Made by a program: the position numbers and the translations under genes
Notes under the pieces: generated by a model
What the model was told of the DNA's origin: nothing
The model's input: only the letters and a program-made list of their open reading frames with translations
Database searches by the model: none
NCBI GenBank assembly: GCA_012744445.1
Contig: JAAYBZ010000169.1
Coordinates: forward strand, 24,946 to 88,945
Length of the DNA stretch: 64,000 nt
Source: Myxococcales bacterium
GTDB taxonomy: Bacteria; Myxococcota_A; Polyangia; Polyangiales; Houyiibacteriaceae
Direction: 5' to 3'
Shown here: positions 1 to 64,000 of the stretch, one piece after another
Layout of the letters: each line of letters starts with the position of its first letter
How positions within the stretch are numbered: position 1 is the first letter of the stretch

Positions 1-394
<394 letters not shown>

Positions 395-397
395 CGC

Positions 398-1090
398 TCA
401 GCCCTCTCCCGCGCTCTCGCGCGCACTCTCGAGCGCGGCCTCTTCGGCCTCGGCGATCGCGCTGTCGCTCAACATGCGGCGCTGGCCCTGTTGCACGGCG
501 AGCGAAGGCGAGACCTGGAGGTCCTTGCCGGCGAGGCGGCTCTCCCAGTCGACGCGCGCGAAGGGCTGGCCCTCCTCGATGCCGAAGGGCGGGAGCTTCT
601 CGATGCCCTCGACCTCGCGGTACTCCACGATGGGCTGCGCGCGATCGATCGGATAGTCCTTGCGAAGCGGGTGCCCCTCGAACTCTTCGTAGAGGAGGAT
701 GCGCCGAAGGTCGGGGTGCCCCTCGAAGCGGATGCCGAACATGTCGTAGCACTCGCGCTCGGCCCAGTTGGCGCCGGCGTAGATCGACGAGACCGAGGCG
801 AGCGGCTCGCCGTCGCGGAGGCGCGTCCGCACGCGGATCCGCGCGCGCTTCTCGATGGAGCGGAGGAAGATCAGCACGTCGAAGCGAGGCCCCTCGCGCT
901 CGGGGAAGTCGACCGCGGTGAGATCGCCGAAGTGGTTCATCGCCGTCTCGGAGTCGTCGCGGAGGAACGTCACGACCTCGACCCAGTCGGAGGGCGCGAC
1001 CACCACCTCGTCGTCGCCTCGAAACGCCGAGGTCTCGAGGATGCGCTCCCCGAAGACCTCTCGAAGCCGCTCAACGACCGCTTGGCTCAC
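398..1090 (-). CDS. nuoC: NADH-quinone oxidoreductase subunit C
   Basis: The C-terminal 230 aa of ORF 398..1540(-) carry NuoC/30-kDa signatures (VVAPSDWVEVVTFLRDD, ANWAERECYDMFGIRFEGHPDLRRILL). Start set to GTG 1090, which overlaps the nuoB stop (GTGA, 1087-1090). The upstream 150 ORF codons are Arg-rich read-through across nuoB in another frame. Confidence 0.9.
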   Translation of the reverse strand: MSQAVVERLREVFGERILETSAFRGDDEVVVAPSDWVEVVTFLRDDSETAMNHFGDLTAVDFPEREGPRFDVLIFLRSIEKRARIRVRTRLRDGEPLASVSSIYAGANWAERECYDMFGIRFEGHPDLRRILLYEEFEGHPLRKDYPIDRAQPIVEYREVEGIEKLPPFGIEEGQPFARVDWESRLAGKDLQVSPSLAVQQGQRRMLSDSAIAEAEEAALESARESAGEG

Positions 1091-1674
1091 TTTTTCTCCT
1101 CGGCTCCGACGGGCAGTCCTTGGCGCGAGGCGCGGAGCCTGGTGACCTCGGGCAGCTCCCGCGGCGGGACGACGCGCGGCTCGCGATCGCCGGTCTCGAT
1201 CTTCTTCATGAGGAGCATCAAGCCGTCGAGCACGGCCTCGGGCCGAGGCGGGCAGCCGGGGATGTAGACGTCCGTCGGGATGACCTTGTCGACGCCCGGG
1301 ATCGTCGCGTAGTTGTCGTAGAAGCCGCCGCAGCTCGCGCAGGTGCCGAACGCGATGACCCACTTGGGCTCGGCCATCTGCTCGTAGATGCGCTTGAGCA
1401 CCGGCCCCTGGCGCTGGCTGATGGTGCCGACGACCCAGAGCACGTCGCTCTGTCGGGGGCTGAAGCGCGGCGCCTCGGCGCCGAAGCGCGCGAGGTCGTA
1501 ACGCGGCGAGTTGGCGCCGAAGAACTCCATCGCGCAGCACGCCGTCGAGAACGGATACTGGAAAAGCGAGTAACGCCGGGCCCAGTCGAGCAGCGCACTC
1601 GCTTTCGTGGTGAAGAAGCCTTCGCCTCCTCGAGAGAGCCTCACTTCACCCACTCGAGCGCTCCTTTCTTCCAC
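1087..1674 (-). CDS. nuoB: NADH-quinone oxidoreductase subunit B
   Basis: Carries FSTACCAMEF, GTCASCGGFY and IPGCPPRPE, the Cys ligands of cluster N2 in the NuoB/Nqo6 family. Start is uncertain: ATG 1674 overlaps nuoA by 34 nt, while GTG 1644 would give a GTGA overlap with the nuoA stop. Confidence 0.9.
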   Translation of the reverse strand: MEERSARVGEVRLSRGGEGFFTTKASALLDWARRYSLFQYPFSTACCAMEFFGANSPRYDLARFGAEAPRFSPRQSDVLWVVGTISQRQGPVLKRIYEQMAEPKWVIAFGTCASCGGFYDNYATIPGVDKVIPTDVYIPGCPPRPEAVLDGLMLLMKKIETGDREPRVVPPRELPEVTRLRASRQGLPVGAEEKK

Positions 1675-2000
1675 GCATATGCGAGGGTCACGCCGAGGAC
1701 GACGAGGAAGGTGAGCATCTCGGCGAGGCCCAGCCAGCCGAGCTCACGGAACACGCTCGCCCACGGGTAGAGGAAGACCGCCTCCACGTCGAAGATCACG
1801 AAGAGGATCGCGGCGACGTAGAACTTCACGCTCGGCCGGACCCCCTGCGTACCCGTGCTGTCCGCGCCCGATTCGTAGGGCGTGAGCTTCTCGGGCGTGG
1901 GGTTCTTGGGCCCGAGGAAGGTCGCCGCCGACCACAGAACGAGGGCGACGACGATCGCCACGGCGACCATCAGGAATAGCGGCAAATAGGCGGAGAACAT
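1641..2000 (-). CDS. nuoA: NADH-quinone oxidoreductase subunit A
   Basis: 119-aa three-TM protein with YESGADSTG..FYVAAILFVIFDVEAVFLYPWA, a NuoA/ND3 signature. It is the first gene of the nuoA-B-C-D run. Confidence 0.9.
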   Translation of the reverse strand: MFSAYLPLFLMVAVAIVVALVLWSAATFLGPKNPTPEKLTPYESGADSTGTQGVRPSVKFYVAAILFVIFDVEAVFLYPWASVFRELGWLGLAEMLTFLVVLGVTLAYAWKKGALEWVK

Positions 2001-2033
2001 ACGTCCTCGGGACGGCTCCTCGGCGTTCGGAGC

Positions 2034-2062
2034 CTTCTAGCCCCTGGGGGCTTTGGTGTCAA
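2034..2062 (-). promoter_or_regulatory. candidate sigma-70-type promoter of the nuo operon
   Basis: The minus strand reads TTGACA (2062-2057), a 17-nt spacer, then TAGAAG (2039-2034), about 33 nt upstream of the nuoA ATG (2000) with GAGGA just before the ATG. The spacer contains the inverted repeat AGCCCC-TG-GGGGCT (2039-2052). Sequence match only. Confidence 0.4.
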
Positions 2063-2117
2063 TTGTGGTGACGCGGGCGGAATCGGGAGCGCGCTTCGGG
2101 GAGATGAGCGCCCTCGG

Positions 2118-2930
2118 ATGCGTATCCCACTTTGGATGCGACCTGCCCATATCGCGGCCGTGCTCTTCTCGCTGCTCGCCACCCCGGCGGGCGCAGGCGC
2201 GTACTCGCTGAAGACCACCACGGGCGGGGAGACGCTCCATTGGCGCACGCCCCGGGTGGAGATCTCGCTCCACGAATCGGTGGTCGCGCGCTTCGGCGAG
2301 GAGGCCGCGCGGACGGCCCTGCGCGAGGCGATCGCCGCCTGGTCGGAGGCCGACGTCGGCCCTTCCCTGCACCTCGGCCCCATCATCGACGTCCCTCCCG
2401 GCTTCGTCCGTGGGCGCGCGAGCAACGGGGTCTACTCGATCTCGCCGTGGCCGTACGAGAAGAAGCTCCTGGCCGTCACCATCTCGAGCTACGACACCCG
2501 GACGGGTGAGCTCCTCGACGCCGACATCCTGCTCAACGGCGACGAGCCGCTCGTCGTGGGGGCCAAGGACGACCACTACGACCTCACGGCCATCCTCACC
2601 CACGAGATCGGGCACGTCCTCGGGCTCGGCGAGGCCGAGGACGCGCCCACGTCCACCATGTACCCGCGCATCGCCAAGTCGGATCTGAGGGCTCGCACAC
2701 CGAGCGCGGACGATTTCGAGGGACTCCGGGCGATCTACGCCTCGCGGCCCGACGCCCACGTCGAAGAGACGCCCGCCTCGCGCTTCCGCGGGTTCGGCTC
2801 CTTCGCGTCCTTCTTCGCCGGGTGCTCGGTCCTCCTCGTCGGTGTGAGGCGCGCTCGCGCTAGTGGAAACGCGCGTCCTGTGCGATGGTCCGCGCGAGAT
2901 CCATGGGACGAAGTTCGACTGCACTCCTGA
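2118..2930 (+). CDS. secreted matrixin (M10)-like zinc metalloprotease
   Basis: Signal-like N-terminus (AAVLFSLLATPAGAGA). Zinc motif is HEIGHVLGLGE (HExxHxxGxx with Glu at the third-ligand position), followed by a Met-turn-like TSTMYP. The C-terminus has a hydrophobic stretch plus RRAR. The 3' end overlaps agcS by 46 nt. Confidence 0.75.
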   Translation: MRIPLWMRPAHIAAVLFSLLATPAGAGAYSLKTTTGGETLHWRTPRVEISLHESVVARFGEEAARTALREAIAAWSEADVGPSLHLGPIIDVPPGFVRGRASNGVYSISPWPYEKKLLAVTISSYDTRTGELLDADILLNGDEPLVVGAKDDHYDLTAILTHEIGHVLGLGEAEDAPTSTMYPRIAKSDLRARTPSADDFEGLRAIYASRPDAHVEETPASRFRGFGSFASFFAGCSVLLVGVRRARASGNARPVRWSARDPWDEVRLHS

Positions 2931-4429
2931 GCGCCGCCGCACTCGCCGCATCGCTGTTCTTCGCGCCGTCCGCGCTCGCCTCGGTCGACGATCAGACCGC
3001 CTCTGCGCTCGCTTCATTCGACGAAACCTTCGATCGATACGTCGTCCGCCCCTTCGCGAGTCTCATCTTCTTCGATCTCGTCTTCTGGGACGACCCGCAA
3101 TCGGGCGTTCAGATCCCCTTCATCCTCGCCTGGCTCTTCGGCGGTGCGCTCTTCTGCACCTTCCGATTCCGGTTCGTGAACTTCCGAGGATTCCGGCACG
3201 GCGTGGCCATTGCGCTCGGCCGGGTGCCGGAGCAAGGCGCGGAGGGCGAGGTCTCGCACTTCCAGGCGCTCTCCTCCGCGCTCTCGGCGACGGTCGGCCT
3301 CGGCAACATCGCGGGCGTCGCCGTGGCCGTGAACAAGGGCGGCCCCGGCGCCGTCTTCTGGATGGTCGTCGCCGGCTTCCTCGGGATGTCGGCCAAGTTC
3401 GCCGAGTGCACCCTCGCGGTGGCCTACCGCGAGAAGGACGACCACGGCCGCATCCTCGGCGGACCGATGCGCTACCTCGACGTCGGCCTCCGCGAGCGAG
3501 GCCTCCACCGGCTCGGCCGGCCGCTCGCCGTCCTCTTCGCGATCCTCTGCGTCGGCGGGAGCCTCGGCGGCGGCAACATGTTCCAGGCCAACCAGAGCTA
3601 CGCGCAGGCCGCGCACGTCCTGCCCTTCCTCGAGAGCGCCTGGGGAAAGATCGCCTTCGGCGTTGGCCTCTCGATCCTCGTCGGGCTCGTCATCGTCGGT
3701 GGCATGAAGCGCATCGGCAAGGTCGCCGGCGTCATCGTGCCCTTCATGTGCGCGACCTACGTCGTCGCCGGCGTCTGCATCCTCGTCGTGAACGCGCCCG
3801 CCGTACCCGCGGCGATCACCCTGATCCTGGAGCACGCCTTCACGCCAGAGGCCGGCTTCGGCGGCGCCCTCGGCGTGGCCCTCATCGGCATCCAGCGCGC
3901 GGCGTTCTCCAACGAGGCGGGCATCGGCTCGGCGGCGATCGCGCACTCGGCCGCCACTACCAAGGAGCCCATCCGCGAGGGCCTCGTCGCCCTCCTCGAG
4001 CCCTTCATCGACACCATCGTGATCTGCTCGATGACGGGCCTCGTGGTCGTGGTGACGGGCGCCTACCTCGGCGACGCGCCGAGCGGTGTGACGCTCACCT
4101 CCAACGCGTTCGCCACGGTGTTCGAGTGGTTCCCGACCGTGCTCGGGGTCGTCGTCCTCCTCTTCGCCTACAGCACGATGCTGAGCTGGAGCTACTACGG
4201 CGAGCGCTGCTTCACGTTCCTCTTCGGCGACGGAGTCGCGCCGCACGTCTACCGCGGCGCGTTCCTCGTCTTCGTCGTGGTCGGCGCGGTGCTCCCGCTC
4301 GACACGGTGATCAACTTCTCCGACCTGATGATGTTCAGCATGGCGATCCCGAACATGATCGGGCTCGTGCTGCTCTCGCCCAAGCTCTCCGAGATGCTCG
4401 AGCGCTACCTCGCCGCACGGCGGAAGTGA
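2885..4429 (+). CDS. agcS: alanine/glycine:cation symporter (AGCS family)
   Basis: Multi-TM 514-aa protein with GNIAGVAVAVNKGGPGAVFWMVVAGFLGMSAKFAECTLAVAYR and GGPMRYL, typical AGCS motifs. Start could instead be ATG 2903. Confidence 0.85.
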   Translation: MVRARSMGRSSTALLSAAALAASLFFAPSALASVDDQTASALASFDETFDRYVVRPFASLIFFDLVFWDDPQSGVQIPFILAWLFGGALFCTFRFRFVNFRGFRHGVAIALGRVPEQGAEGEVSHFQALSSALSATVGLGNIAGVAVAVNKGGPGAVFWMVVAGFLGMSAKFAECTLAVAYREKDDHGRILGGPMRYLDVGLRERGLHRLGRPLAVLFAILCVGGSLGGGNMFQANQSYAQAAHVLPFLESAWGKIAFGVGLSILVGLVIVGGMKRIGKVAGVIVPFMCATYVVAGVCILVVNAPAVPAAITLILEHAFTPEAGFGGALGVALIGIQRAAFSNEAGIGSAAIAHSAATTKEPIREGLVALLEPFIDTIVICSMTGLVVVVTGAYLGDAPSGVTLTSNAFATVFEWFPTVLGVVVLLFAYSTMLSWSYYGERCFTFLFGDGVAPHVYRGAFLVFVVVGAVLPLDTVINFSDLMMFSMAIPNMIGLVLLSPKLSEMLERYLAARRK

Positions 4430-5734
4430 TCACCCGCGGACGGCCGCCTCGATCTCGCTCACGCTCTTGGGGATGTGCGCGGTGAGGTTCTCGCAACCGT
4501 CGGGCGTGACGACCACGTCGTCCTCGATGCGCACGCCGATGCCGCGGAAGGCCGGATCGACGTCCGCGTTCTCGCCGACGTAGAGCCCGGGCTCGATGGT
4601 GATGACCATCCCCGGCTCGAGCGGCCGAGGCTTCTTCTCGACGTGGTAGGCCCCGACGTCGTGCACGTCCATGCCGAGGAAGTGGCTGGTGCGGTGCATG
4701 TAGAACTTGGAGTACGCGCCCTTCTCGAGGATCTCGGCGCGCTCGCCCTCGAGGAGGCCCATCTCGAGGAGCCCGTCGACGAGCACCTCCACGGCCGCGC
4801 GGTGCACGTCGTCGAGGGTGACGCCCGGCCGCGTGGCGGCGATGGCCGCCTCCTGCGCGCGGAGCACGGTCTCGTAGACGGCGCGCTGCGCGGGCGAGAA
4901 CTTGCCGTTCACCGGGAAGGTGCGCGTGACGTCGCTCGCGTAGTACTCGAGCTCGCAGCCGGCGTCGATGAGCACGAGGTCGCCGTCCTCCATGCGGCGG
5001 TCGTTGCGCCGGTGGTGGAGGATGGTCGCGTTGGGGCCGCTGCCCACGATCGTCTCGTAGGCCGGTCGCTCGGCCCCACGCATCCGGAAGATGCGGTTGA
5101 TCTCGGCCTCGAGCTCGTACTCGAAGCGCCCCGGCTCGGCGGCGCGCATCGCCGCGAGGTGGGCCTCCCCCGTGATCCGGCCCGCGCGCCGCATGATCTC
5201 GAGCTCCTCCTCGCTCTTGCGGAGGCGATGCTCGTGAAGGATCGCGTCGGTGTCGACGACCGCCCGCGGGGGCTCGACCTTCTTGCGCGCGCGTCCCCTC
5301 ACGACCTCGATCGCGTCGAGGACGAGCGCGTCGTACGCGCGGTGCTTGCCGAAGCCGAAGTAGAGCGCCTTGGCATCTTCGAGGAAGTCGGGGAGCGCCT
5401 CCTCGAAGGACTCGACGGGGCGTGCCTCGTCGACGCCGAGCGCCGCGGGCGCCGCCTCCACTCCGAGGCGCTTCCCGTCCCAGATCTCGCGCGTCTCGTC
5501 CTTGGGGCGGAGGAAGAGGATGGATCTGGGCGCATCCCCGCGCGCGTCGAGCACGAGCCAGGCCTCCGGCTCGTCGAAGCCCGTGAGGTAGAAGAAGTCG
5601 CTGTCCTGGCGGTAGGGATGCTCGACGTCCCGGTTCCGGGGGAAGACCGGCGCCGCCGGGAAGAGCGCGACGCCCTTCCCCATCTCGGCGAAGAATCGGG
5701 ACCTGCGGGCGGCGTGGGAGGCTCGAACCTTCAT
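4430..5734 (-). CDS. pepP: Xaa-Pro aminopeptidase (M24B)
   Basis: AMP_N-type N-domain (YRQDSDFFYLTGFDEPEAWLVL) and an M24 catalytic domain (DLVLIDAGCELEYYASDVTRTFP, HRTSHFLGMDVHDVG, ITIEPGLY, GIGVRIEDDVVVT). Confidence 0.9.
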   Translation of the reverse strand: MKVRASHAARRSRFFAEMGKGVALFPAAPVFPRNRDVEHPYRQDSDFFYLTGFDEPEAWLVLDARGDAPRSILFLRPKDETREIWDGKRLGVEAAPAALGVDEARPVESFEEALPDFLEDAKALYFGFGKHRAYDALVLDAIEVVRGRARKKVEPPRAVVDTDAILHEHRLRKSEEELEIMRRAGRITGEAHLAAMRAAEPGRFEYELEAEINRIFRMRGAERPAYETIVGSGPNATILHHRRNDRRMEDGDLVLIDAGCELEYYASDVTRTFPVNGKFSPAQRAVYETVLRAQEAAIAATRPGVTLDDVHRAAVEVLVDGLLEMGLLEGERAEILEKGAYSKFYMHRTSHFLGMDVHDVGAYHVEKKPRPLEPGMVITIEPGLYVGENADVDPAFRGIGVRIEDDVVVTPDGCENLTAHIPKSVSEIEAAVRG

Positions 5735-5773
5735 CTCGAGAGCTTAGCGCAAACTCGCGCGCCGCCCGCGACC

Positions 5774-7117
5774 CTACGCGCCCATCTCCTTCGTGAAGGC
5801 CTCGGCCGAGAGCAGCCCACCCCGCTCGGCCGCGGCGCGGAGCGGCTCCTCGAAGCGTGGGTTCCAGAGGAAGTCCTCGTCGTAGCGCTCGACGAAAGCC
5901 GGGTAGAGGCGCTCGGCCGCGAGGTGCGCGCGGAGGCGGGCTTCGGCGAAGCTCGGGCTCCGCATCGTGAGGATGGCCTCCCCACGCGAGAGCGCGATCC
6001 CGAGGTGGCTCGCCGCGAGGTCCCGGCACGCTTCGGCGCCGAGCCGACGACGCTCCGCGAGGGTCGCCACGGCGGCGAGCCGCTGCGAGAGGAGCCGCAT
6101 CGCCTCGCCCCGCGCGCGGAGGGGCTCGAACACGCGTCCACGCAGGCGCTCGTCGCGGCGCGCGTAGGCGGGCTCCACGACTGCACGCGCCGCAACGAGA
6201 CCGAGCGCCCGCCCCACGCTCCCCACGGTCGGGTAGCGGAGCGCCGGCGGGAGCGCCGGGCTCACGAGGGCCGCTGCGACGGCGCGGCCGAGGGCCTCGA
6301 CGAAGAAGAGCTCCGACGCGAGCCCCAGCTCGAGCGAGGGCACCACGAAGCGCACGTCGTCGGGCGCGCGGGGCACGAGCACACGCGGCCTCGGCCCGAG
6401 CGTGATGCGGCTCGAGACGGCGCGGACGCGCGACGGGAGCTCACGCGCGACGCTCGGAAAGAAGCCGGCCAGGCGACGAAGCCGCCCCTCCCGCGAGAAG
6501 ATCGCGTCCCCTTCGGGGCTCCGCAGCGCGCGCACCCAGCGCTCGGGTCGCACGGGCCGCGCCTCGATCCGGACGCGCTCACGCGCCTCCTGGAAGGCGT
6601 CCTCGGTGGCGGCGAGGAGGCGCTCCGCCTCCGCGGCGAGGTCGGCGTCGGTCGAGTCGGCGTGCGGTGGGTAGGCGCCGGCGTGCTCGTCGGCCTCGAA
6701 GCGGCGCTCGTCGAGCACGGGCGCGGCGAGCGTCACTGCGTCGTCCACGGCGGCGCGAGCGTCCTCGTCGTCTCGGACCGCGAGCGTCTCGAGCGCCTCC
6801 GCGAGCGTCATCCCTCGGAAGCGCCGCGCGCCCAGCGTCTCGAGCGAACGCCGCGCCCGCGCCAGGACCTGCTCGCGCCGGAGCCGCACGAGGTGCCATT
6901 CGTAGGCGCTCGCCTCTTCGGCGAGGAAGAGCCCTTGGCCGGCGAATTCGGCCCGAACCTCGGTGATCTCGTCCGAGTCGATCCAATCGTGTCGGGCGAG
7001 CACCTCCGCGGGCGAGAGCGCGTCGGGATCCCCGCGATGCCGCGCCACGGCCTCGCTCGCCTCCAGGGCGAGCACCTCCTCGAGCGCCCGCCTCAATCCG
7101 TCCGGATCCAACCGCAT
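5774..7117 (-). CDS. hypothetical protein (447 aa)
   Basis: Coding-looking part of ORF 5774..7699(-), starting at ATG 7117 (MRLDPDGLRRALEEV). The upstream ORF part runs antisense over proC. No family recognised. It lies 39 nt upstream of pepP on the same strand. Confidence 0.55.
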   Translation of the reverse strand: MRLDPDGLRRALEEVLALEASEAVARHRGDPDALSPAEVLARHDWIDSDEITEVRAEFAGQGLFLAEEASAYEWHLVRLRREQVLARARRSLETLGARRFRGMTLAEALETLAVRDDEDARAAVDDAVTLAAPVLDERRFEADEHAGAYPPHADSTDADLAAEAERLLAATEDAFQEARERVRIEARPVRPERWVRALRSPEGDAIFSREGRLRRLAGFFPSVARELPSRVRAVSSRITLGPRPRVLVPRAPDDVRFVVPSLELGLASELFFVEALGRAVAAALVSPALPPALRYPTVGSVGRALGLVAARAVVEPAYARRDERLRGRVFEPLRARGEAMRLLSQRLAAVATLAERRRLGAEACRDLAASHLGIALSRGEAILTMRSPSFAEARLRAHLAAERLYPAFVERYDEDFLWNPRFEEPLRAAAERGGLLSAEAFTKEMGA

Positions 7118-7178
7118 GGCGCAAAGCTTCCTCGCCCATGGCTGCGCTTCAAGGGCCGCGGCGTGGTACACCCCGCGC

Positions 7179-7997
7179 ATGTCGAGTCGAATCGCGTTCC
7201 TCGGCGGCGGCAACATGGCCGACGCCCTCCTCCAAGGCCTGCTCCAGAGCGGCGTCGCCGAAGCCTCCAGGGTGATCGTGGCCGAGCCCGTCGCCGCGCG
7301 GCGCGAGTACCTCGAGAAGAAACACGGCGTCTCCACCACGGGCGAGAACGAGGTCGCGGTTCGAGACGCCGACGTGCTGATCGTCGCCGTGAAGCCCCAG
7401 GTCATCGACGAGGCGCTCGCCTCCGTCCGCGGCGCGCTCCCGGCCTCGGCCCTCGTCGTCTCCATCGCGGCCGGCGTGAGCTGCGAGCGCATCGAGAGCA
7501 CGCTCCGTGGCTCGTCGTTCGGACGCTTGCCGCGCGTCGTGCGTACCATGCCCAACACCCCGGCGCTCGTCTCCGAGGGCGCGACCGGCATCTCGCGCGG
7601 CGCGGCCGCCACGGACGAGGACGTCGCCCTCGCGCGCCGCCTCTTCGAGAGCGTCGGCAAGGCCGTGGAGGTGCCCGAGCACCTCCTCGACGCGGTCACG
7701 GGCCTGAGCGGCTCCGGCCCCGCCTACGTCTTCCTCTTCATCGAGGCGCTCGCCGATGGCGGCGTCCGCAACGGCCTCCCGCGCGCCGCCGCGATCGAGC
7801 TCGCCGCGCAGACCGTGAAGGGCGCGGCCGAGATGGTGCTCACCACGGGCAAGCACCCGGGCGAGCTCAAGGACATGGTGACGAGCCCCGCCGGCACCAC
7901 CATCGCGGGCGTCTCGGCGCTCGAGCGCGGCGCGTTCCGCGGCACGGTCATCGACGCCGTCACCGCCGCGACCGAGCGCTCCAAGGCCCTCGGCTGA
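7179..7997 (+). CDS. proC: pyrroline-5-carboxylate reductase
   Basis: From ATG 7179: MSSRIAFLGGGNMADALLQGLL (NADP-binding GxGxM motif), RVVRTMPNTPALV, GLSGSGPAYVFLFIEALADGGV, MVTSPAGTTIAG. These are canonical ProC motifs. Confidence 0.92.
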   Translation: MSSRIAFLGGGNMADALLQGLLQSGVAEASRVIVAEPVAARREYLEKKHGVSTTGENEVAVRDADVLIVAVKPQVIDEALASVRGALPASALVVSIAAGVSCERIESTLRGSSFGRLPRVVRTMPNTPALVSEGATGISRGAAATDEDVALARRLFESVGKAVEVPEHLLDAVTGLSGSGPAYVFLFIEALADGGVRNGLPRAAAIELAAQTVKGAAEMVLTTGKHPGELKDMVTSPAGTTIAGVSALERGAFRGTVIDAVTAATERSKALG

Positions 7998-8660
7998 TCA
8001 GGCGCGCGGGCCGAAGATCGCCGTGCCGACGCGCACGTAGGTCGCGCCGGCCGCGATGGCCTCCTCGAGGTCGTCGCTCATCCCCATGGAGAGCTCGCGA
8101 AGGCCGAGGCGATCGCCTAGCGCCCGGAGCGCCTCGAAGTGCGGGCGAGGATCGCCCTCCGCCGGCGGGATCGTCATGAGCCCCGTGACCTCGAGGGAGG
8201 TCCCGCCGCGGATGGCGCGGACGAGCCCCTCGACCTCGTCGGGCGAGACGCCGCTCTTCTGCGCCTCGCCCGCCACGTTCACCTGGATCAGGAGCCTGGG
8301 CGGGTTCGCGCCCGCGCGCCGCTCGATCGCCTGGGCGAGCTCGAGCGAATCGACGGTGTGCACGAGCGACGCGCGCGGCGCGACGAGCTTCGCCTTGTTC
8401 TTCTGGAGGTGCCCGATGAAGTGGAAGCGGATCCCCTCGAGATCGGCGAGCGCGTCGGCCTTCTCGGCGAGCTCCTGCGCGTAGTTCTCGCCGAAGTCGC
8501 GCTGGCCTGCCTCGTAGGCCTCGCGAATGGCCTCGGGCGGGTGACGCTTGGAGACCGCGACGAGCGAGATCTCCGCCGGATCCCTCCCCGCCTCCTCGGC
8601 CGCGCGGGTGATGCGCGCGCGAACGTCGGCGAGCCTCGACGCGATGCCGCTCATGGCCAC
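7998..8660 (-). CDS. yggS: YggS-family pyridoxal-phosphate-binding protein
   Basis: SLVAVSKRHPPEAIREAYEAGQRDFGENYAQEL, IRFHFIGHLQKNKAK, LSMGMSDDLEEAIAAGATYVRVGTAIFG. This is the YggS/YBL036C fold-type III PLP family. Confidence 0.9.
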   Translation of the reverse strand: MAMSGIASRLADVRARITRAAEEAGRDPAEISLVAVSKRHPPEAIREAYEAGQRDFGENYAQELAEKADALADLEGIRFHFIGHLQKNKAKLVAPRASLVHTVDSLELAQAIERRAGANPPRLLIQVNVAGEAQKSGVSPDEVEGLVRAIRGGTSLEVTGLMTIPPAEGDPRPHFEALRALGDRLGLRELSMGMSDDLEEAIAAGATYVRVGTAIFGPRA

Positions 8661-9220
8661 GCTCCGATGGCGCCGTGCCGCTCGAGGAGGAGGATGACCG
8701 GCGCGAGCGGGAGGCCCACCACCGTGCCGTAGTCGCCCTCGATCGACTCGACGAGGCCGGCGCCCACGCCTTGGACACCGTAGGCGCCCGCCTTGTCACG
8801 GCCCTCGCCCGTCGCGACGTACCGCCGCACGGTGTCGGGGTCGAGCGGCCGAAAGCGCACCTTCGCCACGTGGACCTGGCTCTCGAGGATCTCGCCCGAC
8901 TTCGCGAGCGCCACGGCCGTGAAGACCTCGTGGACGCGCCCCGCGAGCCGACCGATCATCCGCTCGGCGTCGCGATCGTCCGCGGGCTTCTCGAGGAGCT
9001 CGCCCTCGACCACGACGACGGTGTCCGCGCCGAGGACGAAGCCCTCCATCCGCTCGCTCACCACGCGCGCCTTCTCCCGGGCGAGGCGCTCGGCGTGCTC
9101 GCGCGGCGTCGCGCCCTCGAGCCTCGACTCGTCGATCTCGGCCGGGTGCACGACGTGCGGGATGCCGACCTGCTCGAGGAGCGCGCGTCGCCGCGGCGAA
9201 GAAGAGGCCAGCACCAGCAT
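8651..9220 (-). CDS. maf: Maf-like nucleoside-triphosphate pyrophosphatase (septum formation protein Maf)
   Basis: MLVLASSSPRRRALLEQVGIP, GADTVVVVEGELLEKP, DKAGAYGVQG: Maf family motifs. Overlaps yggS by 10 nt and abuts the upstream gene with no gap. Confidence 0.9.
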   Translation of the reverse strand: MLVLASSSPRRRALLEQVGIPHVVHPAEIDESRLEGATPREHAERLAREKARVVSERMEGFVLGADTVVVVEGELLEKPADDRDAERMIGRLAGRVHEVFTAVALAKSGEILESQVHVAKVRFRPLDPDTVRRYVATGEGRDKAGAYGVQGVGAGLVESIEGDYGTVVGLPLAPVILLLERHGAIGAWP

Positions 9221-10951
9221 TCAGAGCTCTCCTCGCTCCTCGAGGTAGCGCCGGTAGCGCGCGAGGTAGGTGCGCGCGACGTGCTCGTGATCGAGCCGCA
9301 ACACCTTCGCGACCTCGGTGACGAAGCCACGGACGTAGACGGGCGCCGGGAGCCGCGAGAACTCATCGGCCTCGATGCACTGCAGATAGTGGATGCCGAT
9401 CTTGGTCACGCGGCTGATCTCGCGGAGCTCGAGACCTTGCGAGATCCGGACGGCGTGGAGGAGCTCGCCCGTGAACTCCGTGTCGGGCGAGATCACCGGC
9501 GGCGGCGGGCGATCCTCGGCTCGCGCCTCGTCTTCGACGACGGGCGTGGGCGCCTCGGACGTGGGGAAGACGCTGAGCTCGTAGGGACGGCGCCGCGAAG
9601 GATCGAGGAGCACGTCGTACGCCTCGTCGATCTTGGCGCGCAGGGCCTCGAGCCCCTCGGGATCGAAGAGGCCGTAGGTGACCATCGACTGCGGGCCGAA
9701 GATCTCCTTGGCGCGCTTGTACGCGCGGCGCACGTCTTCATCCGTCGCGCCCCGCTCGATCTCGAGGAGGTCGTGGTAGGTGTGCGGCGGCGCGGTGCGG
9801 AGGGCACGCGCCCCGGCCTGCTTGGCGTCCGAGGAGAGCAGGCGCCGCGCGATCTTCTCGAGGCTGCGGCTCGCCTTGGTGCCAGGGCTCTCGATGAGGA
9901 GCGGGCGCCGCGTGCGCACGCACGTGGTGGCCGTGTCGTCGTAGTCGATGTAGCCGAGGTAGTCGACGCGCACGCCGAAGCGTCGGAGCACCGCCGAGCG
10001 GATGTGCGCGCCGATCTCGAGGTCGGTGCGGACGCGCGCCTGGTTCACCACGAGGCGGAAGCGGAAGTTCTCCATCTCCTCGGCGACCACGGCGCGCATC
10101 GGCTCGTCCTCCTCGAGCGCGAGGAAGAGATCCTGCGGCGGAGGCGCGTTACCGAGGCGTCGGATCAGCTCCTCGTAGCGGAGCGACTCACGGTCGTCGA
10201 GACGCCGCCGGACGCGCCGCTGGAAGAGCTCACGCACGAAGCGATACGTCTGCTCGAGCGAGGTGGGCTCGGGCGTGACGAGGAAGACGTTGAGATCGGC
10301 GTCCGAGTAGAAGTCGAGGAGGCTCTCCTCGGTGCCGGATCCGAGATCGACCACGGCGTAGTCGGCCGTGAGCGCGCGCACGCGATCGAGCAGCCCCACG
10401 CGCGAGGCGACGCGACCTTGTCCGAGCACGCGCTGATCGAGCCCGGCGTGGACGAGCTTGAGGTTGGGGATGGAGGTCTCGATGGGCGTATCGACGAAGG
10501 AGGGCGGCGGCGGCACCGTCGAACGCGGCCCGGCCGTCGTCGCCGTCTCCTCCGGCAGCTCGCTCTCGAAGGGCAGATCGAGCTCCACCTGCTCGGCGGC
10601 GCGGCCCTTGCGGAGCTCGGGCTCGGGCGGCACGTAGGTGCGGAGCGGCACGGGCGGCGGCGCCCCGAGGAGCGTATGCGCGCTCGCGCCCGCCGCGTCG
10701 GCGTCCACGAGGATCACGCGCCGCCCGATCGTGGCCAGGTAGAGGGCGAGGTTCGAGGCGACGAGCGTCTTGCCTACGCCGCCCTTCGCGCCGGCCACGG
10801 CCACGACCTGGATGGGGCGATCGATCGGGGAGCGCGCGCCCGAATCGCCGCGCGCCGCGCCGTCCTGGGGCTCGTCGCTCGAGGGACGCGATGAGGTTTC
10901 GTCCGAGGCCATGGTCCGCCGCTCAATATCAGCGAGACCCCGGCGACGCAA
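9221..10951 (-). CDS. ParA/MinD-type P-loop ATPase fused to a J-like domain (no HPD) and a RodZ-type helix-turn-helix
   Basis: Deviant Walker A VAVAGAKGGVGKT (nt 10769-10792). J-like helices occupy aa 390-458 (YHDLLEIERGATDEDVRRAYKRAKEIFGPQS...IDEAYDVLLDPSRRRPYE). C-terminal HTH occupies aa 492-560 (LREISRVTKIGIHYLQCIEADEFSRLPAPVYVRGF). Alternative start is ATG 10912. Confidence 0.7.
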   Translation of the reverse strand: MRRRGLADIERRTMASDETSSRPSSDEPQDGAARGDSGARSPIDRPIQVVAVAGAKGGVGKTLVASNLALYLATIGRRVILVDADAAGASAHTLLGAPPPVPLRTYVPPEPELRKGRAAEQVELDLPFESELPEETATTAGPRSTVPPPPSFVDTPIETSIPNLKLVHAGLDQRVLGQGRVASRVGLLDRVRALTADYAVVDLGSGTEESLLDFYSDADLNVFLVTPEPTSLEQTYRFVRELFQRRVRRRLDDRESLRYEELIRRLGNAPPPQDLFLALEEDEPMRAVVAEEMENFRFRLVVNQARVRTDLEIGAHIRSAVLRRFGVRVDYLGYIDYDDTATTCVRTRRPLLIESPGTKASRSLEKIARRLLSSDAKQAGARALRTAPPHTYHDLLEIERGATDEDVRRAYKRAKEIFGPQSMVTYGLFDPEGLEALRAKIDEAYDVLLDPSRRRPYELSVFPTSEAPTPVVEDEARAEDRPPPPVISPDTEFTGELLHAVRISQGLELREISRVTKIGIHYLQCIEADEFSRLPAPVYVRGFVTEVAKVLRLDHEHVARTYLARYRRYLEERGEL

Positions 10952-11004
10952 AAGCCGAGCGGCTCGACGCGCAACTCCCCTCCCCCGCGGCCGATCCCAC
11001 GTTT

Positions 11005-11361
11005 ATGGACAAAGTCCCGCTCGGACGGCTGGCCGAACGCCTCGTGGGAGAGACCCTCGAACGGCGAGGCTACCAGCTCCTCGACTCCAACGTGCGCCTC
11101 GGCCCCCTCGAGATCGACCTCGTCGCCGCGCGCGGCCGGACGGTCGTCTTCTGCGAGGTCCGCGCGCGGAAGCTCGGCTCGCCGGTCGATCCCCGCTTCA
11201 CCTTCGATCACGAGAAGCGCCGACATGTCCGCGAGGCCGCCGCACGCTACCTCGCCACGCGGCGCGTCGCCTACGACGTGGTCCGGCTCGACGCGGCCGC
11301 CGTCTGGGTCGACGTCGAGCGGCGGCGCGCGCGGATCCGCTACTTCGAAGATGCCCTCTGA
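11005..11361 (+). CDS. yraN: YraN-family endonuclease (UPF0102)
   Basis: From ATG 11005: GRLAERLVGETLERRGYQLLDSNVRLGPLEIDLVAARGRTVVFCEVRARK, the YraN signature. The first 38 ORF codons are judged non-coding. Confidence 0.85.
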   Translation: MDKVPLGRLAERLVGETLERRGYQLLDSNVRLGPLEIDLVAARGRTVVFCEVRARKLGSPVDPRFTFDHEKRRHVREAAARYLATRRVAYDVVRLDAAAVWVDVERRRARIRYFEDAL

Positions 11362-11370
11362 AGGCGCGCG

Positions 11371-11901
11371 TCAGTCGCCGGAGGGGAGGAGCGGCACCGG
11401 CGGGAGCTGCCCCTGCGCGAGCACGCCGGCGGCGATGTCGAGCCGCACGGCCTCGACGAGCGCAGGGCTCGGGCTCCGGCGCACGCGCGGGATCATGACG
11501 AAGAGGTCCCGGAGCACGACGATCGGCGTGAGGATCGGGCCGAGGGGGAATCCCCACCAGCCGAAGAGGAGGCTGTGCGCGATGGCGCGGAGCGCGTGGC
11601 GTGCCCCGCAGAAGCGGCAGCAGATCCGCCGCTCGGTGACGACCGAGGTGTGGAGGAGGTAGCCAGTGCAGCGATGGCTCGCGCGGAGATCGACGCCGGC
11701 GTCGGCACGCCCGCAGTCGGGGCAGGGATCGCCGCGCACGCGCATCGCCTCCTGCTCGGCGACCTCTTCGGGGACCATCTCCACCGCGCGCCCCATCTCG
11801 GCTTCTTCGGCGCAGCGGCGGCTACAGTAGTGGTAGCCGTCGCGACGTATCCCGCCGAAGAGGATGATGGCGTCGCACGTATGGCAGATGCCGAGACCCA
11901 C
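11371..11901 (-). CDS. hypothetical double zinc-ribbon membrane protein
   Basis: Two CxxC...CxxC-type pairs (CHTCD..YCSRRC; CPDCG..CRFCG) followed by a hydrophobic segment (LLFGWWGFPLGPILTPIVVL). Last gene of a tightly spaced three-gene minus-strand unit. Confidence 0.6.
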   Translation of the reverse strand: MGLGICHTCDAIILFGGIRRDGYHYCSRRCAEEAEMGRAVEMVPEEVAEQEAMRVRGDPCPDCGRADAGVDLRASHRCTGYLLHTSVVTERRICCRFCGARHALRAIAHSLLFGWWGFPLGPILTPIVVLRDLFVMIPRVRRSPSPALVEAVRLDIAAGVLAQGQLPPVPLLPSGD

Positions 11902-11907
11902 GACCGC

Positions 11908-12525
11908 TTAGTCTAGCGTCGCGCGCATCCGGTTGCTCACCTGGAGCACTCGCTCGAGCGCCGCCTCGGTCCCCTGCTCACGGGCCGCAGCCACCGCGGC
12001 CTCCAGCTCTTCGACGTCGCGCGCGCGCTCGGCGCGGAGGGCGTCGATCATGGCCTCGAACGACTCGAAGACGCTCTGGAGCTCGTCGCCCTTGCGCAGC
12101 CGCCCCGCGACGTGGAGCTTGCCGCCCGCGACCTCGTCCATGAGCAGCCGGAGCTTGTACGCCGGGCCGACGACCTTGTGCGAGACCACGATGCCGGTGA
12201 GCCCGAGCGCGACGGAGAGCGCCGCGATGCCGAGGATGATGGCGACGAGGACCCGGCGATCTTCCGCTTCGGCGGCCTCCTGGAGGCGCTTGATCGTGGC
12301 GGCGTCGTACTCCTCGTGGAGGATCTGGTTCGCGAACGCGGACTCGGTGAGGCCGCGCGAGAAGTCGTAGACGAAGGCCCCGAAGACGCTCGCGACGACG
12401 AGCGTGACCGCGACCACCATGCCCACGTACTTCATCTGGAAGCGTGGATCGAGGAGGTAATTGCGGAACCGCCGCTGCGGCTTCCCGCTGGGTTGCTCCG
12501 ACGTCGTCGCTGCCTCGGCGCTCAT
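11908..12525 (-). CDS. bitopic membrane protein with HAMP-like domain
   Basis: Two TM segments (MKYVGMVVAVTLVVASVFGAFVY; VAIILGIAALSVALGLTGIVV) followed by a HAMP-like AS1-connector-AS2 (VVGPAYKLRLLMDEVAGGKLHVAGRLRKGDELQSVFESFEAMIDALR) and a coiled-coil tail. No output domain. Confidence 0.6.
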   Translation of the reverse strand: MSAEAATTSEQPSGKPQRRFRNYLLDPRFQMKYVGMVVAVTLVVASVFGAFVYDFSRGLTESAFANQILHEEYDAATIKRLQEAAEAEDRRVLVAIILGIAALSVALGLTGIVVSHKVVGPAYKLRLLMDEVAGGKLHVAGRLRKGDELQSVFESFEAMIDALRAERARDVEELEAAVAAAREQGTEAALERVLQVSNRMRATLD

Positions 12526-12558
12526 TCTTACTCCCGTGGTGACCCGCTGTTGGATGGC

Positions 12559-13482
12559 TCAGCGACCGGAGGCCAGCGTGCTCTCCATCGCTTGTTGAAT
12601 CCTCCGCACCGCCCCCTGGAACGCGCCTTCGATGGCGCGCCGCTCCGCCTCGGGTCCGCCCGTCCCGGGCACCGTCGCCCCGCCACGGAGCACGGCCTTC
12701 ATATCACGCCCGGGGTAGGTGCCAAGGATGACGCTGACCTCGGCGCGCACCCCGCTCGGCGTGCGCTGAAGACTGACGATGCTGCTGTCGATGTAGTAGC
12801 CGGTGAGCTTCCGCTTCTCGATGACGGCGCGCGCCTGGGCGTCGCGCTCGTCGGGCGGCGCGATGACCACCCCGTCGAGGCCCTCGAGCTGTCGGACGAG
12901 GATGTCGCGCAGGCTCCGCCGCACGGACTCGGTGATCTCGGCCTGCACGTTGGGCACGCCCACGCCCACGTAGAATCGCGGGCGCCCGGTCGACTGCGGG
13001 GCCGTGGGCGCGGTCGACGACGGAGGCCGCGCCGAGGCGAGCGCGGTGTCGCCACGCGGCGCGCGATCCAGCTCGGCGAGCGCCGTCGTCGCGGCCGAGC
13101 GCACGTCGGCGTCGGAGTCGCGCTTGGCGCGCTCGAGCGCCGGGCGCGCGGAAGGATCGCCGAGCTTGCCGAGCGCGGTGGCGGCCGCAGCGCGGACCGC
13201 CGGGTGATCGTCACCCTGGAGCGCGCCGGCGAGCGCGTCGATCACCTCGCGGCTGGGATCGAGCCGCCCGAGGCCGAGCGCCGCCTGCGCGCGCACCTTG
13301 AACGTCGACGAAGTCTGGAGAAGACGGATGAAATATTCGGTACGCTCGTCGGCGAACGCCGAGCTCGAAGCGATGGCCAGGAACGCCACCACGAGGAGCG
13401 AGATGCTCGCCCCCCGGCTCTGCCCGATGATGCTTCGAAATCGGTTCACCCGCCGCCTCGTACCCACTCGCCCCGAAACCAA
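12559..13482 (-). CDS. secreted HEAT-repeat protein with C-terminal alpha/beta domain
   Basis: Signal peptide (ISLLVVAFLAIASSSAFA). PBS-lyase-type HEAT repeats (DHPAVRAAAATALGKLGDPSARPALERAKRDSDADVRSAATTALAEL). A Pro/Ser linker is followed by a ~130-aa domain of unknown function. Confidence 0.6.
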   Translation of the reverse strand: MVSGRVGTRRRVNRFRSIIGQSRGASISLLVVAFLAIASSSAFADERTEYFIRLLQTSSTFKVRAQAALGLGRLDPSREVIDALAGALQGDDHPAVRAAAATALGKLGDPSARPALERAKRDSDADVRSAATTALAELDRAPRGDTALASARPPSSTAPTAPQSTGRPRFYVGVGVPNVQAEITESVRRSLRDILVRQLEGLDGVVIAPPDERDAQARAVIEKRKLTGYYIDSSIVSLQRTPSGVRAEVSVILGTYPGRDMKAVLRGGATVPGTGGPEAERRAIEGAFQGAVRRIQQAMESTLASGR

Positions 13483-13531
13483 CCAACGAATGTCGACTCA
13501 CGATTATCGTCGTACGGGGCGCAGAACTTCA

Positions 13532-15079
13532 ATGGGATTGTTTCCAGTCGTGGCGCTCTTTTGCATGTCGGCCACGGTGCGGGCACAACCCACACTCGAA
13601 ATTCATTCGGAAAGTCGCCTGAGGATCGAGGTCGCGCGCGGCGAAGGTCGCCCCGAAGTGCGTGTCGATCTGCGCGACGATCTCGGCGGACCGATCGCCG
13701 ACGCCCCCGTGCGGCTCTCGGTCGACGGAGAACCCCTCGGCGTCGTCCGGAGCGACGCCCGGGGAACCGCGACGCTCCCCATCGACGCGCGCACCGCGAT
13801 CCGCCCGCTCCGCGCCGAGTTCGACGGAACGCCTTTCCTCCGGCCCGCTTCGGCCACCTACGATCCCGCGGAGAAACGCGCCCGCGTGGAGCTCGTCCCC
13901 ACGCTTGCGGCGTCCGGCCGGCTCCCGCTCGACGAAGGCGCGCAGACGATCCGCGTCCACGCGCGCTCGAGCGCCGGCGCGGCGGGCCTCCGCGTCCGCG
14001 TGCGCGACGAAGAGGGCCGCGTGCTCGCCGAGTCGCAGACCGACGCGCTCGGCCGCGCCCACCTCGGCATCGCCGCGCACGACCTCGGCTCCCCGGGCCC
14101 CGGCAGGCTCGTCTTCGAGAGCGACGGGACCGAGACTCACCGCCCCGCCTCCACGAGCGTGCCCGTGGTCCGCACGCTCGCGACCCTCGTCGACGTCGAC
14201 GAACGATCGCTCGTCGCCCGACCGGGCGCGCGGCTCGTCGTGCGCGGCACGCTCCAGACGGAACGCGGGCCCCTCGCCGACGAAGCGATCACCCTCGTCG
14301 TCGCCGGGCGCGAGGAGGCCACGTCCGTGACCGACGAGGCCGGCCGCTTCGAGCTCGCCTTCGTGCTCGAGGAGGGCGGGGAGCGCCGCCTCGACGCGTG
14401 CGTCCGCTTCGACGGGAGCCCTCGCGGCGCCGACGCGAGCGAGAGCGATCCCATCGCGATCGAGGTGCGGCCGCCCTTCCCGAGCTGGCCCTTCGTCCTG
14501 CTCCCGCTCACGTTCGTGGCGGCGCTCTTCTTCGCGAGGAAGAAGCGCCTCGAGCGCCCCGCCGAAACGGCCCCGCGCCGCCCTCTCCGCACGCTCTTCG
14601 ATCGCCCGAGCCGCGCCGTCCGGCTGCGCGTCCGCGCCGCGCGCGCCGGCCTCCCCGTCGCCGGCGCGCAGCTCCGCCTCGGCGACGACGTCCTCGGCAC
14701 GGCCGACGGAGAGGGGCGGATCACCACCGGGAGCCTCCCCCTCGGCCGTCACGTGCTCGAGGTCGAGGCCTCGGGCTTCGTGCGTCGCGCGATCGAGGTG
14801 ACGATCCCCGCCCGCGCGCACGACGTCCACGAGGTGATCCTCGTCGAGACGAGAGAAGCGGCCACCCGGGCGCTCTCCGAAGCCGCGCGCCGACGCGGCG
14901 TCCCCGACGCGCGCATCGCCGCGGCGACGCATCGCGAGATCGGCAGGTCCATCGAGCGGGTCCACGGCGAGCTCGACGATCTGGTCGACGACGTCGATCG
15001 GGCGTACTACGGACCCGAAGAGCCGAGCGAAGAAGACGTGCGCGCGATCGAAGAGCGCACACGACACCTCTCGGAGTGA
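13532..15079 (+). CDS. membrane protein with repeated carboxypeptidase-regulatory-like (Ig-like) domains
   Basis: From ATG 13532: signal (MGLFPVVALFCMSATVRAQP), then three beta-sandwich-like repeats (e.g. VRLSVDGEPLGVVRSDARGTATL). A TM segment (WPFVLLPLTFVAALFFARKKR) is followed by a fourth repeat (AQLRLGDDVLGTADGEGRITTGSLPLGRHVLEVEASGF) and a helical tail. Divergent from the HEAT/HAMP/zinc-ribbon unit. Confidence 0.55.
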   Translation: MGLFPVVALFCMSATVRAQPTLEIHSESRLRIEVARGEGRPEVRVDLRDDLGGPIADAPVRLSVDGEPLGVVRSDARGTATLPIDARTAIRPLRAEFDGTPFLRPASATYDPAEKRARVELVPTLAASGRLPLDEGAQTIRVHARSSAGAAGLRVRVRDEEGRVLAESQTDALGRAHLGIAAHDLGSPGPGRLVFESDGTETHRPASTSVPVVRTLATLVDVDERSLVARPGARLVVRGTLQTERGPLADEAITLVVAGREEATSVTDEAGRFELAFVLEEGGERRLDACVRFDGSPRGADASESDPIAIEVRPPFPSWPFVLLPLTFVAALFFARKKRLERPAETAPRRPLRTLFDRPSRAVRLRVRAARAGLPVAGAQLRLGDDVLGTADGEGRITTGSLPLGRHVLEVEASGFVRRAIEVTIPARAHDVHEVILVETREAATRALSEAARRRGVPDARIAAATHREIGRSIERVHGELDDLVDDVDRAYYGPEEPSEEDVRAIEERTRHLSE

Positions 15080-15142
15080 CCCCCTCCGGTCTGCGCGTGT
15101 TATCGTGCGCGCGCCTTTCGCTCGGCGAAGGCCGAAAAGACC

Positions 15143-16426
15143 ATGGATCTCCTCCTCATTCCGCTCCTCCTCGCAGGCGCCGTCTTCCTGTACGCGCTGG
15201 TCTCCACGCTCCGGCTCCGCACGGAGGCCTTGCCGCCGCCCGAGAAGCCGAGCGCGCCCGTCGCCGCGCCCGTGGAGGCGACGCCGGAACCCCCCCCCGC
15301 GGCCGAGCCTGCGCCCGAGCCCGAAGCGGCTCCCGCGCCTGCGCCCGCGCCCGAAGCGGCTCCCGCACCTGCGCCCGCGCCCGAAGCGGCTCCCGCGCCT
15401 GCGCCCGCGCCCGAAGCAGCTCCCGCGCCCGAGCCCGTGCCCGAAGCGGCTCCCGCACCTGCGCCCGCGCCCGTCGCGGCCCCTGCCCCTGCCGCGCCGC
15501 CCTCCGCCGAGGCCCTGAAGGAAGGCCTCAAGTCCACGCGCGGCGGCTTCATCGCCAAGCTCTCGCGCCTCTTCGGCGCCAAGAAGAAGCTCGATCCGGC
15601 CCTCTTCGACGAGGCCGAGGAGATCCTCCTCACGGCCGATCTCGGCGTCCACACCACGATGCGGATCCTCGACTCCCTCCGCGCGCGGAACGACAAGGGC
15701 GAGCTCGACGATCCCGCGCGCATCTGGGACGCGCTCAAGGAGGACGCCCGCGCGATCCTCGCCGTGCCCGGCGCGGATCGCCCCCTCGAGCTCGACGGCA
15801 AGCCGAGCGTGATCCTCGTCGTGGGCGTGAACGGCGTGGGCAAGACCACCACGATCGGCAAGCTCGCCAGCCGCTTCCAGTCGGAGGGCAAGAAGGTGAT
15901 GCTCGCCGCGGGCGACACCTTCCGCGCCGCAGCCACCACGCAGCTCGAGATCTGGGGTGAGCGTGTCGGTTGCGAGGTCGTGAAGGGCAAGGAGGGCGCC
16001 GATCCCTCGTCCGTGATCTTCGACGCCGTGAAGCGCGCGCAGGCCGAGGCCGTGGACGTGCTCATCTGCGACACCGCCGGCCGCCTCCATACCAAGACGC
16101 CGCTCATGGAGGAGCTCGCCAAGGTCTCGCGCACCATCGAGAAGGCGCTCGGACGCCCGGCCGACGAGCGCCTCCTCGTGCTCGACGCCACCACCGGCCA
16201 GAACGCGATCCAGCAGGCCAACACCTTCAAGGAGGCGGTCTCGCTCTCCGGGATCGTCCTCACCAAGCTCGACGGCACCGCCAAGGGCGGCGTGATCCTC
16301 GGCATCGTCGACCAGCACAAGGTGCCCGTGCGCTTCATCGGAATCGGCGAGAAAGTCGCCGACCTCCAACCCTTCGACGCCTCGGCCTTCGTCGAGGCGC
16401 TCTTCACCCGTGAGGACCTCGGCTGA
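15143..16426 (+). CDS. ftsY: signal recognition particle receptor FtsY with N-terminal TM anchor and Ala/Pro/Glu-rich repeat region
   Basis: NG domain motifs GVNGVGKTTTIGKLA, CDTAGRLHTK, LTKLDGTAKGG. N-terminus MDLLLIPLLLAGAVFLYALV is a TM anchor. It is followed by (EAAPAPAPAP)n. Confidence 0.93.
   Translation: MDLLLIPLLLAGAVFLYALVSTLRLRTEALPPPEKPSAPVAAPVEATPEPPPAAEPAPEPEAAPAPAPAPEAAPAPAPAPEAAPAPAPAPEAAPAPEPVPEAAPAPAPAPVAAPAPAAPPSAEALKEGLKSTRGGFIAKLSRLFGAKKKLDPALFDEAEEILLTADLGVHTTMRILDSLRARNDKGELDDPARIWDALKEDARAILAVPGADRPLELDGKPSVILVVGVNGVGKTTTIGKLASRFQSEGKKVMLAAGDTFRAAATTQLEIWGERVGCEVVKGKEGADPSSVIFDAVKRAQAEAVDVLICDTAGRLHTKTPLMEELAKVSRTIEKALGRPADERLLVLDATTGQNAIQQANTFKEAVSLSGIVLTKLDGTAKGGVILGIVDQHKVPVRFIGIGEKVADLQPFDASAFVEALFTREDLG
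15308..15480 (+). repeat. 30-bp in-frame tandem repeat (~5.8 copies) inside ftsY
   Basis: The unit CCTGCGCCCGCGCCCGAAGCGGCTCCCGCG begins at 15308, 15338, 15368, 15398, 15428 and 15458 (last copy partial), with 0-5 substitutions per copy. It encodes PAPAPEAAPA-type decapeptides. Confidence 0.9.
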
Positions 16427-16436
16427 ATTTCCGTGA

Positions 16437-16466
16437 TTGAATTCCGAAATTTCGTCGTGATATAGT
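16437..16466 (+). promoter_or_regulatory. candidate sigma-70-type promoter for the outer-membrane beta-barrel gene pair
   Basis: TTGAAT (16437-16442), an 18-nt spacer, then TATAGT (16461-16466), within the only AT-rich island downstream of ftsY. Implies a ~135-nt 5' UTR containing a hairpin CGAGCGC..GCGCTCG (16524-16549). Confidence 0.45.
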
Positions 16467-16606
16467 CCATCGCGCCACGGGGTGATCCCGAAAAACACAA
16501 TAATCTCCAAAGGTTTAGCTCCTCGAGCGCTCCCCGACGAGGGCGCTCGCCCGAATATCTCCCCATGGCTGCGGACGCCGTGATAGTGAGCTGCAAAGGC
16601 GAATCG

Positions 16607-17500
16607 ATGAAAAAACGGATCGAAGCTCTCTGGGTCTTGGCCCTCGTCTGCGCCCTGCCCGCCTCGTCGGCGCTGGCGCAGATGGACTTCAGCGAAGAAG
16701 ACGTCGACATGGAGTTCGGCCTCGAGGACGCCGAAACCCCGAGCGAGTCCACCGACATCTTCTCCTCGCTCGCGGGCCAGGAGGATGAACTCGCCGCGCA
16801 GGTGGACGAGCGTCCCAGGGAGGTGGCCGAGGAGATCTACGCGATCCAGCGCATCTACGCGCTGCGTCTCCGCCGCCTAGAGCTCGCCCCGTCCGCGTCC
16901 TTCAACATCAACGATCCCTACCAGAAGTACATCGGCGCCGGTCTCGCCGCGAACTACTGGTTCACCAACGTCCTCGCCATCGGCGCGAACGCGATCTGGT
17001 ATCAGTTCTCCGACACGCTGAGCGAGCAGGACCTCCCCTTCTTCATCCGTCGCTCGACGCGTCTCGCGAACCCGCTGAGCCAGTGGCAGGTCGCGGCGAA
17101 CGTGAACTTCACGTACGTCCCCCTCTACGGCAAGTTCGCGGCTTTCAACAAGCTCATCTTCCAGTGGGATGCGTACATCGTCGGCGGCGTCGGCATCATG
17201 CGGACGCGCCCGGTCCCCGTCTTCGACCAGCAGCGCGACTTCCCCGACTTCAACACCCACCTCGGGTTCAACGTCGGCATCGGTCTCCGCATCTTCATGA
17301 CGCGCTTCCTCACGGTCTTCTTCGAGGCGCGCGACTACATCTTCCTCGAGCAGTTCGAGAACTCGCAGGTGGCCCTCGGCGAGGCGCGTAACGATCCGGA
17401 CACCTGGCTCGCCGACTCCACCCTCTACAACAACCTCACGATGTCCATCGGCTTGACGGTCTTCTTCCCGTTCAAGTTCGAGTATCGGAAGCCCAAGTGA
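16607..17500 (+). CDS. outer-membrane beta-barrel domain protein (myxobacterial OMP family), paralog 1
   Basis: Signal peptide MKKRIEALWVLALVCALPASSALA, an acidic linker, then alternating-pattern beta strands. The shared motif NFTYVPLYGKFAAFNKLIFQWDAYIVGG matches the next gene. I recall a TIGRFAM OMP_myx_plus-type family but did not verify it. Confidence 0.7.
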   Translation: MKKRIEALWVLALVCALPASSALAQMDFSEEDVDMEFGLEDAETPSESTDIFSSLAGQEDELAAQVDERPREVAEEIYAIQRIYALRLRRLELAPSASFNINDPYQKYIGAGLAANYWFTNVLAIGANAIWYQFSDTLSEQDLPFFIRRSTRLANPLSQWQVAANVNFTYVPLYGKFAAFNKLIFQWDAYIVGGVGIMRTRPVPVFDQQRDFPDFNTHLGFNVGIGLRIFMTRFLTVFFEARDYIFLEQFENSQVALGEARNDPDTWLADSTLYNNLTMSIGLTVFFPFKFEYRKPK

Positions 17501-18387
17501 TGCGCCGGGAGATGATGCGGATGTCCACGCGTAATCGAGTTGGAAGTTTGCTCATGAGCCTCTGCATCGCAGGGCTCGTGTCCACCGGCGCCTCTACCGC
17601 CTCGGCGCAGCAGGTCCAGGTCACCGGCCCCCTCGCCGGCGCGCCCGCCGTGCACCACATGCGCATCTACCGCGAGCACCGGTTGATGCTCGTGCCGCAC
17701 GTGGGCATCACGCTGCGCGATCCGTGGCAGCGCTCGCTCATGGTCGGCGGCCAGCTCCACTTCCACTTCACCGACTGGCTCGGAATCGGCCTCTGGGGCA
17801 GCTACGGCGGGGTCAACTTCCACACCGACCTCACCGATCAGGTCATCGACGCGGGCATGACCTCGGGTCCCAACCGCCTCTCGCTGCCCTCGCGCGCCGG
17901 CTTCGGCAACCAGCTCGCCCAGACCACCTGGGCGGCCGGTCCGCAGCTCAACTTCGTCCCGCTCCGCGGCAAGCTCGCGCTCTTCCAGAAGCTCTTCGTC
18001 GACACGGACTTCTACCTGCAGGCCGGCGTCGTCTTCCTCGGCATCCAGGAGCGCGCGAACTTCAACCCGGGCTCCGACTGCGGCGGCACGCCCGACGAGA
18101 TCAGCGCCTGCTACCTCGACAGCCAGTCGGCGCGCTCCAACCGGGTGACCGTCCGACCCTCGTTCGGCACGGGCCTCAACATGTACTTCAACAGCTTCCT
18201 CGGGATGCAGATCGAGTGGCGCGGCTGGCCCGTGGCCATCAACGAGTCCGGCACCGACGAGGGCGGCCCCAACGGGAAGTTCCCCGACGGCAGCATCGAC
18301 AAGCACGATCGCATCGGCCGCCTGCATCACATGGTGAGCCTCGGCTTCATCCTCTTCCTTCCCACGGCGCAGAAGGTCACCGACTGA
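17497..18387 (+). CDS. outer-membrane beta-barrel domain protein, paralog 2
   Basis: Signal (SLLMSLCIAGLVSTGASTASA). Homologous core is NFVPLRGKLALFQKLFVDTDFYLQAG. Overlaps paralog 1 by 4 nt (GTGATG), and the start could be any of several nearby Met codons. Confidence 0.7.
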   Translation: MMRREMMRMSTRNRVGSLLMSLCIAGLVSTGASTASAQQVQVTGPLAGAPAVHHMRIYREHRLMLVPHVGITLRDPWQRSLMVGGQLHFHFTDWLGIGLWGSYGGVNFHTDLTDQVIDAGMTSGPNRLSLPSRAGFGNQLAQTTWAAGPQLNFVPLRGKLALFQKLFVDTDFYLQAGVVFLGIQERANFNPGSDCGGTPDEISACYLDSQSARSNRVTVRPSFGTGLNMYFNSFLGMQIEWRGWPVAINESGTDEGGPNGKFPDGSIDKHDRIGRLHHMVSLGFILFLPTAQKVTD

Positions 18388-18407
18388 TCACGCCCCGCCC
18401 CTGAGAG

Positions 18408-18441
18408 CCCCGGGCCCGCAAAATGCGGCGTCCGGGGTTTT
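18408..18441 (+). terminator. rho-independent terminator after the OMP pair
   Basis: CCCCGGGCCCGCA-AAA-TGCGGCGTCCGGGG forms a 13-bp stem with one bulge, followed by TTTT (18438-18441). It begins 21 nt after the stop at 18385-18387. Confidence 0.6.
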
Positions 18442-18457
18442 CAATTGGAGCGCGGAG

Positions 18458-20326
18458 TTGAAAGATGAACACGTGCCCGACGGGTTCATCGCCCTCCTCC
18501 ATTCGCTCGTGCTCGGGTGCCTCCTCGTCGCGCTCGTCTTCTCGGCGTTCGCGGCCAAGGCCGAGCGACGTCCGGGGCCGATCTACGCCTTCTGCCTGCT
18601 CGCGAGCTTCACGGCGGCGACGATCCCCTTCGCGCTCGTCTACAACGACGCCCAGGAGCTGACGACGTTCCACTTCGCGTATTCCGCGCACTCCTTCCTC
18701 TCGCGCGGCGCGTTCATCGCCTGGATCTTCTACCTCCACGCCCTGACCGACTACTCGCTCCGTTGGTCACCGCGCGTGATGTACGCGTTCGAGGCGCTGC
18801 GGACGGTCGTCTTCGCCGCGCATCCCGACGCCCCCTATCTCCAGCGGCTCGTGGGCCTCCTGCGGATGCCGGGTCCGTTCGACGATGCGGTCACCCTCCC
18901 CCTCACCGAGCCGATCCCTTGGCACGTCCTCCAGATCATCGGCTCGGTGATGCACCTCGGCTACGCCGCGATCACGCTCTTCGTGCTCGTTCGTATCGGG
19001 AGGAGGCGGCTCGCGGCGCTCCTCGGCCTCCCCTTCCTCCTCGTCCTGAGCCTCATCCTCGTCGACAACATCCGCGACTCGCTCGCGCTCGAGACGATCT
19101 ACCTCAGCGAGCTCGCCTTCCCCCTGGTCGTCCTCGCCCTCGCGGCCTCGCTCGCGGAGTGGGTCCTCGCCGGTCAGCGCGCGCGGGAGAAGATCGTCGA
19201 GAGAGAGGCCCAGCTCGGCCGCGTCCTCGACTCGATCGTCGACGGCGTCGTCCTCTGCGATCGCGACTGGCGCGTCATCCGCGTGAACCCGATCGCGCGC
19301 GAGCTCGCGGCCTCCCCCATCGTGGGCGAGCCGCTCCTCCTCGACGTCTTCCGGCTCGCCGACGCGCGCACCGGCGAGGCGCCCCACCTCGAAGGGCTCC
19401 TCGAAGCGCCCCGGGACCTCGTCGACCGCGGGCGGGGTGAGAACCGTCTCCTCCGCGTGAGCGCCGGCAAGGTCTCCGGGGTCTTCGGTCGGCACGTCGG
19501 CTACGTCGTGGTGATCCACGATCTCACCGAACGGGCCCAGCGCGAGCGGCAGAGCCGGATCGACGAGAAGATGCGCGCCATCGGCGAGCTCGCGGGCGGC
19601 ATCGCGCACGACTACAACAACTACCTCGCCGCCATCGGGGCGTCCGCGCGCCTCCTCGAGCGACGCGGCGACGATCCACGCGCGCGGGAGCTCGTGCTCA
19701 AGCGCATCGAGGAGGCCGTCGATCAGGCCTCCTCGCTCACACGACGGCTCCTCCACTTCAGCCGCGACGAGCCCCAGGAGCTCGCGAGCGAGCGCGAGGT
19801 CGTGTCGCTCAACCAGGTCGTCGAAGGCGCGACCGAGATCTTCCGCTCCATGCTCGGCCGAGGCATCGAGGTCACGCTCCACCTCAAGGCGCGGCGAGAC
19901 CGAATCCTCGGCGACGTCGGTGAGCTCCAGTCGGTCCTGCTCAACATCGGCAAGAACGCCGCCTACGCCATCGGGGAGAGCGGCTCCATCCGGATCTCCA
20001 CCGAGGAGGTCCAGACCCGAGACGGAAGGCCCGCCGTCTCCATCGCCATCTCCGACACCGGCGCCGGCATCCCGCCCGAGGATCTCGACCGCATCTTCGA
20101 GCCCTTCTTCTCCACCAAGCCCGATAGCGAGGGCTCGGGCCTCGGCCTCTCGTCCGTACACCGCATCGTCAAGGCGCACGGAGGGACCATCGAGGTGCAG
20201 AGCCGGGTCGGAAGCGGCACGACGTTCACCCTCGTCTTCCCACTCGTGGAAGACCCGCGGTTCGACCCTCCCACGCCCACCGATCCGGGGCGGAGCAGCG
20301 ACGATTCGCCCTTGCGCCCCGCATGA
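18458..20326 (+). CDS. multi-TM sensor histidine kinase (PAS, HisKA, HATPase_c)
   Basis: About 6-7 N-terminal TM helices. PAS-like region (LGRVLDSIVDGVVLCDRDWRVIRVNP). H-box GELAGGIAHDYNNYLAAI. N and G boxes (LLNIGKNAAYA, DTGAGIPPEDLDRIFEPFFSTK, GSGLGLSSVHRIVKAHGG). The TTG start at 18458 is uncertain (GTG 18473 is possible). Confidence 0.85.
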   Translation: MKDEHVPDGFIALLHSLVLGCLLVALVFSAFAAKAERRPGPIYAFCLLASFTAATIPFALVYNDAQELTTFHFAYSAHSFLSRGAFIAWIFYLHALTDYSLRWSPRVMYAFEALRTVVFAAHPDAPYLQRLVGLLRMPGPFDDAVTLPLTEPIPWHVLQIIGSVMHLGYAAITLFVLVRIGRRRLAALLGLPFLLVLSLILVDNIRDSLALETIYLSELAFPLVVLALAASLAEWVLAGQRAREKIVEREAQLGRVLDSIVDGVVLCDRDWRVIRVNPIARELAASPIVGEPLLLDVFRLADARTGEAPHLEGLLEAPRDLVDRGRGENRLLRVSAGKVSGVFGRHVGYVVVIHDLTERAQRERQSRIDEKMRAIGELAGGIAHDYNNYLAAIGASARLLERRGDDPRARELVLKRIEEAVDQASSLTRRLLHFSRDEPQELASEREVVSLNQVVEGATEIFRSMLGRGIEVTLHLKARRDRILGDVGELQSVLLNIGKNAAYAIGESGSIRISTEEVQTRDGRPAVSIAISDTGAGIPPEDLDRIFEPFFSTKPDSEGSGLGLSSVHRIVKAHGGTIEVQSRVGSGTTFTLVFPLVEDPRFDPPTPTDPGRSSDDSPLRPA

Positions 20327-20435
20327 TCCTGCGTTCTCGGGTCACGGAATCGCGCCCGGCCCCCCTCAAGCTTTCCTTGTGTTTTGGGGCCGTTCGTGTT
20401 TCATTCCTCCGACCTCTGACGCAAGTGAGCAATCG

Positions 20436-20678
20436 GTGGAACGCGCGACCCTACTAGAGAAATTCCGAGCCGCAGCGAGCGAAATCGCCGAAAAGGACTT
20501 CGCCTCGTTGCAAGAAGACAGCGTCATCGTCGATCTCGGCCTCGACTCCCTCGTGGTGCTCGAAGTCGTGGGAGCTCTCGAGCAGGAGTTCGACGTCCGG
20601 ATCCCCGACGACAAGCTCGTCGGCATCCAGACCGTCGCGCAGCTCCTCGACATCATCGAGGAGCAGCTCCCCGGCTGA
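20436..20678 (+). CDS. stand-alone acyl carrier protein
   Basis: The last 80 codons of ORF 19920..20678 give VERATLLEKFRAAASEIAEKDFASLQEDSVIVDLGLDSLVVLEVVGALEQEFDVRIPDDKL, with a DLGLDS phosphopantetheine-attachment motif and a four-helix ACP pattern. GTG 20436 is the only plausible in-frame start after the kinase stop. Confidence 0.75.
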   Translation: MERATLLEKFRAAASEIAEKDFASLQEDSVIVDLGLDSLVVLEVVGALEQEFDVRIPDDKLVGIQTVAQLLDIIEEQLPG

Positions 20679-20706
20679 GGTCCTCCGCGACGTCGCCTCG
20701 AACGAC

Positions 20707-20744
20707 GACGCCCCTGCGGCTCCGCCGAGCCTCGCAGGGGCGTC
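20707..20744. terminator. bidirectional hairpin between the convergent ACP and methyltransferase genes
   Basis: Perfect 12-bp stem GACGCCCCTGCG (20707-20718) / CGCAGGGGCGTC (20733-20744) with a 14-nt loop, followed by TTGCGTT. Confidence 0.55.
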
Positions 20745-20762
20745 TTGCGTTGGGGCCTCCGC

Positions 20763-21611
20763 TCAGATGCGGCGGAGCTTCATCTGCACGTCGCTCGACC
20801 AGTGGTTGGTGAAGGCGCGCACGCAGGTCGAGAGGTAGCGGTCGTAGTCGTCGAAGACCTGGTCGCCCCAGCGCTCGCGGATCTCCCCCTCGTGCAGGCG
20901 GAGACGACGGAGCCACTCGGCGGTGGTCTTGAGGTAACTCTCGCGCTGGGTGCGGAGGTCGACGATCTCCCAGTAGGGATTCACCGCCGCGACCAGCTCC
21001 TCGAGCCGCGGGTTGAGGCCGCCGGGGAAGATCACGTCGGCCGTGAAGGCGAGGTCTTCGAGATCCTTGCGGGTGCGGGGGACGCGGTTGCGGAGGATCG
21101 CCTGGAAGCCGAAGTAGGCGCCCGGGCGCACCCAGGTGGCGAGCTTCGCGAAATACGCGCGGTAGATCTCGATGGCCATGCCCTTACGGCTCTGCTCGGG
21201 CGAGCAGAGGTGATCGATCATCTCGATCGACTGGAGCGCGTCGTACTTCTCCTCGGGCTCGTACTTGGCGTAGTCGCAGACGATGGCCTTGATGCCGGGA
21301 AGGCCTCGGCTCTCCGTCCATTCTTGCTGCGCGCGGCTGAGCGTGATGCCGTGCGCGCGCTTCACGCCTTGTTTGTGGAGGAAATGGAGGTTCGAGCCCC
21401 AACCGCAGCCGACGTCGAGGACGAGCTTGTCCGTGTCCATGTCGGCATAGTCGAAGAGGATCTTGCACTTGTTGATCTGCGCCTCTTCGAGCGTCTCGTC
21501 GCCGGTGAGATAGCTCGCCGAGGTGTAGTGCATGTCCTCGTCGAGCCAGAGTTTGAAGAACTCGTTCGAGACGTCGTAGGAGACTTCGATCTGCGCTTGG
21601 GTGGATGTCAT
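20763..21611 (-). CDS. cyclopropane-fatty-acyl-phospholipid synthase family SAM-dependent methyltransferase
   Basis: From ATG 21611: YDVSNEFFKLWLDEDMHYTSA, LVLDVGCGWGSNLHFL (SAM motif I), IEMIDHL, FGFQAI. This is the CMAS/mycolic acid cyclopropane synthase family. Confidence 0.85.
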   Translation of the reverse strand: MTSTQAQIEVSYDVSNEFFKLWLDEDMHYTSASYLTGDETLEEAQINKCKILFDYADMDTDKLVLDVGCGWGSNLHFLHKQGVKRAHGITLSRAQQEWTESRGLPGIKAIVCDYAKYEPEEKYDALQSIEMIDHLCSPEQSRKGMAIEIYRAYFAKLATWVRPGAYFGFQAILRNRVPRTRKDLEDLAFTADVIFPGGLNPRLEELVAAVNPYWEIVDLRTQRESYLKTTAEWLRRLRLHEGEIRERWGDQVFDDYDRYLSTCVRAFTNHWSSDVQMKLRRI

Positions 21612-21690
21612 TACGGCGCGATACTGCCACCGTCCGCGCGCGCGTTGAAGCCGAAATCGCGGCCCCCCCACATCGGCGAGAGGAAGCGCC

Positions 21691-22407
21691 TCAATGGGGG
21701 GTGCGGATCGTCCCGTCCCGGTCGATGGAGTAGCCCACCGGGAGCCCGCCGCTCGGGGCCTCGCCCGCCAGCTTCACGCCGGCCTTGGCCAAGGCGTCGA
21801 GGATCCGTGCGCGGACCCGCATGCTCTCCTCCCGGCGCAGGCCGTCGGAGAGGACCTGGGCGCGCTCCTCGATGCCGCCCTGGGCGATGAGGGCGCCGTA
21901 GGCGTGGAAGCGGCAGGCCTCGTTCACGTCCTCGGTGAAACGGAGCACCGCCTCGGCGATGCGCGGGTCCACCCGGTTCTCGAGCTCCCCGAGGATCTCG
22001 CGCTTCTTCTGCGGATCCCGCTCGTACTCGACGTCCATGCCCTCGAGGAGCGAGAGGAGCTCCGTGGTGACGCGCTCCTCGGGGAGGAGCTTGGTGAGGA
22101 TGCGGAGCGGCCACGCGATGCTCTCGGACTTCTTGAGCATCTCGAGCACCGGCTCGACGGCGTTCTCACCCGCCGCGACCACGCCCTCGAGCACCTTCTC
22201 CTTCTCCTCTTGGTCGGAGATGCTCGGCTCGATCCGGAAGGTGAAGCGCACGAGCAAGGCCTCGACGGCTTCCCGCGTCTTCATCTGACCGAGCGCGAGA
22301 ATCGACTCCCAACGCTCGGGCGATTGAGAGCGCTTGTTCGCGACTCGCGCCGCGTGCTTCTTGATCGCCTTGGATTCCCGATCCCCGAAAATATCGAAAA
22401 GACCCAT
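21691..22407 (-). CDS. HEAT-repeat protein
   Basis: 238 aa, all-helical, with repeated A/V-x-x-A-L-x-x-L patterns (REAVEALLVRF, AVEPVLEMLKK, RIAEAVLRF, RARILDALAKAG). No signal peptide. Confidence 0.55.
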   Translation of the reverse strand: MGLFDIFGDRESKAIKKHAARVANKRSQSPERWESILALGQMKTREAVEALLVRFTFRIEPSISDQEEKEKVLEGVVAAGENAVEPVLEMLKKSESIAWPLRILTKLLPEERVTTELLSLLEGMDVEYERDPQKKREILGELENRVDPRIAEAVLRFTEDVNEACRFHAYGALIAQGGIEERAQVLSDGLRREESMRVRARILDALAKAGVKLAGEAPSGGLPVGYSIDRDGTIRTPH

Positions 22408-22473
22408 CGTCTCTCCCGCCCCACGCGGGGCTCGTCGACCTAGCGCTGCACCTTCTTACGCCCTCGCGCAAGC

Positions 22474-23946
22474 CTAAGCGTCGAGATCGCGGACGAGGGC
22501 GGGCCGGAGGATGATCCGCCCTTCGCTCGACTCCACCACGAAGCGGACCGGGCAGCCATGCCGCTCGGCCAGCGATCGCGCGCTCGCGCGGAGGCGCTCT
22601 CGGAACTTCTCCTCCGTGATCTGCCCCATGTCCTCTCCGACGGCGCGCTTCGCGGAGGCGTACTCCGCATAGACCCGCGCGAGGTAGTCGTCCTCGGGCT
22701 CCGCGGCGAGATGCCGCGAGAGATCGGGGTCGTCGATCGGATCGGTGGGCGAAGACGCCGTGCGCGACGCCTCCGTCGGCGCGCGCGAGAGGTCTTCGTC
22801 GAGCCGCTTCCACGTCCCTTGGTCCGGGGCCTTGGCCGGCTCGCCCTCGCCCACGAAGACGGAGACGAGCTGGTTGATGCGATAGGCCAGCCCTCCGAGA
22901 TCGGGATCGTCCACGACGATGCGCTGCTCGACGTCACCGTTGATGATGCCGAGCAGCCCCTCCTCCATCTTGGCCACCGGGAGGAGCACGCGGTTCGCCA
23001 TGATCCAGCCGAAGATCGCCGCGACCACCGCGAGCGCGGCCGTGAGCGGCCAGATCAACCCGGCCACGCCGAGGAGGGACTCGGCGCGCGCGCGATCGAC
23101 GAGGAGCAGCGCCGTGACCGCGCGCGTCTCCGAGCCCGGGAGGTGGGTCGCGGTGACGAGGTGAGGCGTCCCGCCGAGGGTGAGCTCGAAGCGCGACCGC
23201 CCGCCGCGATGGGCGAGCGAGAGGCGCTGCGCGATGGGCTCGGACGCGAGCGCCTTCTCCAGATCCGTTGCGGCCGCCTTCGAGAGCGAGGTGGCGACGA
23301 GGCGGCCATCCTCGACGACGGCGACCCCTCGGTCGAGCCACTCGGCGTGCTTGGCGAGGGCGCCGTCGGTGATGCCGTAGCCCACGACGAGCGCGCCGAG
23401 GATCTTGCCGCGCTCGTCGCGGATGGGCGCCATGGCGAGCTGCTGCGTGGTCATCGCCTGCGCTTCGTCGGCCCAGACATCCGTCTCGACGCGCCCCTCC
23501 GAGAGCACCTCGCGGAGCTTCGGGAGCGCCTTCGAGAGCTTCTGCCCATGCATGCGGTTGGGATCGGCGTCGCGAGCGACGACCGTGCCCGTCTCGTCGG
23601 TGATCACGACGACGTCGGGGCGACCGAGCTTGCCGCTTCGCGACGGATCCCGGAACCAGTCGCCGATGCCGTTCGCCGCGGCGTGCGCCCGCGCGCGTCG
23701 CTCGGCCGCGTCGCGCACCGCGAAGAGCTGGATCACCCCGCGCGTGCCCGCCCGGTCGCGGACCTGCTCGGCGAACTCGAGGAGCTCGAGGCGGTACGAG
23801 CGGTCGAAGAGCTCGAGCTCGGCGTCCGCGCGCGCCTCGAGCGCGTCGTCGATGCGACCTCGGAGGGCCGAGCGGACGAGCCCGAAGGCGAGGAGCCCGA
23901 AGACGACGATCAACCCCACACTGCCAAGGACGAAATTCCGACGCAT
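22474..23946 (-). CDS. membrane sensor protein (extracytoplasmic sensor region, HAMP, basic C-terminal domain)
   Basis: TM1 (NFVLGSVGLIVVFGLLAFGLV), a ~270-aa periplasmic Cache-like region, TM2 plus HAMP (ANRVLLPVAKMEEGLLGIINGDVEQRIVV..LGGLAYRINQLVSVF). The C-terminal ~75 aa (YLARVYAEYASAKRAVGEDMGQITEEKFRERLRASARSLAERHGCPVRFVVE) resemble what I recall as the MXAN_5187 C-terminal domain (unverified). Confidence 0.6.
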   Translation of the reverse strand: MRRNFVLGSVGLIVVFGLLAFGLVRSALRGRIDDALEARADAELELFDRSYRLELLEFAEQVRDRAGTRGVIQLFAVRDAAERRARAHAAANGIGDWFRDPSRSGKLGRPDVVVITDETGTVVARDADPNRMHGQKLSKALPKLREVLSEGRVETDVWADEAQAMTTQQLAMAPIRDERGKILGALVVGYGITDGALAKHAEWLDRGVAVVEDGRLVATSLSKAAATDLEKALASEPIAQRLSLAHRGGRSRFELTLGGTPHLVTATHLPGSETRAVTALLLVDRARAESLLGVAGLIWPLTAALAVVAAIFGWIMANRVLLPVAKMEEGLLGIINGDVEQRIVVDDPDLGGLAYRINQLVSVFVGEGEPAKAPDQGTWKRLDEDLSRAPTEASRTASSPTDPIDDPDLSRHLAAEPEDDYLARVYAEYASAKRAVGEDMGQITEEKFRERLRASARSLAERHGCPVRFVVESSEGRIILRPALVRDLDA

Positions 23947-24032
23947 CGCGCTCGCGAGCCTCCGCCCGCGGACTATCAGAGCGCGCGGAGGAGGGTCAAG
24001 GGAGCGCGACCCACGGCAGAACTCCCCGCCCC

Positions 24033-25037
24033 GTGGTAGACCCTCCGCCGATGAACCCCTTCCGAGGCATCGAGGGCCAGCCCGGCGCGCACGGGCTCCT
24101 CACGCGCGCGCTCCGCGAGCGCCGCCTCGCCTCCGCCTATCTCTTCGAGGGACCGAGCGGCGTGGGCAAGGAGCGCACCGCGCTCGCCCTCGCGACGCAC
24201 GTCGTGGCCGGCGGCGACGAGGCCCTCCGACGGCGCGTCGCCGAAGGGAACCACCCCGACGTGCGCATCTTCCGACCGCGCGACGAGGGCTCGCGCAACC
24301 TCCCCGTCGAGGTGATCCGCGAAGAAGTCCTCCCCGTGGTGCAATTCGCCCCCTTCGAGGCCCAGGCGACATTCCTCGTCTTCCCAGAGGCCGACGTCTC
24401 CTTCCCCGAGAACCACCCCGAGGCGGCCAACGCCTTCCTCAAGACGCTCGAAGAGCCGCCGAAGCACGTCCACTTCATCCTGCTCGCCGAGCGGCCCGAC
24501 CGGCTCCTCGTCACCACGCGGAGCCGCTGCCAGCGCGTGCGCTTCGCCCCGCTCGCGCCTTCGATCCTCGATCGCATCCTCGCGGAGGCGGGCATCGAGC
24601 CGGCCGCGCGCGGCCCCGCCATCGCCCTCGCCGGCGGGCGCGCCGACCGCGCGCTCGAGCTCGCCCGAGGCTCGCGCGTCGTCGATCTCCTCGACCTCGC
24701 GCTCGAGGTGGACGCCGCCGCGCAGTCCAAGAAGCCCGGCGATCGCCTCGATCGCGCCGAGACGATCCGGAGCGCCGACGACCTCCGCCTCGCGCTCGAG
24801 GGCATCGCGCTCTACTACCGCGACCTCGTCGTCCTCGCGTCCGGCATGGACGCCTCCGCGCTCTCCTTCGCGAGCGCCGCCGACAAGCTCGAGGCGCGGG
24901 CGCGCGCCACCACGGCCGCCGCCGCGGCCGCGCGCGAGGGGAAGGTCCGCGGGGCGATCGAGGCGCTCGAACGCGGCGCCAACGCCCAGATCGTCCTCGA
25001 GGCGCTGCTCATGGATCTCGCCCGCGTCCCACGCTGA
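24033..25037 (+). CDS. holB: DNA polymerase III delta-prime subunit
   Basis: GQPGAHGLLTRALRERRLASAYLFEGPSGVGKERTALALA (AAA+ P-loop-like), EEPPKHVHFILL, TTRSRCQRVRF (SRC motif). A more likely start is ATG 24051 (MNPFRGIEGQ). Confidence 0.85.
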   Translation: MVDPPPMNPFRGIEGQPGAHGLLTRALRERRLASAYLFEGPSGVGKERTALALATHVVAGGDEALRRRVAEGNHPDVRIFRPRDEGSRNLPVEVIREEVLPVVQFAPFEAQATFLVFPEADVSFPENHPEAANAFLKTLEEPPKHVHFILLAERPDRLLVTTRSRCQRVRFAPLAPSILDRILAEAGIEPAARGPAIALAGGRADRALELARGSRVVDLLDLALEVDAAAQSKKPGDRLDRAETIRSADDLRLALEGIALYYRDLVVLASGMDASALSFASAADKLEARARATTAAAAAAREGKVRGAIEALERGANAQIVLEALLMDLARVPR

Positions 25038-25118
25038 CGCAGGCCCATCAACCCCTCGGCCGGGCCGTCACCCCCGACTCGACCGACCCCTGGATGCCTC
25101 TTAGAGTGAAGGTCGCGC

Positions 25119-27119
25119 ATGAAGCCCTTCTACATCACGACGCCCATCTACTACGTCAACGATCGCCCGCACATCGGCCACGCCTACTCCACCATCGCGA
25201 CTGACGTGCTCACGCGCTTCGCGAAGGTGCGCGGGCGTCCCACGCGGTTCCTCACGGGCCTCGACGAGCACGGCCTCAAGATCGAGCGTCGCGCGCGTGA
25301 GCTCGGCAAGGAGCCGCAGGCGTTCGTCGACGAGATGGCCACGCCCTTCCAGGAGGCGTGGAAGGCGCTGAACTGCCAGCACGACGACTTCATCCGCACC
25401 ACCGAGCCGCGCCACAAGGAGCGCGCCCAGGCCATCTTCCAGCGGATGGTCGAGGCCGGCGACGTCTACGAGGGCGAGTACGAAGACTGGTACTGCGTCG
25501 GCTGCGAGAGCTTCAAGCTCGAGCGCGAGCTCCTCGAGGGCAACGTCTGCCCGGATCACAAGAAGCCCTGCGAGCGGATCAAGGAGAAGAGCTACTTCTT
25601 CCGCCTCTCCAAGTACGGCCCCAAGCTCCTCGAGTTCTACGAGGCGCACCCCCACTTCGTCGCGCCGCAGGGGCGCTACAACGAGGTGAAGAGCTTCGTC
25701 GCCGAAGGGCTCCGCGACCTCTCCATCTCGCGCACGAGCTTCAAGTGGGGCATCCCGGTGCCGGGCGCGCCCGAGCACGTGATGTACGTCTGGCTCGACG
25801 CGCTCACCAACTACGTGACCGCGCTCGGCGGCCCGGCGGAGCCCGGCGAGGCCCCGCTCTACGATCGCTTCTGGGCCAACCCGGAGTCGCAGGTCGTCCA
25901 CATCGTCGGCAAGGACATCCTCCGCTTCCACGCCGTCTACTGGCCGGCCTTCTTGATGAGCGCGGGGCTCCGCCTGCCCTCGCAGATCCAGGCGCACGGC
26001 TGGCTCACCATCAACGGCGAGAAGATGTCGAAGAGCCTCGGCAACTTCCTCCCGCCCGTGCCGCTCGCCGAGGCCGTGGGCGTCGACGTCCTCCGCTACT
26101 ACCTCATGCGCGAGGTCGGCTTCGGCTACGACGGCGACTTCAGCCACAAGAACCTCGTCGCCCGCTACAACGGCGAGCTCGCGAACGGCCTCGGCAACCT
26201 GCTCAACCGCATCCTGCCGTTCGTGGAGAAGCACTTCGGCGGCGTGATCCAGCCGCTCGACGAGCCCGGCGAGCTCGAGATCGAGCTCCGGGAGGCGGCG
26301 CGCAAGGCGGCCTTCGAGGCCAACCGCCACCTCGAGGAGGTGCTCCCGCACCGCGCGCTCGACGCCATCTGGGAGCTCGTCGCGTTCGCCAACCGCTACG
26401 TCGATCGCACCGAGCCCTGGAAGCTCAGCAAGAACGGCGACGAGCGCGCCCTCGCCCGCTGCACCACGGCCATCATCGAAGCGCTCGCGGCCGTGAGCGT
26501 GATGGCCTGGCCCTTCATGCCGGGGAAGTGCGATCTCCTCCGCGCGCAGATCGGCCTCCCGCCGCTCGAGCCCGAGGAGGGCGCCTGCATGTGGCCCTTC
26601 GAGCCGCGCGAGACCGTGGCCGGCAAGAAGGTCGTGAAGGGCGAAGCCCTCTTCCCGCGCATCGACGCCAAGGCCGAGGCCGCGCTCCTCGAGAAGCTCG
26701 GCGTGAAGCCGGCCGAGCCCGCGGCGCCCAAGGACGAGGCGCCCAAGGCCAAGCTCGCGGACGAGCCCTCCAAGCTCGCCGAGCCCGAAGGCGGCTACAT
26801 CACCTTCGACGACTTCGCCAAGGTCGACCTCCGCCTCGGCCTCGTCCTCTCGGCCGAGCCCGTGCCCAAGAGCGACAAGCTCCTCCGCCTCAAGGTCGAT
26901 CTCGGAGAGGCGGAGCCGCGGCAGATCCTCGCCGGCATCCGCCAGCGTTACGCGCCCGAGGCGATGGTCGGCCGCCGCGTGGTCGTCGTGGCCAACCTCG
27001 CCCCGCGCAAGCTCCTCGGCTTCACGAGCCAGGGCATGGTGCTCGCCGTCGGCGACGGCGACGCCTTCTCGGTGCTCGGCGTCGAGGGCGAGATCGCGCC
27101 TGGAAGCAGGGTGAGCTGA
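25119..27119 (+). CDS. metG: methionine--tRNA ligase with C-terminal tRNA-binding (EMAP-like) domain
   Basis: YYVNDRPHIGHAYS (HIGH motif), KMSKSLGN (KMSKS motif), the CVGCESF..CPDHKKPC zinc knuckle, and a C-terminal FAKVDLRLGLVLSAEPVPKSDKLLRLKVDLG OB-fold. Confidence 0.95.
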   Translation: MKPFYITTPIYYVNDRPHIGHAYSTIATDVLTRFAKVRGRPTRFLTGLDEHGLKIERRARELGKEPQAFVDEMATPFQEAWKALNCQHDDFIRTTEPRHKERAQAIFQRMVEAGDVYEGEYEDWYCVGCESFKLERELLEGNVCPDHKKPCERIKEKSYFFRLSKYGPKLLEFYEAHPHFVAPQGRYNEVKSFVAEGLRDLSISRTSFKWGIPVPGAPEHVMYVWLDALTNYVTALGGPAEPGEAPLYDRFWANPESQVVHIVGKDILRFHAVYWPAFLMSAGLRLPSQIQAHGWLTINGEKMSKSLGNFLPPVPLAEAVGVDVLRYYLMREVGFGYDGDFSHKNLVARYNGELANGLGNLLNRILPFVEKHFGGVIQPLDEPGELEIELREAARKAAFEANRHLEEVLPHRALDAIWELVAFANRYVDRTEPWKLSKNGDERALARCTTAIIEALAAVSVMAWPFMPGKCDLLRAQIGLPPLEPEEGACMWPFEPRETVAGKKVVKGEALFPRIDAKAEAALLEKLGVKPAEPAAPKDEAPKAKLADEPSKLAEPEGGYITFDDFAKVDLRLGLVLSAEPVPKSDKLLRLKVDLGEAEPRQILAGIRQRYAPEAMVGRRVVVVANLAPRKLLGFTSQGMVLAVGDGDAFSVLGVEGEIAPGSRVS

Positions 27120-27123
27120 GCGC

Positions 27124-28095
27124 GTGTCGCTCCTCCCGCCCCTGCCGCCCACGTTCGAAGCCGCGCTGCGCGACGTGAACGCGAAGGGGGGGCAATTCCG
27201 CCTCGCCGCCGCCGTGGCGCTGGGCGATGCCCCCCAGGGCCGCGAAGACGAGGCGCGCGCCGGATTGCTCGTGCTCGCGCGCGACGCCGATCCGCGCATC
27301 CGCGCCGCGGCCCTCCGCTCGGCCGCGCGCCTCCCCCATCGCTGCCTCGTCCCGCTCGTCGACGAGGCCCTCGATCGCGTCCACCCGCTCACGCTCGACG
27401 CCGCCCTCGAGCTCGCCGCCGCCCTCGACGTCGAGGGGCGGTCCCGGATCCTGGCGGCGCTCCGCTCGGCGCACCGCGACGTCCGCTTCGCCGCGGCCCG
27501 GGCCATCGCGCTCTCGCCCTTCGAGGGGGCGGGCCGCGCGCTCCTCGACGCCTTCCCCGACGACGACGCGGAGACGTCGGCGCAGATCGCCCGCGCGCTC
27601 GGCGATCTCCGGGTCCACGAGGCCGCCGACGCGCTCGCTCGAGCGGCCTCGTCCGCGCACCGTGTCCTCCGCAGCGCCGCGAGCTTTGCGCTCGCCGATC
27701 TCGGCGATCTCCGCGGCGTCCCTGGCCTCGTCGCCGCGCTCGACGATCGCGAGACGCTGGGCGACGCGGCGCTCCTCCTGGCGAAGCTCGAGCGCCGCGA
27801 GGCCTGCGCCGCCATCGAAGCCCAGGCGAACCGGCTCTTCCTGCCGCCGCTCGAGCGCGCCATCGTCCTCGGGGCCCTGGTGCGCCTCGCGGGGCACGCC
27901 GACGCCGAGCGAAAGCTCGCCCGGATGCTGCGGTCGCTCCTCCCCACGCGGCGCGCCGTCGCGGCGCACGTCGTCGTGGAGCTCGAGCTCCGCACGATGC
28001 TCCCCGCCGTCCGTGACGCGAAAGAGCGCGGACGCCTTCCTCGCGAGATCGCCGAGCACATCGAAGATCGGATCGGCGGCGGATCCCAGGTGTGA
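27124..28095 (+). CDS. HEAT-repeat protein
   Basis: GTG start 4 nt after the metG stop. Repeated DPRIRAAALRSAARL / HRDVRFAAARAIAL / ETSAQIARALGDLR / RVLRSAASFALADLGD HEAT-like units. Confidence 0.6.
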   Translation: MSLLPPLPPTFEAALRDVNAKGGQFRLAAAVALGDAPQGREDEARAGLLVLARDADPRIRAAALRSAARLPHRCLVPLVDEALDRVHPLTLDAALELAAALDVEGRSRILAALRSAHRDVRFAAARAIALSPFEGAGRALLDAFPDDDAETSAQIARALGDLRVHEAADALARAASSAHRVLRSAASFALADLGDLRGVPGLVAALDDRETLGDAALLLAKLERREACAAIEAQANRLFLPPLERAIVLGALVRLAGHADAERKLARMLRSLLPTRRAVAAHVVVELELRTMLPAVRDAKERGRLPREIAEHIEDRIGGGSQV

Positions 28096-28180
28096 ATCCA
28101 AGCCACACGTCGTGTGTGATTTCACGCCTCGCGCCGCGCGCCACCCCGAGAAAAGGCTAAGAAACCGTCGAGTTCGGCGC

Positions 28181-28196
28181 TGGCACGCGCTGTGCT
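28181..28196 (+). promoter_or_regulatory. candidate sigma-54 (-24/-12) promoter
   Basis: CTGGCACGCGCTGTGCTA versus the consensus YTGGCACGrNNNTTGCW. GG and GC have the correct 10-nt spacing, with one mismatch in the -12 box. It lies 15 nt upstream of ATG 28211 (36 nt upstream of the alternative ATG 28232). A 13-bp perfect palindrome CACACGTCGTGTG (28104-28116) sits 65-77 bp upstream. Confidence 0.4.
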
Positions 28197-28210
28197 AGGA
28201 CGTTCCTCCC

Positions 28211-29026
28211 ATGAGGTACTCGATCCTGGGGATGGGCCGATCACTCGGCCTCGATGCTTGTCTTTTCCTTGCTTGTCTCCTCGCGATCTCCGCGAGCGGA
28301 TGCTCCACGACACTCCCCTCACCACCGGGGCGGATGCTCCACCTCACGACGCCCAAGAGCGTCGGCAAGGGTCGGGGCGAGGTCACGGCGGCCTTCGGCA
28401 CCGCGCACTCCGGGGGATTCTTCGAAGAAGACCTCGGCGTGATGGGTGGTGAGGTCCACGGGCGCTATGGGCTCAGCGAGCGGACCGACATCGGGCTCTC
28501 GGCGTTCGCCGCGGGGCTTCGAGGGGACGAAGACGTGCTCCTCGTCTCCCACCACCGCGGGATCTATGCCGCACGTCTCTCCCTCCACCACGAGCTCGTC
28601 CCGCGTTTCGTGGCCCTCCAGGTGGGCTTCGCCGGGGGCGGATCGGCGGCGGGCGGCTTCGTGAGCCCCGACGCGGGGATCACCCTCGGCTACGAGAACC
28701 CGCACCTCGTCCCGTACGCGTACGGCTCGTTCTACTTCAGCCAGCCCATCGCCGAGACCACGCTCGACATGAGCACCGAAGACTCACCGAACGATCTACG
28801 GACGCCGTATCCCTCCTTCGGCCCCCGGGCCGGCCTGGGTCTGCGGGTGCCCATCGGTCCGCGCGTCGATCCACACAGCTCCCTCCTCTTGGAGTTGGGC
28901 GGCACGTGGATGTACGGCGACGATCCCGCCGAAGAGGAAGGGCTCGACGGGCAGCGCGCCTTCCTCCAGTTCGGCCTGGCCTATCGGCTCCACCTGGGCC
29001 GCAAGGCCCGCGCGCCCGCCGACTGA
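28211..29026 (+). CDS. hypothetical lipoprotein (possible small beta-barrel)
   Basis: Lipobox LLAISASGC. Gly/aromatic-rich alternating strands follow (GEVTAAFGTAHSGGFF, GEVHGRYGLS, GIYAARLSLHHE, ALQVGFAGGG). No family recognised. Confidence 0.6.
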   Translation: MRYSILGMGRSLGLDACLFLACLLAISASGCSTTLPSPPGRMLHLTTPKSVGKGRGEVTAAFGTAHSGGFFEEDLGVMGGEVHGRYGLSERTDIGLSAFAAGLRGDEDVLLVSHHRGIYAARLSLHHELVPRFVALQVGFAGGGSAAGGFVSPDAGITLGYENPHLVPYAYGSFYFSQPIAETTLDMSTEDSPNDLRTPYPSFGPRAGLGLRVPIGPRVDPHSSLLLELGGTWMYGDDPAEEEGLDGQRAFLQFGLAYRLHLGRKARAPAD

Positions 29027-29077
29027 GGCGCGTGCCTGCGGCTCGACGGCGGCTCCATTCTTCGTACAAACAGGCGA

Positions 29078-29872
29078 ATGCCCCTCTTCGACTCGCACTG
29101 CCACCTCGACGACCCGCGGCTCGCCTCGTCCCTCGACGAGGTGATCGCCCGCGCCGGAGAAGCAGACGTCCGCCGCATGACCGCGATCGGCTACGTGCGG
29201 TCCCTCGAGAACATCCGCGCGGCCATCGACATCGCCGAGGCCTACCCCGATCGCGTGTTCTCCACGCTGGGGGTCCATCCCCACGAGGCTTCGCTCTACG
29301 ACGACACGCTCGAGCAGGCGATGGAGGCGCTCGCCAGCCACCGCTCGGTCGTGGCGATCGGCGAGATCGGCCTCGACTACTACTACGACCACAGCCCCCG
29401 CGAGGTGCAGAGGGAGGTCTTCCGCCGACAGATCGCCCTCGCCCGCCGCCTGAAGCAGCCGATCGTCATCCACACCCGCGACGCGGCCGAGGACACGCTC
29501 GCGATCCTCCGCGAGGAACGGGCCCACGACGTCGGCGGGATCATCCATTGTTTCAGCGAGGATGCCGATTTCGCCAAGGCCGCCCTCGATCTCGGGTTCG
29601 TGGCGAGCTTCAGCGGGATCGTGACGTTCAAGAACGCCAAAGCCGTGCAGGAAGCGGCCCGCGTGCAGCCGCTCACCGATCTCCTGATCGAGACGGATGC
29701 CCCCTATCTCGCGCCCGTTCCCCACCGGGGACGTACCAACGAGCCCGCTTTCGTGTATCATGTCGCCCACGCGATCGCGGCGCTCCGCGGCATATCGCTG
29801 GAAGAGGTCGTCGAGGCCTCCTGGGAGAACGCCCACCGGGTCTTCCGTCTCCCACTTCCCCAAATCACTTGA
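29078..29872 (+). CDS. tatD: TatD-family metal-dependent hydrolase
   Basis: MPLFDSHCHLDD, GVHPHEA, AIGEIGLDYYY, VIHTRDA, GIIHCFS, LIETDAPYLAP: the complete TatD motif set. Confidence 0.92.
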   Translation: MPLFDSHCHLDDPRLASSLDEVIARAGEADVRRMTAIGYVRSLENIRAAIDIAEAYPDRVFSTLGVHPHEASLYDDTLEQAMEALASHRSVVAIGEIGLDYYYDHSPREVQREVFRRQIALARRLKQPIVIHTRDAAEDTLAILREERAHDVGGIIHCFSEDADFAKAALDLGFVASFSGIVTFKNAKAVQEAARVQPLTDLLIETDAPYLAPVPHRGRTNEPAFVYHVAHAIAALRGISLEEVVEASWENAHRVFRLPLPQIT

Positions 29873-29896
29873 CGAGCCCTAGGCTCGACGTATCCT
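29869..29896 (+). promoter_or_regulatory. candidate sigma-70-type promoter for the L3-rlmE pair
   Basis: TTGACG (29869-29874, overlapping the tatD stop), a 16-nt spacer, then TATCCT (29891-29896). The spacer holds the palindrome AGCC-CTA-GGCT. GGAGGA (29919-29924) precedes GTG 29929. Confidence 0.4.
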
Positions 29897-29928
29897 TCGC
29901 CCCCCTTCTTCCGTCCTCGGAGGACGTC

Positions 29929-30594
29929 GTGAATCAGAATTCCGGCCTCATCGGAACCAAGCTCGGTAATACCCAAATCTTCACGGACGACGGTGAGGTC
30001 GTCCGCGTCACCGCGATCCAGGCCGGCCCCTGCGTGGTCGTCGGCAAGCGCACCCCCGAGAAGCACGGCTATTCGGCCGTCCAGATCGGCTTCGGGAAGG
30101 CTCGCGAGAAGAACGTCTCCAAGCCGGAGGCGGGCTTCTACAAGAAGGCCGGCGTCGAGGCTCCGCGGGTCGTTCGCGAGTTCCGTCTCCCCGAGGAGGA
30201 GGTCGCCAAGCTCGAGGTCGGTCAGACCCTCAGCCCCGCCGACATCTTCACCGAGGGCCAGTTCGTCGACGTGACGGGCGTGACCAAGGGCCGCGGCTTC
30301 ACGGGCGTCATGAAGCGCCACAACTTCGCCGGCGCCGCGACCAAAACGCACGGTACGCACGAGTACAAGCGCCACGGTGGTTCGATCGGTCAGAACATGA
30401 CCCCGGGCCGCACGTTCAAGGGCATGGGCATGCCCGGCCACTACGGCAACGAGCGCGTCACGGTGCAGAACCTCCGCGTCGTGAAGGTCCTCGCCGAGGA
30501 GAACGTCGTCCTCGTCGAGGGCGCCGTCCCGGGTCCGCGCAACGGCGTGGTCACCGTCCGCGGCGCGGTCAAGAAGACCAAGAAGGCTGGCTGA
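29929..30594 (+). CDS. rplC: 50S ribosomal protein L3 (divergent, not in an S10 operon)
   Basis: From GTG 29929: GLIGTKLGNTQIFTDDGEVVRVTAIQAGP..., KPEAGFYKKAGVEAPRVVREFR, VDVTGVTKGRGFTGVMKRHNF, GSIGQNMTPGRTFKG, GNERVTVQNLRVVKV, LVEGAVPGPRNG. This is the L3 fold and order of motifs, but several near-invariant residues differ. Confidence 0.85.
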   Translation: MNQNSGLIGTKLGNTQIFTDDGEVVRVTAIQAGPCVVVGKRTPEKHGYSAVQIGFGKAREKNVSKPEAGFYKKAGVEAPRVVREFRLPEEEVAKLEVGQTLSPADIFTEGQFVDVTGVTKGRGFTGVMKRHNFAGAATKTHGTHEYKRHGGSIGQNMTPGRTFKGMGMPGHYGNERVTVQNLRVVKVLAEENVVLVEGAVPGPRNGVVTVRGAVKKTKKAG

Positions 30595-30601
30595 GTAAGC
30601 T

Positions 30602-31270
30602 CTGTCTCGTTCCCGCGTCCATCGACGGCAGCACCAAGGGCGGAGGCTCGAAGACGAGTTCGGCCGCCGCGCCAAGCGCGAAGGCTACCCCGCCCGCTCC
30701 GTCTACAAGCTCGAAGAGATCGACCAGAAGGTCCGGCTCTTCCGACGCGGCCAAAGGGTCCTCGATCTGGGCGCGAGCCCGGGGTCGTGGACCCTTTATG
30801 CTGCCGAGCGCGTGGGCCGCGAGGGCAAGGTCCGCGGCCTCGACATCAAGCCGCACGCGGCCGCCCTGCCCCCCAACGCCACCATCGAGGTCAAGGACGT
30901 CCGCACCGTGACGGCCGAGGAGCTCGGCGGCGATCGGGCCTTCGAGGTCGTGATGAGCGACATGGCGCCCGCCACGATCGGCCACCGCGAGACCGACATG
31001 GCGCGGAGCTACGAGCTCTTCATGGTCGCGCTCGATCTCGCGCTCCGCGTCCTCGCGCCGGGCGGGCACTTCGTGGGCAAGATCTTCCAGGGCGGCGAGT
31101 TCCAGAACGCGCACGCCACGCTCAAGAAGCACTTCACCACCGTGAAGGTCGTGCGGCCCAAGGCCACGCGCGAGATGAGCTACGAGGTCTTCCTCGTGGG
31201 GCTCGGCCGGCGCGAGCCCAAGGCGGCCGCGCCCACGGACGCGCCACCCACGAGCGAGCCCTCGGCCTAG
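30602..31270 (+). CDS. rlmE: 23S rRNA (uridine2552-2'-O)-methyltransferase RlmE/FtsJ; start codon non-canonical or unresolved
   Basis: The frame opens after TAA 30596-30598. It encodes RLEDEFGRRAKREGYPARSVYKLEEIDQKVRLFRRGQRVLDLGASPGSWTLYAAE (SAM motif I) upstream of the track's GTG 30812, then VVMSDMAP, GGHFVGKIFQG, KVVRPKATR. There is no ATG/GTG/TTG between 30599 and 30811. CTG 30602 is the only near-cognate codon that keeps the whole domain. Confidence 0.8.
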   Translation: MSRSRVHRRQHQGRRLEDEFGRRAKREGYPARSVYKLEEIDQKVRLFRRGQRVLDLGASPGSWTLYAAERVGREGKVRGLDIKPHAAALPPNATIEVKDVRTVTAEELGGDRAFEVVMSDMAPATIGHRETDMARSYELFMVALDLALRVLAPGGHFVGKIFQGGEFQNAHATLKKHFTTVKVVRPKATREMSYEVFLVGLGRREPKAAAPTDAPPTSEPSA

Positions 31271-31271
31271 C

Positions 31272-32222
31272 TCACCGGGATTCGGCGAGGCCGCGGCGGG
31301 CACGCTCGGCGATGGCCGGATCGTCGCGCTGCGTGGCGAGCTCCGTGAAGATCGCCTTCGCGGCGGCCTTCTCGCCCACGCGGAGGTGGATCACCCCGCG
31401 GAGGTAGCGGAGCGCGAGATCGCCCGGATAGGCGCGGAGGGCCTCGTCGGCGACCACCGCCGCCCGTCCGTAGGCCTTGCCGGCCACGAGGGCGAGCACG
31501 TGCTCTCCGGCGAGCGAGGGCGTGTCGCCGAGCTCACGGGCGCGCTCGAAGGCCATCGCGGCATCCTCGCTCTTGCCGAGGCGAAGGAGCGCCCCCGCCG
31601 CCACGGCGAGGATCGCCTTCTGATCGCCGGCGAGCGAGACGGCGCGGCGGAGCTCGGCGATCGCCTCTTCGGGTGCGTCCACCAGCGCAAGGCCCAGGCG
31701 CAGGCGCGGGAGCGGGTTCTTCGGATCGAGGCGCACGGCCTCGCGGTAGGCAGAGGCGGCGGCGCGCGCGTCCCCCCGGGCCTCGAGGACGAGCCCTCGA
31801 CCGAAGTGCGCCTCGGCGAGCTGAGGCTCGATCTCGAGCGCCCGCTCGAAGGCGGAGAGCGCTTCCTCGTCGGCCTGTCGATCGAGGAGGACCGAGCCGA
31901 GGTTCGACCAAGCGCGCGCCATGTTCGGCTCGGCCTCGACGAGCTCGCGGAGCAGCCGCTCGGCGTGGGCGCCGTCCCCCGAGAGATCGTAGGCGAGCGC
32001 GAGGTGGAGCTTCGCCCGCGGGTCGCGCGGATCGTCGCGGAGGGCTCGCTCGAGGAGACGCTTGGCCTCGTCGAGGCGACCTTCTGCGAGCGCTCGCTCG
32101 CCTTCGTCGCGGAGCGTGGCCTCGTCTTCCGGGATCTCCACCTCGGGCGTCGAAGGCCGCGGCGCAGAGCCGCCACACGCCGCGAGGGCGAGCGCCAGTG
32201 CGAACCCCCAATGATGCTTCAT
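31272..32222 (-). CDS. TPR-repeat lipoprotein
   Basis: From ATG 32222: MKHHWGFALALALAACGG (lipobox), then ~7 TPR units (e.g. AWSNLGSVLLDRQADEEALSAFERALEIEPQLAEAHFGRGLVL). The upstream 101 ORF codons are an artefactual extension. Confidence 0.75.
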   Translation of the reverse strand: MKHHWGFALALALAACGGSAPRPSTPEVEIPEDEATLRDEGERALAEGRLDEAKRLLERALRDDPRDPRAKLHLALAYDLSGDGAHAERLLRELVEAEPNMARAWSNLGSVLLDRQADEEALSAFERALEIEPQLAEAHFGRGLVLEARGDARAAASAYREAVRLDPKNPLPRLRLGLALVDAPEEAIAELRRAVSLAGDQKAILAVAAGALLRLGKSEDAAMAFERARELGDTPSLAGEHVLALVAGKAYGRAAVVADEALRAYPGDLALRYLRGVIHLRVGEKAAAKAIFTELATQRDDPAIAERARRGLAESR

Positions 32223-32233
32223 CGTTCCCCTCC

Positions 32234-34948
32234 TCAGCGTTGCTCGACGGCTTCGACGAGCGCCTTCTGGAGCGCGGCCACCTCGTCGGGGCCCGCCACG
32301 CGTCCGCCTCCCTCGACCTCCACGTAGAAGACGTCGGCCACGCGCTCTCCCTCGGTGTTGAGCTTGGAGAGCGCGATCGAGAGGCCGTGCGCGTGGAGCG
32401 TCCGCGCGATGTCGTGGAGGAGCCGCGGGCGATCCTTGGTGAAGACGTCGATGACCGTGAAGCGCGAGGAGGCCTCGTTGTCGACGACGATCTCGGTGGG
32501 CACGTCGGGCCGGCGCCGGGCCCACGACGGCGCGCCGGGGTTCATCTTGAGGAACTGATCGGGAGTCGCCTCGCCCGCGAGGAGACGCGTCACGTCGCGC
32601 TCGAGGCGCTCGGCGAAGGCGGGCTCCAGCACCGCGCCTTGCTCACCCTGACGGGTGACGACGAAGACGTCGAAGGCGCGGACGCGGTCGCCTACGCGAC
32701 GCGTGTAGATCTCGGCGTCGGCCACCACGAAGCGGTGTCCGGCCAGCACGGCGGCGAGATCGGCGAGGAGGCCCGGGCGGTCGTCGGTCTCGACCTGGAT
32801 CGCGTAGGTGTTCTCGATGGGGCCGGTGGAGATGCGGATCGCCACCTCGCGATCCGCGGCCTCGGCCGAGAAGCGCGCGTGGTCGAGGATCGCACGGACC
32901 GAGTGCGCGAGGAGGTAACGATCGGGCATGGACTCGAGGAAGGCCTCGAGGACCGCGGGCGTGAGCCCCTCGCCCGGCGAGAGCATGACCTCTCGGCGGA
33001 CGGCCTCGGCCATGCGCCCCGGCGCCGTGATGCCGCCTTGCTCGATGGCCATGGATACGCCGACGTAGAGATCCTCGAGCGTCCGCGCCTTCCACGTCGT
33101 CATCGCCTCCGGGTTGGTGGTGGAGAGGATGCACACGTTGACGAGGTAGAGGTCGCGGAGGCGCTCGGCGTTCTCGACGAGCTTGAGCGCCTCCTCGAGC
33201 ACCTCGGGATCGTGGACGTCGCGCTGCGTGGCGAAGCGGTAGAGCGTGCTCTGCTCGCGGATGAGGAACTGCACGTGCTCCACCTCGGCGGGCGAGAGGC
33301 CGAGGCGCTCGGCGATCGGCTTGACCATCTCGGCGCCGCGCTCGGCGTAACCCGAGCCGCCGCGCACCTTGCCGATGGCGTGGAGGAGCAGCGCGACGAA
33401 GATGGGGAGGAGGCGCGGCGCCTCGGCGGAGAGACGCGCGGCGAGGCCCATCGAAGGGACGTTCTCGCCGCGGAGGAGCGCGCGGAGACGATCGACGGCC
33501 CGGATGCAGTGAACGTCGACGGTGTAGACGTGGTAGACGTCGTGGTGGACCCGGCCGGTGAGCGGCGCGAACTCGGGGATCACCGCCACGAGGAGACCCA
33601 TCTCGTGCAGCTCGGTGAGCACGCTGCCGCCGCGGAGCGAGGGCGCCGAGACCTCGGTGAGGAGCGAGAGGAAGAGCTGGATGCTCTCCTCGGAGAGCGC
33701 GACGGCGCGCCGGAATTCCTTCTTCTCGGCGTGGCGCGCGATGACGTCGCGAGCGGCCGGCGAAGGCACGGCGTTGCGGCGGACGACCTGGCGATAGAGC
33801 CGGAACGGGAGCGCGGGATCGTCGGCGATGCGCTCCGGCTTCTCGAAGGAGATCTCGCCGTCGGAGAGCATCGTGCCGTCGCCGAGATCGATGATCTCGT
33901 GGCGCATCCGCTCGGGTCGCTTGCGCGCGCGCTCGAGGAGGCGCTCGGAGGTCTGCGCGACCACGCGCGCGTGGCGGTAGTACGCCTGCATGAACTGCTC
34001 GACGCCGAGCACGATGCCGTCGACGAAGCCGAGCGAGACGCTGATCTCCTCCTGATCGGCGAAGGTGAGGCGATCCTGCCGCCTCCCCGCGCGCACGTGG
34101 AGGAGGTTCCGCACGCGCCAGAGCATCTCGGTGGCCGCGTCGAGCGCCTCCACCTCGCGCTCGAGGAGGATGCCCGCGTCCACGTAGTCCTTGGCGCACC
34201 GGGCGTCCCAGCGCGCGTGGGCCGCCCATCGGAAGACGTCGAGGTCGCGGAGGCCGCCGCGGCCGTGCTTCACCTCGGGCTCGAGGAGGTAGAGCGAGTC
34301 GCCGAAGCGCTCGTGGCGCTCGGCCGTGTCGGCGGCGAGCTGATCCAAGAGGTCGTTGATGCGCGGATCGAAGAGGCGCCTCCGTCCTTCGCGCTGGAGC
34401 TCTTCGACGATGGAGGCGTCGCCGCCGATGCGCCGGAGGTCCATGAGGGTGGTGGCGGTGCGCAGATCCGAGAGGGCGAGGTCGACGGTCTCCTCGACCC
34501 CGCGCACGGCGTGCCCGATCTCGACGCCGAGGTTCCAGAGCGGATAGAGGATCGCTTCGGTGACGACGCCCACGTAGGGCTCGGTGGGGTCGTCGCACAG
34601 GAAGAGGACGTCCACGTCGCTGTAGAGGCCGAGCGTACGTCGCCCATATCCACCCACGGCCACGAGCGCGAACCGCCCTCTGGGGGCGAGACCGCACTTC
34701 GCCGTCGAGGCGCGTGCGGCGCAGTGGAGCGCTCCGAGGAGGCCGTCGAAGGAGGCGGCGAACTCTCGAGGTCCGACGAGCCCGCTCTCGCCTCGCTCGA
34801 CCGAGCTTCGATACTGCGCGCGGTACCTCGCGAGATATTCGGCGCAGGTTTGCTCGAGTTGGGGAGAAAGACGAGCGAGATCCGTGGCCTCTCGAAGACT
34901 GCCGTCGCTCACCGAAGGGAGTATGTGGGGCCGGCCATCGACCGGCAA
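32234..34948 (-). CDS. glnD: [protein-PII] uridylyltransferase/uridylyl-removing enzyme
   Basis: 904 aa. Nucleotidyltransferase motif AVGGYGRRTLGLYSDVDVLFL, HD domain (HDVYHVYTVDVH, LLLHAIGK), and two C-terminal ACT domains (DRPGLLADLAAVLAGHRF; DRPRLLHDIARTLHAHGL). Confidence 0.92.
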   Translation of the reverse strand: MPVDGRPHILPSVSDGSLREATDLARLSPQLEQTCAEYLARYRAQYRSSVERGESGLVGPREFAASFDGLLGALHCAARASTAKCGLAPRGRFALVAVGGYGRRTLGLYSDVDVLFLCDDPTEPYVGVVTEAILYPLWNLGVEIGHAVRGVEETVDLALSDLRTATTLMDLRRIGGDASIVEELQREGRRRLFDPRINDLLDQLAADTAERHERFGDSLYLLEPEVKHGRGGLRDLDVFRWAAHARWDARCAKDYVDAGILLEREVEALDAATEMLWRVRNLLHVRAGRRQDRLTFADQEEISVSLGFVDGIVLGVEQFMQAYYRHARVVAQTSERLLERARKRPERMRHEIIDLGDGTMLSDGEISFEKPERIADDPALPFRLYRQVVRRNAVPSPAARDVIARHAEKKEFRRAVALSEESIQLFLSLLTEVSAPSLRGGSVLTELHEMGLLVAVIPEFAPLTGRVHHDVYHVYTVDVHCIRAVDRLRALLRGENVPSMGLAARLSAEAPRLLPIFVALLLHAIGKVRGGSGYAERGAEMVKPIAERLGLSPAEVEHVQFLIREQSTLYRFATQRDVHDPEVLEEALKLVENAERLRDLYLVNVCILSTTNPEAMTTWKARTLEDLYVGVSMAIEQGGITAPGRMAEAVRREVMLSPGEGLTPAVLEAFLESMPDRYLLAHSVRAILDHARFSAEAADREVAIRISTGPIENTYAIQVETDDRPGLLADLAAVLAGHRFVVADAEIYTRRVGDRVRAFDVFVVTRQGEQGAVLEPAFAERLERDVTRLLAGEATPDQFLKMNPGAPSWARRRPDVPTEIVVDNEASSRFTVIDVFTKDRPRLLHDIARTLHAHGLSIALSKLNTEGERVADVFYVEVEGGGRVAGPDEVAALQKALVEAVEQR

Positions 34949-34973
34949 GGCACGGAATTGCGAACACCCGGCG

Positions 34974-36017
34974 TCACGCCTCTTCGTAGAAATACGAGAG
35001 GATGCCCTGGGCGATCCCGCGCGCGAGCGACTCCCGGTATCGAGCCGTGCGGAGCGCCTCCTTCTCCCCCGGGATGTTCATGAACGAGGCTTCGAGGAGG
35101 ATGGCGGGCATCCGCGCGCCCACGAGCACTTGGAAGAGCGCGGGCTTGATCCCGCGATCGGCGATGCGGGGCAGGTGCTCCCGCGCCCCACGGAGCGTCT
35201 CCCGATGCACGCGCGCCGCGAGACGCTGCGAGGCCTCGAGCTGGGCCTTGCGCTCGAGCGTCGCGAGCACGAGCGAGAGCTGGGAGACCTCCTCGAGGCT
35301 CGTGCCGTTCTCACGCGCGGCGAGGCGGAGGGCCTGCTCGTCCTTCGTCGTGTCGAGGACGAAGGTGGTCACGCCGCCCCTCCGCACCTCGCCTTCGGCG
35401 TCGTTCAGATGGATGGAGACGAAGGCGTGCGCGCCGATGGCGTTCGCCATCTCGGCCCGCTGCTCGAGCGAGACACGGGCGTCGGCGTCGCGCGTCAGGC
35501 GCACGACGATCTCGGGGTGACGCTCCTTCAGGATGCGCGCGGTCCGCTGCGCGATGTCGAGCGTGAGGTGCGACTCCCGGACGCCGTCCGAGGTGGCGCC
35601 GAACTCGTTCCCGCCATGGCCGGGGTCGAGGACGACGACGAGCGCCGGATACCTGGGCGCGGCGTCGTCTCGCATCACCGGCGTCGTCTCGATCGCGTCG
35701 GAGGGCGGCACCTCCACCTCGGGTGCCGGCGCGTCCACCCTCCCGAGCACGCCGAGGAGCGCGGACATCCGCCGACGGCAACCCGTGCCGGGCGGCTCTC
35801 GCGTGAGTGCCGCCTCGAGCTTCGCGCGCGCCTCGGCGGGGGCGACGACGGCGAGGCTCCGCGCCTCGTCGTAGGCCTCGCAGGTGGCGTGCACCTCCGT
35901 CGGCGCGGGGACCTCCTCGGGCTCGCGCGGAGCGCACGCCTCGAAGAGGAAGACGCCGACGACGAAGGCCCAGAGCCGCATCGTGCCCCGGATATCGACG
36001 GGGCCCCGCCGTGTCAA
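34974..36017 (-). CDS. N-acetylmuramoyl-L-alanine amidase (Amidase_3)
   Basis: VVLDPGHGGNEFGA, HAFVSIHLNDAE, GVTTFVL, ARMPAILLEASFMNIPGE: Amidase_3 (AmiA/B/C-type) motifs. The start may be ATG 35981 (MRLWAFVVGVFLFEACAP). Confidence 0.85.
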   Translation of the reverse strand: MTRRGPVDIRGTMRLWAFVVGVFLFEACAPREPEEVPAPTEVHATCEAYDEARSLAVVAPAEARAKLEAALTREPPGTGCRRRMSALLGVLGRVDAPAPEVEVPPSDAIETTPVMRDDAAPRYPALVVVLDPGHGGNEFGATSDGVRESHLTLDIAQRTARILKERHPEIVVRLTRDADARVSLEQRAEMANAIGAHAFVSIHLNDAEGEVRRGGVTTFVLDTTKDEQALRLAARENGTSLEEVSQLSLVLATLERKAQLEASQRLAARVHRETLRGAREHLPRIADRGIKPALFQVLVGARMPAILLEASFMNIPGEKEALRTARYRESLARGIAQGILSYFYEEA

Positions 36018-36103
36018 AAAATCGGGGCCTCGCCGCCTGGGATCGATCCGGCCGGCCGAAAAGGGGAAAACGGCCGGGCACGGCGCTACGCTTTCGACGC
36101 AGC

Positions 36104-37399
36104 ATGGACCGCCTCCTCGTCGTCTGCGACGCGCCGGAGCTCTCGACGGAGCTCGCGGGGCTCGCCGCCGCGCTCGACTTCGCGCTCGAGCTCGTGGTCG
36201 TCGAGCGCGCCGAAGACGCCCTCGCGCATCCTGGCGCCGGCCTCGTCTGCGTCTCGGGCACCGTCGATGGGCGCGCCCTCGTCGCGCCCGCGAGCCGGAA
36301 GTCCCCGCCCGTGCTCGTCGTGCTCGAGATGGATCCGCGGCTCGAGGCGCTCGCGGCCGCGCTCGGGCTCGCGGCCTGCGACGAGCCCTCCGTGGGCCTT
36401 TCGGCGGCGCGGCTCGTCGCGGAGGGCATCGAGCAGCCCGCCTCGCTCTCGCTGCGCGCGCTCTCGCCCCTCACGCGACGCCGGCTCGGCCTCCAAGGCG
36501 GCCGCGCGAACGCCCGCCTCGAACAGGTCGGCGACGGTCAGCTTGCCCTCGTGCGCGGCGACGACCCGCCCGTCCCGCTCGGGCGCATCGCCGACGTGGC
36601 CCGCGCCGTCCGCGCGCTCGCCGAGCGACGTCCGCGCACGCGCCCGCCGATGCCGGTCGTCGAAGGCGCCGACCGGAGCGCCGTCCTCGACATCATCCTC
36701 GGCCCGCCGCGCGCGCTCAGCGATCCCGCGAGCAAGAGCGTGCTCGATCTCTACGGCCTCGCGCTCCCCGTCGAAGAGCTCTGCGCGAGCCCCTCGCGCG
36801 CCGCCTCGGAGGCCACGCGCATCGGCTTTCCGGTGCGCCTCGCCCTCGCCTCGCCCGATCTCCGCGCGAGCGATCACCCCGACCTCCACGTCGACGGAGT
36901 CGACTCCGCCGCGCGCGTCCGCGAGATCTATCGTCAGATGATGGCCATCGCGGCCGCGCGTCAGCCCGACGCGCGGCTCCTCGGCGTCACCGTCTCGGCC
37001 TCCACCACGGCCCGCGCGCTGCTCTGGGTGCGCCTCGCGTGCGCGGGCGAGGACGTCGTCGTGGTCGACTTCGGCTTCGCGGATCCGCACGGCGCCGCGG
37101 CGAACGACGTGGCGCTCGTCGTGCTCCCGACCGATCCCGAGGGCCTCGAGCGCGCGCTCGTGCGCCTCCGCGGCCACGCGCTCCTCTTCGGCGAGACGCC
37201 CGGTGAGAAGCGCCGCTTCATCTCGGCCTTCGCCGAGATGCTCTTCCGCCTCGCGGCGCTCGCGCGCGACTTCCCCGAGGAGATCGTGGAGATCGAGCTC
37301 CCGCGCGTCGCGGTGCTCCCCGGCGGTGACGTCGAGATCCGCGAGGCGAGGATCGAGATCGGCGACGCCTTCACGCGCCGGCTCGTCGAAGCGCCCTGA
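36104..37399 (+). CDS. hypothetical protein with C-terminal ATP-grasp_5-like (ADP-forming acyl-CoA synthetase beta-type) domain
   Basis: From ATG 36104 (MDRLLVVCDAPE). The C-terminal ~220 aa (SKSVLDLYGLALPVEELCASPSRAASEATRIGFPVRLALASPDL..HVDGVDSAARVREIYRQMM) follow the ATP-grasp_5 pattern. No CoA-binding or ligase-CoA domains are attached. The N-terminal alpha/beta region is unassigned. Confidence 0.5.
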   Translation: MDRLLVVCDAPELSTELAGLAAALDFALELVVVERAEDALAHPGAGLVCVSGTVDGRALVAPASRKSPPVLVVLEMDPRLEALAAALGLAACDEPSVGLSAARLVAEGIEQPASLSLRALSPLTRRRLGLQGGRANARLEQVGDGQLALVRGDDPPVPLGRIADVARAVRALAERRPRTRPPMPVVEGADRSAVLDIILGPPRALSDPASKSVLDLYGLALPVEELCASPSRAASEATRIGFPVRLALASPDLRASDHPDLHVDGVDSAARVREIYRQMMAIAAARQPDARLLGVTVSASTTARALLWVRLACAGEDVVVVDFGFADPHGAAANDVALVVLPTDPEGLERALVRLRGHALLFGETPGEKRRFISAFAEMLFRLAALARDFPEEIVEIELPRVAVLPGGDVEIREARIEIGDAFTRRLVEAP

Positions 37400-39809
37400 G
37401 CGCCTCGGCGGTCTTCCCCACGCCCTTCTTCGCGACCTCTTCGGGCGTGCCGACGGCCACGACGCGACCGCCCTCGGGGCCCGCGCCCGGCCCGAGATCG
37501 ACGAGGTGATCCGCCTCGAACGCCACCTCGAGGTGGTGCTCGATCACCACGAGCGTATGCCCTTCGTCGACGAGCGCGTGGAAGGCGCGCACGAGGCGTT
37601 GCACGTCGCCGAGGTGGAGGCCGCGCGTGGGCTCGTCGAGCAAGAAGAGGCACGGCCCTGCGCCCGTCCGCGAGAGCGCCCGCGCGAGCTTGATGCGCTG
37701 GGCCTCGCCGCTCGACAGCGTGGCCGCGCTCTGCCCGAGCTCGAGGTAACCGAGCCCCACTTCCTCGAGCGCCGCGAGCTTCTTGGCCATGGATGGAATC
37801 GTCTCGAAGACCCGCGCCGCCTCCGAGACCGAGAGCCGGAGGATCTGGCCGATGTCGTAGCCCTTGTAGCGGACCTCGAGCGTCTCGTCGCGATAGCGCG
37901 AGCCGCCGCAGGCGTCGCATGGCACCTCGACGTCGGGGAGGAAGCGCATGTCCACGTGGACCACGCCGAGCCCCTCGCATCGATCGCAGCGCCCGCCCTT
38001 CACGTTGAAGCTGAAGCGCGAGGACTTCCACCCACGCGCGCGCGCCTCGGGGAGCTGGGCGAAGAGATCCCGCAGCGGATCGAAGGCGCCGATCGCCGTG
38101 ACGGGCGTGGCGCGCGCGTTCGCGCCGAGCGGCGATCCGTCGACGAGGATGACCTTCTCGAAGCGATCGAGTCCTTCGACCTCGGCCTTGCAAGGGAGCC
38201 CGCGCGCCGCCGCGAGGATCGTGCCGAGGAGGAGCGAGCTCTTCCCGCTCCCGCTCACGCCGGTGAGGCAGGTGAAGCGCCCCACCGGGATGTCGACGTC
38301 GACGCCCTTCAGGTTGTGGAGCCGCGCGTTCCGCACGCGGAGGTGCGTCTTGGCCTTCGGCCGCGCCGAGGGCACGAGCGCGCGCTTGCGGAGCGCGTTC
38401 GCCGTGGGCGCGTCCTCGGCGTCGAGGACCTCCTCGGGTGTCCCTTCGGCGACGATGCGGCCGCCCTCCGCGCCCGCCGAGGGGCCGAGCTCGATCACGC
38501 GATCGGCCGCTTCGACCACGGGGAGCGCGTGCTCCACCACCACCAGTGTGTGCCCCTGTTCGCGTAGACCACGGAGCACGTCGAGGAGCGCGTCGACGTC
38601 GGCCGGATGGAGCCCCGCGGTGGGCTCGTCGAGCACGTAGAGGATCCCCGAGAGCCCGAGGCCGAGCTGGTGGGCGAGCCTGACGCGCGCGAGCTCGCCG
38701 CCCGAGAGCGACGCCGCCGAACGCGCGAGCGTGAGGTACGAGAGGCCGATGCGCTCGAGCGATCGCAAGCGCTCGCGGACGAAGGCGAGCGGACGCGCCA
38801 CGATCTCGGCATCCGTCGCGTCGAGCGCGAGCGCGTCGAGCGTCGTCGAGAGCTCGCGCACGTTCATCCGCAGGAGGTCGGCGAGCGTGAAGCCACCGAC
38901 GTGGACGCGGCGCGCGGCCTTGGAGAGGCGCGTGCCGAGGCATTCGGGGCATTCGCGCTCGAGCTCGTCATCGTCGGCGGAGATGACACCGCGCCCGTCG
39001 CACGCCTCGCACGCGCCGAGCGGGTGATCGCTCGAGACGAGCTCGAGGCTCGGCTCGGGCGGCGGGGGCTCGCCGGGGCAGAACGGCGTCTCCGAGAAGG
39101 TGAGCGCCTCCCCGGTCGCCAGCACCGCGCGCGCGACGCCGCCGCTCACGCCGAGCGCCTGCTCGAAGGCCTCGCGGATGCGCGAGCGCGAGCGCTCCTT
39201 GAGCGAGAGGCGATCGATGAGCGTCGCGGCGCGCGGGAGCATCGAGGGCGAGAGCTCGTGCGCGTCGACGACCTCGCCATCGACGAGGTAGCGCGTCCAT
39301 CCCTCGCGGAGCAGCGCCTCGACGCGCGTCCCGTCGAGGCCGACGTGCGGCGCGACGATCGAGAAGCGCGTGCCCTCGTCGTGGGCCCGGAAGAGCGCCT
39401 CGGTCATCTGCGCCGGCGTCATGCCGCGCGTCGCGTCGCTCCCGTCGGCGCAGCGCACGCGGCCGACGCGCGCGTAGACGAGCCGCAGGAAGGCCAGCAC
39501 GTCGGTGATCGAGCCGACGGTCGCGCGCGTGTTCGGCGCCGCCCGTGAGGCGCGCACCGCGATCACCGGCGGGAGCCCCTCGACGTAGTCCACGTCCGGT
39601 CGCGGCAAGGTCCCGACCACGCTCTGCGCGTGGAGACTCAGCGACTCGACGTAGCGCCTTTGTCCCTCCGCCGCGATCGTGTCGAAGGCGAGCGAGCTCT
39701 TCCCGCTGCCGCTCGGCCCCGTGACGACCACGAAGGAGCCGAGGGGGATCTCCACGCTCACGTCGCGCAGGTTGTGGACCCGCGCGCCACGGACCACGAC
39801 GGACTTCAC
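37371..39809 (-). CDS. UvrA-family ABC ATPase paralog (812 aa, insertion domain absent, Zn module 1 degenerate)
   Basis: From GTG 39809 ([22 protein letters not shown]). Two ABC modules ([34 protein letters not shown]; [34 protein letters not shown]). Zn modules [18 protein letters not shown] and [19 protein letters not shown] are present. The start overlaps the pdxA stop (GTGA). Confidence 0.85.
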
Positions 39810-40768
39810 GGCGCTCCGAGCTTCTTGGCGAGGCGGATCGCGGCGCGCATCCCGGCGGCGTCGGCCACGCCCTGACCCGCGATGTCGTAGGCGACCCCGT
39901 GATCGACCGAGGCGCGCACGAACGGAAGCCCCCACGTGACGTTCACGGCGTCACCCCAGTCGAGGAGCTTCGAGGCGATCGTGGCCTGATCGTGGAGCAT
40001 CGCGACCACGCCGTGGACGCGCCCCTCGTTCGCGGCGCGGAAGGCCGCCTCGGCCGGCATGGGCCCGACGAGCTTCGCCTTCGTGCCCGGCCTCGCCCGC
40101 TCCACGCCGGGCCGAACCGCGTCGATCTCCTCGCGGCCGAAGAGACCGCCCTCGCCCGCGTGCGGGTTCACGCCGGTGATGGCGATCTCGATCTCGCCTT
40201 CGTGGAGACGCCCGAGCGCCTCGGCGAGGTGGAGCGTCGCCCGCGCGACGCGCTCGGCCGTGACGGCCTTGGCCGCCTCGATCACCGAGAGGTGCGTCGT
40301 CACGAGCGCGACGTTTAGGCGCGGGCCGAGGAACATCATCGTCACCTCGTCGTGCGCGAGCCCGGCGAGCTCGGCGAGCGCCTCGGTCTGACCGGTGAAG
40401 GGCACCCCCGAGAGCTCGACCGCCGCCTTGGAGACCGGGCCGGTGACGAGCACGTGCGCCCTCCCCTCCATCACGGCGTGCGCGGCCTCGAGGAGCGCCG
40501 CGTGCTGGAAGCGCCCGCCCTCGGCGGTGGGCGCGCGGGCGGCGACGGCGGCCTCGGGCACACGCCCCTGATCCACCACGGTCACGGCGCCCGGCGTGGG
40601 CGCCGCGGCGAGGGCGATGCCCGCCGCGCGGAAGGCGGGCTCGAGGGCGCGCGCATCTCCGAAGACGAGCGCCGCGTCTCGGCCGAGCTCGGCCTCGAGG
40701 GCGCGGACGGTGACCTCCGGACCGATGCCGGCCGGATCGCCGACGGAGATGGCGAGGACGAGGCTCAC
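39806..40768 (-). CDS. pdxA: 4-hydroxythreonine-4-phosphate dehydrogenase
   Basis: [62 protein letters not shown]: PdxA family motifs. The GTG start overlaps the regulator stop (GTGA, 40765-40768). Confidence 0.9.
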
Positions 40769-41442
40769 GGAGCCTTCATCTTATACCCCACGCCCCGCAC
40801 CGTCTCGAGATCGCGGATGGCGTTCCCGAGCTTCATCCGCAGGCGCCGCACGTGGATGTCCACGGTCCGGCTGCTGCCGTAGTAGTCGACGCCCCAGACG
40901 CGCTCGAGGAGCTGCTGCCGGCTGAAGACGCGACCGCGGTGCTGCGCGAGGAAGCGGAGCAGCGCGAACTCCTGGTGCGTGAGCTGCACCGGGCGGCCGG
41001 CGACGGTGATCTCGTGGGCCGCGAGGTCGAGCATCATGTCGCCGATCTTCACGCGCTCGTTCGCGGTGAACTCGCTGCGGCGCCACTCGACCCGGCGGAT
41101 GCGCTGGTAGAGCTCGGGCGGGACGTAGGGGAAGAGGGTGAAGTCGTCGAAGCCGTCGTTGGCGTCGAGCCTGGACATGGCGTTGACGCTGACGGCGATG
41201 ATGACGGGGACCTCCGAGAGGGCGCGGGCAGCCCTCAGGCGGACGAGCGCGGCGCGCCCCGCGTCGACCTCGTCGATGGCCTCGACGAGCACGACGGTGG
41301 GCGGATCTTCGTAGAGCGCGGGGTCATCCAGAGAATCCCAGAGATTTGCCGTTTGAACGCGACAACCGAGCTCCCGGAGGATGGCGACCGCGCCCTCCTC
41401 CCGCTCCGAGAGCCCCTCTGGACCAACGACGAGGATCCACAT
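40765..41442 (-). CDS. OmpR/PhoB-type winged-helix regulator with atypical (pseudo-)receiver domain
   Basis: From ATG 41442. The C-terminal LTHQEFALLRFLAQHRGRVFSRQQLLERVWG..RTVDIHVRRLRMKL..VRGVGYKM is a canonical trans_reg_C domain. The N-terminal receiver-like fold lacks the acidic pocket (MWILVVGPEG; VVLVEAIDEVDAG). Confidence 0.8.
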   Translation of the reverse strand: MWILVVGPEGLSEREEGAVAILRELGCRVQTANLWDSLDDPALYEDPPTVVLVEAIDEVDAGRAALVRLRAARALSEVPVIIAVSVNAMSRLDANDGFDDFTLFPYVPPELYQRIRRVEWRRSEFTANERVKIGDMMLDLAAHEITVAGRPVQLTHQEFALLRFLAQHRGRVFSRQQLLERVWGVDYYGSSRTVDIHVRRLRMKLGNAIRDLETVRGVGYKMKAP

Positions 41443-41503
41443 GACGACGTTCTCTCTGCAACCCGGCCCACGGACTGTACGGGTCGCGCGACTTCCGAGC
41501 AAT

Positions 41504-41524
41504 GCGCGATCCCGAAGATCGCGC
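41504..41524. promoter_or_regulatory. perfect inverted repeat in the divergent promoter region (candidate operator)
   Basis: GCGCGATC-CCGAA-GATCGCGC (8-bp arms, 5-bp spacer), lying 62 bp upstream of the regulator start (41442) and 60 bp upstream of the GAF-protein start (41584). Confidence 0.3.
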
Positions 41525-41583
41525 GAGGACCACGTCGCCTTCTAGCCAATCCCCGGCGTCGCTGATACGTTCTTCGGGCTAGG

Positions 41584-42717
41584 ATGGCAAAGCGCTGGCG
41601 CCTCGAAGTCTCGTCGATCGATCCTGGCGGCCCCCGACGCACCGTCGACGTGGTCGCTCCCAACTGGATGGCCGCCATCAAAGAAGGCCGCGCCATGCTC
41701 GGCGAGGTCGCCGAGATCCCGAAGGGCGCGAGCTGTCAGGTCGCCCCCGGCGGCCGCGTCTCCGTCCTCGCCCCGGCCGAACGGCGTAGCTACCAGCTCG
41801 TCCCCATCGTCGGCGACGCGCCGATCATGCCCTCGAGCCCTGGCGTCGTCGTGGCGCCGAGCACCAGCCAGCCGCCGCCCGCCGATCTCATCCCGCTCCG
41901 CGCCCGCGACACCGAGCCGACCGAGGACGCGCCCATCTACTACCACGAGCGCATCTACGCCGCGGCCCCGGGCATGCCGCTCGAACAAATCGAAAAGCTC
42001 GCGCGCGCCAAGCTCGACGATCTCCGCAAGAGCATGGCGGGCGGACCGCGCGGTCAATTCCACAACCTCGCCGTCTACGACCACGAGTGGAAGGACAAGC
42101 CCGAGCGCCCCGCGCTCCTCGTCCTCCAGTGGAAGGATTGGCGCGACGAGGTGATCGCCTCCTGGCCCCTCGCCGACTCGGCGGCGCACGGCATCCAGAT
42201 CGACTTCGACCCCACCTCCGACGCCGACCACGACGAGCGCCTCTCCGAGGCCTTCGAAGCCTGTGAGGACCTCTTCTTCATCGACGACGCCCGCGCCGGC
42301 CTCGAGTACGCCACGCACCTCCTCGACGAGCTCGTCCCGAGCGAGCTGGTGATCGGGGCGCTCTTCGTTCGCGGCGGGAAGCTCGTCGTCGAAGCGGCCG
42401 TCGGCTCGCCCGAGCTCCTCGGCAGCGCGCTCCCGCTCAACCAGGGCCTCCTCGCCGTGGCGCTCACCCAGCCCGAGAGCGTCTCCAAGTTCGACCAGGC
42501 GCACGCCGATCCCAACTTCGATCCCGACGCCGACGGCGGGAGCGAGCACCGCCCCGAGGGCATGCTCTATCTCCCGCTCGTCGCCAACGGGACGATCTTC
42601 GGCCTCCTCCGCGCGACCAACCGCGACCCCGGTCCGCGCTACGGCGCGCGCGACGTGGAGATCGCCGAGCTCATTCGGAAGCAGACGGCGGCGTTCCTCG
42701 CCGCGCGCTGCGCCTGA
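41584..42717 (+). CDS. hypothetical protein with C-terminal GAF-like domain
   Basis: 377 aa. The C-terminal ~150 aa (GLEYATHLLDELVPSELVIGALFVRGGKLVV..MLYLPLVANGTIFGLLRATNRD) have a GAF-like pattern. The N-terminal ~70-aa and central domains are unassigned. Confidence 0.5.
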   Translation: MAKRWRLEVSSIDPGGPRRTVDVVAPNWMAAIKEGRAMLGEVAEIPKGASCQVAPGGRVSVLAPAERRSYQLVPIVGDAPIMPSSPGVVVAPSTSQPPPADLIPLRARDTEPTEDAPIYYHERIYAAAPGMPLEQIEKLARAKLDDLRKSMAGGPRGQFHNLAVYDHEWKDKPERPALLVLQWKDWRDEVIASWPLADSAAHGIQIDFDPTSDADHDERLSEAFEACEDLFFIDDARAGLEYATHLLDELVPSELVIGALFVRGGKLVVEAAVGSPELLGSALPLNQGLLAVALTQPESVSKFDQAHADPNFDPDADGGSEHRPEGMLYLPLVANGTIFGLLRATNRDPGPRYGARDVEIAELIRKQTAAFLAARCA

Positions 42718-43201
42718 GCTCGCGGAGGATGGCCGCTTCGAAGAGGGCTTCGTCCTTGGCCTCGAAGCCGGCGTGCGCGTAGCGGACGACGCCCTCGCGA
42801 TCGATCACGAACGACGAAGGCATCCGCGAGAGATCGTAGAGCGCAGGCACGCGTTGGTCGGGATCGAAGCCGATGGGGAAGCGAAGCCCGAGCCGCTCCG
42901 CCATGTCCCGCGCCTTGCCGCGGGTCCGCGCGTTGTCGACGTTGATGGCGAAGACGACGAAGCCCTCTCCCTCGAAGCGCTCGTAGAGCGCCTGGAGCCG
43001 CGGCAGCTCGGCCTGGCAGGGCTTGCACCACGTCGCCCAGAAGTTGAGGAGGACGACCTTGCCGCGGAACTGCTCGAGGCGGAGCTTCTCACCGTCCTTC
43101 CCTTCGACGGCGAAGGTGGGCGCGGGTCGCCCGGGCGCCACGGCGAGGACCGTCGCCGGGATCGCGAGCGCGACGAGCAACGCCCACGCCGATCGGCTCA
43201 C
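42671..43201 (-). CDS. TlpA/ResA-like periplasmic thiol:disulfide oxidoreductase
   Basis: Signal or anchor (WALLVALAIPATVLAVA) and a thioredoxin fold with VVLLNFWATWCKPCQAELPRL. The 3' end overlaps the convergent GAF gene by 47 nt. Confidence 0.85.
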   Translation of the reverse strand: MSRSAWALLVALAIPATVLAVAPGRPAPTFAVEGKDGEKLRLEQFRGKVVLLNFWATWCKPCQAELPRLQALYERFEGEGFVVFAINVDNARTRGKARDMAERLGLRFPIGFDPDQRVPALYDLSRMPSSFVIDREGVVRYAHAGFEAKDEALFEAAILRELRRSARRGTPPSASE

Positions 43202-44079
43202 CCCTCGAGCTCCTCGTTCACGTAGACGACCAGATCCTCGATGGGCCCCGAGTAGTCGCGCCCGTTCACGAAGATCGCGGGCGTGCCCTGGACGCCCGCC
43301 TCGATGCCCTCCCGCCTGTCCTCGGTCACGCGGGCTTTGACGGCCTCGGACTCGAAGTCTTCACGGAAGCGCTGGAGATCGAGGCCGAGCTCACGCGCGA
43401 AGCGCTCGAAGGAGGCCTCGTCGAGCCGGTGCTGATTCTCGAAGATGAGGTCGTGGTACTCCCAGAACTTCCCCTGGTTCTGCGCCGCGATGGAAGCGCG
43501 CGCGGCCAGCTCGGCGAGCGGATGCTGCGGGAGCGGGAAGTGCTTGAAGACGAGCTTGGCGTTGCCGCCGAGGTCGCGGATCACCTTGGTGAGCTCGGGC
43601 GCGGCCTTACGGCACGACGGGCACTGGAAGTCGCTGAACTCGACGATGGTGACGGGCGCCATGATCGCCCCCTTGATGGGCGCGCCCGCGACGTCGAAGT
43701 CGGCCTTGGTGTTCTTGTCGAAGCGGAGGAGGTAGAAGGCCCGGAGGTCCTGCCGCGAGTAACCCTGCCCCGCGAGGCGCGCGAGGTAGCGCGCGGCCGG
43801 CACGCAGGCGCGGCATCCCGTGTCCTCGGCCACGCAGCGCGCGAGCGTGATGGGCTCGTCGCACGGCGAGAGGACGTCGTTCGCCACCTCGAAGAAGGCC
43901 TCGCGCGCGCTCTCGCCGAGCCCCTCCGTCTCGACGTGCGGGATCGCTTCGATCCTCGGCTTTGGCTTCGAGAGCGAGACCTTCTCGGTCTTCGGCGCCG
44001 ACTCGTCCTCCGCGGAGGAGCCTTGGCAGGCCGAAAGCGAAAGAAGGAGGGCGACCCGGAATGCGCAGCGCAGGTTCAT
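43198..44079 (-). CDS. DsbA-family thioredoxin-domain lipoprotein
   Basis: Lipobox LLLSLSACQG, a Cys-rich N-domain (CDEPITLARCVAEDTGCRACV), and a DsbA-type VEFSDFQCPSCRKAAPEL with a C-terminal GTPAIFVNG. Overlaps the tlpA-like gene by 4 nt. Confidence 0.85.
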   Translation of the reverse strand: MNLRCAFRVALLLSLSACQGSSAEDESAPKTEKVSLSKPKPRIEAIPHVETEGLGESAREAFFEVANDVLSPCDEPITLARCVAEDTGCRACVPAARYLARLAGQGYSRQDLRAFYLLRFDKNTKADFDVAGAPIKGAIMAPVTIVEFSDFQCPSCRKAAPELTKVIRDLGGNAKLVFKHFPLPQHPLAELAARASIAAQNQGKFWEYHDLIFENQHRLDEASFERFARELGLDLQRFREDFESEAVKARVTEDRREGIEAGVQGTPAIFVNGRDYSGPIEDLVVYVNEELEG

Positions 44080-44172
44080 GGCGCCCCAGAGTAGCAGTCC
44101 GTCCGAATTCTTGTAGACGAGAACCGCGTCCCGGCCGCATCGCGGCGGCGGCGCCGAAGCGCCGCTCCGCGC

Positions 44173-44427
44173 TCAGGACTCGGAGTAGATGCGGAGCTGC
44201 TCGAAGATCGTGTCTTCGTTCACGCCCGTGGTGATGTACTCCTTCAAGCAGTCGGCGACCGTGACCATCAGGTCCTCGACGCCGCCTTCATCGATGAGCT
44301 TCGAGAGCAGGAGCCGAGACTCGCGCGAATCTTCCTCGCGCAAGAACTTCCGCACGTCCTCGAGCGCGATCCCCCCTTGGAAATCGATGTAGGCGTTCTG
44401 AAGAAGATAGCGTGCAAGCTCTTTCAC
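44173..44427 (-). CDS. small hypothetical protein (84 aa)
   Basis: GTG 44427 is preceded by GGAGGG 9 nt upstream. Product: VKELARYLLQNAYIDFQGGIALEDVRKFLREEDSRESRLLLSKLIDEGGVEDLMVTVADCLKEYITTGVNEDTIFEQLRIYSES. It is helical and acidic, with normal GC3 codon bias and no family recognised. The rest of ORF 44173..44721 runs into the rnpB flank. Confidence 0.5.
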   Translation of the reverse strand: MKELARYLLQNAYIDFQGGIALEDVRKFLREEDSRESRLLLSKLIDEGGVEDLMVTVADCLKEYITTGVNEDTIFEQLRIYSES

Positions 44428-44618
44428 GCGGACAGCCCTCCGATCCCGCCGACGTGGCGCGACTCCGGCAATCGTCGCCGGCCCGTGCCCGTTCGTTCGA
44501 ACGGTCGCGGATCGATGCGATGCCGAAATTTCTTGTAGTCCGGTGCGGGAGCCATCCGCAAGATTTCGGACACGATTGGTCGCGCGACGTGGATGCGCCG
44601 CCTCGCGCCACGAGCGAA

Positions 44619-44651
44619 GACGCCTCCGCCGGCGGGGCCGGGGAGGCGTCT
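44619..44651 (-). terminator. hairpin immediately 3' of rnpB
   Basis: The minus strand reads GAGACGCCTCC-(13 nt)-GGAGGCGTCTT, a 10-bp GC-rich stem (44619-44628 / 44642-44651), starting 1-2 nt after the P1 3' strand. No long U-tract follows. Confidence 0.45.
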
Positions 44652-45031
44652 CGGTCGAAGGGCTCATAAGCCGAGTTCTGTCCCCGCTTCCGTCACCGGA
44701 TGGCGGGTGGCGATCATTCATCTAGGGTCTCCGTCGCCGAAGACCTCGAGCGACCTACCCGGGAGCAGGGACGGGCCATCCCATGCGCTCCCCTATTTGG
44801 TCTTGCTCCAGATGGGGTTTGCCGTGCGACCTCCGTTACCGGCGGCCCGGTGAGCTCTTACCTCACCCTTTCACCCTTACCTCGCAGACGAGCGGCGAGG
44901 CGGTCTGCTCTCTGTGGCACTTTCCTCGGGGTCACCCCCACCAGGCGTTACCTGGCATCTCGCCCTGTGGAGCTCGGACTTTCCTCCGACGGGCAAGCCC
45001 GCCGGCGATCGCCTGAGCACCTTCGACCCCA
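44650..45031 (-). ncRNA. rnpB: RNase P RNA, bacterial type A
   Basis: The reverse complement reads GGGGUCGAAGGUGCUCAGGCGAUCGCC...CGGAGGAAAGUCCGAGCUCCACAGGGCGAGAUGCCAGGUAACGCCUGG...GGUAAGGGUGAAAGGGUGAGGUAAGAGCUCACC...AGCAAGACCAAAUAGGGG...CUAGAUGAAUGAUCGCC...GGGGACAGAACUCGGCUUAUGAGCCCUUCGACC. All universally conserved CR-I to CR-V blocks are present. P1 pairs 45015-45028 with 44653-44665. Confidence 0.95.
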
Positions 45032-45034
45032 CGA

Positions 45035-45062
45035 AGCTAAGTCGTCTTCGTGGGGCTGACAA
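45035..45062 (-). promoter_or_regulatory. candidate rnpB promoter
   Basis: The minus strand reads TTGTCA (45062-45057), a 16-nt spacer, then TTAGCT (45040-45035). The predicted start site ~7 nt downstream coincides with the first P1 nucleotides (~45028). The region also forms a 10-bp hairpin CCCCACGAAG/CTTCGTGGGG (45027-45055), which could instead terminate the upstream gene. Confidence 0.45.
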
Positions 45063-45110
45063 GCGAACGTCGGAGCGTGGGGCGTGGAGGATCGATCGCG
45101 CGCCGCGATC

Positions 45111-45629
45111 TCACTCGAAGTACTGACGCAGGATCTCCATGTCCTCGACGAGGGCCTGGAGCTTGGCGAGGCCGGTGGTCTCCACCTGGCGCACGCGCTC
45201 GCGCGTGAGGTTCATGATCTCGCCGACGTCCTCGAGCGTGATCCCGCCGCGATCGGCGATGTCGAGCGCGCAGGTCTCGGCCATCTCCCAGACCTCGACG
45301 TCGGGGAAGTTCATCTTGATGGAGCCCTTCTCGGGGTTCACGTCGATGTAGAGGTGGTACTTGCACGAGACGTAGGGGCACGGCCGATCGAGGTTGATGC
45401 ACTCGGCGCGGTTCCGCGGCTTCCAGTAATCCGTCTCGGGGTAGAGCATCTGGCCGCGCTTGAGCTCGGTCTTGCTCAACCGCCGCACCGAGATCGTGCG
45501 CGCGCGCGAGCGATTGCGCTTCCGCCGCTCGGGCGACTTGAGGGGAGCCCCGTCCTCCTCGACTTCCACCGAGCGCACCGCCGCCGACAAGCTCGTCTCC
45601 GAAAGATCCTCAGCCGTATTGCCGTTCAT
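45111..45629 (-). CDS. sigma-70 region-4-like helix-turn-helix DNA-binding protein
   Basis: C-terminal [42 protein letters not shown]-type HTH (the sequence reads [41 protein letters not shown]). It is preceded by a Cys/His-containing segment [22 protein letters not shown] and a basic N-terminal tail. No sigma regions 2 or 3. Confidence 0.65.
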
Positions 45630-45673
45630 CGCTTCCTCCGATTGCCCTTCGCGCAGGCGTCGCCCCGCCTGCG

Positions 45674-46234
45674 CTAAACCACCGCTTTGGCCATCCGCGC
45701 GCGCAGCGTGAGCTGCCGCTCGAGCCCCTCGAGCTTCGCCACGAGCTCGTCGCCGGCCTCGCGCGCCTCCGCGAGCTGGCTCTCGAGCCCGCGCGTCGCG
45801 GCCTCGTCCCCGATCGCCTCTTCGAACGCCCCGTAGATGCGATCGAGCTGTCGCCGGAGCGCCTCGATGTCGCCGCGCACGAAGAGGAAGTCCTTCTGGA
45901 TCTCCTCGATGGTGAAGCCGCGGGCCATCAGGCGCCGGATGTGATCGAGCTGGCGCACCGCGCTCGCCGGGTAGAGCCCCTGGGAGCCGCGGTGCTTGCC
46001 CTTCCGGCCGACGCGCACGCTCTGCGGCAGGAGCCCGAGCTGCACGTACTTGCGGAAGGTCGCCTCCGTCAGACGAAGACCGCGCTCCACGTGCTCGGAG
46101 ACGATCTCCTGGACCGTCATCCCCTGGGGGTATCGACGCTCGATCGCCTCGATCTCGGCCTCCGTGAGCCCCGCGGCATGCGCCAGGCCCGGCCTCTCGA
46201 GGGACGTCGATTGGTTTCGCGGAATAGGAGTCAT
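45674..46234 (-). CDS. MerR-like HTH protein with C-terminal coiled coil
   Basis: From ATG 46234. MTVQEIVSEHVERGLRLTEATFRKYVQLGLLPQSVRVGRKGKHRGSQGLYPASAVRQLDHIRRLMARGFTIEEI follows a MerR-type HTH-wing pattern. A long helical tail follows, with no obvious effector Cys or His. The 14 AT-rich upstream ORF codons are judged non-coding. Confidence 0.6.
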   Translation of the reverse strand: MTPIPRNQSTSLERPGLAHAAGLTEAEIEAIERRYPQGMTVQEIVSEHVERGLRLTEATFRKYVQLGLLPQSVRVGRKGKHRGSQGLYPASAVRQLDHIRRLMARGFTIEEIQKDFLFVRGDIEALRRQLDRIYGAFEEAIGDEAATRGLESQLAEAREAGDELVAKLEGLERQLTLRARMAKAVV

Positions 46235-46251
46235 CTGACGGGATTCGTTGC

Positions 46252-46281
46252 AGTGTATTCTTTTGAATAGAATCACGTCAA
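46252..46281 (-). promoter_or_regulatory. candidate promoter of the MerR-like gene with dyad in the spacer
   Basis: The minus strand reads TTGACG (46281-46276), an 18-nt spacer, then TACACT (46257-46252). The inverted repeat ATTCT-N7-AGAAT (46257-46273) lies almost entirely within the spacer (one base overlaps the -10 hexamer). The predicted leader to ATG 46234 is only ~10 nt. Confidence 0.35.
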
Positions 46282-46544
46282 CAGAATCCGTCGACTCCGT
46301 TCGCTTTTTTGGGGACGGCGCGCTGGCCCGGACTCACCCTTGGAAATTCTTAGGTTTTTCGCTCGTACATGCGGGGCGCCGACGCCTCGAGGCCCCGATG
46401 TGAGCCGAAAAGATCCGGATCGTCAAAATCTCGGCGCGATCGTCCAAGGACTCCTCCGGGGTGCGATCGGAGCCGCGCGCCGGGGATCGCGATTGACGGT
46501 GTGCGTACGACTCGCTACCAGGAAGGGTTCGACCTGGAGGGTGA

Positions 46545-47396
46545 ATGGATCCGCGCGTCATCTCGAGGTTTCGGAGGAATCGGGGAGCGCTCGCCGGAGC
46601 CGCGCTCGTCTCGTTCGTGCTCCTGCTCGGGCTCGTCGGCCCATGGATCGCGCCGCACCCGCCCGCCAAGCAGTTCCGGACCGAGCTCCTCGAGCAGGGG
46701 CTCCCCGTCGGCCCCCTCGAGCGCGAAGGTCACCTCCTCGGGGGTGATCAACTGGGGCGGGACCAGCTCAGCCGGCTCCTCCACGGGGCGCGCCTCTCCA
46801 TCAGCATCGCGCTCCTCGCCACCGCCATCGCCGTCTTCATCGGCGTGAGCGTCGGCCTCGTCTCCGGTTACCTCGGCGGCTTCGTCGACGGCGCGCTGAT
46901 GCGGCTCGTCGACATCGTCCTCTCGTTGCCCTTCCTCCTCATCGCGATCGTCGCGCAGAAATCGCTCGACGCGTCGGGCGTCCTCTTCATCTCCACGCTC
47001 CTCGGCGTCCTCAGCTGGACGAGCCTCGCGCGGATCACGCGCGCCAAGACGATGCAGGCCCGCGCGCTCGAATACGTCGAGGCGGCGCGCGCGCTCGGCT
47101 TCCGCGGCCCGCGCATCCTCTTCCGGCACGTCCTGCCCAACGTGGCCGGCCCCGCGTTCGCCATCGGCACGCTCATGGTGGCCAACATGATCCTCGCCGA
47201 GAGCGCCCTGTCCTTCCTCGGCTTCGGCCTCCAGCCCCCGGCGGCGAGCTGGGGCTCGATGCTCAGCGAGAGCCAGACGCTGATGGAGTGGCAGCCGACG
47301 CTCACGCTCTTCCCAGCGCTCCTCATCGTCATCACGGTCTTCGGCTTCAACCTGCTCGGCGAGGGGCTCCGCGATGTCTTCGACGCACGCCTCTGA
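46545..47396 (+). CDS. peptide/nickel ABC transporter permease (DppC/OppC type)
   Basis: N-terminal oligopeptide-permease segment (RRNRGALAGAALVSFVLLLGLVGPWIAP), GTDQLGRD-like GGDQLGRDQLSRLLHG, and the EAA loop EYVEAARALGFRGPRILFRHVLPN. Confidence 0.85.
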   Translation: MDPRVISRFRRNRGALAGAALVSFVLLLGLVGPWIAPHPPAKQFRTELLEQGLPVGPLEREGHLLGGDQLGRDQLSRLLHGARLSISIALLATAIAVFIGVSVGLVSGYLGGFVDGALMRLVDIVLSLPFLLIAIVAQKSLDASGVLFISTLLGVLSWTSLARITRAKTMQARALEYVEAARALGFRGPRILFRHVLPNVAGPAFAIGTLMVANMILAESALSFLGFGLQPPAASWGSMLSESQTLMEWQPTLTLFPALLIVITVFGFNLLGEGLRDVFDARL

Positions 47397-49089
47397 TCGC
47401 ACGCGAAAGCTCGCGGGCCCGCTCGTCGTCCTGGCGCTCCTCGCGCTCGGCGGCTTCTTCGTGGCGAACCTCCCCAAGGGGCCGGACCACCCGCGCTTCG
47501 TGGGCGCGGGCAACCCGGAGCCGGTGAACGGCGGCACCTTCCAGTGGACCGTGGGATCCAACGTCCGCACGCTCGATCCGCACATCGCCTACGACAGCGT
47601 GAGCTACCAGGCCATCCGCCTCGTCTTCGACGGCCTGCTCGACTACGACCCCGACGGGAACCTCATCGCCGTCCTCGCCGAGTCGCTCCCCGAGATCTCC
47701 GCCGACGGGAAGATCTTCCGCTTCCGGCTCAAGGACGGCATCCGCTTCCACGACGGCCTCGAGCTCACGGCCGAGGAGGTCTCGTGGTCGCTCCACCGCA
47801 TGCTCTCCAAGCGCACGGGCTCGCCGGGATACGCCTTCTTCAGCGCGCTCCGCGGCGTCGCCGACTACCACGAAGGCAAGGCCGAGCGCATCGAGGGCAT
47901 CGTGGTCGAGGACAGGCTCACGATCCGCTTCGAGCTCACGCACTCGGATCAGACCTTCCTCAACGCGATGGCGACGACGTTCTCCTATCCGATCTCGCGC
48001 GCGCACTTCGAGCGCCTGGGCGGCGATCGCACGAAGATCGCGCAGCACCCCGTGGGCGCGGGCCCCTTCGCCTTCGAGGGCTGGGAGCGCGGCGTGAAGC
48101 TCTCGTTCACTCGCTTCGAGGACTACCACGCGCCCTACGCGCGCCCCGACACCATGGTGATGTGGGAGAACGTCGACGCCACCACGGCCGCGCGCCGCTT
48201 CCGCAACGGCGACATCGACGTCCTCGCCGGCGCGCCCAAGGTCCACCTCCTCTTCTTCCTCGAGTCGGAGGCGTGGAAGCCCTATTTCACCCTCGAGCCC
48301 AACGTGGCGGTCTTCGGCCTCGCCATGAATTGCGAGATGCCGCCGCTCGACGACGTGCACGTGCGGCGCGCCATCGCCGCGGCCATCGATCGCAAGACCA
48401 TCACCGACTACATGCTCGGGCTCGCGGTCCCGGCCGGCCAGCCCCTCCCGCCGCAGCTCAAGGGGCACGACGCCGAGCTCGAGACGCTCCAGACCTACGA
48501 TCCCGAGCGCGCCAAGGAGGAGCTCGCGCTCGCGGGCTACCCCAACGGCCTCCCCAAGCCCATCGAGGTATGGATCGGCGAGGGTGAAGGCCCGCGCAAC
48601 ATCGCGCAGCTCTGGCAGAGCGATCTCGAAGCCGTGGGCATCCCCGTGCGTCTCCGGCAGGTGGCCTGGGCGACCTACCTCGCCGAGACCGGCAAGGAGA
48701 AGTCGGTGCAGATGTTCTCGTCGGGCTGGAGCATGGACTTCCCCGATCCCTCGAACTTCCTCGACCCGCTCTTCCACAGCCGGTCGATCCACCCGCAGCA
48801 CTCCGAGAACCGCTCGTTCTACCGGAACCCCGAGCTCGATCGCCTGCTCGACGAAGGCCGCGCCGAGGTCGATCCCGAAAAGCGCGCCGCCCTCTATCAC
48901 GAGGCCAACGCGATCGTCGCGCGCGACGCCCCGTGGGCCTTCCTCTTCTATCCCGTCGACTTCGACGCCTGGCAGCCGTACGTGAAGAACTTCCGCCCTC
49001 ACGCCGTGTGGTCCGACTACCGGAGCGTCTGGCTCGATCTCCCACGCCGCCCTGCGACGCCCGAGGACTTCGAGGAGGCCCGACGATGA
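47374..49089 (+). CDS. ABC transporter substrate-binding protein, family 5 (peptide/nickel)
   Basis: 571 aa with an N-terminal TM anchor (LVVLALLALGGFFVA). SBP_bac_5 pattern (LDPHIAYDSVSYQAIRLVFDGLLDYDPDGNLIAVLAES, FRFRLKDGIRFHDG, GAGPFAFEGWE). Overlaps the upstream permease by 23 nt. Confidence 0.85.
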   Translation: MSSTHASDRTRKLAGPLVVLALLALGGFFVANLPKGPDHPRFVGAGNPEPVNGGTFQWTVGSNVRTLDPHIAYDSVSYQAIRLVFDGLLDYDPDGNLIAVLAESLPEISADGKIFRFRLKDGIRFHDGLELTAEEVSWSLHRMLSKRTGSPGYAFFSALRGVADYHEGKAERIEGIVVEDRLTIRFELTHSDQTFLNAMATTFSYPISRAHFERLGGDRTKIAQHPVGAGPFAFEGWERGVKLSFTRFEDYHAPYARPDTMVMWENVDATTAARRFRNGDIDVLAGAPKVHLLFFLESEAWKPYFTLEPNVAVFGLAMNCEMPPLDDVHVRRAIAAAIDRKTITDYMLGLAVPAGQPLPPQLKGHDAELETLQTYDPERAKEELALAGYPNGLPKPIEVWIGEGEGPRNIAQLWQSDLEAVGIPVRLRQVAWATYLAETGKEKSVQMFSSGWSMDFPDPSNFLDPLFHSRSIHPQHSENRSFYRNPELDRLLDEGRAEVDPEKRAALYHEANAIVARDAPWAFLFYPVDFDAWQPYVKNFRPHAVWSDYRSVWLDLPRRPATPEDFEEARR

Positions 49090-50081
49090 GCCGCTACATC
49101 CTCCGCCGCGCCGCCTTCGGCTTCCTGGTGACGTGGCTCGTCTTCACCACGGTCTTCTTCCTGATGAACGGCCTCGGCGATCCCGCCGCGGCCGTCCTCG
49201 GCGCCAACGCGCAGGAGTCGCAGATCAGGCAGTTCAAGGAGCAGAAGGGCCTCGACCGGCCGCTCCACGAGCAATACCTCTCCTACCTCGGGCTCATCCC
49301 GTGCGTCCGCCGCGACTCGCCCGCGTGGTCCGACGATCCCGGCGCGCGCAAGCACTGCGGCATCCTCCAAGGCGACCTCGGCGAGTCGTACATCCACCAC
49401 GACAGCGTCACGCGCGTCATCGGCCATCGGCTCCCGCGCACGCTCCTCCTCGGCGTGATGGCGATGGTGGTCGAGCTCGTCTTCGGGATCGGCGCCGGCA
49501 TCTTCGCGGGCCTCCGCCCCGGGACCACCGGCGATCGCGCCGTGATGTTCGGCACCTACCTCGGCACGAGCCTCCCGACCTACGTCACCGGCCCCCTCGC
49601 CTTGCTCGTCTTCGCGTATCTGCTCGGCTGGTTCCCGGTGGGCGGCTATGGCGCGACGCCGCTCGAGCACATCCAGCACGGCATCCTCCCCGCCCTCGTG
49701 CTCGGCATCGGCGGCACGGCCGTCTACGCGCGCGTGATGCGCGGCGAGGTCATCGAGAGCATGCGGCAGGAATACGTCCGCACCGCGCGCGCCAAGGGCG
49801 TCCCCGAGGGGCGCGTGATCCTCGCGCACGGCATCCGCAACTCGCTCCTCCCCGCGGTGACGATGATCGGCCTGAGCCTCCCGGGTCTCGTCTCGGGCGC
49901 GATCATCACCGAGAAGATCTTCGCCTGGCCGGGGCTCGGCGCGCTCACCATCGAGGCCATCAACGCGCTCGACGCGCCGATGGTCCTCGCCGTCACGCTC
50001 CTCTTCGCCGTGATGGTGCAGATCGGCAACCTGCTCGCCGACGTCGGCGTGGCGCTCATGGATCCGCGCATCCAGTACTGA
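49086..50081 (+). CDS. peptide/nickel ABC transporter permease (DppB/OppB type)
   Basis: From ATG 49086 (ATGA overlap with the SBP stop): MSRYILRRAAFGFLVTWLVFTTVFFLM, GLDRPLHEQYLSYL, and the EAA loop EYVRTARAKGVPEGRVILAHGIRNSLLP. Confidence 0.85.
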   Translation: MSRYILRRAAFGFLVTWLVFTTVFFLMNGLGDPAAAVLGANAQESQIRQFKEQKGLDRPLHEQYLSYLGLIPCVRRDSPAWSDDPGARKHCGILQGDLGESYIHHDSVTRVIGHRLPRTLLLGVMAMVVELVFGIGAGIFAGLRPGTTGDRAVMFGTYLGTSLPTYVTGPLALLVFAYLLGWFPVGGYGATPLEHIQHGILPALVLGIGGTAVYARVMRGEVIESMRQEYVRTARAKGVPEGRVILAHGIRNSLLPAVTMIGLSLPGLVSGAIITEKIFAWPGLGALTIEAINALDAPMVLAVTLLFAVMVQIGNLLADVGVALMDPRIQY

Positions 50082-50099
50082 GCGCGGCGCGCCGCCGGT

Positions 50100-50849
50100 T
50101 CAGCGGCGGATGCGCACGGGATAGATCACGCGCTCGGTGCCCTGCTTGGGCGGGAGCACCTCGAACGCGTCGAGCTTGAGCGGCTTCCGCCGGCCGGTCT
50201 CGAGCTTGACGATCATCGTGCCGTCGGGCTTCACGGCCTCCACGCGGCAGATGCCGAAGACCTTGTGCTCGATGTACTCGCCGCGCGCGGGCACGTAGCC
50301 GCCTTCGGGCGGCGCGACGCGCGCGGCCTTGGTCTCGGCTTGTTCGGACGCCGCGGCGACGGCCGCCCAGCTCGCGCGGAGCTCTTCGTCCTTCTCCGCC
50401 TCCTCGGACGCCGCCGCGACGGCCGCCCACGAGGTGGGGGCCGCCGGCGCGCGCACGGGCTCCCTTCGCTTCACCGTCTCGTCGAACGAGACCACGGAAA
50501 GCTCGACGTCTTCGGCGATGGCGTCGAGGACGCGGCCGCCGACGCACGACAGCCCCGCATCGGTCGCGCGCGCGAGCTGCATCGCCAGATCGACCGAGAT
50601 CTCGTCCACGCCGCGCACGCGGCCCGAGACCGCGAGGATCTCGAAGGGCCCCTCGAGCGCATAGGCCCCGGTGCGGCCGCCCGCCGCCGTCGGCAGATCC
50701 AGCTTCACCGAGCGCAGCACGCCGAAGCCGGAGACGTGCCCGAGCGAGACCTCGAGCTCCCGCACCTGCTCCGAGAGGGCCGCGAGGACGGATTCCCCTC
50801 GGCCCACGCGCACGATGAACCTGCGCTCACGTCGACTCTCGATGCTCAT
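50100..50849 (-). CDS. PPC (DUF296)-domain protein with internal repeat and C-terminal small beta domain
   Basis: From ATG 50849 (ATGA overlap with the pgsA stop). RFIVRVGRGESVLAALSEQVRELEVSLGHVSGFGVLRSVKL..FEILAVSGRV fits the PPC/DUF296 pattern. This is followed by two copies of SWAAVAAASE, then GEYIEHKVFGICRVEAVKPDGTMIVKLETGRRKPLKL. Confidence 0.55.
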   Translation of the reverse strand: MSIESRRERRFIVRVGRGESVLAALSEQVRELEVSLGHVSGFGVLRSVKLDLPTAAGGRTGAYALEGPFEILAVSGRVRGVDEISVDLAMQLARATDAGLSCVGGRVLDAIAEDVELSVVSFDETVKRREPVRAPAAPTSWAAVAAASEEAEKDEELRASWAAVAAASEQAETKAARVAPPEGGYVPARGEYIEHKVFGICRVEAVKPDGTMIVKLETGRRKPLKLDAFEVLPPKQGTERVIYPVRIRR

Positions 50850-51583
50850 CGATCTTCTCCACGTCCGCGCGCCTCGGCGAGGCGTCGCTCCTTGGCCTCG
50901 ACCGCCTCCACGAAGAGCTTCACGTACTCTCCGGCGCTCGTGATGGACATCACGGCGCTCACGGCGAGGAGCATGAGGCCCATCGTGCCCCAGTGCACCG
51001 AGACGCTCGTGAAGAAGAAGTCGACCTCGAAGCGGTGATAGACGATGAGCATGAGGATGGCCACCATCTGGACGGCCGTCTTCTCCTTGCCGCCGCGCAC
51101 GGCCGCCATCACCACGCCCTCGCTGATGGCGATGACGCGCAGCGAGGTCACCGCGAGCTCGCGCCCCTCCATCAGGATCACGATGATCGCGCCCCAGAGG
51201 GGGAGCCGGCCCATCCACGTGAGGAAGACGAGCGACGCCATCACCATGAGCTTGTCGGCGAGCGGATCGAGGAACTTCCCGAGGATCGAGACGAGCCCCA
51301 TCCGCCGCGCGAGCCAGCCGTCGAGGAAGTCCGTCACGGCCGTGGCGATGTAGACGCAGGCGGCGAGGAACCCCGCCTCCGGCGTCCCTTCGGCGAGGAT
51401 CCACAGGAACACCGGGATGAGCGCCACCCGGAGCATCGTCAGCAGGTTCGGGAGATTCAGCGCATCCGCGCGGAGACTGCTCTTTTCGACCATCGTCAGG
51501 ACCGAGGCGCCGAAGAAGTCCTCGTCCGCCCCGTAGCACGACTCCGCCCCTGGATTCGAGTGGCCGAGGTCGAATTCCGCCAC
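50846..51583 (-). CDS. pgsA: CDP-diacylglycerol--glycerol-3-phosphate 3-phosphatidyltransferase
   Basis: NLPNLLTMLRVALIPVF and the CDP-alcohol phosphatidyltransferase motif DFLDGWLARRMGLVSILGKFLDPLADK. Start is uncertain: ATG 51583 or the internal MVEKSSL. Confidence 0.85.
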   Translation of the reverse strand: MAEFDLGHSNPGAESCYGADEDFFGASVLTMVEKSSLRADALNLPNLLTMLRVALIPVFLWILAEGTPEAGFLAACVYIATAVTDFLDGWLARRMGLVSILGKFLDPLADKLMVMASLVFLTWMGRLPLWGAIIVILMEGRELAVTSLRVIAISEGVVMAAVRGGKEKTAVQMVAILMLIVYHRFEVDFFFTSVSVHWGTMGLMLLAVSAVMSITSAGEYVKLFVEAVEAKERRLAEARGRGEDR

Positions 51584-51618
51584 GCGCGCTTCGTCGCGGC
51601 GTGGCAGGCTCCCTGCCC

Positions 51619-52578
51619 ATGCGGAAGCTCGGGCTCTCGATCGTCCTCGCCGTGCTCGTCTACGGCGTGTTCGCCGCCCTCACCGACGTCCGCGCGCTGG
51701 GCTCCGCCCTCACCTCGATCGATCCGCGCGCCGTCGTGATCGCGCTCGCGCTCTCCACCGCGAACTACCTGGTCCGATTCGGGCGCTGGTCGCTCTACCT
51801 CCGCAAGCTCGGGGTGCGCGTGGCGTGGCGGCCGAGCCTCACCGTCTTCGTCGCGGGGCTCCTCATGAGCATCACGCCCGGCAAGCTCGGCGAAGCGTGG
51901 AAGAGCCTCCTCCTCAAGGAGTCGACGGGCGTCCCGGTCACACGCACCGCCGGCATCGTCGTGGCCGAGCGCGTCACCGATCTCCTCGCCCTCCTCGCGC
52001 TGATGTCGCTCGCCGCCTTCCGCTCGGTCGACCTCCGCCTCGCCCTCCTCGCCCTCGCCCTCACCCTGGGCGTGTGCGCGTTCTTCGCCTTTCCCGCCCT
52101 CTCCTCGCCCGTGGTCGCCGCGCTCCGCCGCCTCGAACGCGACGCGCTCGCGGAGCGCGTCGAGCGCTTCTTCACCTCCACGGGTGAGCTCCTCGGCCCC
52201 TCGCTCCTCGTGCAGGGCACGCTGATCGCGTGCGCAGCCTGGGCCCTCGAGGCCGAAGGACTCTCCATCCTCGCGGACGGGCTCGGCCTCGAGCTCCCGA
52301 GGAGCGACGCCTTCTTCATCTACGCGACGGCCACCCTCGCGGGCGGGCTCGCCATGCTGCCCGGCGGGCTCGGCGTCACGGAAGGCTCCATGGCCGCGCT
52401 CCTCGGTCGCGCCCTCCCCGGCGCCACCGCCCCCGATCGAATGGCCCTCACCCTCTTCTCGCGATGCACCACCCTCTGGTGGGGAGTGCTCCTCGGCGCG
52501 TGCGCCAACCTCCTCCACGTACACGCCCGGCGACGCCATCGAAACGCCGTGGACACCGGCCCTTCACGCTTGCCCTAA
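51619..52578 (+). CDS. flippase-like / lysylphosphatidylglycerol-synthase TM-region family membrane protein (UPF0104)
   Basis: About 8 TM helices. ANYLVRFGRWSLYLRKLG, LLMSITPGKLGEAWK, LAMLPGGLGVTEGSMAALL are typical of the LPG_synthase_TM/TIGR00374 family. No C-terminal aminoacyl-transferase domain. ATG 51601 is also possible. Confidence 0.7.
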   Translation: MRKLGLSIVLAVLVYGVFAALTDVRALGSALTSIDPRAVVIALALSTANYLVRFGRWSLYLRKLGVRVAWRPSLTVFVAGLLMSITPGKLGEAWKSLLLKESTGVPVTRTAGIVVAERVTDLLALLALMSLAAFRSVDLRLALLALALTLGVCAFFAFPALSSPVVAALRRLERDALAERVERFFTSTGELLGPSLLVQGTLIACAAWALEAEGLSILADGLGLELPRSDAFFIYATATLAGGLAMLPGGLGVTEGSMAALLGRALPGATAPDRMALTLFSRCTTLWWGVLLGACANLLHVHARRRHRNAVDTGPSRLP

Positions 52579-52611
52579 CCCCCCTTTCCGGCTCATGATC
52601 CCGGCGCGAGG

Positions 52612-53622
52612 ATGAAGGGTACGGAACCAGCGTTCCAAGGGCGCTCCCGCTCCGAGGACAAAACCTTCCTGAGCACGCTCGGACTGAACATCGCGCTTCA
52701 GGACGTGGTGGCCAGCGCCTTCCATTTCTACACCTTCGTCCGGGCCGTGATGGCCCCCGACGGGGCCGACGCCGAGATCGCGCGTCGGTTCTCCTTCGCG
52801 CTCCTCGCCATCACGTTGATCACCGTGGCCCTGGTTCGAGGCGAGGTCCTCCCGCGCGGCCGGGCCCGATCCCTCATCTATCGGATCGGCCTCTTCTTCC
52901 CGATGGTGTTCAGCTACTTCGAGATGCGGTTCCTCCTGCCCGCGCTCGACCCGGTGCTCCTCGACGGCAAGCTCATGGCCATCGACGAGGCCATCTTCGG
53001 GGTCTCCCCCGTCATCACCCTCCAGGCCCTCAACGAGTACCCCTTCGTCATCGAGTGGCTGGCCATCGCCTATTACAGCTACTTCTACGTGATGGCCCTG
53101 ATGCTCTTGCCGCCCCTCTTCCTCGAGAACCACCGGGCGATGGCGGAGCTCCTCACGGGGGCGCTCATCATCGCCGTCGTCGGTCACGGCTTCTACACCA
53201 TCGTCCCCGGCGGCGGGCCCGTCCTCCACCTCACCTTCGACGAGCCGCTCAACGGCGGCTACTTCCTCCAGAAGGTCTTCGACACCGTGGCCGCGGCGGG
53301 GGCGCAGTACGACGTCTTCCCCTCGCTCCACACGGGCTACCTCACCTATTTTGCGCTCGCCGCCTATGGCCGCCGCAAGGAGCCCATCTTCAAGGTGGTC
53401 TTCCCCATCCTCGCCGTGCTGGCCGCGCACATGATCGTCGCCACCATCGCCCTCCGCTGGCATTGGGCGATCGACGTCATCGCGGGCTTCGCCCTCGCCG
53501 TGACGGCGCGACTGCTCTCCATCGCCATCGTGCGGCGCGAGATGACCCGCCCCGAAGAAGGCCGGCAGGAGCTCTGGGAGCCGCTTCGCGCCTCCGAGCT
53601 CGCCGCGACCGAGCGCGCCTAG
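52612..53622 (+). CDS. PAP2_3-family membrane protein (inositol-phosphorylceramide/sphingomyelin-synthase-like phosphotransferase)
   Basis: Multi-TM with FPSLHTGYLTYF and RWHWAIDVIAGFALA, which I recognise as the SGH / H-x-x-DV-x-x-G pair of the PAP2_3 (Aur1-like) branch. Confidence 0.65.
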   Translation: MKGTEPAFQGRSRSEDKTFLSTLGLNIALQDVVASAFHFYTFVRAVMAPDGADAEIARRFSFALLAITLITVALVRGEVLPRGRARSLIYRIGLFFPMVFSYFEMRFLLPALDPVLLDGKLMAIDEAIFGVSPVITLQALNEYPFVIEWLAIAYYSYFYVMALMLLPPLFLENHRAMAELLTGALIIAVVGHGFYTIVPGGGPVLHLTFDEPLNGGYFLQKVFDTVAAAGAQYDVFPSLHTGYLTYFALAAYGRRKEPIFKVVFPILAVLAAHMIVATIALRWHWAIDVIAGFALAVTARLLSIAIVRREMTRPEEGRQELWEPLRASELAATERA

Positions 53623-53675
53623 GCCTTCCCGACGCCGTCGTCGCGAGCGCGCGTTCGGGCCGAAGCCTCCGCGCC

Positions 53676-54497
53676 TCAGGGCTCGCCGCGACCGAGCGCG
53701 CTCAGCTCACCGAACGCCTTCGCCGCGTCCACGGGCGGCTCCACGCCCTCGAAGGGGTCGACGAATTCGGCGTCCCCTGGGACGAGGCCCGCGAGATCCG
53801 CGATGACGAAGCCCCGCTCGTCGGTGAACATCGTGTCGCGGCCCATGTAGGTATACGTCTCGGTCGGCTGCTCGGTGAACTCGTGCTTGCGCGTCGGGTC
53901 GCGGCGGACGCTCCCGAGCTCCACGCGCTCGACGAGGCGCCGGAGATCGATGGTCGTCTCTCGGACCGACTCGCCCACCTCGAGGTCGTGCTCCTTTGCG
54001 CGGAGGAAGGCCGCCGAGAAGAGGCCACGCCCCGTCGGGAGCACCATGAGCGGGCGCGTCTCGCCGCGGAACGTGAAGCGCTCGAGCTCACCGGGCGCGC
54101 GCCGGACCATCGCGCTCCGCTCGTCCATGCGATAGGCGCGCTCGTCGAACTGATCCGGCTGCCCCGGATAACCCATGCGCTTATAAGCCGCGAGCGGCAC
54201 GAAATCCTCGTCCCAGACGATCTCGAGCGCCGTCTCCCCGAGCCTCCACGAAAGATGCATGCGGCCGACGTAACACTCGCCGTGCTTGGCGATGGAGTAG
54301 CGCTCGCGCACGCCCTTCTCGAGCGCCGAGGGCCCGGAGACGAGCTCCCGGGCCACGAGGAGCTCCTCCCTCGGCGCCGAGGCACAGGCCGGCCACTCAC
54401 CGAGATCGACCGACTCGGCGGGCGGCCGCCGCATACAGCCCTCGCAGCCCGAGGAGAGCAGGCAGAAGAGGATCAGGATGGTGCGCTTCATGGGCAT
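53676..54497 (-). CDS. hypothetical lipoprotein
   Basis: MPMKRTILILFCLLSSGCEGC (lipobox). 273 aa with no recognised family. It lies 75 nt downstream of the oxidase subunit IV gene on the same strand. Confidence 0.6.
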   Translation of the reverse strand: MPMKRTILILFCLLSSGCEGCMRRPPAESVDLGEWPACASAPREELLVARELVSGPSALEKGVRERYSIAKHGECYVGRMHLSWRLGETALEIVWDEDFVPLAAYKRMGYPGQPDQFDERAYRMDERSAMVRRAPGELERFTFRGETRPLMVLPTGRGLFSAAFLRAKEHDLEVGESVRETTIDLRRLVERVELGSVRRDPTRKHEFTEQPTETYTYMGRDTMFTDERGFVIADLAGLVPGDAEFVDPFEGVEPPVDAAKAFGELSALGRGEP

Positions 54498-54572
54498 TGG
54501 CTCCCAGAACGAATGAAGGCCCGGCTCGCTCCACGCGCGCTCGGGCCTCCACTCAGTCGGAGATGTTCCGGC

Positions 54573-55013
54573 TCACTCGCCGCTTTCGCCCTCTTGGAGC
54601 GTGGGGATCGGCGAGAACTCACCCTCGAGGAACGCCGCGCCCGTACCCGCGGCCGGATCGCCCCGGCGACGGTCGACGCGCGCACCCCAATCCGGATCGA
54701 CGTCGGCGCGGTACTCGGTGTCGTTGGCCGTGTACCCGAGGAAGATCAGGAGGAAGAGGAGCGAGCCGAGGAAGAAGAGCGTGTTGAACGCCTTCTCGTA
54801 CTTGAGGTGCATGAAATAGTAGCAGACCAGCGAGGCCTTCACCGTCGCGATGATGACGGCCACGGCGAGGTTCGCGTCGCCGAGATGGATCCGGTACGCA
54901 CCCACGGTGAGGCCCGTGAGGATGAAGAGCCCGAACAGGACCGCGAGGTTCTGCTTGGTCGAGCTGATGTGCGGGCGGACGTGATAATCGTCGTTGTGAT
55001 CGTGATGTGACAT
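54573..55013 (-). CDS. cytochrome c oxidase subunit IV (prokaryotic COX4 family)
   Basis: LAVLFGLFILTGLTVGAY, VAVIIATVKASLVCYYFMHLKYE, FFLGSLLFLLIFLG: the three-TM COX4_pro pattern. It has an extended ~45-aa C-terminal tail. Confidence 0.8.
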   Translation of the reverse strand: MSHHDHNDDYHVRPHISSTKQNLAVLFGLFILTGLTVGAYRIHLGDANLAVAVIIATVKASLVCYYFMHLKYEKAFNTLFFLGSLLFLLIFLGYTANDTEYRADVDPDWGARVDRRRGDPAAGTGAAFLEGEFSPIPTLQEGESGE

Positions 55014-55025
55014 GGCGTCCTCGGA

Positions 55026-55748
55026 TCAGTCGATCAGGTACATGAAGGGGAAGAGGTAGATCCAGATGAGGTCCACCAAGTGCCAGTAGAGCGCGACGAG
55101 GTCCACCGGCGTCCAGAACTCCGACGTGAACTCGCCCTTGATGTTCCGGATCATCACCCAGGTGATGACGCCCATGCCGATGAGCACGTGGATGCCGTGG
55201 AGGCCGGTCGCCATGAAGTACAGGCCGATGTACGAGCGGACGTGGTTGGCGTAGGTGCCGGCCGGGGCCGACTCCATGCCGTGCGAGTTCGCCGCCGCAG
55301 CCGCGATCTCGGCCCAACCCTCCTCCGTCGGGTTGAAGAGGCTGCCCGGGAGGAGGCCGACGTGGAACTTGTGGGAGTACTCGAAGTACTTCACCACCAT
55401 GAAGATGCCCGCGCAGATGAGCGTGATCGCGAGGTAGACCGTCGTCTTGTTACGCTCGCCCCGCTGCGCCGTGGCCACCGCCTGCGCCGCCGTGAAGCTG
55501 GAGATGAGGAGCACGAACGTGTTGATCGTGCCCATCCGCCAGTCGAGGAGGCGCGAACCCAGCGACCAGGCCTCGGGGTACCAGCTCCGGAAGAGCAGGT
55601 AGGCCACGAAGATGCCGGAGAAGAAGAGGATCTCCTGCGCGAGGAACGTCCACATTCCGAGCTTGGCCGCATCGAACTGCTGGACCGGCCGGTCGAAATG
55701 ATGGGCGAGGAATTCGGGACCGTGATGCGCGTCGGTAGCCATCGTCAT
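55026..55748 (-). CDS. ctaE: cytochrome c oxidase subunit III
   Basis: HHFDRPVQQFDAAKLGMWTFLAQEILFFSGIF, GLYFMATGLHGIHVLIG, LYWHLVDLIWIYLFPFMYL: heme-copper oxidase subunit III motifs. Confidence 0.9.
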   Translation of the reverse strand: MTMATDAHHGPEFLAHHFDRPVQQFDAAKLGMWTFLAQEILFFSGIFVAYLLFRSWYPEAWSLGSRLLDWRMGTINTFVLLISSFTAAQAVATAQRGERNKTTVYLAITLICAGIFMVVKYFEYSHKFHVGLLPGSLFNPTEEGWAEIAAAAANSHGMESAPAGTYANHVRSYIGLYFMATGLHGIHVLIGMGVITWVMIRNIKGEFTSEFWTPVDLVALYWHLVDLIWIYLFPFMYLID

Positions 55749-55758
55749 CGTCCTTCAA

Positions 55759-57432
<1,674 letters not shown>

Positions 57433-57465
57433 GATCGTTCCCTGCGTAGACTCGATGGTGGCCGA

Positions 57466-58497
57466 CTACTGACGGAGCTTCTTCATGTAGGCGATGATCG
57501 CGTCGACCTGCGCCTTGGGGAGGTTGCGCTCGCCGTAAGGCGGCATGTTCACGTTGCCGAATCCCTTGACGATCTTCGCCTGGGGTTGGCGGATGGACTC
57601 GAGGATGTAGTTCTCGTCGGCGACGACCGAGCTGCCGTCCTCGAACGCGCGGGTCTCGCCCCAGACGAGGGCCCAGGACGGACCGGGCTGGTTCACGGCC
57701 GGGTTGGTCGAGTGGCAGGCCACGCAACCCTTGCTCGAGTAGAGCTTCTCACCCCAGCAGGCCATCGGGTCGTCGTTGCCGTCGCAGTCCGCGGGCGGCT
57801 TCTGCGACTCGATGAAGAGCTGGTGGACCGTACGATCGTACTCCTCGGGCGAGACGACCGTGATGGCCGCGATCATCGTGGAGTGGTTTGAGTTGGGCTC
57901 GTCGACGAGCGAACCGCTGGAGATGCCGCGAGGCGCGCCGCAGTACTCGGCGCAGAAGAGCGTGAGCGGCTCCTGGGTCTCTTCGGTCGGCTCGAACCAC
58001 GCCGTCGTGTACATGCCGGGCACCACGTCGCGCTTGATGCGGAAGGCCGGGATGTAGAACGAGTGGAGGACGTCCGACGAGCTCATGATGAGCTTGACGG
58101 GCTTGCCCTTCGGGACGATCAGCTCGTTCTGCTGAATGGCGCCGTTCGGGTGCTCGAAGACCCAGCTCCACTGCATGCCCGTCACGCGAATCTCGATCGC
58201 GTCGCGCGGGGGCACGGCGGCCTTCACGAAGCTCGAGAAGCCCGAGTGGAAGAGGTAGGCGAGCAGGATGAGGGGCGAGAGTGTCCAGACGAGCTCGATG
58301 AGCGTGCTGTGTCCCGTCGGCTCCGCCTTCATGCCCTCACGCCGCCGATACTTGACGACGTAATAGACCATGAAGCCCGTGATGAGCAGGAAGGACACCA
58401 CGGCCACCCAGTAGATGAACATGTACATGTCATCCACTTCGGGGGCGATCGTCGAGAGCTGAGGGGGGAGCTGCGTCGTTCCCTTGGGTGCGGTCAT
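57466..58497 (-). CDS. ctaC: cytochrome c oxidase subunit II with fused C-terminal cytochrome c (caa3 type)
   Basis: Two N-terminal TM helices. Cupredoxin domain with DVLHSFYIPAFRIKRDVVPG and CAEYCG...HSTM (CuA ligands, with an unusual insertion). C-terminal CVACH heme-c motif and MPPY. Confidence 0.9.
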   Translation of the reverse strand: MTAPKGTTQLPPQLSTIAPEVDDMYMFIYWVAVVSFLLITGFMVYYVVKYRRREGMKAEPTGHSTLIELVWTLSPLILLAYLFHSGFSSFVKAAVPPRDAIEIRVTGMQWSWVFEHPNGAIQQNELIVPKGKPVKLIMSSSDVLHSFYIPAFRIKRDVVPGMYTTAWFEPTEETQEPLTLFCAEYCGAPRGISSGSLVDEPNSNHSTMIAAITVVSPEEYDRTVHQLFIESQKPPADCDGNDDPMACWGEKLYSSKGCVACHSTNPAVNQPGPSWALVWGETRAFEDGSSVVADENYILESIRQPQAKIVKGFGNVNMPPYGERNLPKAQVDAIIAYMKKLRQ

Positions 58498-58508
58498 GAT
58501 TCTCCGAC

Positions 58509-59387
58509 CTATGCCTTATTGGGTCCGCCCGTTACCGCGGGGACGGATCCCGAGCGTCCGCGGCGCCTTTCGCGACGCCAGAACAAAACGAGGAAGCCAC
58601 AAAGCGTGAGCAAGGTGACGGCCCCGCCAAGTTGCATGACCCGAACCGCGATGAGTGCATACGAATTCGCGGCAGGATCGTAGGCGTAGCAGTAGAGGAT
58701 GATCTGCTCCGCCGTAGAAATGGAGCGTCCCTCGGAGGCCTCGAGCAGAGCGAGGCGGATGTCCGTGGGGTTGAAGTTGAGCCCGTAGAGGTAGCGGGCG
58801 ACCATGCCCTGCGGCGTGAGGAAGACGATGGCCGCGGGGTGCCCGTACTGCTGGGTCCGCTCGTTGTAGAAGTAACCGTAGCCGACGGCGGCGGTGATGG
58901 CCTCGATGGCCTTCTCGTCGCCGACGAGGAAGTGCCACCCCTTCTCACCCTCCGGACGCCCGTACTGCGCGAGCACCTCGGCCCGCTTCTTCGCGGCCGA
59001 CTCGGGCGTGTCCTTGGGATCGATCGAGATGGTCACCACTTGATACTCCACCCCGGCCGTCCACTTCGTCTCGGAGATCCCGCGCGTCGTCGCGTCGAGG
59101 ACCATCGAGCAGAGGGTCGGGCACGTGTGGTATGCGAAGCTCAGGAGGACGGGACGCTTCCCGTCGAAGTAGTCGCGAAGCCGGACCTGCTTTCCGTTGT
59201 GGTCGACGAACGCGAGATCCATGGGGACCTTCGTGTCCAGCTTCTCGTCGACCACGATCTCGTCGAGCCCCGGCACGTCCCGCACGGGCTGTGGCCCGTG
59301 CCGGTCCGGGAAACGCTGCGCCTCCGCGCCCACGGCCACGAAGGCCGGCGCGAGGAGGAGCAGCGTGATGGCCCGACGAAACCGCAT
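58509..59387 (-). CDS. SCO1/SenC copper chaperone
   Basis: From ATG 59387: signal or anchor MRFRRAITLLLLAPAFVAVGA, FAYHTCPTLCSMVLD (CxxxC), thioredoxin fold, and an extra C-terminal TM (VMQLGGAVTLLTLCGFLVLFW). The upstream 55 ORF codons overlap the previous gene and were rejected. Confidence 0.85.
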   Translation of the reverse strand: MRFRRAITLLLLAPAFVAVGAEAQRFPDRHGPQPVRDVPGLDEIVVDEKLDTKVPMDLAFVDHNGKQVRLRDYFDGKRPVLLSFAYHTCPTLCSMVLDATTRGISETKWTAGVEYQVVTISIDPKDTPESAAKKRAEVLAQYGRPEGEKGWHFLVGDEKAIEAITAAVGYGYFYNERTQQYGHPAAIVFLTPQGMVARYLYGLNFNPTDIRLALLEASEGRSISTAEQIILYCYAYDPAANSYALIAVRVMQLGGAVTLLTLCGFLVLFWRRERRRGRSGSVPAVTGGPNKA

Positions 59388-59388
59388 C

Positions 59389-59871
59389 TCACTCGGCCGA
59401 AGCCGCCTCCTCGGAAGCCTCGGACTCTTCGCCCTGGGCCTCGGACGCCTCGCCTTCGGCGTCCTCACCACGAGCAGCGCCCTCGAGCGCGTTCTGCGCC
59501 GCCTCGACGGCCTTCTCGTCGTTGATGAGCGCCCAGCCGGCGAGCGCGCCAAGATCCTCCGAGGCCTTGGGGGCCACGGCGGAGGCTCGGCCGGCCGCGA
59601 GCTGCTTGGCCGCCTCGCCGATGGCGATCGGCGCCGACTCGAGACGAGCCTTCTGCTCGGCCTCGACCTCCGCGCGCATCTTCACGCCCTCGGCGCCGAT
59701 CTTCTCGCCCGAGAACATCTCGGACTCGGTCATGAACTTGAAGTACGACCGGAAGAACGGGACGAGGATGATGAGGATGACGGTGACGAGGACGGCCACC
59801 TCGAGCATGCGGCGCGAGGCAGGCGGCGTCGTATCGTAACCGGGCTTCGTGTTGTGGTGCTCGGACGACAT
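59389..59871 (-). CDS. single-TM protein with acidic tail, between actF and SCO1 (possible ACIII/oxidase accessory subunit)
   Basis: 160 aa. TM segment is MLEVAVLVTVILIILVPFF, followed by an amphipathic region and the tail GEDAEGEASEAQGEESEASEEAASAE. It starts 8 nt after the actF stop, and its stop lies 1 nt before the SCO1 start. Confidence 0.6.
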   Translation of the reverse strand: MSSEHHNTKPGYDTTPPASRRMLEVAVLVTVILIILVPFFRSYFKFMTESEMFSGEKIGAEGVKMRAEVEAEQKARLESAPIAIGEAAKQLAAGRASAVAPKASEDLGALAGWALINDEKAVEAAQNALEGAARGEDAEGEASEAQGEESEASEEAASAE

Positions 59872-59879
59872 CGGAGTCC

Positions 59880-61226
59880 TCAGTACGACTGATGGTGGTG
59901 AAGGGACCGCTCGAGGAGCGGGTCACCCACGGGGATGAGGGCGTGGTCGTTCATCTTCTTGAAGACGAGCGCGAAGAAGAAGCCACCCACCATGAGGAGC
60001 GCGCCCACGTCGAAGAGCATGCCGTGACCCACGACCGGCGAGCCGTTCGGGAGCACGTACCAGTACACGTCGACGAGGTGGATGAAGAGGATGACGCTCG
60101 CCATGATGCGGGCCCAGACGAGGTTCCGCTTGAAGATGCGTGAGATGAAGAGGAGGAACGGGAGCGCGAAGTGAAGGAGGATCATCATCACGCTCACGGT
60201 CTGCCAGCCGCCCTGCCAACGCTTGTGGAAGAACACGGCCTCCTCGGGGATGCCCGCGTACCAGATGAGCATCCACTGCGAGAAGCTCACGTAGGTCCAG
60301 AAGCAGAAGAAGCCGAACATCATCTTGCCGAGGTCGTGGATGTGCTCGACGTTGATGGCGTCACCCACCTCGCCGCTGCGGTGCAGGCTCACACCCCAGA
60401 CGATGAGGAGCGCGAAGATCGCCGCGGCCGAACCGCCGAAGATCACGACGCCGAAGATGGTCGAGTACCACGCCGGCTCGAGGCTCATCAGCCAGTCGAA
60501 CGCCGCGAAGGTGAGCGAGAGGCCGAAGAGGATGGCGGCGACCGGCGCGAACGCGCGGAGCTTCACCGTGTGGCTCGGATCGTGGTCCTCGTCCTGCTTC
60601 ACCGAACGGCGGTAGTAGAAGAACGAGAGGCCCACCCAGATGAGGAGGTAGACGAGCCCGAAGATGAAGAAGCGGCTCTTGTTGAGGTACGGCGCCTTGT
60701 GCTCGAGCACGTGGTGATGGAGCTCGGCCTCCTGCGCCGAATGACCGCGGGGATAGAGGTCCCCATGCGCCCCGTGCGACTCACCGGAGGAGGCGTGCGC
60801 GACGGAGGCACCGAAGAGCCCCTGCTCGACGACCGCGTGCGCGGCCTCGTCGTCGTGGTGGCCACCCATCCACTCGTCGTAGACGTGGACCTTCCCCGTG
60901 AGCGCGAGCACCAGGTAGATGGCGCCGAAGACCGCGAGGACCGGCGCACCCGCGAGGATGAACTCCGCGAGGCGACGCGTGGTGACGCCCCAGTGACCGG
61001 CCGTGAGGTGCTCGGCGATCACGAGGAAGAGCGCACCGAAGAGGAAGGTGAGGATCGCGAAGAACCCGTAGAGGTACGAGTACCCGAAGTGCACCGGATC
61101 GGCGAGGAAGGCCCACGCGGTGATCCCGAGCCCGACGACGCCGAGCCCAGCCGCGACCTTCCACAGACCGGCCCAGCGGCTACCCTCGGAGAGGCGATAG
61201 TTGTTGTTGGAGTTGGCGGCGCTCAC
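59880..61226 (-). CDS. actF: Alternative Complex III subunit ActF (NrfD-like membrane subunit)
   Basis: 448 aa with ~10 TM helices and a polysulfide-reductase/NrfD-like pattern. Its position after actE is as in described act clusters. The GTG start overlaps the actE stop (GTGA). Confidence 0.75.
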   Translation of the reverse strand: MSAANSNNNYRLSEGSRWAGLWKVAAGLGVVGLGITAWAFLADPVHFGYSYLYGFFAILTFLFGALFLVIAEHLTAGHWGVTTRRLAEFILAGAPVLAVFGAIYLVLALTGKVHVYDEWMGGHHDDEAAHAVVEQGLFGASVAHASSGESHGAHGDLYPRGHSAQEAELHHHVLEHKAPYLNKSRFFIFGLVYLLIWVGLSFFYYRRSVKQDEDHDPSHTVKLRAFAPVAAILFGLSLTFAAFDWLMSLEPAWYSTIFGVVIFGGSAAAIFALLIVWGVSLHRSGEVGDAINVEHIHDLGKMMFGFFCFWTYVSFSQWMLIWYAGIPEEAVFFHKRWQGGWQTVSVMMILLHFALPFLLFISRIFKRNLVWARIMASVILFIHLVDVYWYVLPNGSPVVGHGMLFDVGALLMVGGFFFALVFKKMNDHALIPVGDPLLERSLHHHQSY

Positions 61227-61897
61227 TGTTCCTGCTCCGTCTCGTCGTTCTGCGCGCCCTCTTCATCGCCGGGCTGCGGATTCGGCGACGCGGCGTCGGG
61301 CCGCGAGGATTGGCTGAGCTGAAGGGCCCGGACGTAGGCCACGATGGCCCAGCGGTCGTCCTGGGGAATGCTCTGACGGTAGGCCGGCATGTTGCGGATA
61401 CCGTTCGAGATGGTGGCGAAGAGCTGGCCATCCGGGATGTGGCGGAGGCGGTCGTCGTGGAAGGTCGGCGGGAGCATCGCGCTCGCACCGATCGCGTCCG
61501 CGCGGAGCGCGACCACGCCGCGACCGTCACCCGACGCGCCGTGGCAGGGCGCGCAGTAGATGCCGTACCGCTGCTGACCGCGCTCGATGAGGGCGGCCAT
61601 GCCACCCTTCCGCTCGACGATCGGCGCCGGGATCTCGAGGACCCAGCCCGTGTTGTCGTCGGTGCGGCCGGTGGCGTGCGCGATCTCGGGATCCGCCTCG
61701 ACCGGGAGGGTGCCCTCGACCTGGGGGCGCATGGTGCGACCGTCCTCGAAGAACGGAGCCTTCGACTGCGAGTCGTACCGCGGCTGGTTGTACATGTTCC
61801 GGATGGGAACGATGGGCGGCTCCTTCGACGTGTCGCCGACGCAGCCGGCGAGCATCGTGGGAACGAGGAGCGCGAGAATGGAGATGCGTCGGGTCAC
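61223..61897 (-). CDS. actE: Alternative Complex III subunit ActE (monoheme cytochrome c lipoprotein)
   Basis: From GTG 61897 (GTGA overlap with the actD stop): VTRRISILALLVPTMLAGC lipobox, a single CAPCH heme motif, and RNMPAY (Met ligand region). Confidence 0.8.
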   Translation of the reverse strand: MTRRISILALLVPTMLAGCVGDTSKEPPIVPIRNMYNQPRYDSQSKAPFFEDGRTMRPQVEGTLPVEADPEIAHATGRTDDNTGWVLEIPAPIVERKGGMAALIERGQQRYGIYCAPCHGASGDGRGVVALRADAIGASAMLPPTFHDDRLRHIPDGQLFATISNGIRNMPAYRQSIPQDDRWAIVAYVRALQLSQSSRPDAASPNPQPGDEEGAQNDETEQEQ

Positions 61898-62454
61898 GCT
61901 ACGGCCTCCTCGACCAGCTCGACGTGGCTCGGGCCCGTGGACTCGAGGAGCGAGCGGGTGCGATCCAGATCGAACTTCGGATCTTCGACCTCGATGGAGA
62001 TGAAGAACTTGTCGTCGGTGACCGCCTCGAAGCGGTCCGACTCGAAGATGGGGTGATGGTGGCGCGGCAGGCGGGTGAGATGGAGCATCCCGAAGAGCGT
62101 GCCGAAGCCGGTGAAGAGGATGGTGCACTCGAACATGATCGGCACCATCGACGGGAACGAGCTCATCGCCGCCGGCTTACCACCCACGATGAGCGGGTAG
62201 TCGTACACGTTCATGTACCAGATCATGAGCACGGCGGTGGTGAGGCCGAGCATCGCGCAGATGAACGAGATGATGCCCAGCTTCGTCGGCGGGAGGCCCA
62301 TCGCCTCGTCGAGCCCGTGGATCGGGTAAGGCGAGTGGCAGTCCCAGTTCTTGTAGCCCGCGTCCCGCACCTTCATCGCCGCCTTGGCCAAGGCCTCGGG
62401 CGACTCGTACTCGGCGAGATAGAGGGCCGGTCGCTTTTGTTGATTCTCACTCAT
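61894..62454 (-). CDS. actD: Alternative Complex III subunit ActD (DUF3341 family)
   Basis: ALYLAEYESPEALAKAAMKVRDAGYKNWDCHSPYPIHGLDEAMG followed by two TM helices. This is the typical ActD pattern. Confidence 0.8.
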   Translation of the reverse strand: MSENQQKRPALYLAEYESPEALAKAAMKVRDAGYKNWDCHSPYPIHGLDEAMGLPPTKLGIISFICAMLGLTTAVLMIWYMNVYDYPLIVGGKPAAMSSFPSMVPIMFECTILFTGFGTLFGMLHLTRLPRHHHPIFESDRFEAVTDDKFFISIEVEDPKFDLDRTRSLLESTGPSHVELVEEAVA

Positions 62455-62463
62455 GACGTTGCC

Positions 62464-63927
62464 TCACTCCGCCGGTGCCGGGGCGAGCTCGCCCTTCGCC
62501 TTGGCGCCGTCGTGGCCGTGGTCGTCGAGGTGAGGATGCGCGTGCGGAAGCACACCCTTGAGCTCGGCGATGGCGAACATCGGAATCCAACGAACGAAGA
62601 GGAGGAAGAGGGTGAAGAAGAGGCCGAAGGTGCCGAGGTAGAGGCCCATGTCGACCGGCGTCGCGGTGAAATCACCCCACGACGAGGGGAGGAAGTCGCG
62701 GTTGAGCGAGGTCGCGATGATGACGTAGCGCTCGAACCACATACCGATGTTGATGATGATGCTGACCACGAACATCACGGGGATGTTGGTGCGCAGCTTC
62801 TTGGACCAGAAGAGCTGGGGAGCGAGGACGTTGCAGCTGACCATCGCCCAGTACGCCCAGTAGAGCGGACCCCAGTTGCCGTAGCTGTCGAGCTGACCGA
62901 AGCCGAGGCGGTTGTGGAGGAAGACCCAGCTCTCGTAGGGGTTGCCGGAGTACCACGCGATGAAGAACTCCATCGCGTACGCGTATCCGACCATCGTGCC
63001 CGTCGCGAGCATGAACTTGTTCATCAAGTCCAGGTGCTTGATCGTGACGATGTTCTGGAATCCGAACACCGAGCGCACGATGAGGAGGAGCGTGAGCACG
63101 AGCGCGAAGCCCGAGAACACGGCGCCGGCGACGAAGTACGGCGGGAAGATCGTCGTGTGCCAGCCCGGCATGATCGACGTGGCGAAGTCGAACGAAACGA
63201 CCGAGTGGACCGAGAGGACGAGGGGCGTCGAGATGGCCGCGAAGACCAGGTAGGCCCGCTCGTAGTGCTGCCAGGTGCGGTGCGAACCGCGCCAGCCGAG
63301 CGCGAGGAAGCCGTAGATGCGCTTGCGGAGGAGCCCGCGCGAGCGGTCACGCAGCGTGGCGAAGTCGGGGATGAGGCCGACGAGCCAGAAGATGACCGAG
63401 ATCGTGAGGTACGTGTTGACCGCGAACACGTCCCACATGAGCGGGCTCTTGAAGTTCGGCCACAGGTCCATCTGGTTCGGGATCGGGAAGAGGTAGTAGT
63501 CGAACCAGGGGCGGCCGGTGTGGAGCGCCGGGAAGATGGCCGCGCAGAGAACTGCGAAGACGGTCATCGCCTCGGCGAAGCGGTTGATGCTCGTACGCCA
63601 ATTCTGCCGGAAGAGGAAGAGGATGGCGGAGATGAGCGTGCCCGCGTGGCCGATGCCGATCCACCACACGAAGTTGGTGATGTCCCAGGCCCAGTAGACC
63701 GGCGCGTTGTTACCCCACACGCCGATACCGAACGCGAGGAGGTACGTGATGCACGCGGTCATGAGGCCGAGGAGCGCGAGCGACGGAAGGAAGAGCATCC
63801 ACCAACCGCGCGGCGCGGGGTTCTCGGTGACGCGCGAGACGGTCTCCGTGATGTCGTGGAAGGTCGTCCCTTCCGGCAGGAGATAGGTCTCGCCGATCTC
63901 TTTGATGGGAGTGTTGACGCTAGCCAT
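62464..63927 (-). CDS. actC: Alternative Complex III subunit ActC (NrfD-like quinol-interacting membrane subunit)
   Basis: 487 aa with ~10 TM helices of NrfD/PsrC type. It follows the actB stop with a TGATG overlap. Confidence 0.8.
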   Translation of the reverse strand: MASVNTPIKEIGETYLLPEGTTFHDITETVSRVTENPAPRGWWMLFLPSLALLGLMTACITYLLAFGIGVWGNNAPVYWAWDITNFVWWIGIGHAGTLISAILFLFRQNWRTSINRFAEAMTVFAVLCAAIFPALHTGRPWFDYYLFPIPNQMDLWPNFKSPLMWDVFAVNTYLTISVIFWLVGLIPDFATLRDRSRGLLRKRIYGFLALGWRGSHRTWQHYERAYLVFAAISTPLVLSVHSVVSFDFATSIMPGWHTTIFPPYFVAGAVFSGFALVLTLLLIVRSVFGFQNIVTIKHLDLMNKFMLATGTMVGYAYAMEFFIAWYSGNPYESWVFLHNRLGFGQLDSYGNWGPLYWAYWAMVSCNVLAPQLFWSKKLRTNIPVMFVVSIIINIGMWFERYVIIATSLNRDFLPSSWGDFTATPVDMGLYLGTFGLFFTLFLLFVRWIPMFAIAELKGVLPHAHPHLDDHGHDGAKAKGELAPAPAE

Positions 63928-64000
63928 CAGTGCGTCTCCTGCGACGACGGCGAGTTGGACTTGAGCATCGCCGGGTTCGGGTTGCGAATCTTGGCCAGGT
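63927..64000 (-). CDS. actB: Alternative Complex III subunit ActB, C-terminal 23 codons (gene continues past the right edge)
   Basis: My own translation of the minus strand gives ...LAKIRNPNPAMLKSNSPSSQETH*, with stop TGA at 63929-63927 overlapping the actC ATG. Assignment rests on position upstream of actCDEF only. Confidence 0.55.
   Translation of the reverse strand, partial: LAKIRNPNPAMLKSNSPSSQETH

Follow-up and report, generated by a model that had tools for sequence, protein, structure and literature searches.

A stand-alone ribosomal protein L3 gene beside rlmE is most likely the relocated, only rplC of a Myxococcota lineage

We analyzed a 64,000-nt stretch of DNA from a Myxococcales bacterium (the window), in which a gene for ribosomal protein L3 lies by itself between tatD and rlmE. 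We think it very probable that this L3 is the ordinary, orthologous rplC, that it is the only one, and that it is coupled to rlmE by a promoter and a weak start codon. The S10 operons of Myxococcota lack rplC, their L3 genes stand alone, and the L3 gene of the window has a strong codon bias, so this is most likely a relocated sole rplC, which would be a trait of the entire phylum. The initial annotation had proposed a dedicated ribosome-specialisation module built on an L3 paralog, with a relocated sole rplC as the alternative. We found the evidence to favor the alternative, given the S10 operons without rplC and the location and substitutions that related genomes share.

Results

The L3 gene and its neighbors in the window

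The features of the locus are listed in Table 1.

Table 1. Features of the tatD-L3-rlmE locus (positions in the window).
Feature	Position	Strand	Basis	Remarks
tatD/ychF-family hydrolase	29078..29872	+	TIGR00010, PF01026	Upstream neighbor; context only, outside the operon
Candidate sigma-70-type promoter	29869..29896	+	Consensus match, conservation	-35 TTGACG (29869-29874), N16, -10 TATCCT (29891-29896)
Shine-Dalgarno sequence GGAGGA	29919..29924	+	Read from sequence	4 nt before the GTG start of L3
rplC, ribosomal protein uL3	29929..30594	+	TIGR03625, PF00297	221 aa; GTG start, TGA stop
L3-rlmE junction	30592..30604	+		TGA 30592-30594; TAA 30596-30598, which closes the rlmE frame; GCT; proposed CTG start 30602-30604
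rlmE (ftsJ/rrmJ family)	30602..31270	+	PF01728, 1EIZ alignment	222 aa from CTG 30602, the proposed start
Convergent TPR-repeat gene	31272..32222	-	Multiple TPR Pfam families	Ends 1 nt past rlmE; 3' boundary of the two-gene unit

As the initial annotation had it, an L3 gene lies alone between tatD and rlmE, and protein profiles identify all three genes. The L3 open reading frame matches the NCBIfam model for bacterial L3 (L3_bact, TIGR03625) across its full length (profile positions 1-202 of 202), scoring 262 bits (cutoff 142.9), and it matches PF00297 with 63 bits (cutoff 22). The tatD gene matches TIGR00010 with 292 bits and PF01026 with 295 bits. We found the L3 motifs GGSIGQNMTPG and HYGNERVTVQNL (the extended loop and the C-terminal motif G-x-G-N-E-R-V-T), so that the protein shares the GGSIG-x3-TPG loop segment and the GNERVTVQNL motif with bacterial uL3. 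Relatives with 67-100% identity make up more than 120 clusters, and several of these are named by their sources as L3 of Polyangiales or Myxococcota. The protein is about 50% identical to L3 proteins from other phyla, a level to be expected of orthologs, which supports its identification as an ordinary L3. The ribosome-binding site GGAGGA is present as described before, and at this distance from the start, L3 orthologs carry GGGGGAG or GGAG.

The gene differs from other bacterial rplC genes in its location: it lies by itself, outside the rpsJ-rplD interval, behind a promoter candidate of its own. No genes for S10, L4, or L2 are near L3 in the window, and none of 20 further window genes that we scanned (including all 16 small ones, of 119-245 aa) encodes a ribosomal protein, which agrees with the original observation that L3 is the only one here. 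A search of the whole window with Rfam, at gathering thresholds, found no structured RNA in the leader or elsewhere in the L3-rlmE unit. (Rfam matched only an RNase P RNA, at another place in the window.)

Among 55 genes of the window, L3 has the strongest preference for C-ending codons at four-fold sites (0.77, versus 0.47-0.74 for the others), and its use of GGT is 25%, versus a background of 9%. This strong codon bias indirectly suggests that the protein may be incorporated into the 50S subunit.

S10 operons of Myxococcota lack rplC

We scanned metagenomes for the S10 motif HKR and the L4 motif KGTGRAR at 281-341 nt from each other, and found this pattern on at least 120 contigs. Among the pattern matches listed, 119 of 120 are genuine rpsJ-rplD(-rplB) arrangements without L3. 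(The taxonomy of these contigs is taken from the depositor names that are attached to cluster members.) Of the full-length S10 proteins among the matches listed, 103 of 109 are at least 75% identical to a single type of S10, for which the source names are Myxococcales, Myxococcaceae, or Cystobacter. Some S10 subtypes carry the names Polyangiaceae and Kofleriaceae; the adjacent L4 proteins are named Archangium, Myxococcaceae, or Myxococcota. For three S10 proteins we have gene-called contexts, and all 24 of these show S10-L4-L23-L2 without L3, with a gap of 2-19 nt between S10 and L4. Those three S10 proteins or their L4 neighbors carry the source names Myxococcales, Myxococcaceae, or Archangium.

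In E. coli and most bacteria, the S10 operon reads rpsJ-rplC-rplD-rplW-rplB and so on. Myxococcota keep the usual order (tuf-rpsJ-rplD-rplW-rplB-rpsS-rplV-rpsC-rplP-rpmC-rpsQ, followed by the spc genes), but rplC is cleanly removed. We conclude that rplC is absent from the S10 operons of Myxococcota. Its absence is visible in public annotations as well. In the literature that we searched, we did not find a description of where rplC lies in Myxococcota.

We also considered a metagenome-assembled genome (MAG) labelled "uncultured Myxococcales" (L019; we number the related loci in this way), which has the canonical order S10-L3-L4. The nearest relatives of its S19 are named Candidatus Binatia, so it is probably not from Myxococcota, and we rejected it as an example of their S10 operon.

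Stand-alone L3 genes and a conserved tatD-L3-rlmE order

The L3 genes of relatives tell the same story from the other side. Among the matches listed, all 19 Myxococcota-like L3 loci from species-representative genomes are stand-alone, and their flanks (up to 10 kb) contain no S10, L4, or L2. In a neighbor-joining tree, all of the Myxococcota-like L3 proteins except for those of L010 and L035 form one clade.

As to the neighbors, the order metG-HEAT-tatD-L3-rlmE is found in six loci (L001, L007, L219, L222, L227, and L228) and in part in L006, and the TPR-repeat neighbor is also present in L001-L004. The pairing of L3 with rlmE is confined to the clade of the window, Kofleriaceae (L010), and a Myxococcales MAG that is not placed further (L011); other Myxococcota-like lineages have a stand-alone L3 with different neighbors. 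The recurrence of the L3-rlmE adjacency in related genomes, which was a question when the window was first annotated, is thus borne out within the clade: by these comparisons, the tatD-L3-rlmE synteny is conserved.

Are there genomes with two L3 genes? No assembly had a second L3 match (the scan covered 600 candidate stretches, and this is weak evidence). We also compared the accessions of assemblies with L3 loci (GCA_039028875, GCA_964640175, GCA_028284955, ERZ25039514, and ERZ25072999) to those with S10 loci (GCA_936411095, GCA_038231075, GCA_005879535, GCA_035910535, GCA_040755835, and several ERZ and JGI samples), and there was no overlap. When we paired the longest contigs of the L3 clusters with those of the S10 clusters, including one of 1,908,507 bp, no contig matched on both sides. 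For 40 Myxococcales genomes, RplC has been used as a housekeeping marker (PMC7310880; PMC4765838), and we count its use as a single-copy marker in favor of a sole rplC. The genome that the window comes from presumably has a single copy of rplC.

Substitutions in L3 are traits of the lineage

We then compared the residues of the window's L3 to those encoded by 63 L3 genes of other phyla, almost all of them in an S10-operon context. Met11 and Pro23 are invariant in all 63, but the window's L3 has Asn11 (GMT becomes GNT) and Arg23 (PVTV becomes RVTA). For these two positions, the claim that the protein departs from near-invariant residues stands. For two other segments, GQNQTPG and KGKKMAG, it was overstated. 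The glutamine of GQNQTPG, which had been described as near-invariant in bacteria, is present at position 150 in just 4 of the 63 canonical L3 proteins. In the change from KGKKMAG to KGMGMPG, Met159 and Pro162 are common variants of L3, and Gly160 alone is rare. Five residues (G144, G147, P152, G163, and G166) are invariant in every group of L3 proteins that we compared.

The substitutions of the window's L3 are fixed in 114-123 of 126 members of the clade, so we view Asn11 and Arg23 as traits of the lineage and not as traits of a paralog. The initial annotation had reasoned that a genome with no other rplC, together with related orthologs that share both the substitutions and the location, would indicate an ordinary, relocated L3, and this is essentially what we see.

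These results bear on the idea of a divergent L3 paralog: the stand-alone gene would be a second copy, co-expressed with RlmE under some conditions, whose product would replace the canonical L3 in ribosomes. The changes at Met11 and Pro23 fit with this idea, as do the gene's own promoter candidate and its partner RlmE, which also acts at the peptidyl-transferase center. But the S10 operons described above (24 of 24 gene-called contexts and 119 of the 120 matches listed, including those with S10 proteins named Polyangiaceae or Kofleriaceae) lack rplC, so there is no canonical copy for a paralog to replace. Also, the substitutions are fixed in the clade, no other window gene compared has so strong a codon bias, and we saw no assembly with two L3 matches. 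In known systems of ribosomal protein paralogs (the zinc-dependent and zinc-independent forms of L31, L33, L36, S14, and S18, or S4; PMC3087516), a genome has two copies. The only resemblance here is a gene outside of its usual operon with unusual residues, whereas we found no second copy and the usual operon is without the gene. The paralog is largely refuted, and we consider it very unlikely.

A conserved promoter candidate upstream of L3

Returning to the relocated rplC, the proposed promoter TTGACG-N16-TATCCT matches the consensus at 9 of 12 positions and is the sole promoter-like site between 28900 and 31500 (shuffled sequences have a mean of 0.1 sites). Its -35 element overlaps the stop codon of tatD (TGA 29870-29872), and a G+C-rich discriminator (tcgcccccc) follows the -10 element. 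Across the upstream regions of 13 loci, TTGAC(G/T)-N16-TAT(C/T)(C/T)T is at the same place in nine (L219, L001, L006, L007, L008, L222, L223, L227, and L228), near variants are in two (L009 and L010), and the motif is missing from two (L226 and L011). The sequences that flank the motif have diverged among the loci. The motif is conserved in the clade, which strengthens the case for it as a candidate promoter.

RlmE appears to start at a CTG codon

The protein encoded downstream of L3 covers all of PF01728 (FtsJ; profile positions 1-181 of 181, 153 bits). Among solved structures, its best match is E. coli FtsJ (PDB:1EIZ; E = 6e-31). K38, D124, K164, and E199 pair with identical residues of 1EIZ, and DLGASPGSW aligns with DLGAAPGGW. 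So, like RlmE of E. coli (also known as FtsJ or RrmJ) and human MRM2, it has a complete FtsJ domain, the K-D-K-E tetrad, and the SAM-binding motif. Its scores are below the cutoffs of TIGR00438 (157 bits versus 300) and NF008390 (143 versus 269). Because it is below the equivalog cutoff, we class it as a member of the RlmE family; it is probably the 2'-O-methyltransferase for U2552 of 23S rRNA. The gene differs from E. coli rlmE in its score, in following rplC (E. coli rlmE lies upstream of ftsH), and in its apparent CUG start.

An FtsJ/RlmE-family gene does lie beside L3, as first reported, but as it was read, this gene has no canonical start before the SAM-binding motif: there is no ATG, GTG, or TTG in frame before it. 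The first canonical start in the frame is GTG 30812, which is 71 codons after the frame opens. The codons before this GTG include those for the catalytic Lys38 and for DLGASPGSW. Automatic gene calls begin at GTG 30812 and make RlmE only 152 aa long.

Instead, rlmE seems to start at CTG 30602, which lies 7 nt past the L3 stop. In the 70 codons from this CTG to GTG 30812, the window differs from L219 (the closest relative that we examined for the junction) by 27 synonymous and 11 non-synonymous changes. The codon that is homologous to the CTG is also CTG in six loci (L001, L006, L007, L008, L222, and L227), GTG in L219 and L228, TTG in L223, and ATG in L226. These alignments show that the codons ahead of the first canonical start are constrained as coding sequence and that the position of the CTG is conserved. 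The distance from the L3 stop to the rlmE start is 0-2 nt in seven loci (L001, L006, L007, L008, L222, L223, and L227) and 23 nt in L219 and L226; in L228, the two overlap as GTGA. The Shine-Dalgarno-like sequence before the window's CTG is poor (GAG-N6), versus GAGG(G) at 4-6 nt upstream in the relatives. (CUG initiation is rare in bacteria.) The alignment of the CTG with start codons near the L3 stop in relatives points to translational coupling by way of a weak start.

Could rlmE be decaying instead? The CTG would then be a lost GTG, and the gene would give either no protein or the 152-aa fragment from GTG 30812. The lack of a canonical start for 71 codons, the GTG at this codon in L219, the automatic calls of 152 aa, and the TIGR00438 score under the cutoff could all be read in this way. 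However, Lys38 and SAM motif I would be missing from the fragment, yet purifying selection acts on the 70 codons upstream, and none of the four catalytic residues has changed. Furthermore, the CTG recurs at the same codon in six other loci that differ at many synonymous sites. The identical sequence is found in four independent assemblies, so it is not a sequencing error. Decay seems quite improbable to us.

Readthrough of the L3 stop codon could instead produce an L3-RlmE fusion protein. Five loci (L001, L006, L007, L222, and L227) have L3 and rlmE in one frame with just one TAA or TAG in between, but this arrangement arises because the CTG comes immediately behind the L3 stop. The frames of rlmE and L3 differ in the window and in L008; in the window, the second stop (TAA 30596-30598) closes the rlmE frame; and L219, L223, L226, and L228 have ordinary, separate rlmE starts. 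With such different frames and starts, readthrough cannot be the mechanism that the clade shares, and we find a fusion hardly credible. (We also rejected a fusion by frameshifting in the window: a +1 shift meets TAA 30596-30598, and a -1 shift leads to the wrong frame.)

Separate translation of rlmE from the CTG would resemble termination-reinitiation coupling (PMC10666635; PMC2268962), with junctions that are short or overlapping (-4 to 8 nt in 9 of 12 lineages). These junctions fit the requirement that PMC10666635 gives for such coupling, a very short or overlapping intercistronic distance. The difference is that the downstream start would be the rare CUG in 7 of 12 related loci, instead of AUG or GUG.

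Discussion

We propose that rplC left the S10 operon in the phylum Myxococcota, so that the operon now runs tuf-rpsJ-rplD-rplW-rplB, and L3 would be encoded by a stand-alone gene across the phylum. In the Polyangiales-like clade of the window, L3 lies between tatD and rlmE and would be co-transcribed with rlmE from its own conserved sigma-70-type promoter. Ribosomes that terminate on L3 would begin again at a weak start codon 0-24 nt further on (CUG in the window), to make RlmE. The cell would thereby make many copies of L3 for a catalytic amount of the methyltransferase. The CUG as the initiator, the mechanism of coupling, and the ratio of RlmE to L3 are what we infer from the genes' arrangement.

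A more ambitious picture has three parts: L3 and RlmE as a deliberately coupled unit, co-evolution of Asn11 and Arg23, and escape of L3 from S10 co-regulation across the phylum. We hold it tentatively, and on balance we doubt it. If it is true, re-initiation on a conserved CUG (or GUG or UUG) in this Polyangia clade fixes a low ratio of RlmE to L3; the clade-specific changes from Met11 to Asn and Pro23 to Arg, at two universally conserved residues, arose as L3 co-evolved with the 23S rRNA or with assembly around the peptidyl-transferase center; and L3, whose gene is gone from the S10 operon throughout the phylum, has escaped the co-regulation that is usual for this operon. None of these three is described in the literature that we searched.

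What looks like an odd L3 gene is, then, most likely an ordinary one that is placed where the phylum Myxococcota keeps its rplC. The clean removal of rplC across a phylum bears on how the stoichiometry of ribosomal proteins is kept without co-transcription, and operons without rplC bear on the use of S10-operon synteny as a marker. If the start of rlmE is CTG, as we propose, then rlmE is systematically mis-annotated in this clade as a fragment of 152-172 aa, which affects functional calls for MAGs. The recurrent CTG, GTG, or TTG directly after the L3 stop may offer a clean natural case for the study of non-AUG re-initiation.

An L3 gene outside the S10 operon

Two genes lie on the + strand at window positions 29869-31270. 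By every sequence test that we applied, the first encodes a uL3-family ribosomal protein (RplC). Its match to the NCBIfam equivalog for bacterial L3 (TIGR03625) spans the full profile (262 bits; the cutoff is 142.9), and PF00297 matches too. The second is predicted to encode an RlmE/MRM2-family methyltransferase with intact catalytic residues, and it has a full-length match to PF01728 (153 bits). Its score against TIGR00438 (157 bits) is below the equivalog cutoff of 300, so we only infer its specificity for U2552. As the initial annotation stated, the L3 gene stands alone between tatD and rlmE: S10, L4, and L2 genes are absent from the window, and none of 20 further predicted window genes that we scanned encodes a ribosomal protein. 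These 20 cover every one of the 16 small genes (119-245 aa).

The promoter and ribosome-binding site are also as described there. The promoter candidate is the sole sigma-70-like match in 28900-31500 (shuffled sequence has a mean of 0.1). In 9 related upstream regions, the motif TTGAC(G/T)-N16-TAT(C/T)(C/T)T recurs with a G+C-rich discriminator behind it; near variants occur in 2 further related loci, and 2 loci lack it. Its conservation despite diverged flanks is good comparative evidence that the L3 promoter is real. (The only Rfam match at the gathering threshold in the 64 kb is an RNase P RNA.)

Features of the L3-rlmE locus and proposed start codons of rlmE at the homologous position in related loci
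Feature	Locus	Position	Strand	Details
ORF	window	28211-29026	+	271 aa; lipoprotein-like N-terminus; no Pfam match
tatD/ychF-family hydrolase	window	29078-29872	+	upstream of L3
Promoter candidate, sigma-70-like	window	29869-29896	+	TTGACG-N16-TATCCT; consensus match
Shine-Dalgarno GGAGGA	window	4 nt 5' of L3 GTG	+	from sequence
L3 (rplC)	window	GTG 29929 to TGA 30594	+	221 aa
FtsJ/RlmE-family methyltransferase frame	window	open 30599 to 31270	+	downstream of L3
Proposed rlmE start CTG	window	30602-30604	+	sole near-cognate codon; 7 nt after L3 stop
Class A RNase P RNA (RF00010), complete	window	44652-45025	-	317.7 bits; model 1-367 of 367
rlmE start CTG	L001, L006, L007, L008, L222, L227	0-1 nt after L3 stop		
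rlmE start GTG	L219	23 nt after L3 stop		
rlmE start GTG	L228	GTGA overlap with L3 stop		
rlmE start TTG	L223	2 nt after L3 stop		
rlmE start ATG	L226	23 nt after L3 stop		
rlmE start GTG	L010 (Kofleriaceae)	~40 nt after L3 stop		normal SD

The window's L3 has relatives in over 120 database clusters (67-100% identity), and the source names of several are L3 of Polyangiales or Myxococcota. The order metG-HEAT-tatD-L3-rlmE, with convergent TPR and glnD genes, recurs in relatives with 70-77% L3 identity. It is present on a 1.9-Mb contig, in CP070650.1 (a 2.78-Mb MAG that was submitted as a chromosome record; the metG match is partial), and in a Polyangiales MAG. L3 is also followed by rlmE in L010 (a Kofleriaceae MAG) and L011 (a small Myxococcales contig), in the latter only beyond a gap of ~600 nt. 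About 950 nt upstream of L3 in L011 is a gene (99-458, - strand) that, from its sequence alone, resembles ribosomal protein L19. The 271-aa ORF between the HEAT-repeat gene and tatD is in four 100%-identical assemblies and is absent at this position from L001, L219, L222, L227, and L228.

Other groups of Myxococcota-like stand-alone L3 genes have different conserved neighbours (L012, L015, L023, and L048; L017, L062, and L074; L014 and L016). In one group, the upstream genes encode secreted or unknown proteins and an IMP-dehydrogenase-like gene is close by; in another, a TPR gene follows L3.

The ordinary rplC has most likely moved

The initial annotation proposed a specialised L3 paralog or, alternatively, a relocated sole rplC. 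Two lines of evidence favour the alternative: the stand-alone L3 gene is most likely no extra copy but the ordinary rplC of the phylum, relocated from the S10 operon.

First, we scanned for L3 in one genome per species, covering 600 candidate stretches. Among the matches listed, L3 stands alone at all 19 loci of Myxococcota-like assemblies (their labels are Polyangiales, Kofleriaceae, Bradymonadales, "Myxococcales", or "Deltaproteobacteria"), versus nearly all of the ~60 loci from other phyla lying within S10-L3-L4-L2. No assembly had a second L3 among the matches listed, which is weak evidence because the scan covered only the first 600 candidate stretches. The stand-alone L3s group into a single clade in a neighbour-joining tree, except for L010 and L035. 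The only MAG labelled as Myxococcales with the canonical order is L019 (CAYYZO010000106.1, "uncultured Myxococcales bacterium"); its S19 is closest to Candidatus Binatia (93% identity to proteins so named), so the label is probably wrong. In four Acidimicrobiia/Actinomycetota loci (L021, L022, L032, and L065), ~3-6 kb of other DNA separates rpsJ from an intact rplC-rplD-rplB, a break of another kind at this junction of the operon.

Second, we asked if S10 operons of Myxococcota contain rplC. Our pattern search of metagenomes required the L4 motif KGTGRAR to lie 281-341 nt downstream of the S10 motif His-Lys-Arg, a spacing too short to hold an L3 gene. There were at least 120 matches, and 119 of the 120 contigs listed are genuine rpsJ-rplD(-rplB) without rplC. 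Most of the full-length S10 proteins from the contigs listed (103/109) are at least 75% identical to one type, whose homologs bear the names Myxococcales, Myxococcaceae, and Cystobacter; other subtypes belong to clusters named Polyangiaceae and Kofleriaceae. For the adjoining L4 proteins, the cluster names are Archangium gephyra, Myxococcaceae, and Myxococcota. All 24 gene-called contexts (for three S10 proteins) have the order (S12-S7-)fusA-(tuf-)S10-L4-L23-L2-S19-L22-S3-L16-L29-S17-L14-L24-L5-S8, with 2-19 nt between S10 and L4. A literature search found no description of rplC's absence from Myxococcota S10 operons. The absence is visible in public annotations, and it is a fact of gene order, not a new kind of system.

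One pattern match, L135 (Ga0209536_100149961; S10 at 1255-1545, - strand), has rpsJ-rplD without rplC and an S10 from a cluster named Planctomycetota, with one member named Vicinamibacteria. (Planctopirus, L050, has the canonical order.) In five further matches (L110, L121, L145, L154, and L161), the S10 protein is likewise far from the Myxococcota type. Thus, other lineages may have lost rplC from this operon independently.

Because the second copy that would define a paralog is absent from its expected place, the L3-rlmE unit differs from ribosomal-protein paralog systems and is not one of them. The initial annotation held that the gene would be the ordinary L3 if there were no other rplC and if relatives had the same substitutions at the same location. 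Essentially this is what we found. The single copy within one genome is what we infer from the S10 operons and the stand-alone L3 genes.

Two further points support the relocated rplC. C-ending bias at four-fold sites is higher in the window's L3 than in any other of the 55 window genes compared (0.77 vs. 0.47-0.74), and GGT makes up 25% of its glycine codons (9% in the background). In addition, RplC has been used in published work as a housekeeping marker over 40 Myxococcales genomes (PMC7310880, PMC4765838).

Substitutions in L3

We compared 126 members of the clade, 15 other stand-alone Myxococcota-like L3s, and 63 canonical L3s (61 from other phyla plus E. coli and B. subtilis). Met11 (in GMT) and Pro23 (in PVTV) are present in 63/63 canonical L3s. 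Met11 is kept in 14 of the 15 other Myxococcota and is asparagine in 114/126 clade members; Pro23 is arginine in 123/126, and Val26 is alanine in 108/126. The changes are real, and they are fixed in the lineage and specific to it, at sites of the N-terminal region that are universal elsewhere. GNT and RVTA do depart from near-invariant motifs. Two other motifs had been overstated as near-invariant. The glutamine of GQNQTPG (Gln150; methionine in the clade) is found in just 4/63 canonical L3s, where alanine or serine is usual, and the KGKKMAG segment is highly variable, with only Gly160 uncommon in the window's L3. (The three groups with different neighbours keep Met11 and mostly keep Pro23.)

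A probable CTG start for rlmE

Just after the L3 stop (TGA, 30592-30594), a TAA (30596-30598) closes the frame of rlmE, which then lacks ATG, GTG, or TTG over 71 codons, up to GTG 30812. Automatic gene calling gives proteins of 152 aa (the window's organism), 172 aa (L001), and 155 aa (L227), all of which would be missing SAM motif I; the 152-aa product would also be without the catalytic Lys38. The evidence indicates that the upstream stretch is translated: it aligns to the N-terminus of E. coli FtsJ (K38, D124, K164, and E199 are all conserved), and across the 70 codons from CTG to GTG 30812, there are 27 synonymous and 11 non-synonymous differences from L219, the closest relative examined for this junction. 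The rlmE sequence is identical in four independent assemblies.

The window's CTG occupies the same codon position as the rlmE start of other lineages. Among the relatives, the last L3 codons contain an SD-like GAGG(G) 4-6 nt upstream of the CTG. The gene calls in this clade appear to be too short because the start codon is CTG. CTG makes up only 11% of leucine codons across all predicted window genes (CTC is 83%), so the proposed start codon is rare in this genome as well.

The simplest interpretation is that rlmE is coupled to L3 by termination-reinitiation via a deliberately weak start. Ribosomes ending L3 would re-initiate at the weak CUG, which would keep the enzyme at a low, constant level relative to L3. 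A published account (PMC10666635) makes a very short intercistronic distance a requirement for such coupling. We also considered an L3-RlmE readthrough fusion. This is excluded in the window, where the frame of rlmE differs from that of L3 and another stop codon lies between them, so readthrough cannot be the clade-wide mechanism.

Overall, this analysis closes the paralog question and flags a systematic mis-annotation of rlmE, and the L3-rlmE junction is a pointer to what may be a natural case of CUG re-initiation.
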